This document shows positions 1 through 64,000 of a stretch of 64,000 bases of DNA, one piece after another (the stretch's first letter is position 1; each line of letters opens with the position of its first letter). The stretch covers positions 5,128-69,127 of the forward strand of contig JBDHUC010000007.1 in the NCBI GenBank assembly GCA_039808985.1. The letters run 5' to 3'. A program made the translations under genes and the position numbers. The notes beneath the pieces are model-generated. The model worked only from the letters and a program-made list of their open reading frames with translations, was not told where the DNA came from and did no database searches. This stretch comes from Alphaproteobacteria bacterium. Its GTDB lineage: Bacteria; Pseudomonadota; Alphaproteobacteria; Rickettsiales; SXRF01.

Positions 1-59
1 CGGGTTTTAATGGTCAGGAAGTAAAAAAATATTTTAAATCGAAAAAATATAAATATAGT

Positions 60-854
60 ATGCTCAATGTTTATAGCCGGGATATTAAAATTATGCGTTA
101 TATATATATATATTGTTTAATCTTACCCTTTGTTTCCATAGTCCCAGCCCCAGTCCTTGCACAGAGAGATGTACCTGCAGTACCAGAAGGAGTATGGAGC
201 TATGATGATGATTATACCGGCCAGGAGGACTGGGGCGCCGTAAAGGCATATGCGGTTTGTGAAAGTGGCACCCACCAGTCACCAATAAACATAACATATA
301 CAAAACCAGATAAGCTTCCGGCGCTTAATTTTAAATACAATAATGCCGAAGGCGTCTTAAAATTAGAGCCAAACAGATCATTTATTTTTTATGCTGTAAA
401 TGGTGGCAAATTAACAATCGGTGATGACACTTATTCATTACATTCCATTGAAATACATTCACCTAGCAGCCACAGGGTAAAAGATGGTTTTTATCCGGCA
501 GAAATCCACCTTATTCATAAGAATGAAAAAGGCGATATGCTTATAGTTGCCGAGTTTGTAAATATCGGCGCTGAGAACCCGGCTATAGCTAAGATGATTA
601 AGCAGATAACCGAAAGAAATCTGGATAAGTTCTCTGTAAATACTGACAGTCTTGTTTCTAATAACCAGTCATATTATGCATATGACGGCTCACTTCCATA
701 TCCTCCATGCACCGAGAATGCACATTGGAAAATAATGAAACATCCCATTACAATTTCAAGGGAGCAATTATCTTTCATAGCCAGAATTATCGGCCGCAAT
801 TCCAGGCTTCCGCAACCTGTTTATATGCGTGAGGTTTTAGAATCAACTCCTTAA
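60..854 (+). CDS. exported alpha-class carbonic anhydrase homologue with substituted catalytic residues (possible pseudo-enzyme)
   Basis: 264-aa ORF with a signal-like N-terminus (alternative start at 93, MRYIYIYCLILPF...PVLA/Q). Alpha-CA hallmarks are present: C-x-SG-x-x-QSPINI, YPAEIHLIH, GSLxxPPCTE. However, the QFHFH motif reads SIEIH and SLTTPP reads SLPYPP. Confidence 0.8.
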   Translation: MLNVYSRDIKIMRYIYIYCLILPFVSIVPAPVLAQRDVPAVPEGVWSYDDDYTGQEDWGAVKAYAVCESGTHQSPINITYTKPDKLPALNFKYNNAEGVLKLEPNRSFIFYAVNGGKLTIGDDTYSLHSIEIHSPSSHRVKDGFYPAEIHLIHKNEKGDMLIVAEFVNIGAENPAIAKMIKQITERNLDKFSVNTDSLVSNNQSYYAYDGSLPYPPCTENAHWKIMKHPITISREQLSFIARIIGRNSRLPQPVYMREVLESTP

Positions 855-1111
855 CTGTTTATTATAATTTGTTCCATTATGGGACAACACCCTACACAAC
901 CTATAATAGATTTACTATTGACTTTCCTATCACAATAAGAGATAAAGATTACCATGATAAATCAGGCAAATAACATAAAGAGAAGAGTGAATAAGTAGAG
1001 CATGAACAACCTATTACCTGACATTCAACTATGGAAAACCAAGCATAATGCCTTATACTTTGGACAAGTCAGGGCAAGTTGAAATAAGCATAATAATTTT
1101 AAGGATATAAT

Positions 1112-1414
1112 ATGGAATACACAGTAGCTTCTTCAAATTCAATTACCTCTATAAAACTTACAGGGCAATTTACATTTTCAGATACTAATAAATTCAAGAA
1201 TATCCTTGATTTGCTCTATGAAAACAGCATCAAAGTGATGACATTGGATTTTTCTGATGTCACCTTCATAGATTCATCATGTATGGGTATGCTCCTTTTG
1301 TTGCGTGATGAATGCCAGGCGCAAAACACCTCGCTTAATATACAATCACCTCAGGGGCAGGTAGAAAAAATTTTCCATATATCTAAATTCCACCAGCTTT
1401 TCTCAATAAACTAG
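1112..1414 (+). CDS. STAS-domain anti-sigma-factor antagonist (SpoIIAA/RsbV-like)
   Basis: 100 aa. Contains the conserved phospho-acceptor context DFSDVTFIDSSCMGMLL (DSS, Ser55). AAGGA lies 8 nt upstream of the ATG. Confidence 0.8.
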   Translation: MEYTVASSNSITSIKLTGQFTFSDTNKFKNILDLLYENSIKVMTLDFSDVTFIDSSCMGMLLLLRDECQAQNTSLNIQSPQGQVEKIFHISKFHQLFSIN

Positions 1415-1427
1415 CTGGTATGATTTT

Positions 1428-2174
1428 ATGCACGATGCTCTTGCTAAATATCTTCCCGATTACGGCAAAAATTTAGCTTATGAGCAGAAAAATTTTATAC
1501 ATAAACCATTCTTTTTCACTATAGCTGATTACCGGAAAACCAGCGAAGCATTAGAATCCGTTATTGCTTTACCACACAAAGCATTTATTGAAATCACCCC
1601 TTACAACAAGCATAAAAAATCATTTGAATATTTATTGGATGAGTCACCTGATTTTGCTTTATCACTTTCAACAATAAGCTGCCACACAAGCAGTTTGGCT
1701 CATATTTTTGCGAATTTACTGGATAAGCGCTTCGCATTAAATAGCAAAAAAAATACAGAAATCAAAATCTGTCTTCAGGAGGCAATAACCAATGCCATGT
1801 TGCATGGTAATTTAAAAATGCGTAGTGATTTCCATACTGTAAAAGGTTTATATGCTTATCATGAAGAAATAAATAAGCGCCTTATATTGGAGCATTACAG
1901 GTTTTCAACAATCAATATCCGGGCATGGAATAAGAAAGACTCTATAAAAATTGCAATAAGTGATGATGGCAGTGGTTTCAGAATTCCCACATATAAAGAA
2001 GATAATAAATCTCCAAATGGCCGCGGCTTAATTATTATACAAGAACTATCAGACAAAGCATGGGTAGAGAAAGGCTCAAAATCATTATTTATGGATTTTA
2101 AAAAATCAACTGGTAATCCACCCGCCGCCTATCAGCTTGTCACCGATATAAGCAACGCAGGCCTGCCCTGGTGA
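1428..2174 (+). CDS. anti-sigma regulatory factor-type Ser/Thr kinase (HATPase_c, SpoIIAB/RsbW-like) with N-terminal extension
   Basis: N-box [12 protein letters not shown]1 box ISDDGSGF, G2 box NGRGLIIIQ. An N-terminal stretch of about 110 aa has no recognisable family. The 3' end overlaps the convergent mnmA by 69 nt. Confidence 0.75.
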
Positions 2175-3230
2175 AACTGCGGCTTGTGGCTCTTTTAATG
2201 TCACCACTGCCCGTCCATTTCCTAAGATTTTTATGGTAGCTGGAACGCCAGCCTGAGTTGATCTGGTTTTAACCGTAAATTCCCTGTTATCCGCCATCTG
2301 TAATCCGTCATCTGATAGCCAGTTACACTCACGGATAGAAAATTCAATCCTAAGCAAATCCTCTTTACGCCCCACTATCACCTGTTTTTTTTCAGCATCA
2401 AGGCGGATAACATAAAGCGGTTCACCACTTCCGCCGATTCCCAACCCTTTGCGCTGCCCGACCGTATAATTTATTATACCGTCATGCCTGCCTATTACTT
2501 TGCCGTCCGTGGTTATAATATCACCTCCATCAAGAGCACCGGGACGGAGTTTTTCAATAACTTTAGCGTAACCGCCGGTTGGCACGAAACAAATATCCTG
2601 GCTATCAGGCTTATCGGCAACCTGCAAACCAAAACGGGCAGCCAGTGCTCGGGTTTCGTCCTTACTTTTCAGATGCCCTAGTGGAAAACGCAAAAAATCA
2701 AGCTGTTCTTTAGTAGTTGCGAATAAAAAATAACTCTGGTCACGGCTGGGATCGGCCGCCCTTACCATCTGTGCCGTTCCATTTTCCACCGCCCTTTGCA
2801 CATAATGCCCTGTTGCCATGCAATCTGCCCCCAGGTCACGGGCTGTTTGCAGCAAGTCTTTAAATTTTACCGACTGGTTGCATTTCACGCAGGGAATCGG
2901 CGTTTCCCCGGCCAGGTAACTATCGACAAAATCATCCATCACGCTTTCTTTGAATTTGCTCTCATAATTAAGCACATAATGGGCAATGCCCAGTTTTTCC
3001 GCCACCCGGCGCGCATCATGAATATCCTGCCCGGCACAACATGCACCTTTTTTATTTACCATCGCCCCGTGGTCATAAAGCTGCAAAGTTATGCCTATAA
3101 CATTATAACCCTGCTCAGAAAGCAGCGCGGCAACAGCAGAGGAATCCACCCCGCCGGACATGGCAACCACAACTTTGGTGTCTTTTTCCGGTTTATTAAA
3201 GCCTAGGGAGTTCAGTTCAACTTTATACAT
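2106..3230 (-). CDS. mnmA: tRNA-specific 2-thiouridylase MnmA
   Basis: PP-loop [18 protein letters not shown], and C-terminal GGGWI. The ORF extends to a GTG at 3239, but the ATG at 3230 is preceded by AGGTGG. Confidence 0.93.
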
Positions 3231-3382
3231 AAAACCCACCTATACTAGAATTTTTACATTCTGCCACAGTCAATTCATAATATACGACTGTACACAGCAA
3301 TAAATCCACATGAAATATTAAGGATAAACAATATCTAAAACCATTTTCTTATAACATATGTTTTGCTAGGTTCTGCCTACAT

Positions 3383-4502
3383 TCAAAAAGATAACTCCCC
3401 CTTCCCCTTAACCCTGTCGGCCAGCGCGGCGCTTATGAACGCATCGAGATCGCCATCTAAAACACCCTGGCTGTTACTGGTTTCATGGTCAGTTCGCAGG
3501 TCTTTCACCAGTTGATAAGGATGCAGTACATATGAACGAATCTGGTGTCCCCAGGCGTTATCAGTTTTCTGGGCGTTAAGCACATCGGCTTTTTCTTCAC
3601 GGATTCGCAGTTCGCGCTCGTAAAGCCGGGCTTTAAGCATCTGCATCGCCTCGGCACGGTTGGCATGCTGGCTGCGCGAGCTTTGCGACTTAACAACAAT
3701 TCCGGTTGGCATATGGGTGAAACGCACCGCGCTTTCGGTCTTGTTTACATGCTGTCCACCGGCGCCGCCGGAGCGCATCGTGTCTACTTTAATATCCTTC
3801 TCATCAATTTTTATGTCGATCTTATCATCTATAACCGGATAAACCCAGACTCCGGCAAAGCTGGTGTGCCGCCTGGCATTAGAATCAAAAGGTGAAATGC
3901 GCACAAGACGGTGTACTCCGGATTCGGTCTTCGCCCAGCCATACGCATTATGCCCCATGATCTTTATGGTCGCGGATTTTATTCCTGCTTCTTCGCCACG
4001 GTTTTCGTCAATCAGCTCATATTTATAACCGCGCTTTGCCGCCCACCGCGTATACATACGCAGCAGCATTTCCGCCCAATCCTGTGATTCAGTTCCCCCG
4101 GCCCCTGAATTTATTTCAAGGAAACAATCATTGCTGTCGGCCTCGCCAGAAAGCAGGCTCTCTATTTCCAGCCTGTGCAATTCATCTGCTATTTTTTTCA
4201 GGGAGTTCTCAGCTTCTGCTAAAACAGCATCATCTTTTTCTGCTTCCGCCATTTCAGCAAGTTCAATATTTCCTTTGAATTCTGAGTCCAATCGCTCATA
4301 ACCACTGATTAATGAGTCAATATAGTTACGCTCACGCAATAATTCCTGAGCTTTTTCCGGCTTATTCCATAGATTTGGGTCTTCACAGAGCGAATTCAGC
4401 TCATCACGGCGGCGCAAAGCGTTATCCCAGTCAAAGATACCTCCTTAACAGTTCCTGTGACTGTTTGATTTGGCTGGATAATGTTTCAATTTCTGCTTTC
4501 AT
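3383..4502 (-). CDS. prfB: peptide chain release factor 2, expressed by programmed +1 frameshift
   Basis: SPF and GGQ motifs lie in the long ORF (3383-4417). A short frame-0 ORF, MKAEIETLSSQIKQSQELLRRYL-TGA, starts at 4502. The two join at CTT TGA C. Confidence 0.95.
4431..4445 (-). promoter_or_regulatory. RF2 autoregulatory +1 frameshift site (internal SD AGGAGG, then TAT CTT TGA C)
   Basis: The minus strand reads AGGAGG TAT CTT TGA CTG GGA. CTT is at 4436-4434 and TGA at 4433-4431. Shifting +1 gives L-D-W-D-N-A-L-RRRDELN, which continues the main ORF. Confidence 0.93.
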
Positions 4503-4592
4503 GATGCTGCGTAAAGAATAGCATTATTAATGATTTGTCAATAATTTAGAGTGTACAATGGAGAATGCCATATAATTAATACTAAAATCCAC

Positions 4593-7076
4593 ATGATAAA
4601 AGCTAAAAGAAATATAGAAAAACAGGGTTTTTCTCTTGTTCAGGTCAGCATAATAATAGCTGTTGCGGGTATTATCCTGTCCTCGGTCATTCCTGGAGGT
4701 GAATCAAACAGCGATATTGAAAAAAACCGCATTACACGCGAAAAGATGGAAAAAATAGAGCTGGCGACGCAGGGATTTATGGCCGCAAAGTTAAGGCGCC
4801 CCTGCCCGGCAGACGGTACCCTGGCAAATACTAACATAAATTTTGGCAAGGAAGATACAAATTATGGGAGCTGTTCCAGTGCTAATTTTTTTACACAGTC
4901 AACTCCTGTAACTAAAACTGGCGCTACTACAACAGCATCATCTGCAGTAGCAACAACATTAAACAACACTACAGGCCTTGCTATAGGAATGCTGGTAACT
5001 GGCACCAATATTGCCGCAAACACCCATATATTGAGTGTTGATAGCGCCACGCAGATTACATTTGATAAATACGCCGCCGGAGCCAGCGGAACATTAACAT
5101 TTACTACAGTGGCGGCTGGTGTTGTACCAACTAAAACGCTTGGCCTTCCTGATGATTATATGCTGGATGGATATGGCAGGCGCATAGGATATATGGTTGA
5201 TATTCGCGCAACTGATAAAACAACCTGCCGTAACATGCAGGCAAAAAAAACGTCGGGTGCAATTCAAATAATGGATTCATGGGCGAATATAGGTTCATAT
5301 AACACCGACAATGTAATGTGGGCGCTAATATCCTATGGAAAAAATGGGCATGGTGCCTTTCCGACTCAGGGCTCAAGCCTGGCCAACAGGTTCGATAGTG
5401 GCGCTACTAACAAAGATGAGCGTACCAATGCATTTATAGATGTTACTACCACTGATTTTACAACGGCATATACCCCGTATTTAGTAAGGCATGAACCCAA
5501 CCTTACTTCAGGAAACAACTATTTTGATGACACAATATGGACGCAGGAATCCACCAAAAACACCTGTTGCACAGGAAAGATGTGCAATATAGGCACAAGG
5601 ATTGATGGCTCAGCTTCAGAAAATTTTGGCTGGTCTGTTACCAGCGGAGATATAAATGGTGATGGCATCCCCGATATAATAGCTTCAAAGTCCGGGGGAA
5701 CTAAAATCAGGGTTATATTTGGTAAGGCAACAGGCTGGACACCAACTTCAGCCATATCTCTGGCAACAGCCAACAGTTCAAGATTTTTTACTATAACCAA
5801 TGATTCTGCGCATCCTAATTTTGCAGGAAGCATTGCGGTTGGCGATATTAATGGGGATGGTTATGACGATATTGTGATAGGTTATGGCGATGGAAGCGGT
5901 AGCTATATAAAAATATTCTATGGCAGCGCATCTCCAGTTGATACAAATACCAGTTCACTCACTGACATTATAACTTTTCCATCAACCACAACCAGTGGAG
6001 CGCCATCCATATCCCTTGGAAAATTCGCGCATACAGCAAGCAAAGATATTCTGGCTCTTATAAAGACGGCTTCCGGCACAGGAAGTTCAACCGCATATGT
6101 TATTTATGGCGCGGCATCTTACGGTTCAAAAACGGCTGATACTACAAACTGGCTATTGGCGGCCAGTACCGGTTTTAAAATCAACACCACCTCACCAGGA
6201 AGGCTGGAAGCAATATCGGCAGCAGGGGCTGGTGATGTTAATAATGACAGCTATGACGAAATTATATTCAGCAATTATACTAATAATATAATGTATGTTT
6301 TATTTGGCGAGTCGGCAGCAAACTGGGATACTGATAAAACTACAGCAGCAACCGGGGCAACTCCGGATATTGTGAATATTGACACGCGGGTTAGCGCCGG
6401 TGTTACAGAAGCTGTTAAATTCACTAATGGTTCCAGCAATATTGGTCGATATACTATTGCTGTAGCAGATATGAATAACGATGGCTACAATGACATTATA
6501 TTCAACAACGGTAATTATTTTTATATTTATTATGGCAAAACTGCAGCAAGCTGGACATCACCAGACCTTTCAACAGCAGCAAATTATAATGGCACCAATG
6601 GTTTCAGGGTTGATTTAGTCAGTAATATACCAGCCTGGGTAACTTCTCCCATGACCAGCGCCATTGTAAGCGATGTAAATGGCGATGGGAAAAAAGACAT
6701 TATATCAATTGATTCAAACGGAGGGCCAAACAGCCTGGCAAATTCCGGGGCAAGCTTCATAATATTGCAGCCAAGCGGTGGCTGGAGCAGCGCATGGACA
6801 AGTGGTACACTTACATTATTTGGCCAGGTATTTGACTCAGCAGGAACAGGCTTGCCATTAAACAATGATGTAAGCAAAGGTTTTAGGATAGATGGTGATG
6901 CTGCCAGCCAGAATGTAAATGTAGAAACAGTTGCTGACATCAATAATGATGGAAAAAATGATTTAATAATAGGTTCCGAACATGCATTCAGCGATGCAGG
7001 CAGTATTCATATATTATTTGGCCGCACATTAGTGCCATGGGATACATCAACCAATGTAAGCATATTAAATTATTAG
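4593..7076 (+). CDS. prepilin-type N-terminal domain protein fused to a 7-blade FG-GAP (integrin-alpha-like) beta-propeller
   Basis: Leader MIKAKRNIEKQG is followed by FSLVQVSIIIAVAGIILSSVI. There are six DxNxDGxxD calcium loops. The track ORF starts at a GTG at 4551, but the ATG at 4593 gives a typical short basic leader. Confidence 0.7.
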   Translation: MIKAKRNIEKQGFSLVQVSIIIAVAGIILSSVIPGGESNSDIEKNRITREKMEKIELATQGFMAAKLRRPCPADGTLANTNINFGKEDTNYGSCSSANFFTQSTPVTKTGATTTASSAVATTLNNTTGLAIGMLVTGTNIAANTHILSVDSATQITFDKYAAGASGTLTFTTVAAGVVPTKTLGLPDDYMLDGYGRRIGYMVDIRATDKTTCRNMQAKKTSGAIQIMDSWANIGSYNTDNVMWALISYGKNGHGAFPTQGSSLANRFDSGATNKDERTNAFIDVTTTDFTTAYTPYLVRHEPNLTSGNNYFDDTIWTQESTKNTCCTGKMCNIGTRIDGSASENFGWSVTSGDINGDGIPDIIASKSGGTKIRVIFGKATGWTPTSAISLATANSSRFFTITNDSAHPNFAGSIAVGDINGDGYDDIVIGYGDGSGSYIKIFYGSASPVDTNTSSLTDIITFPSTTTSGAPSISLGKFAHTASKDILALIKTASGTGSSTAYVIYGAASYGSKTADTTNWLLAASTGFKINTTSPGRLEAISAAGAGDVNNDSYDEIIFSNYTNNIMYVLFGESAANWDTDKTTAATGATPDIVNIDTRVSAGVTEAVKFTNGSSNIGRYTIAVADMNNDGYNDIIFNNGNYFYIYYGKTAASWTSPDLSTAANYNGTNGFRVDLVSNIPAWVTSPMTSAIVSDVNGDGKKDIISIDSNGGPNSLANSGASFIILQPSGGWSSAWTSGTLTLFGQVFDSAGTGLPLNNDVSKGFRIDGDAASQNVNVETVADINNDGKNDLIIGSEHAFSDAGSIHILFGRTLVPWDTSTNVSILNY

Positions 7077-7077
7077 C

Positions 7078-9699
7078 CTAATATAGTCCCCCTGTTCCAA
7101 CCATAGGCGGTTCAGAGCGCTCATTTATAACAGGCTCTTCTTCACCGCCGACAATATGGGGCGGGTTAGGATTGGCATCATCGGGGTTTATTATAACATC
7201 AGATTCCGAGTGTGAATTCGATCTGGTTTTTCCTGGTACAAAAACGGGTTCACCGATAACAAAGGCTTCGTCTATAATTTTCGCATCCGGCGGTTCAGTA
7301 CCATCCAATGGCAATCCGGTGTGCAAATCAACCTTTACCAACTGGATTCCACGCGGAATTTTAAATGGCTTGTTAGGTACATCAGCAAGCGCATCTTTCA
7401 TAAAAGAAATAAACGCTGGTAGCGCAACAGACGCGCCAGTTTCTCTTTTTCCAAGGGTTTTTGGTTTGTCATAGCCAATAAATACTCCTGCCACCAGATC
7501 AGGGGTAAAACCTACAAACCATGTGTCAAGGCTGTCATTAGTAGTTCCTGTTTTTCCTGCTACTGTTTTTCCGATTTCGCGCGCGCGCGCAGCCGTTCCC
7601 CTTGTTGCGACCCCCTGTAACATCGAGGTTATCTGGTATATAATACGAGGGTCAGCAACCTGCTCACGCAAGTCAGCCAGTTCGGGAGGCATAATATTAG
7701 GCCCTATTATGGACAGGTCGGATACTTTACATTCGCTGCAAACCCTGTCATCACGGCGGTAAATTGTTTTTCCATGCCGGTCGTCAATGCGTTCAATAAG
7801 CGATGGGGTAATTTTCTTGCCGCCGTTAGCTATCATCCCATAGGCATTGACTAGCCTCATTAATGTAGTTTCAGTCGCGCCAAGCACGATTGAAAAATTT
7901 GGCGCAGGGTCATCATAAATCCCAAACCTCTTGCCAATTTCAAGAACATTATCAAGTCCCATTGCCTGCGCAATACGCACTGTCATTGTATTACGCGATT
8001 TCTCAAGGCCAACCCGCATGGTAGTAGGCCCAAGGTAATCGCCATGATAATTAGATGGTTTCCATGCTGACATGCCTGCGCCTTGCGACATTTCAACCGG
8101 GGCATCTAAAAATACATCTGACGGAGTAAAGCCATTTTCAAGCCCAGCCATATATACAAATGGCTTAAATGACGAGCCGGGCTGGCGCTTAGCCTGGGTA
8201 GCGCGGTTAAATTCTGTTCCACCGTAAGTATATCCACCGGACATGGCCAGAACCCTGCCAGTATGTGGATCAAGCACTACCATAGCCCCATTAACTTCCG
8301 GGACCTGCCCCAGGCTCCATATTTTTTTCTGCTCATTCGAGTCGGCTGTTTTTTTATTATCAGATTTTTTCTTGCTGTTAGCGGATTTCTTCGGCTCTGT
8401 TATTTTTTCTTCTTCAGGGGTTAGTGGAGATAATATAACTACATCACCCACTTTAAGCACATCTGACGGACTTCTGACTTCCGGCCCGATTTTGCCATCA
8501 GCAATCACCCGGCGCGTCCATTTCATTAAAGAAAAAGGTATAATCCCAGATTTATCTTCGTCAAAAGCAACCTGTACTTTACTATCATCAATAGCCGATA
8601 CCACAGCCAGTTTCTGCCCATCAAGAAGATGGTAGGCGTTTTCTTTTAAAAGAACCGCCAGATTATTCTTCCATTCCTTCATGTTTGCAATATGCGTTAC
8701 CGGGCCTCGATACCCTCTGCGGCGGTCATATTCGATTAAAGCTTTTTGCAAGGCATTATCGGCTTCCTTCTGTAAATCTGGATTAACTGTAGTTTTCACC
8801 ACAAGGCCACCACCATAAAGAACATCGGAACCATACATATCTGATAAAGTACGCCGTACTTCCTCAGCAAAAAAATCAGCGCGCGCCGTATCTGTTACAT
8901 CGCGGTTTCTCAGGTTTATTGGTGTATCCTGGGCTATTTTTGCCTCCGCCGCAGTGATATAACCGTCTTCATTCATGCGGTCTATAACCCAGTCGCGCCG
9001 CCTCTTTGCAGCGTCATAATTTTTTTTCGGGTTATAGTCAGCAGGGGCTTTAGGCTCAGATGCTAAAAGCGCCACTTCTTCAACCGTAAGCTCATCCAGT
9101 GATTTATTAAAATAATTCTGGGCTGCGGCTGCAACCCCGTACGAGCCCATGCCAAGGTAAATCTCGTTAAGATACAGTTCCAGGATTTTATCCTTGCTGT
9201 AAACCCGGCTGATGCGCATTGCAAGTATCGCCTCTTTTATTTTGCGCTCGATAGACTTTTCATTGGTCAACAAAAAATTCTTAACAACCTGCTGGGTAAT
9301 GGTAGAGCCGCCAACCAGCGACTTTCCCTGGCCATAATTTTTTATATTGTTAAATACCGCGCGTCCTAAACCAGTAAAATCTATACCTGTGTGGCTATAA
9401 AAATTTTTATCCTCAGCCGAAAGGAAAGCATGTATTACAGATTTAGGGATAGCAGAAAGCGGTACAAACACACGTTTTTCCGTTGAATATTCAGCAAGCA
9501 GCTTTCCATTTGCTGCGTACAGGCGCGTTAAAGTTGCCGGGTCATATTTTTCGAGCTGGCTGTAGTCCGGCAGATCCTTGTCGTAATAAGTGAACATTAT
9601 TGCGCCTATTACCAGGCCAACAATAGACAAGGTAAATCCTATGGAAAAAAACCAACCCAAAAGGGCGATAAGCCCGCGCGAGAATCTACTCTTTAACAT
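7078..9699 (-). CDS. mrcA: penicillin-binding protein 1A (bifunctional transglycosylase/transpeptidase)
   Basis: N-terminal TM anchor, GT51 motifs EDKNFYSHTGID and RKIKEA, transpeptidase motif SSFKP, and KTGTT near the C-terminus. Confidence 0.93.
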   Translation of the reverse strand: MLKSRFSRGLIALLGWFFSIGFTLSIVGLVIGAIMFTYYDKDLPDYSQLEKYDPATLTRLYAANGKLLAEYSTEKRVFVPLSAIPKSVIHAFLSAEDKNFYSHTGIDFTGLGRAVFNNIKNYGQGKSLVGGSTITQQVVKNFLLTNEKSIERKIKEAILAMRISRVYSKDKILELYLNEIYLGMGSYGVAAAAQNYFNKSLDELTVEEVALLASEPKAPADYNPKKNYDAAKRRRDWVIDRMNEDGYITAAEAKIAQDTPINLRNRDVTDTARADFFAEEVRRTLSDMYGSDVLYGGGLVVKTTVNPDLQKEADNALQKALIEYDRRRGYRGPVTHIANMKEWKNNLAVLLKENAYHLLDGQKLAVVSAIDDSKVQVAFDEDKSGIIPFSLMKWTRRVIADGKIGPEVRSPSDVLKVGDVVILSPLTPEEEKITEPKKSANSKKKSDNKKTADSNEQKKIWSLGQVPEVNGAMVVLDPHTGRVLAMSGGYTYGGTEFNRATQAKRQPGSSFKPFVYMAGLENGFTPSDVFLDAPVEMSQGAGMSAWKPSNYHGDYLGPTTMRVGLEKSRNTMTVRIAQAMGLDNVLEIGKRFGIYDDPAPNFSIVLGATETTLMRLVNAYGMIANGGKKITPSLIERIDDRHGKTIYRRDDRVCSECKVSDLSIIGPNIMPPELADLREQVADPRIIYQITSMLQGVATRGTAARAREIGKTVAGKTGTTNDSLDTWFVGFTPDLVAGVFIGYDKPKTLGKRETGASVALPAFISFMKDALADVPNKPFKIPRGIQLVKVDLHTGLPLDGTEPPDAKIIDEAFVIGEPVFVPGKTRSNSHSESDVIINPDDANPNPPHIVGGEEEPVINERSEPPMVGTGGLY

Positions 9700-50668: not shown

Positions 50669-51766
50669 CTAATGCAATGTGCGTTGCTGCGCGTGGCTTT
50701 TCTCTGCTTCCAGGCGCTCAACAAAAGACCTGGCAGGAGCAGGATTATCATATTCAACCGTATTTTTTACAGGCTTTGCAGTTGTTTCAGCGTATGCTAC
50801 TTCCTGCTGTTTTATCTTATGCATACGTTCTCCTACACCGCGCAGAGCCGTACGTGCCTTACCAATAAGGCTTAAATTCTGTTTAACTGAATTAGGGGCA
50901 ACACCCGAATGCCTGCCTTCAACCATGAAGGCCAGTTCCGATACTTTAACCACCCCTGAATTTAGATTTTCGGTTATGTGCCTGCTTGGGACATATTGTT
51001 CCATGGCATCTGCAACTACGCGTTTTTCCTGAACCGATAGCTTATCATATTGCTTTCCATAATGGCTGACTACGAATTCGCCAAGCTCTTTATCGGCGCT
51101 TATAAAAACAGCCAGTACCTGTTCACGCCCCAGCACCCTGCCTTTTCTATGTTCCTTGGCTAATCCGGCGATGCGCTCATGAGTGGTTTCATTATTCAGA
51201 TTAAATATTTTTTTTGCAGCATTTTTTATTGGCACTTCAATAGCCCGGTGAATTGAATATCCTGCAAATGCCTTGATTAAGAACCCACCAACCCCGGTAA
51301 GTGACAGGCCAGCGGCAGATGTTCCTATGATGGCTGGTATGGCAGATATAATGGCAAGGGTTCCAAGAATCGAGGCAGCGGTAACCAGCATGCCAATATT
51401 ACGGCGCTTTTTAAGCTTCTGCAGCTCTTCTGCAATCGTTTTATTTGCAGCTATATCACGCCCTTCATCGCCCCTGGCGACAGCAAATGTGTCCTTATCT
51501 TTCAGCTTGTCTTTCGGCTTTCCTGTCTGCGCTGCAATTTCATCTTTATACATTTCGCGGAGCGAAGCCAGCTTACGCTGATATGCGGATTGGTTGATAA
51601 TAACACTTGCTGCTGCTGCAACACCCATACCAATTACTGAAGAAACACCTGCTGCAACGCCACCTGCGCCATTAGCAGCGGCATGTACAAGCTCCTTGGC
51701 GCCAAGGTTGCCTACCACGCCGCCTGCGCTTTCACTTAATGTTTCGTCTTCAGTCAATAATGACAC
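50669..51766 (-). CDS. hypothetical membrane protein with a bilobed hydrophobic hairpin
   Basis: No family recognised. A Gly/Ala-rich hydrophobic stretch plus a bilobed hydrophobic region of about 50 aa, followed by a hydrophilic domain of about 200 aa. AAGGAG lies 8 nt upstream of the GTG at 51766. The track ORF starts at a GTG at 51775. Confidence 0.6.
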   Translation of the reverse strand: MSLLTEDETLSESAGGVVGNLGAKELVHAAANGAGGVAAGVSSVIGMGVAAAASVIINQSAYQRKLASLREMYKDEIAAQTGKPKDKLKDKDTFAVARGDEGRDIAANKTIAEELQKLKKRRNIGMLVTAASILGTLAIISAIPAIIGTSAAGLSLTGVGGFLIKAFAGYSIHRAIEVPIKNAAKKIFNLNNETTHERIAGLAKEHRKGRVLGREQVLAVFISADKELGEFVVSHYGKQYDKLSVQEKRVVADAMEQYVPSRHITENLNSGVVKVSELAFMVEGRHSGVAPNSVKQNLSLIGKARTALRGVGERMHKIKQQEVAYAETTAKPVKNTVEYDNPAPARSFVERLEAEKSHAQQRTLH

Positions 51767-51841
51767 TAAAAGCACTCCTTTTTCATTATTTATTCTACAT
51801 GAAAAAGCTCAAAGAAATGTGACAATTCAATGAAAAGTTAA

Positions 51842-52399
51842 TTACGACAGGCCCATGGAAAGATATTCACGGGCATGTTTAACGTAATTTTCTGCCGAAA
51901 TAGGTATAAACCTTTGTTCTTCCTCGGTTAAATCCCGAAAATATTTGGCAGGGCTGCCAGCCCAGAGCTGGCCTTTAGGTATTCGTTTATTAGGCGTAAC
52001 CAAGGCACCGGCAGCAACCTGGGCACCTGACTCTACCACTACCCCATCCATTAATGTTGCTCTCATCCCGATAAAGCAGCCGTCTTCAAGGGTGCAGGCA
52101 TGAAGCAGCGCGGCATGGCCGATTGTAATATTTGAGCCAATAATTGTAGGCCCGGTTTTACGGGTAACATGTATTACCGTTCCATCCTGTATATTGGTAC
52201 TGCTGCCAATGCGCACATAATTCACATCACCGCGTACCACACAGCCAAACCATACGCCGGAGTCCTCTCCAATCTCAACATCACCGATAACAGATGCTCC
52301 CGGTGCGATAAACGCTTTTTCAGAAATGCGCGGCGAGATTCCATGCGGTGCGTATTCACCGCGATAAGGAAGGATAAGTGGTGATAATTTATCGCTCAT
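51842..52399 (-). CDS. gamma-carbonic-anhydrase-family / left-handed beta-helix (hexapeptide) protein
   Basis: Hexapeptide repeats: GDVEIGEDSGVWFGCVVRGDVNYVRIGSSTNIQDG. The start overlaps the argC stop (ATGA). Confidence 0.88.
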   Translation of the reverse strand: MSDKLSPLILPYRGEYAPHGISPRISEKAFIAPGASVIGDVEIGEDSGVWFGCVVRGDVNYVRIGSSTNIQDGTVIHVTRKTGPTIIGSNITIGHAALLHACTLEDGCFIGMRATLMDGVVVESGAQVAAGALVTPNKRIPKGQLWAGSPAKYFRDLTEEEQRFIPISAENYVKHAREYLSMGLS

Positions 52400-53442
52400 G
52401 GGAATACCGCCGTTAGTTCAAGGCCAGTTTTTTCAGGGAAACCAAACATCACATTCATATTCTGGATAGCCTGGCCGGATGCGCCTTTCACCAGATTATC
52501 AATTGCCGCAACAATTATTGCCCTGCCAGGCGCCCTGTCGGCAAATACATTTATTACGCAATCATTTGTTCCGCGCACTTCATGCGTTGAAGGGGTTATT
52601 CCTTCAGGAAGGATATGAACAAACTGTTCATTTGCATAGGATTCATTCAGTTTTTCGCGCAGGTCAGCGGTAGATTTTCCAGGGGCTAACTGCACATAGA
52701 TAGTTGATAATATTCCCCTGTTCATAGGAATAAGATGCGGGGTGAAGGTTACTGTAATTTCCTTACCATAAGCAAAGCTTAGATTCTGCTCAATTTCGGG
52801 GGCATGACGATGCGCTGCAATTCCATATGCCTTCATTCCGTCATTTATTTCAGTAAACAGATTATCCTGTTTTGCGCTGCGTCCTGCCCCTGTCACGCCA
52901 GACTTTGCATCAATTATAATATTTTCAGCGCTTATCAATCCAGATGCCAGAAGCGGCATCAAAGAAAGGCTGGAGCCTGTAGGGTAACAACCAGGATTTG
53001 CAACCAGCCTGGCATTTTTAACCTGCTTACGTGCCTGCTCGGTAAGGCCATAAACTGCGTTTTTCTGCAATTCCACTGCCTGATGTGCGTGGCCGTACCA
53101 CCTGGCATAGGTTTCCACATTATGCAGCCGGAAATCAGCCGACAGGTCAATTATACGCACATTCCCGGGCAAAGCTGCAATTATCGGCTGGGTGGTTCCA
53201 TGCGGCAGGCAACAGAACACCAGGTCAATTGCTGAAAAATCCACTTGTTCTATAGTAACAAGATTAGGAAGATTTTTAAAGCGCAGGTGTGGATATACAT
53301 CGCCGATATGCTTTCCTGCCTTTGAGTCGCCAGTCAAGGCAGAGAGGCTGGCGTAAGGATGGGTAAGCAGCAGACGGATAAGCTCTGCTCCAGTGTAGCC
53401 GCTTGCGCCCAGAATTGCTATATTTATTGATTTTGTTTCCAC
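52396..53442 (-). CDS. argC: N-acetyl-gamma-glutamyl-phosphate reductase
   Basis: GASGYTGAEL and the active-site motif NPGCYPT. GTG start. Confidence 0.95.
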   Translation of the reverse strand: METKSINIAILGASGYTGAELIRLLLTHPYASLSALTGDSKAGKHIGDVYPHLRFKNLPNLVTIEQVDFSAIDLVFCCLPHGTTQPIIAALPGNVRIIDLSADFRLHNVETYARWYGHAHQAVELQKNAVYGLTEQARKQVKNARLVANPGCYPTGSSLSLMPLLASGLISAENIIIDAKSGVTGAGRSAKQDNLFTEINDGMKAYGIAAHRHAPEIEQNLSFAYGKEITVTFTPHLIPMNRGILSTIYVQLAPGKSTADLREKLNESYANEQFVHILPEGITPSTHEVRGTNDCVINVFADRAPGRAIIVAAIDNLVKGASGQAIQNMNVMFGFPEKTGLELTAVFP

Positions 53443-53481
53443 AAAAGTTACCTGTCAACAATTGCTGGTTACCAGAAATAA

Positions 53482-53516
53482 TTACTAGCAACTGGCAACT
53501 GGTAACTAGTAACTGA
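53482..53516. repeat. five tandem imperfect heptamers (TTACTAG CAACTGG CAACTGG TAACTAG TAACTGA) in the rpsI-argC spacer
   Basis: Read directly from the sequence. The outer units also form a 7-bp inverted repeat, TTACTAG...CTAGTAA. A further palindrome, CTGGT-T-ACCAG, lies at 53465-53475. Confidence 0.7.
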
Positions 53517-53519
53517 CTA

Positions 53520-54017
53520 TTAGCGTTTCGAGAACTGGAAGCTACGGCGGGCTTTCTTATGGCCGTATTTTTTACGTTCAACAACGCGGCTGTCGCGGGT
53601 TAAGAAACCACCGGTGCGAAGCGCCTTGTGGAAAATTGTATCATATTCATCAAGCGCGCGGCTGATTCCATGGCGGATAGCGCCAGCCTGACCGGAAAGC
53701 CCACCACCAACAACGGTGCAGTTAACATCGAAATTACCTATGCGGTCAATTGCGCCAAATGGCTGGTTGATGATCATACGAAGTACCGGACGTGCGAAAT
53801 AAACAGCAAGGTCGCGGCCATTTACAGTTATTTTGCCGGTGCCACGCTTCAGGAAAACCCGCGCGATAGCATCTTTGCGGCGGCCAGTACCGTAGCAGAT
53901 AAGTTCTTTATCGTTAGCGCCAAAAGACTCTTTTTTTGCAGTCTTAGCCACTGCTTTTGCCGGTACTTTTGCGCCTGTTTTAGGGGCTGGGGATGCCTTT
54001 ACTGCTGCTTTAGCCAC
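53520..54017 (-). CDS. rpsI: 30S ribosomal protein S9 (with Lys/Ala-rich N-terminal extension)
   Basis: [19 protein letters not shown] and C-terminal [12 protein letters not shown]. Confidence 0.96.
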
Positions 54018-54019
54018 GT

Positions 54020-54481
54020 TTACCTCTTATTCTTTGGATTTTTTGAAGCGAAATCATATATTTCTGGTTTTTGCGCTTCATGTGGATGATCTTTACCGCC
54101 ATAAACGCGAAGTTTGCCAAGCTGGTCACGCGCAAGAGGGCTTTCTTTAGGCATCATACGCTCAACAGCTTTTTCAATAACGCGCTGTGGAAACTGGCTG
54201 CCAAGTATAAATTCAGGAGTTGCGGTTTTAATACCACCCGGATGGCCGGTATGGCGATGATAGAGCTTATTGGTGCGCTTCTTACCAGTGAGCTTTACTT
54301 TTTCAGCATTTATCACAACCACATGGTCGCCAGTGTCGATATGCGGGGTAAAAATCGTTTTGTGCTTGCCACGAAGTATTTTCGCGATATTCGAAGCCAG
54401 ACGGCCAAGAACCACGCCTTCTGCGTCTATGATTAGCCACTTCTTTGTTACTTCTGACGGCTTTGCCGAGTAAGTATTCAT
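54020..54481 (-). CDS. rplM: 50S ribosomal protein L13
   Basis: [16 protein letters not shown] and [10 protein letters not shown]. The likely start is MNTYSAKP at 54481; the track ORF extends to 54490. Confidence 0.96.
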
Positions 54482-54613
54482 AAAAAACAATGCCTTAACT
54501 ATAAAATTTCTATATATTTAACAATAGCGAAGCCATCTTACGGACCTCGTATAGATTAAAAAGGAGCTGGAATTTATTGTAAGGTTACTGGCAAGTCAAT
54601 AGCTAAATTGCAA

Positions 54614-54704
54614 CTATAGCCGTTATGTATAAAAATTATACTTAATGACTATAAAAATCGAGGTAGAAAGCCCGATTTTACGCCGCGTAGCGGATATTAG
54701 AATC
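54614..54704 (-). repeat. dispersed repeat, copy B (reverse-complement orientation)
   Basis: The reverse complement reads GATTCTAATATCCGCTACGCGGCGTAAAATCGGGCTTTCTACCTCGATTTTTATAGTCATTAAGTATAATTTTTATACATAACGGCTATAG, matching 33671-33757. Confidence 0.7.
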
Positions 54705-54705
54705 G

Positions 54706-55152
54706 CTATTTAGTGGTAAAAACCTTAAACCGCATTCCCCCGAATATTGCATCCACCACATCAGCATCTCCAAGCGGCAACAGGCATTGGCGGTATTTAA
54801 CCACGTCATTATGCATATTCACAAATTCGCCCTCTTCCAGCAAAGGTGTATGGGTTTCGATTATCTTTGAATAGCTGGCAGCCAGTTTACTTGCATTAAG
54901 TGAGGCTATTCCGGTATTTTCCACGTCTATAAGCTCGCCTTGATATGCCCGCTTTATGGCATTTCCCAGATAAGTATAGTTATAGTCAGGCTTCGAAAGA
55001 TCCTTTACGTGTATAAGAAAACAGTAATCCCACAAATCCTGAAGGTCATCAGGGTCAATATCTGCTTCAGATGGCATTGGCTTATTTTTTCTAGCCTTTT
55101 CCCAGTAAGCCATTAAGCGAAGCGTGATGCGGCGTTCCGTTACATTTGTCAT
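54706..55152 (-). CDS. PAS_5 (DUF1457)-type PAS domain protein
   Basis: Start MTNVTERR at 55152. Contains LMAYWEK, MPSEADIDP, LLPLG and GGMRF, typical of the small alphaproteobacterial PAS_5 family. Confidence 0.7.
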   Translation of the reverse strand: MTNVTERRITLRLMAYWEKARKNKPMPSEADIDPDDLQDLWDYCFLIHVKDLSKPDYNYTYLGNAIKRAYQGELIDVENTGIASLNASKLAASYSKIIETHTPLLEEGEFVNMHNDVVKYRQCLLPLGDADVVDAIFGGMRFKVFTTK

Positions 55153-55242
55153 GGGAGTCCTAACTATGTGAATTATAATGGATATTACAATAGATGCTTT
55201 ATAATAACTATACCACAAACAGAGGCATTAATATAGTGGTTT

Positions 55243-55944
55243 TTAAGATATAATTTCGTTAAAACTGCTTAAATCTTCAATGGTTGACGATTTTTTAACT
55301 AATGCGCCGTTTTTAAGGCGCAATGTCGGATAATCAAAAAGAGAAATAAGGTTTTCATCATGGCTGGCAATTAAAACTGTTGTTCCTGTCTGGTTCAAGG
55401 CCTCAAACAGATACATGAAACGCTGCGCAAGGTCAGTATCAAGATTACCGGTAGGTTCATCAGCAAGCAAAATATCAGGCTTGGTTATCACCGCGCGCGC
55501 AATTGCCGCCCTTTGCTTCTGGCCGCCAGATAATGTCGGCGGCTTTGCGTTCTGATGTTCAGACAGTCCAATCCATTCTAACAGTTCAAGGGCCTTCGGA
55601 GTAATTTCAGCATCATCTTCTCCTGCAACCTTCAATGGCAACGAAACATTTTCCAGCACAGTTAAATGGTCAAGCAACCGATAATCCTGAAGCACGATTC
55701 CTATCCTGCGCCGCAGCCTTGGCAGCTCCTCCCTGGTCATGTTGGTTATATTTTCACCAAACATATGGAACTTTCCGGTTGTCGCCCTGCCCTGCAATGA
55801 AAGCAATGAGAGCAATGTGCTTTTTCCTGCTCCGCTTGCGCCGGTTAAAAAATGGAATGAGCCGCGTTCAAGCGTGAGAGATACATCTTTTAATATTGGT
55901 TGCCCCGGAGTATATTCCATAGCAATATGTTCTAATGTAATCAT
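55243..55944 (-). CDS. ftsE: cell-division ABC ATPase FtsE
   Basis: FLTGASGAGKSTLL, LPRLRRRIGIVLQDYRLL, LSGGQKQR, ADEPTGNLD. Confidence 0.88.
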   Translation of the reverse strand: MITLEHIAMEYTPGQPILKDVSLTLERGSFHFLTGASGAGKSTLLSLLSLQGRATTGKFHMFGENITNMTREELPRLRRRIGIVLQDYRLLDHLTVLENVSLPLKVAGEDDAEITPKALELLEWIGLSEHQNAKPPTLSGGQKQRAAIARAVITKPDILLADEPTGNLDTDLAQRFMYLFEALNQTGTTVLIASHDENLISLFDYPTLRLKNGALVKKSSTIEDLSSFNEIIS

Positions 55945-56028
55945 TCATTTATCACTTTTTATAATGCAAATATCTGTAGCAAATATCTGCGATATTGATA
56001 TGCTCAAAATAAAGATTATACGAGTAAT

Positions 56029-56691
56029 ATGATTTTACAATGTAAAAACTGCAATGCACGTTATCTTGTTCCCGACAATGCTATCGGGGCTGAAGGCAGG
56101 ACAGTGCGTTGCGCTCGCTGCCAGCATGAGTGGTTCGAGCCCCATCAGGACATAGAATCCGGTGAAATTTCTGAAACCAGAATCGAGGTCCCAGACTTAG
56201 ATACTATCATTGGAAGCATTAATGCAACAGCTTCGCCGATTCCTGAAGGTTCAAACCTTCCGGTGCACAGGGCCAGAACGCCTACAGGGCTTAAAGCCAT
56301 GGTTGCAATATGCGCTATCCTGATAGTAGCCCTGTCGTTATTTATAGTTAAACCGCGTTTGTTTGGCATAGTTCCCAGCAAGGGTATGGTATTTTCGGAT
56401 ATACAGATTCAAAAAGGCTCCGGCGATAATAGCAGCACAGTTGAAATCAGCGGCAATATTTTTAATACTTCTAATGTTGAAGGAAAAGTGCCTAATATCC
56501 GCGTAATATTGTTAGACAGCATGAACAATCCCATTCAATCATGGGAATTCAAGACAAACGGGGAAATGCTTAAAGCTGGCGCAACAATACCATTTACCAC
56601 CGGCGACCTGAATGTAAAATTCACCCTTGCAAAACGCTTCGTAATAGATATGGGAACGCCGATTGAGCTTGCGCTGCGGCGCAAACCATAA
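56029..56691 (+). CDS. MJ0042-type zinc-ribbon membrane protein (DUF3426-like C-terminus)
   Basis: CKNCNARYLVPDNAIGAEGRTVRCARCQHEW, one TM helix, and a beta-rich C-terminal domain. Divergent from ftsE, as in many alphaproteobacteria. Confidence 0.8.
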   Translation: MILQCKNCNARYLVPDNAIGAEGRTVRCARCQHEWFEPHQDIESGEISETRIEVPDLDTIIGSINATASPIPEGSNLPVHRARTPTGLKAMVAICAILIVALSLFIVKPRLFGIVPSKGMVFSDIQIQKGSGDNSSTVEISGNIFNTSNVEGKVPNIRVILLDSMNNPIQSWEFKTNGEMLKAGATIPFTTGDLNVKFTLAKRFVIDMGTPIELALRRKP

Positions 56692-57227
56692 TGCGGAAGC
56701 CGTCCGATATTGAGGTGTTGATAACTGCGCAGCAGATAACGCAGCGTGTAGAGAGTCTTGCCGGGGAAATATCCGGGGCTATGTCACCTGATATTATGAT
56801 AGTATCTCTGCTGCGTGGCAGCTTTGTGTTCACAGCCGACCTGATACGAGCGCTACATTTTTCCGGTGTGTGCCCTCAACTGGATTTTATGACTCTGGCC
56901 AGCTATGGCAACAATACATCTTCAAGCGGCAAGGTGCAGATAACCCGCGATATAATAGAGAGCGTCCAAGGGCGGGAGGTTCTTATAGTGGATGATATTT
57001 TAGAATCAGGGAACACCCTGACATTTGCGCGCAACACCATAAAAGAGCGCGGGGCAGCCGACATAAAAATTGCTGTTATGCTGGAAAAGCCCGGCAAGCG
57101 CAAAGTTGATATAGATGCTGATTTCGTTGGGTTTAAAATTCCCGATAAATTTGTGATAGGGTATGGGCTTGATTATGCAAATTACTACCGGGAATTACCA
57201 TTCATAGGCGCTATAAAAACTGAATAA
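56691..57227 (+). CDS. hpt: hypoxanthine phosphoribosyltransferase
   Basis: PRPP loop VLIVDDILESGNTL and FVIGYGLDY. Confidence 0.92.
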   Translation: MRKPSDIEVLITAQQITQRVESLAGEISGAMSPDIMIVSLLRGSFVFTADLIRALHFSGVCPQLDFMTLASYGNNTSSSGKVQITRDIIESVQGREVLIVDDILESGNTLTFARNTIKERGAADIKIAVMLEKPGKRKVDIDADFVGFKIPDKFVIGYGLDYANYYRELPFIGAIKTE

Positions 57228-57228
57228 A

Positions 57229-58488
57229 TCAAAGCCAGCCTGGGAGTTTATCACGCGCCAGCAAGTCATCATAACTCTGGCGTGGCCGTACCACTGAAAA
57301 GCCTTCACCTTTTACCATAACCTCGGCAACAAGTGGGCGCGCATTATATGTCCCGGCCATAACCGCACCATAAGCCCCCGCCGAACGGAACGCGATAAGA
57401 TCACCAGATTGCGGGACTTTCATAAGACGCTGCTCAGCAAAAATATCCCCGGTTTCACATACCGGCCCAACCACATCTACCATTTCAGTTGGGGCATCGC
57501 CGACAGGAGGAATAACCGGGATAATTTCATGATATGCATCATAAAGGGTTGGGCGGATAAGGTCATTCATCGCCGCATCAGCAATAACAAATATACGGTT
57601 TTCCCCCTTCTTTATGTAAAGCACTTTAGACACCAGTATCCCGGCATTGCCAACCAGCACCCTGCCCGGTTCGAATAACAGTTTAACCCCAAGCCCGGCG
57701 GTTTCGCGTTTGGCAATCTCCGCGTAAAATGCAGGTAGCGGCGGCTGTTCTTTTCCATAAGGGATTCCAAGGCCTCCACCTAAATCAAGCGTAGTAATTT
57801 TTATATTTTCGGCGCGAAGTTCATTTACAAAATTACGCAAATGGGCAAATGCCTGTGCGAAAGGTTCAAGCGTTGTAAGCTGAGATCCGATATGCACGGA
57901 GACCCCCTGCACTTCAATGCCATTCAGGGAATTAGCCTTGCGGTAGACATCCAGCGCATGACTCATTGCAATTCCGAATTTACTCTCTTTCTGCCCGGTG
58001 GAAATTTTTGCGTGGGTTTTTGCATCAACATCCGGGTTCACACGAATTGCTATAGGAGCTTTCTTGCCCATGGAAATAGCCACTTCATTCAAAAGCAGCA
58101 ACTCGGCTTCCGATTCAACATTAAACTGGAAAATGCCTTCCTCAAGCGCGTAGGACATTTCATCGGATGTTTTACCAACACCGGAAAAAACAATATTTTC
58201 TGCCCTTATCCCTGCTTTGCGTACCTTGCGTATTTCGCCTCCGGAAACCACATCCGCCCATGCCCCAAGCCTGGCAAATGTTGCCAGCACCGCAAGATTA
58301 TCGTTGGATTTAACTGCGAAGCAGATTTTCGCATCAATATCTGCAAACTGTGAGGAAAAAACTTTGTAATGATGTTCAAGCGTTGCCGAAGAATAGCAAT
58401 AAAAAGGCGTTCCTACTTTTTCTGCAATATCAGCAATTGCAACATCTTCAGCGTAATAAGCGCCATTTTTATAAGAAAAATGATCCAT
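57229..58488 (-). CDS. lysA: diaminopimelate decarboxylase
   Basis: PLP-lysine context FAVKSN, plus GGGLGIPY, EPGR and CETGD. Confidence 0.95.
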   Translation of the reverse strand: MDHFSYKNGAYYAEDVAIADIAEKVGTPFYCYSSATLEHHYKVFSSQFADIDAKICFAVKSNDNLAVLATFARLGAWADVVSGGEIRKVRKAGIRAENIVFSGVGKTSDEMSYALEEGIFQFNVESEAELLLLNEVAISMGKKAPIAIRVNPDVDAKTHAKISTGQKESKFGIAMSHALDVYRKANSLNGIEVQGVSVHIGSQLTTLEPFAQAFAHLRNFVNELRAENIKITTLDLGGGLGIPYGKEQPPLPAFYAEIAKRETAGLGVKLLFEPGRVLVGNAGILVSKVLYIKKGENRIFVIADAAMNDLIRPTLYDAYHEIIPVIPPVGDAPTEMVDVVGPVCETGDIFAEQRLMKVPQSGDLIAFRSAGAYGAVMAGTYNARPLVAEVMVKGEGFSVVRPRQSYDDLLARDKLPGWL

Positions 58489-58715
58489 TATTTTTTCTCC
58501 GCAGGGACTGATTCAGCATCAGTTTTTTCCATATCTTCCGTTGGGTCAGCCTGTTTTTTTTCGGCTTCAAGGGCTTTTTTTTCTTCTTCCTGCGCTTTTT
58601 TAGCTTCTATTTTCTGGATCTGCTCCGGCGTTTTAAGTTTGCCTTTAAGGCCGCATGCAGACATAGGGGCAGCCAGCAATAATAATATTATTATCCGAAA
58701 AATATTTAGCATCAC
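58488..58715 (-). CDS. small lipoprotein (LptM/YifL-like) between argH and lysA
   Basis: Lipobox PMSAC-G followed by a Lys/Glu-rich tail. It overlaps the argH stop and abuts the lysA start. Confidence 0.7.
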
Positions 58716-60148
58716 TTTATCCTTTTTTTTGCTTCTGCGACTGCTTTTTTAACATTCTCCGGCGAGGTTCCACCATAGCTTACACGGCTTTTTACAGAAT
58801 TTTCAACCCCAAGGACCTTATATACATCCTGCTTTATTTTAGATTCCACATTTTGCATTTCCTTAAGCGTCAGCTCTTCAAGGCCTTTCTTTTTATCGCT
58901 TGCTATTTTTACAAGCTTTGCTGTTATGTGGTGTGCATCGCGGAATGGTATTTTAAGCTCGCGCACCAGGTAATCGGCAAGGTCGGTAGCGGTTGAGTAA
59001 CCAGCCCCGGCTGCGGCCTTCATTTTCTCCTTATCAACTTTCAGGTCGCCAACCATGCCAGCCATCGCCTGCAGGCAAATCCCTATATTCTCTGCTGTAT
59101 CAAATACATTTTCCTTATCCTCTTGCATGTCCTTGTTATAGGCCAGCGGCAACGCCTTCATAGTGGTAAGCAATGCGATCAAATTACCAAATATCCGTCC
59201 TGATTTTCCGCGCACAAGTTCAGCGGCATCAGGGTTACGTTTTTGCGGCATTATGGAGCTTCCGGTTGAATAGGAATCGGAGAATCTTATAAATGAGAAT
59301 TGCGCGCTGGACCAATTAACCATTTCTTCTGCGAGGCGCGACAGGTGAACCGCGCATATTGCGCAAACCGACAAATAATCCAGTGCAAAATCACGATCAG
59401 AAACTGCATCAAGGGAGTTTGCCATTGGCCTTTCAAAACCAAGTGCCTTAGCAGTTGCAAAACGGTCAACAGGAAATGATGTCCCGGCAAGCGCGGCGGC
59501 GCCAAGAGGCGATTCATTCATGCGTTTACGCGCACCTAGGGCACGGCTGCGGTCACGTGAGAACATTTCAACATAAGCAAGAAGGTGGTGACCAAAAGTA
59601 ACCGGCTGCGCTGCCTGCAAATGTGTAAACCCCGGCATTATGGTAGCGGCATGCTCCCCTGCCCTGTCAATAAGCGCTGACTGTAAATTTTTAAGCAGGC
59701 CATCAAGGGCATCGAAAGCATCACGCACATAAAGGCGGAAATCAGTTGCCACCTGGTCATTGCGGGAGCGGGCAGTGTGCAATCTTCCTGCCTGCTCGCC
59801 AATACGTTCTTTAAGGGCCGCCTCTACGTTCATATGTATATCTTCAAGGCTATCTTTGAATTGGAACTTTCCGCCTTGAATATCGCGTAGAATATCTTTA
59901 AGTCCTGAAATTATTGATTTTGCATCGGCAGCCGTTATGATTTTTTGCTTTGCCAGCATATCAGCATGTGCAATAGAGCCTTCAATATCCTGCTTATAAA
60001 GCTTCTTGTCAAAACTTATAGATGCGTTAATCTTGTTCATAAGTTCGGATGGCGAACTGGTGAATTGTCCGCCCCACATCTGGTTAGCCTGCGCTTTGCC
60101 GGATTTTGTTCCTGTTACTTTATTTTTTGGCATTTTATAAAATTTCAA
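58712..60148 (-). CDS. argH: argininosuccinate lyase
   Basis: MWGGQF and the fumarate-lyase signature [12 protein letters not shown]. The start could also be 60133. Confidence 0.95.
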
Positions 60149-60168
60149 CCCTGAGCAAATATAAATTT

Positions 60169-64000: not shown

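Follow-up and report, generated by a model that had tools for sequence, protein, structure and literature searches.

The alpha-CA-like locus

The window (the whole stretch of DNA analysed, 64,000 nucleotides long) carries on its forward strand, at 60..854, an ORF that in its longest form encodes 264 amino acids followed by a stop codon. The ORF contains the motifs QSPINI, TYSLHSIEIHSPSSHRVKDGFYPAEIHLIH, GSLPYPPCTE and RLPQP, which the original prediction had quoted in proposing an altered periplasmic alpha-carbonic anhydrase (alpha-CA). A Pfam profile search matched residues 54-254 to PF00194 (E 2.2e-28, 100 bits, with a cut-off of 27 bits), and a search of NCBIfam assigned no family to the protein.

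The likelier start is the ATG at 93 (Met12), because all 38 homologues begin at an MR(F/Y) equivalent to this residue. Read from Met12, the protein is predicted to carry the Sec-type signal peptide MRYIYIYCLILPFVSIVPAPVLA (93..161, + strand), with a hydropathy of 1.8-2.45 across residues 3-14 counted from Met12. Cleavage is likely after Ala34, between VLA and QRD; this alanine is 92% conserved. The mature alpha-CA-fold domain would then comprise Gln35-Pro264 (162..851, + strand). It contains Cys67 (258..260, + strand) and Cys217 (708-710), predicted to form the disulphide of bacterial alpha-CAs and invariant across all clades; the pair had been recognized before, but its numbering as Cys66 and Cys216 was wrong in the 264-residue count. 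Signal peptide (Met12-Ala34) and cysteine pair together place the protein, as far as its sequence tells, in the bacterial periplasmic alpha-CA subgroup.

Two co-directional genes follow, both remnants of an ancestral cluster described below: a STAS anti-sigma-antagonist gene (1112..1414, + strand) and a gene for a HATPase_c_2 kinase of the RsbW/SpoIIAB type with an N-terminal extension (1428..2174, + strand). They are separated from the CA-like gene by a 258-bp gap (855..1111), at the place where close relatives have a gene for a soluble, McpA-like protein with an MCP-signal domain; a sequence search of the gap for a decayed MCP gene detected nothing. Scans for regulatory signals were uninformative, with 10 promoter-like sites against 7.1 expected and no terminator 3' of the CA-like gene.

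Predicted fold

The AF2 model of the CA-like protein has a pLDDT of 82.6 overall and of at least 90 in the core, and Foldseek gave a TM(target) of 0.85 to 4x5s, 5hpj and 4g7a (E 7e-22 for 4x5s), so that profile and predicted fold both place the protein in the alpha-CA family. By sequence it came closest (E 1e-33 to 1e-24) to the bacterial alpha-CAs of Sulfurihydrogenibium azorense (4x5s), Persephonella (6im0), Neisseria gonorrhoeae (1kop) and Helicobacter pylori (4ygf), a group that also supplied the best fold matches (TM 0.83-0.86) and that shares with it the compact domain of about 220 residues, the signal peptide and the cysteine pair. Another of the best fold matches was dioscorin, which has the CA fold but other activities. 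The matches further included, as told by their PDB titles, the CA II variants H94D (1cvc) and T199P/C206S (1lg5, 1lgd), substituted singly at two positions that are changed here; however, these are laboratory single-site variants, whereas the changes in the window protein are combined, natural and conserved.

Active-site residues

The active site was read from three alignments: phmmer pairwise alignments with four solved bacterial alpha-CAs, a MAFFT L-INS-i alignment including human CA II, and an alignment of 147 sequences. All three gave the same correspondence (CA II numbering first): Q92 to S129, H94 to E131, H96 to H133, E106 to S137, H107 to H138, E117 to E148, H119 to H150, T199 to P213, T200 to Y214 and H64 to R106. 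The substitutions originally proposed at positions 92, 94, 106, 199, 200 and 64 are thus all borne out. In each of the three alignments a histidine at the His94 position was absent, and a profile alignment with His at all three ligand positions, which had been named as the outcome that would count against the prediction, was not obtained.

On the + strand, the first two ligand positions lie in Glu131-Ile-His133 (450..458), where His94 is replaced by Glu (GAA at 450-452, verified at the codon level) and His96 is kept (CAC at 456-458). The third ligand is also kept, as His150 (CAC at 507-509), in a segment (501..509) that includes the second-shell residue Glu148, equivalent to Glu117. The gate residue Glu106 is replaced by Ser137 (468..470), and Thr199-Thr200 by Pro213-Tyr214 (696..701; CCA at 696-698, TAT at 699-701). 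At the position of the proton-shuttle residue His64 stands Arg106 (AGA, 375..377), and the water-wire positions have Pro at 62 (a gap in most clade members), Ile at 67 and Ser at 92. The window protein therefore has neither the His94/His96/His119 zinc triad of catalytic alpha-CAs, nor the Glu106-Thr199 gate with Thr200, nor the proton shuttle His64 with the hydrophilic water-wire residues Asn62, Asn67 and Gln92. While the bacterial alpha-CAs named above have the three histidines, Glu106-Thr199-Thr200 and His64, it retains only two of the histidines. The hydrophobic CO2 pocket (Val121, Val143, Leu198, Val207, Trp209) is nevertheless present in the sequence, with Ile at 121 and 143, Leu at 198, Ala at 207 (Val in orthologues) and Trp at 209.

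The weight of such changes is known from human CA II, in which H94D/E variants keep zinc with an approximately 10^4-fold loss of affinity and an approximately 10^3-fold loss of kcat/Km, and T199P costs approximately 3x10^3-fold. Proline at 199 also takes away the backbone NH that orients the substrate.

A bacterial clade with a degenerate zinc site

It should be noted that the altered site is not peculiar to a single genome. As the original prediction had asked of orthologues, Glu-His-His and Pro-Tyr are common to 38 distinct sequences with 41-79% identity. In this subclade E131, H133 and Pro213 are each 100% conserved and Tyr214 is 97% conserved; conservation of the site as a whole (Glu131, His133, His150, Tyr214) is 95-100%, and the second-shell Glu148 is present. 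Four sequence pairs gave dN/dS values of 0.08, 0.10, 0.17 and 0.24. Fixation of H94E and the other substitutions in 38 orthologues under purifying selection implies a maintained protein, ruling out a sequencing error or a pseudogene and supporting the earlier reading of an altered bacterial periplasmic pseudo-CA. Of the 9 genomes of the window's genus, 8 carry the gene.

The 38 orthologues form a terminal subclade of a wider clade of 84 tips (SH-aLRT 96), sister to the canonical bacterial alpha-CAs. The three histidines are intact in one tip only; almost all the others have lost His94 and/or His119. Searching a 50%-identity library likewise gave, as nearest single-domain clusters, almost exclusively degenerate ones. 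On sequence grounds, the window protein is thus part of a bacterial alpha-CA clade with a degenerate zinc site. Positions switched relative to canonical CAs (94, 143, 199, 200) cluster in the active site. The other subclades have Arg, Ala, Thr, Ile or Val at 94 and Gln or Glu at 119, from which it follows that the function shared by the clade cannot require a metal. Arg at 94 and Gln at 119, the pattern of the carbonic-anhydrase-related proteins (CARPs), therefore occur in the wider bacterial clade too.

On the tree, Glu at 94 appeared first, followed by Tyr at 200, Pro at 199 and finally the decay of Glu106. The Glu106 position, which is G/S/E/A across the subclade, changed to G, S or A only after Thr199 had become Pro, as one would expect after the Glu106-Thr199 gate had been given up; the His64 position varies as K/Q/R/N/Y across the clade. 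Glu94 goes together with a retained His119 (naive Fisher p 6e-8), but in only 4 phylogenetically independent pairs, and a dependence of His119 on a ligand-capable residue at 94 was for this reason not relied on.

Relation to CARPs and to eta-class CAs

Animal CARPs (CA VIII, X and XI), like the CA-like domains of RPTP gamma/zeta, have at least one zinc histidine replaced within an alpha-CA fold; they are non-catalytic and maintained by selection (PMC5437132, PMC6609565), and a 2017 paper described CARPs as unreported outside animals and viruses. We found no description of the present clade, or of any bacterial CARP-like case, in the searchable literature. If a CARP-type pseudoenzyme is defined operationally as an alpha-CA homologue that lacks at least one zinc histidine and is kept under selection, the window protein is one, with H94E fixed in 38 sequences and dN/dS of 0.08-0.24, and it shares the alpha-CA fold with the animal proteins. 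It is, however, not orthologous to CA VIII, X or XI: the clade branches beside the bacterial alpha-CAs and is of independent origin, which makes its members analogues of the CARPs and not CARPs proper. The window protein differs further from the CARPs in being predicted to be periplasmic, with a bacterial disulphide, and its subclade keeps Glu-His-His while replacing Thr199-Thr200 and Glu106 as well. The window protein is, in short, a bacterial analogue of the inactive CARPs of animals, predicted from its substitutions to be inactive itself.

A second comparison is with the eta-class CA of Plasmodium, an alpha-derived enzyme with a His-His-Gln zinc site, i.e. with one non-His ligand. Three members of the wider clade with HHQ/ETT (L017, L026 and P0072) match this pattern exactly and may, by analogy, be active. 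The eta-CA, however, differs at the third ligand and keeps the Glu106-Thr199 gate; in the window protein it is the first ligand that differs, and the gate is lost.

Gene neighbourhood

In two genera (genomes G013, G015, G028 and G035) the CA-like gene lies between cheW and a gene for an Aer2-like PAS-HAMP MCP, and in a genome of another family (G045, locus L051) directly 3' of cheW; at four loci (L036, L044, L052 and L054) it is co-directional with MCP, STAS, HATPase and RR-PP2C genes. The gene order in the first four genomes is that published for the stage-1 F7 (Aer2-type) cluster of gamma-proteobacteria, whose function is unknown (Ortega et al., 2020, PMC7184735); the likeness is one of gene order. 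In both clusters STAS, cheY, cheA, cheW and the Aer2-like PAS-HAMP MCP are followed by cheR, cheD, cheB, a second MCP, STAS and a serine phosphatase. They differ in that the CA-like gene of the relatives takes the slot of a second cheW-like gene, that the relatives' cluster adds an anti-sigma-type kinase, and that its host is alphaproteobacterial. Gene order points to an Aer2/F7-type cluster of chemosensory and partner-switching genes as the ancestral home of the CA-like family, and a sensory role for the protein is plausible.

The window genome holds only a fragment of this cluster: no more than three of its genes (CA-like, STAS and anti-sigma-type kinase) are still together, and the cheW/Aer2-like che operon is missing from the genome altogether. 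In most loci a pair of genes, here called PK717 and TM147, lies upstream of the CA-like gene. PK717 is predicted to be a conserved, tail-anchored, pseudokinase-like protein and TM147 a small polytopic membrane protein; searches of Pfam, NCBIfam and the PDB with both returned only a sub-threshold protein-kinase match. By prediction, these are the only membrane proteins of the cluster and the CA-like protein is its only exported one. Its two MCPs are both predicted to be soluble, which leaves no obvious docking partner in the periplasm.

Mutual dependence of the CA-like gene and the STAS, kinase or MCP genes was considered and rejected, because each is found without the other. The CA-like gene stands without any signalling genes in six genomes. 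One congener has it among folate genes. Conversely, the CA-like gene is absent where STAS and RR-PP2C are kept (G009, L062), where the anti-sigma-type kinase is kept with them (G012, L063) and where the whole che operon is kept (G021, L064). A portal/GTA neighbourhood was likewise rejected as meaningful context, since it arose by a secondary rearrangement seen only in the window's genus, in which the G007 copy has another location; elsewhere the gene comes after PK717 and TM147.

Proposed function

The reading we favour, with a probability of roughly 60%, is that of an exported, disulphide-bonded periplasmic protein with a CA fold that has ceased to be an efficient hydratase and works as a small-ligand binding module. 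The protein would be exported by the Sec route, form its disulphide in the periplasm and keep the alpha-CA fold. In its subclade the centre has been rebuilt and then fixed, with Glu-His-His, Pro-Tyr and Ile in place of Val143, while Glu106, the partner of the gate, has been abandoned together with the His64/Asn62/Asn67 proton wire. The protein would be a non-catalytic, or at best very slow, binding module, for which CO2/bicarbonate, another anion or a metal are candidate ligands; the 2-His-1-carboxylate site probably still holds a divalent metal. Against this reading, it must be considered that slow CO2 hydration is still possible at a Glu-His-His zinc site, that the eta-class enzyme works with His-His-Gln, and that the linkage to signalling genes is not obligatory.

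A more specific proposal, which we regard as tentative and on balance improbable, is that the protein provides periplasmic sensory input, binding CO2/bicarbonate or a related ligand and signalling through TM147 and PK717 to the soluble MCPs, CheA and the STAS/kinase/PP2C proteins. It is favoured by the embedding of the gene between cheW and the Aer2-like MCP, its position 3' of cheW and its co-direction with switch genes in the relatives, by the distribution of exported and membrane proteins within the cluster, and by the match to stage-1 F7 systems, whose Aer2 receptor senses gases. However, the CA-like gene persists at 6 loci without any che or switch genes, a che operon occurs without it in G021, PK717 is present in 50 of the 61 genomes and the CA-like gene in 25, the window genome has no such che operon, and synteny inside one bacterial family is weak evidence. 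The fuller version, in which a silenced periplasmic alpha-CA with its pocket and Glu-His-His kept would feed a CO2/bicarbonate (or other small-ligand) signal into an Aer2/F7-type pathway by way of TM147/PK717, appears slightly more doubtful still.

A little less probable again is that the protein is a metalloenzyme of a new kind, in which the 2-His-1-carboxylate site and the nearby Tyr, with Zn, Fe, Mn or Co bound, carry out some other reaction, for instance that of an esterase or another hydrolase, of another hydratase or of a redox enzyme. Conservation this strict would be expected of a catalytic site more than of a decaying one, CA II can bind zinc with a carboxylate at 94, as the title of 1cvc indicates, and dioscorin is among the best fold matches; but sister subclades tolerate non-ligand residues at 94 and 119, the neighbouring genes point to no candidate substrate, and there is no conserved general base or proton shuttle, positions 64 and 106 being variable.

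It appears quite unlikely that the protein is a secreted interaction or adhesion module directed at a eukaryotic host, like the CA-like domains of RPTP gamma/zeta or poxvirus D8. What suggests this reading is that the bacterium is itself Rickettsiales-like. The protein is predicted to be exported, the relatives are annotated as Rickettsiales MAGs and known pseudo-CAs do act as binding modules; however, no secretion-system signal beyond Sec is present, the clade is sister to bacterial and not to eukaryotic CAs, the conserved changes lie in the cavity and not on an obvious surface patch, and the operon context is one of signalling, not of secretion. Least probable of all is that the protein has remained a carbonic anhydrase, either slow or suited to unusual conditions (high pH, for instance): three potential ligands and the intact CO2 pocket remain, and the eta-CA shows a non-His ligand to be compatible with activity, but five separately deleterious changes (H94E, T199P, V143I and the loss of E106 and H64) occur together, Glu106 and His64 drift freely, the window genome encodes a beta-CA (though no second alpha-CA), and the congener G004 has a canonical HHH/ETT alpha-CA beside its E/PY copy.

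Implications

In Rickettsiales-like MAGs, the annotation 'carbonic anhydrase family protein' should not be taken to mean a capacity for CO2 hydration. Inactive CARPs are textbook pseudoenzymes of animals; here a whole bacterial clade is concerned, one subclade of which has a strictly conserved, rebuilt centre. The clade offers a natural experiment in the stepwise dismantling of a diffusion-limited enzyme, by ligand swap, loss of the gate and decay of the orphaned partner. Of interest for metalloprotein chemistry is the scaffold, which is small, stable and exported and bears a 2-His-1-carboxylate site. For F7/Aer2-type systems of chemosensing and partner switching, the protein is also a candidate component outside the cytoplasm. 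If the binding module envisaged here does serve as a sensory input, stage-1 F7 systems would gain an extracytoplasmic input, and bacteria would have evolved a carbonic-anhydrase-related receptor of their own.

Gene and predicted product

The open reading frame at 60-854 on the forward strand comprises 264 codons, and its product was assigned to the Pfam family Carb_anhydrase (PF00194), scoring 100 bits (cut-off 27); a search of NCBIfam with the same protein returned no model. Of the solved structures, those that match it most closely belong to compact periplasmic alpha-carbonic anhydrases (alpha-CAs) of bacteria, namely 4x5s, 6im0, 4g7a, 1kop and 4ygf (E 3e-33 to 1.5e-24), and every motif quoted in the original prediction of an exported alpha-CA homologue was found in the ORF. 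An AlphaFold2 model with 39 homologues as input (mean pLDDT 82.6, core ≥90) was superposed on bacterial periplasmic alpha-CA structures with TM 0.83-0.86. Because the family consensus opens with an MR(F/Y) equivalent to Met12 and then has a hydrophobic segment and, at position 34, a conserved Ala, ATG 93 is taken as the true start, with a predicted signal-peptidase site VLA/QRD. Cys67 and Cys217, the disulphide pair of bacterial alpha-CAs, are invariant; fold matches, leader and Cys pair point to a periplasmic protein.

Active site and its conservation

Residue equivalences were taken from three alignments, namely HMMER pairwise alignments with four bacterial CA structures, a MAFFT L-INS-i alignment with human CA II (whose sequence served only to carry the standard numbering) and an alignment of 147 sequences. 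The three were concordant. His94 is replaced by Glu131, Gln92 by Ser129, Glu106 by Ser137, Thr199 and Thr200 by Pro213 and Tyr214, and His64 by Arg106, all as originally proposed; since all three agree on Glu131 at the His94 position, none places a His at every zinc-ligand position. In addition, Asn67 corresponds to an Ile and Val143 to Ile162, and His96, His107, Glu117 and His119 are kept as His133, His138, Glu148 and His150. Positions 121, 143, 198, 207 and 209 of the CO2 pocket are still hydrophobic, Trp209 being retained.

A search of 5.8 billion proteins yielded 36 homologues with 41-75% identity, two of them labelled 'MAG: Rickettsiales bacterium'; the organisms are uncultured MAGs. Glu is found at position 94 in all 36, and SLPYPPC in all except one. 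With the genome relatives included, the combination of Glu-His-His and Pro199-Tyr200 (the E/PY form) is common to 38 distinct sequences, with Asn at 119 in two. The residues that are ≥90% conserved in this subclade and differ from the canonical-CA residue (P13Q, H94E, V143I, T199P, T200Y, P247L and N252Y) cluster in the active site. Pairwise dN/dS values were 0.08, 0.10, 0.17 and 0.24, and the gene is present in eight of the nine genomes of the window's genus. By these comparisons, the substitutions are conserved and no accident. Glu131, His133 and His150 are 95-100% conserved, as are Tyr214, the hydrophobic pocket and Glu148 of the second shell, which suggests that the protein keeps a functional cavity.

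Invariant in the subclade is also an acidic N-terminal motif, WSYDDDYTGQEDWG (146-184, residues 30-42, and 195-233, W46-G58), where canonical CAs have instead WxYxGxxGPxxWG. The motif lies where the model has its lowest confidence within the mature domain (pLDDT about 50-60), and it might act as a flexible lid or as a site for a cation.

Phylogeny and order of change

A HMMER search against 1.84 billion cluster representatives gave 8,855 relatives, and the 88 single-domain proteins among the best 150 of these were taken. Among those 88, nearly all the proteins most similar to the query (36-50% identity) have degenerate residues at 94 and/or 119, whereas those at greater distance show the canonical HHH/ETT (residues 94-96-119/106-199-200). 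The maximum-likelihood tree places the window protein inside a clade of 84 sequences (SH-aLRT 96), sister to the canonical bacterial alpha-CAs, in which a single sequence retains the three His ligands. Throughout the clade, His96 is kept nearly always, whereas position 94 can be occupied by E, R, A, T, I, V, L or Q and position 119 by H, Q, E, R or N. The E/PY type is terminal, and in the order given by the tree Glu94 came first (EHH/ETY, e.g. P0062 and P0070), followed by Pro199 and then by a drift of Glu106 to G/S/A, to be expected because Thr199, the sole partner of Glu106, was gone. Three clade members (L017, L026 and P0072) are HHQ/ETT, with Glu106, Thr199 and Thr200 intact and the same His-His-Gln ligand pattern as the active eta-class CA of Plasmodium; these may still be enzymes of a bacterial eta-like kind, so that the clade would not be uniformly dead.

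The top scores in the 50%-identity library belong to giant proteins, 860-3000 aa long, that contain 4-15 CA-like domains in tandem (P0040-P0048, P0055 and P0060).

Catalysis and metal binding

The catalytic machinery of alpha-CAs consists of a His3-Zn-OH centre, a Glu106-Thr199 gate and the His64 shuttle. In CA II, a carboxylate at position 94 leaves the zinc in place, with a ~10^4-fold loss of affinity and a ~10^3-fold loss of kcat/Km, and Pro at 199 takes away the backbone NH that orients the substrate; T199P is said, in work by Huang et al. from 2002, to cost ~3x10^3-fold. Engineered CA II variants with single changes found here are present in the PDB (H94D, 1cvc; T199P, 1lg5). The window protein combines H94E and T199P with the loss of Glu106 and His64 and a narrowed pocket, and because changes of centre, gate and shuttle are united in one protein, efficient CO2 hydration is unlikely.

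The window's genome (G000) contains a normal beta-CA (G000:C15:17814-18275). Its congener G004 has, together with the E/PY form, a canonical alpha-CA on contig C1 (L042 7905-8648, directly after msrB-msrA), which is HHH/ETT but has Asn at 64 and Tyr at 107; the coexistence of the two in one genome argues that they are not redundant.

A 2-His-1-carboxylate site is chemically capable of binding a divalent metal, and the Glu-His-His site may hold one. His119 is retained in 43 of 47 sequences with Glu/Asp at 94, against 15 of 41 with non-ligand residues (naive Fisher p 6e-8), but since this amounts to just four phylogenetically independent contrasts, the link between a ligand at 94 and retention of His119 is only suggestive. 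Because sister subclades have Arg, Ala, Thr or Ile at 94, any function common to the whole clade cannot require metal.

The animal carbonic-anhydrase-related proteins (CARPs) and the CA-like domains of RPTPs would be functional analogues of the window protein, although phylogenetically they are not the same group. According to a 2017 paper, CARPs had been described solely in animals and viruses, and pseudoenzymes of the alpha-CA family from bacteria did not come up in our literature searches.

Gene neighbourhood

Within the window's genus, the CA-like gene is divergent from the portal gene of a GTA/HK97-type block of capsid, prohead protease and portal, with YceI-like and cytochrome b561 genes between protease and portal. 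The block lies upstream of the window start (G000:C7:5128) on the same contig (L002 148-5098), and its layout is kept in relatives with a CA-like identity of 45-58%. On the other side come, in turn, the genes of a soluble MCP-signal protein of 366 aa, of a STAS protein and of a kinase of the RsbW type; beyond these lie mnmA and prfB, in convergent orientation. The MCP gene has been lost from the window genome, and a search of the 258-bp gap in its place found no remnant of it. The anti-sigma-type kinase bears an N-terminal extension of ~85-110 aa (1428-1750) with no family match; it is conserved where kinase homologues come after STAS in relatives (28-45% identity, full length).

Relatives from outside the genus lack the portal as a neighbour, and there the CA-like gene comes after a conserved pair of genes, for a 717-aa pseudokinase-like protein (PK717) and a 147-aa polytopic membrane protein (TM147). 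PK717 shows a sub-threshold match to Pkinase (29.6 bits), with HGN replacing HRD, and a C-terminal TM helix; a family search with TM147 found no family. The PK717 gene, present in 50 of 61 related genomes (the CA-like gene in 25), usually comes first in the slot where the CA-like and che genes lie.

In four genomes (G013, G015, G028 and G035), the CA-like gene is located inside a complete chemosensory operon, in the order PK717, TM147, STAS, CheY, CheA, CheW, CA-like, PASx3-HAMP MCP, CheR, CheD, CheB, second MCP, STAS and anti-sigma-type kinase, with a response-regulator-PP2C phosphatase elsewhere. In G045, from another family, CheY-CheA-CheW and the CA-like gene are followed directly by the anti-sigma-type kinase. 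The operon matches the published gene order of the stage-1 F7 (Aer2-type) cluster, whose function is unknown (Ortega et al., 2020; PMC7184735), except that the latter has a second cheW-like gene at the slot filled in the relatives by the CA-like gene. No CA gene in a chemosensory operon was found described in our literature searches.

The complete F7/Aer2-like operon with its partner-switching tail occurs in a Rickettsiales-like alphaproteobacterial family (L058 1935-15888; also L046, L053, L057 and L064). It is eroded to a differing extent across genera, and the window genome keeps only the STAS and kinase genes (1112-2174).

Neither MCP of the cluster has a TM segment, and its sole predicted exported product is the CA-like protein. 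A role of the latter as a dedicated sensor is rather improbable. The association of the CA-like gene with signalling is not obligatory: PK717-TM147-CA-like abuts mnmA without signalling genes in six genomes, partner-switching genes are present without the CA-like gene in G009 (L062) and G012 (L063), as is the whole che operon in G021 (L064), and the CA-like copy of G007 lies amid folate and Mur-ligase-like genes. In the window genome itself, the sole che cluster (on contig C18) is unrelated, and the PK717-TM147 pair sits on a separate contig, outside the window (G000:C2:48687-51314; L039 4688-7287). The picture is that of an ancestral cluster in independent erosion in many lineages; that the CA-like gene often outlasts this erosion favours a function that is useful by itself.

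Follow-up and report, generated by a model that had tools for sequence, protein, structure and literature searches.

The Gene and Its Surroundings

The window is the whole 64-kb stretch of DNA analysed here, and within it an open reading frame on the plus strand, positions 4593-7076, encodes a protein of 827 amino acids, with its stop codon at 7074-7076. The frame is open from either 4551 or 4593, and the ATG at 4593 was chosen as the start on the strength of homologue N-termini and of the public gene call. The upstream GTG at 4551 was rejected, since all homologues begin 10-14 residues ahead of the Gly-Phe site described below. The gene is flanked by two genes on the minus strand, which serve as context only: prfB (RF2; 3383-4502), the divergent neighbor, with a programmed +1 frameshift site, and mrcA (class A PBP; 7078-9699), the convergent neighbor, whose near end lies 1 bp past the stop codon. 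All features of the protein discussed below are on the plus strand. When 4350-7250 was scanned for promoters and terminators, consensus matches were no better than 9/12, with promoter-like sites at the level expected from shuffled sequence; terminator-like sites exceeded expectation, yet all lie within the reading frame on the opposite strand, and neither type of site was interpreted.

A sequence-only reading of this DNA had placed the gene alone between prfB and mrcA, with no pilus genes in the window, and this description holds. Covered by Pfam scans or by gene calls, the 64 kb showed no pil, gsp or tad gene, and a motif scan found no second class III N-terminus. Genes for pili, secretins or peptidases are likewise missing from the 64 kb and from the 10 kb around each close orthologue.

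The Class III N-Terminus

The protein starts with a putative class III leader peptide of 12 residues (MIKAKRNIEKQG; aa 1-12, 4593-4628), which is short, net basic and ends in Gly(-1), and the translation of the frame then continues with FSLVQVSIIIAVAGIILSSVIPGG. The leader Gly is followed by F-S-L-V-Q and a hydrophobic helix of 21 residues. The whole has the layout of a class III signal, MIKAKRNIEKQG/FSLVQVSIIIAVAGIILSSVI, with a basic leader, Gly(-1) and about 20 hydrophobic residues after it. Mature position +5 is occupied by Gln (codon 17, CAG, 4641-4643), as the sequence-only reading had noticed, and not by the Glu of type IV pilins. The predicted pilin alpha-1 helix spans aa 13-66 (4629-4790) and is modelled by AlphaFold as helices 15-32 and 41-66. 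Its hydrophobic half, FSLVQVSIIIAVAGIILSSVI, holds Gln, Gly and Pro at positions +5, +14 and +22, respectively, and is followed by a break, PGGESNSD, and by the amphipathic half, aa 41-66.

The cleavage site is a shared property of the relatives. The motif G-F-[STN]-L-[IVL]-x stands at the N-terminal site in 99 of 120 homologues, most of the other 21 being cut short because the gene call starts at an internal Met. Conservation is 90% or higher at G12 and L15, and G12, F13 and L15 are invariant in alignment A2. Gly(-1), Phe(+1) and Leu(+3) are retained in homologues down to 25% identity, with position +5 variable.

The proposal of a prepilin-like N-terminus was supported by profile comparison. 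A profile of aa 1-345 matched exclusively type IV pilins and pseudopilins/GspG in the PDB, namely geopilin (E 2.7e-5), S. sanguinis PilE1 (2.8e-5), PilA (5e-5) and GspG (3.9e-4), with the F13 position in register with mature pilin residue 1 in several of the alignments. The alpha-1 region is thereby homologous to experimentally established pilins, at profile E-values of 2.7e-5 to 4e-4. The curated motif models give a divided picture. The window protein was matched by neither N_methyl (PF07963) nor TIGR02532, and the GspG model aligned with it over aa 11-75 at E 0.021-0.087, far under the cut-off. Among the N-domains of 22 family members, TIGR01710 GspG matched 13 (best 1.8e-9), and N_methyl together with TIGR02532 matched four, all of them with Glu at +5. 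Of the two HMM searches that the sequence-only reading had named, the one for FG-GAP thus succeeded (see below), and the one for N_methyl succeeded for the Glu+5 relatives and failed for the window protein.

The Pilin-Type Globular Domain

The helix leads into a pilin-type globular domain, whose first part (aa 67-105, 4791-4907) carries the signature RRPCPADG...NFG.E...G.C, including Cys71 and Cys94. In family alignments P70, C71 and P72 are invariant, and A73, G85, G92 and C94 are at least 90% conserved. The following stretch, aa 106-177 (4908-5123), is rich in Thr and Ala and had been taken for a linker between the two halves of the protein. This view has to be given up, as the stretch is modelled with confidence as beta strands (106-177, pLDDT 84-92) and, going by this model, is a folded beta-barrel insertion within a pilin-type domain of about 330 aa. 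About half of the family is without it. C-terminal to the insertion lies the globular core (aa 178-340, 5124-5612), which contains most of the invariant columns and the best-conserved motifs of the domain: GVVPTKTLGLPDDY..DGYGRR..Y.VD, VMWALISYGKNGHGAF, FDD..W and KNTCCTGKMC (Cys212, 325, 326 and 331). Six Cys are present in the mature part, and the conservation of several would suit an exported, disulfide-bonded domain. A Foldseek search with the AlphaFold N-domain model (pLDDT 81.8) returned no pilin at E<=0.001 and only weak matches to small beta-barrels (E 0.02), a result in which the inserted barrel and the multi-domain query may mask a match.

The FG-GAP Propeller

The C-terminal part of the protein (aa 341-827, 5613-7073) is a predicted seven-blade beta-propeller of the FG-GAP/integrin-alpha type, in agreement with the sequence-only reading. 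Pfam FG-GAP matches it at E 2.6e-31 in six stretches and FG-GAP_3 at E 2e-15. The AlphaFold model has a pLDDT of 88.6, mostly above 85 in the propeller, and its best Foldseek matches in the PDB are ITFG2, integrin alpha and BBS (E 7e-9 to 1e-6, TM(target) 0.5-0.67). The number of blades is set at seven because there are seven loop positions, six intact and one degenerate, together with the strand groups of the model.

The loop pattern D-x-[DN]-x-D-[GS]-x-x-[DE] occurs in six intact copies, the same six that had been quoted before. These calcium-type loops are loop 1, DINGDGIPD (aa 353-361, 5649-5675), in which D353, N355, G356, D357, G358 and D361 are at least 90% conserved; loop 2, DINGDGYDD (aa 418-426, 5844-5870); loop 4, DVNNDSYDE (aa 548-556, 6234-6260); loop 5, DMNNDGYND (aa 626-634, 6468-6494), with D634 invariant; loop 6, DVNGDGKKD (aa 694-702, 6672-6698); and loop 7, DINNDGKND (aa 782-790, 6936-6962). 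The third blade (aa 478-490, ...HTASKDILAL, 6024-6062) is degenerate and keeps D485 as its sole loop residue; the family consensus at this place is a full loop, A.GD..GDG..DI, so that the motif has been lost in the window protein. The intact loops would be expected to bind calcium. Calcium-loop propellers of the FG-GAP type usually work as binding modules outside the cell.

The Pilin-Domain Family and Residue +5

The pilin-type domain marks out a large family (2,374 clusters at E<=1e-30) whose proteins range from 236 to 1602 aa and in which the same domain occurs both as stand-alone pilins and joined to other C-terminal modules. A contig profile search with the full-length alignment was dominated by generic FG-GAP propellers and yielded pilin-domain relatives at two loci only, L015 and L025. 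Close relatives are named 'hypothetical protein' or 'FG-GAP repeat protein' by NCBI.

Residue +5 divides the family. Of the 99 homologues in which the site can be recognised, Gln stands at +5 in 70 and Glu in eight. In a neighbor-joining tree the Glu+5 members form one clade, and the other resolved members have Gln, apart from one subclade with Ala, Thr or Val; this pattern would fit a single loss of Glu, after which Gln was retained. Residues other than Glu (Gln, Trp, Phe, Ala, Thr and others) are also found at +5 in short family members that have no FG-GAP loops, some of which may be contig-truncated. One locus, L094, brings the two types together, with an Ala+5 FG-GAP member and a Glu+5 pilin, both of this family, in one same-strand cluster. 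This is what a cap and the subunit beneath it would look like.

Prepilin Peptidase and ATPase Genes in Relatives

Prepilin peptidase genes lie beside some of the relatives. In a Rickettsiales MAG (L025), one such gene (A24_N_bact 4e-29, Peptidase_A24 3e-19) is oriented divergently to two genes for Glu+5 pilins of this family, and at L088 a prepilin peptidase gene is likewise divergent from two proteins consisting of a pilin and an extra C-terminal domain. In these two MAGs, then, the peptidase gene adjoins Glu+5 members.

For the Gln+5 type, the relevant genome is that of P0243 (MFW0777089.1, GCA_048537145.1), an orthologue that is 33% identical and syntenic in prfB/X/mrcA, X being the gene under study. 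The same MAG holds a prepilin peptidase, P0245 (MFW0777960.1), labelled Rickettsiales bacterium, and the two proteins were assigned to one MAG by accessions 871 apart and a common run, SRR22731810. The gene of an MshEN+T2SSE (PilB/GspE-type) ATPase lies 8.5 kb from that of the peptidase. The search for a peptidase and assembly machinery, which the sequence-only reading had put forward as a check, thus succeeded in the one relative open to it, where the absence that would have refuted that reading did not occur. The pair P0243/P0245 is the sole solid co-occurrence of a peptidase with an FG-GAP pilin orthologue. A second pair, P0314/P0019, considered as a peptidase and FG-GAP pilin on the same contig, was rejected, as the 7,085-bp contig reads lptD-surA-pilD and has no FG-GAP gene.

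Proposed Function and Alternative Explanations

We give roughly equal weight for and against the reading that this is a modular type IV pilin-like protein, composed of a class III signal, a pilin-type domain and an FG-GAP propeller, which acts as the apical subunit of a filament. According to this model, the precursor would insert into the inner membrane and expose most of its chain to the periplasm. A prepilin peptidase of the PilD/GspO type, encoded elsewhere in the genome, would cut after Gly12 and remove the 12-residue leader. The mature protein would then serve as the first and apical subunit of a type IV filament, which could be a type IV pilus or else a pseudopilus like that of type II secretion. 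Such filaments grow from tip to base, and Glu+5 of each subunit pairs with the N-terminal amine of the one above. The topmost subunit has none above it and so would not need Glu+5, and a conserved Gln would fit this position. Shown at the filament tip, the propeller could plausibly mediate calcium-dependent binding to a surface, a host or prey. The most likely role of the protein is therefore that of a tip adhesin on the pili of a Rickettsiales-like bacterium, for which we infer both tip position and adhesion; the tip pilin-adhesin of the sequence-only reading is supported in part.

A more specific version of this model is less probable. It holds that one polypeptide unites two tip functions which classical type IVa pili keep apart, a cap without Glu5, in the role of PilK/GspK, and a calcium-propeller adhesin, in the role of PilY1, and that it has been vertically inherited at a fixed prfB/X/mrcA locus in Rickettsiales-like lineages with flagella, chemotaxis and type IV pili. 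Some findings count against the tip-subunit model in either version. The window protein is missed by the N_methyl and TIGR02532 models, no assembly genes accompany it in the 64 kb, and Gln is strictly retained in the window's clade. Known GspK-type cap pilins have assorted hydrophobic residues at this position.

The main alternative, in our view unlikely but deserving of attention, is that the protein derives from a pilin and is no longer assembled. It would be an inner-membrane anchor, processed by PilD or not, with a periplasmic propeller that binds a ligand in the periplasm or envelope. The docking residue Glu+5 is gone in most of the family, and its replacement in short members without FG-GAP loops means that the whole family, and not caps alone, may have left filament assembly. 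A solitary gene throughout the window's clade, the failure of Foldseek to find a pilin for the globular domain and the probably better compatibility of Gln than Glu with the bilayer point the same way. However, Gly(-1), Phe(+1) and Leu(+3), together with the short basic leader, are kept family-wide, and a plain membrane anchor would have no use for these cleavage-site residues. Prepilin peptidase genes also adjoin family members, and the usual extracellular setting of calcium-loop FG-GAP propellers speaks against a periplasmic one.

The gene neighborhood suggests another explanation, which we consider very improbable: a cell-wall factor tied to mrcA (PBP1A) or amiC, such as a protein anchored in the membrane that regulates peptidoglycan synthesis from the periplasm. 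The solitary prfB/X/mrcA arrangement is indeed kept in lineages down to 33% identity. The mrcA side is the same at L004, L087, L089 and L091, and in the window, L004, L087/L091 and L089 (71% to 33% identity) the gene stops 1-5 bp before mrcA ends or runs a few bases into it. Weak motif-level matches to two inhibitors of peptidoglycan hydrolases that have FG-GAP-like loops, PliI and XAC2610, point in this direction too, but they span one 25-residue calcium loop only. Moreover, the two genes are convergent and therefore not co-transcribed, nadA takes the place of mrcA downstream of the L003 orthologue (55% identity), and the adjacency is absent in other clades, where the Glu+5 and Ala+5 members lie in unrelated or mobile-element contexts. 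In alphaproteobacteria the block prfB-mrcA-amiC-rne is stable also where the window gene is missing, and an old insertion into this block would explain the adjacency. Finally, an ordinary Sec-secreted or lipid-free periplasmic FG-GAP protein with a chance resemblance to a prepilin signal would suit the NCBI names of the relatives and the missing N_methyl match, but is hardly credible given a 21-residue hydrophobic stretch with no Ala-x-Ala type signal-peptidase site after it, a significant and in-register pilin profile similarity, and a family that holds canonical G/FTL[LV]E members matching N_methyl and adjoining PilD genes.

On the more specific version, the window protein would be a candidate attachment device of early Rickettsiales for host contact, and the family of about 2,400 clusters would be a general, unannotated carrier of tip modules (FG-GAP, WD40-like, LamG-like). 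If the tip-subunit model is correct, the protein is a concrete candidate for attachment by pili in those Rickettsiales that are basal and free-living or epibiotic. Motif-based pilin surveys would be overlooking a large pilin-like clade, since without Glu+5 its members escape the N_methyl model and now go by names such as 'hypothetical' or 'FG-GAP repeat protein'. The protein would also offer a simple case of a self-capping pilin-adhesin fusion, through which to ask what a cap requires and what role a conserved Gln+5 plays. If it is instead a retired pilin, it would exemplify the reuse of a pilin module as an anchor that PilD processes and that is not assembled.

Comparison with Known Systems

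The absence of Glu at +5 has a counterpart in GspK/PilK (PilX), which also lack this residue and are thought to cap the assembly-priming tip complex (PMC10191384, PMC12918778). The same two papers state that the subunit capping such complexes is without Glu5, which upholds what the sequence-only reading had said of tip pilins. Like the window protein, GspK is enlarged by an extra domain. However, that of GspK is an alpha-domain insertion, whereas the window protein carries a C-terminal propeller and a conserved Gln at +5, and no T2SSK/GspK model of Pfam or NCBIfam matched it. GspK is encoded with partners of the GspI/GspJ type; the window gene has no such partners and is solitary throughout its clade.

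The propeller resembles that of PilY1/PilC, which have a large propeller of calcium-dependent function at the pilus tip (PMC8179133, PMC8833165). These are non-pilin proteins held to PilK by beta-strand complementation, whereas the window propeller is of the FG-GAP/integrin-alpha type and covalently fused. Pfam gave no match to the PilY1-type propeller (IPR008707), and no PilY1/PilC chain was among the best 50 Foldseek matches. Integrin alpha, ITFG2 and bacterial FG-GAP (VCBS-type) proteins share the seven-blade D-x-D-x-D-G propeller, but without a pilin N-terminus.

Single polypeptides that join a pilin part to a large addition are known from other filaments. CpaL/TadG of the Tad system combine a minor-pilin-like N-domain with a large extra region in about 600 aa, are located at the tip and are required for assembly (PMC12918778). 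They differ from the window protein in filament class, signal type and extra domains, and no sequence relationship between them was seen. The type IVb proteins CofB and TcpB keep Glu+5 and form homotrimers. They carry beta-rich binding domains on the C-terminal side of a pilin domain, sit at the tip and initiate assembly (PMC8179133, PMC5207764). They are encoded inside the pilus operon, and the window gene lies outside any. As to the organisms, basal flagellated Rickettsiales encode type IV pili, which have been proposed to serve host contact (PMC9352585).

The closest comparison is with the modular pilins, a widespread group that is likely exposed at the tip (Raynaud et al. 2021, PMC8179133). 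With a pilin module recognised by homology and an FG-GAP match at E 2.6e-31, the window protein is, as far as its sequence tells, one of them. A literature search for FG-GAP with pilin returned no paper, and FG-GAP with other pilus terms nothing relevant among the papers listed; Dataset S1 of PMC8179133, however, already lists the architecture IPR012902-IPR013517 (N_methyl + FG-GAP). The protein is a variant of this known architecture, and hence the pilin-adhesin fusion itself is not exceptional, although the sequence-only reading had described large pilus adhesins as normally separate from pilins. S. sanguinis PilB (vWA) and PilC (lectin) are built alike, as a pilin module with a grafted domain that is not pilus-specific. 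Compared with these modular pilins, the window protein is without Glu+5 and escapes the N_methyl model, two properties through which surveys of modular pilins would miss it. Its gene is solitary instead of belonging to a pil locus, and its pilin module, of about 330 aa with an inserted beta-barrel, forms a distinct family. The window protein most likely comes from a branch of the known modular pilins that is large and unstudied.

Gene and Protein Architecture

The forward-strand reading frame with a stop at 7076 has two possible starts, GTG at 4551 and ATG at 4593. Since all homologues start 10–14 residues ahead of the Gly-Phe site, and given the public gene call, the ATG at 4593 is taken as the start, yielding an 827-aa product. 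Its N-terminus reads MIKAKRNIEKQG, followed by FSLVQVSIIIAVAGIILSSVIPGG. The sequence-only reading had placed Gln instead of Glu at position +5 of the predicted mature protein, and the codon CAG (4641–4643), the fifth past Gly12, bears this out. Gly14 and Pro22 (mature numbering) are also present, as is usual in type IVa pilins and in GspG.

The propeller likewise stands as first described, with six calcium-type loops (aa 353, 418, 548, 626, 694 and 782), a degenerate seventh blade near aa 485, and a Pfam FG-GAP match of E 2.6e-31 over six stretches. AlphaFold models the full-length protein with confidence (pLDDT 88.6, pTM 0.87), and in the PDB the model comes closest to ITFG2, integrin alpha and BBS propellers. 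The Thr/Ala-rich stretch was mistaken for a linker between the two parts. It is a 72-aa insertion inside the N-terminal domain (aa 106–177; 4908–5123, forward strand), which AlphaFold folds as a beta domain, predicted to be a small beta-barrel. This insertion is absent from about half of the family, and the strongest conserved motifs of the N-domain lie C-terminal to it, at aa 178–340. It also occurs in a Glu+5 pilin of the locus L094, described below, and so travels with the pilin domain and not with the propeller.

Pilin Homology of the N-Terminus

The protein alone fails the N_methyl and TIGR02532 models; Glu+5 members of the family match both. On the GspG model it reaches only an E of 0.02–0.09; 13 of 22 family N-domains match that model (best E 1.8e-9). 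A family profile retrieves only pilins and pseudopilins from the PDB (E 2.7e-5 to 4e-4), with F13 opposite the first residue of the mature pilins. Taken over the whole family, the sequence evidence for a pilin-type N-terminus is clear. A Foldseek search with the N-domain model gave no significant match of the globular part to known pilin folds. With family-level homology clear and the globular part not tied to a known pilin fold, the protein is filed, by its sequence, as pilin-like by descent; the Glu+5 feature was looked for and Gln found.

Homologue Family and Position +5

More than 250 full-length homologues were found, at 76% down to 25% identity, mostly in MAGs labelled Rickettsiales, Alphaproteobacteria or Pseudomonadota; several carry the JGI annotation ‘PulG pseudopilin’. 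Of 120 homologues, 99 show the site G-F-[STN]-L-[IVL]-x; those lacking it are mostly gene calls shortened to an internal Met. At +5, 70 of the 99 carry Gln and 8 carry Glu, and the others have Ala, Thr, Trp, Met or a different residue. In a neighbour-joining tree, one clade holds the Glu+5 members, and Gln is kept throughout the rest save for one Ala/Thr/Val subclade.

A profile built from aa 1–345, searched against 1.84 billion representatives, matched 2,374 clusters at E<=1e-30, with lengths of 236–1602 aa. The pilin domain occurs as stand-alone pilins and in fusions to an FG-GAP propeller, a WD40-like propeller, or a LamG-like or other C-terminal domain. Occurring both alone and with several C-terminal modules, it looks, from sequence comparison, like a general carrier module. 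The Alphaproteobacteria MAG contig VGDC01000019.1 (L015, 4909–10793) carries three tandem Glu+5 pilins with a common pilin domain and differing C-termini: the first (940 aa) has a weak LamG-like end, the second (752 aa) a WD40-like propeller, and the third (266 aa) is essentially only pilin domain.

A distant Ala+5 FG-GAP member lies in a same-strand cluster of L094 (ERZ25039592 contig_5691, 5526–12580). The order is a small membrane protein, a 343-aa Glu+5 pilin of this family, an FG-GAP ORF devoid of a signal peptide and possibly split off from that pilin by frameshift, another small membrane protein, apparently paralogous to the first, and finally the FG-GAP member itself. Flanking genes are IS66, ParB, a TraG/TrwB coupling protein and a DUF8437/SNF2 helicase, and another Glu+5 member (P0081) adjoins a DUF8437 helicase, TrwC relaxase, RepA_C and ParA. 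From these contexts, some clades of the family appear to be carried by conjugative elements.

Genomic Surroundings

Upstream and divergent lies prfB (3383–4502, reverse strand), bearing the classical RF2 programmed +1 frameshift, AGG AGG TAT CTT TGA C, in the region 4430–4502 (reverse). Its ATG is at 4502–4500 and the in-frame TGA at 4433–4431; because of the frameshift, the mechanical ORF list places the RF2 start too late, at 4417. Between its true start and the pilin-like gene lie about 90 bp. Downstream, gene calls put the convergent mrcA 1 bp past the pilin-like stop codon, followed by amiC and rne. The mrcA adjacency is kept down to 33% identity and is broken in the compared locus L003; as the genes are also convergent, it is best explained by the pilin-like gene having entered a stable block of genes long ago.

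In line with the sequence-only reading, which saw no pilus or T2SS genes, no pil, gsp or tad gene and no A24 peptidase showed up across the 64 kb in Pfam scans and the visible gene calls; a motif scan found no second class III N-terminus in the window. A MotB gene is present. Pfam also identifies a family-2 glycosyltransferase with an N-terminal MshEN domain (29734–31614, forward); the 289-aa ORF ahead of it matches nothing in Pfam. MshEN is a c-di-GMP-binding module, and the enzyme may make exopolysaccharide in a regulated manner. Four genes encode thioredoxin folds of DsbA-like or redoxin type, at 15365–16159, 25715–26440, 33802–34419 and 60106–60705; their products, if periplasmic, would suit disulfide-bonded exports such as the six-Cys pilin-like protein. 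Upstream of the window start, the public contig (L001, 1–4515) has phage capsid, S78 protease and portal genes beside a carbonic anhydrase gene. This cluster looks like a gene-transfer-agent type, and the arrangement is kept in relatives, including L003 and L089.

Prepilin Peptidase and Assembly Genes in Relatives

In L025 (9180–11840), from an uncultured Rickettsiales MAG, a genuine prepilin peptidase, whose two A24 domains both score above cut-off, is transcribed divergently from a tandem pair of Glu+5 family pilins, which share 34% identity with aa 8–315 of the window protein. In L088 (7063–10765), a prepilin peptidase is likewise divergent from two family pilins, whose extra C-terminal domain is read as LamG-like. 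No assembly ATPase, platform or secretin genes were found within 10 kb of either peptidase. A chaperone-usher cluster (SCPU-Usher-PapD-SCPU) lies 1.5 kb downstream in L088.

Searching with the L025 peptidase brought up many relatives of it, from MAGs bearing the label Alphaproteobacteria or Rickettsiales, including MFW0777960.1 (P0245), ‘prepilin peptidase [Rickettsiales bacterium]’. Its accession is 871 above that of MFW0777089.1 (P0243), a Gln+5 FG-GAP orthologue in the slot between prfB and mrcA of GCA_048537145.1. The exact sequences of both proteins occur in run SRR22731810, and an MshEN plus T2SSE gene of PilB/GspE type lies 8.5 kb from the peptidase gene. A prepilin peptidase and an assembly ATPase are thus both encoded in at least one genome that has a syntenic Gln+5 orthologue. 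In L090 (9450–20771), from the MAG that also carries this orthologue, the MshEN plus T2SSE ATPase gene extends past the locus end; a gene for the lysozyme inhibitor Ivy stands ahead of pilD and an assimilatory sulfate-reduction cluster after it.

Relatives of the window carry MCP/Che, rvh-type VirB8/VirB9 and sulfate assimilation genes, which fits basal Rickettsiales lineages. Type IV pili, flagella and chemotaxis are reported from basal Rickettsiales by Schön et al., who propose pilus-mediated host attachment (PMC9352585).

A Candidate Filament Cap

Filaments are built from tip to base. Glu5 of each added subunit pairs with the N-terminal amine of its upper neighbour, and the capping subunit of tip complexes lacks Glu5 (PMC10191384; PMC12918778). 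The window protein would accordingly be a filament cap, still processed by PilD and not needing Glu5. The conserved cleavage site, the conserved non-acidic +5 residue and the bulky binding module fit such a cap, to which we give an even chance. The Ala+5 FG-GAP member and Glu+5 pilin in one cluster of L094 are the pairing expected of a cap and the subunit below it. Alternatively, the family may no longer take part in filament assembly, the N-terminus serving as a membrane anchor; non-Glu +5 residues do occur in short members free of FG-GAP loops, and we consider this reading rather unlikely beside the conserved cleavage site.

Comparison with Known Systems

Modular pilins are common, and 264 architectures have been recorded; N_methyl plus FG-GAP is already among those in Dataset S1 of that survey (PMC8179133). 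A literature search for FG-GAP linked to pilins found no paper. Pilin-adhesin fusions are an established kind, and CpaL/TadG and GspK are likewise single-chain enlarged tip subunits. What is new here is a Glu5-less (Gln) clade invisible to motif models, a distinct and very large carrier-domain family around the window protein, and the inheritance of the clade as a single-copy gene in a syntenic position among Rickettsiales-like bacteria.
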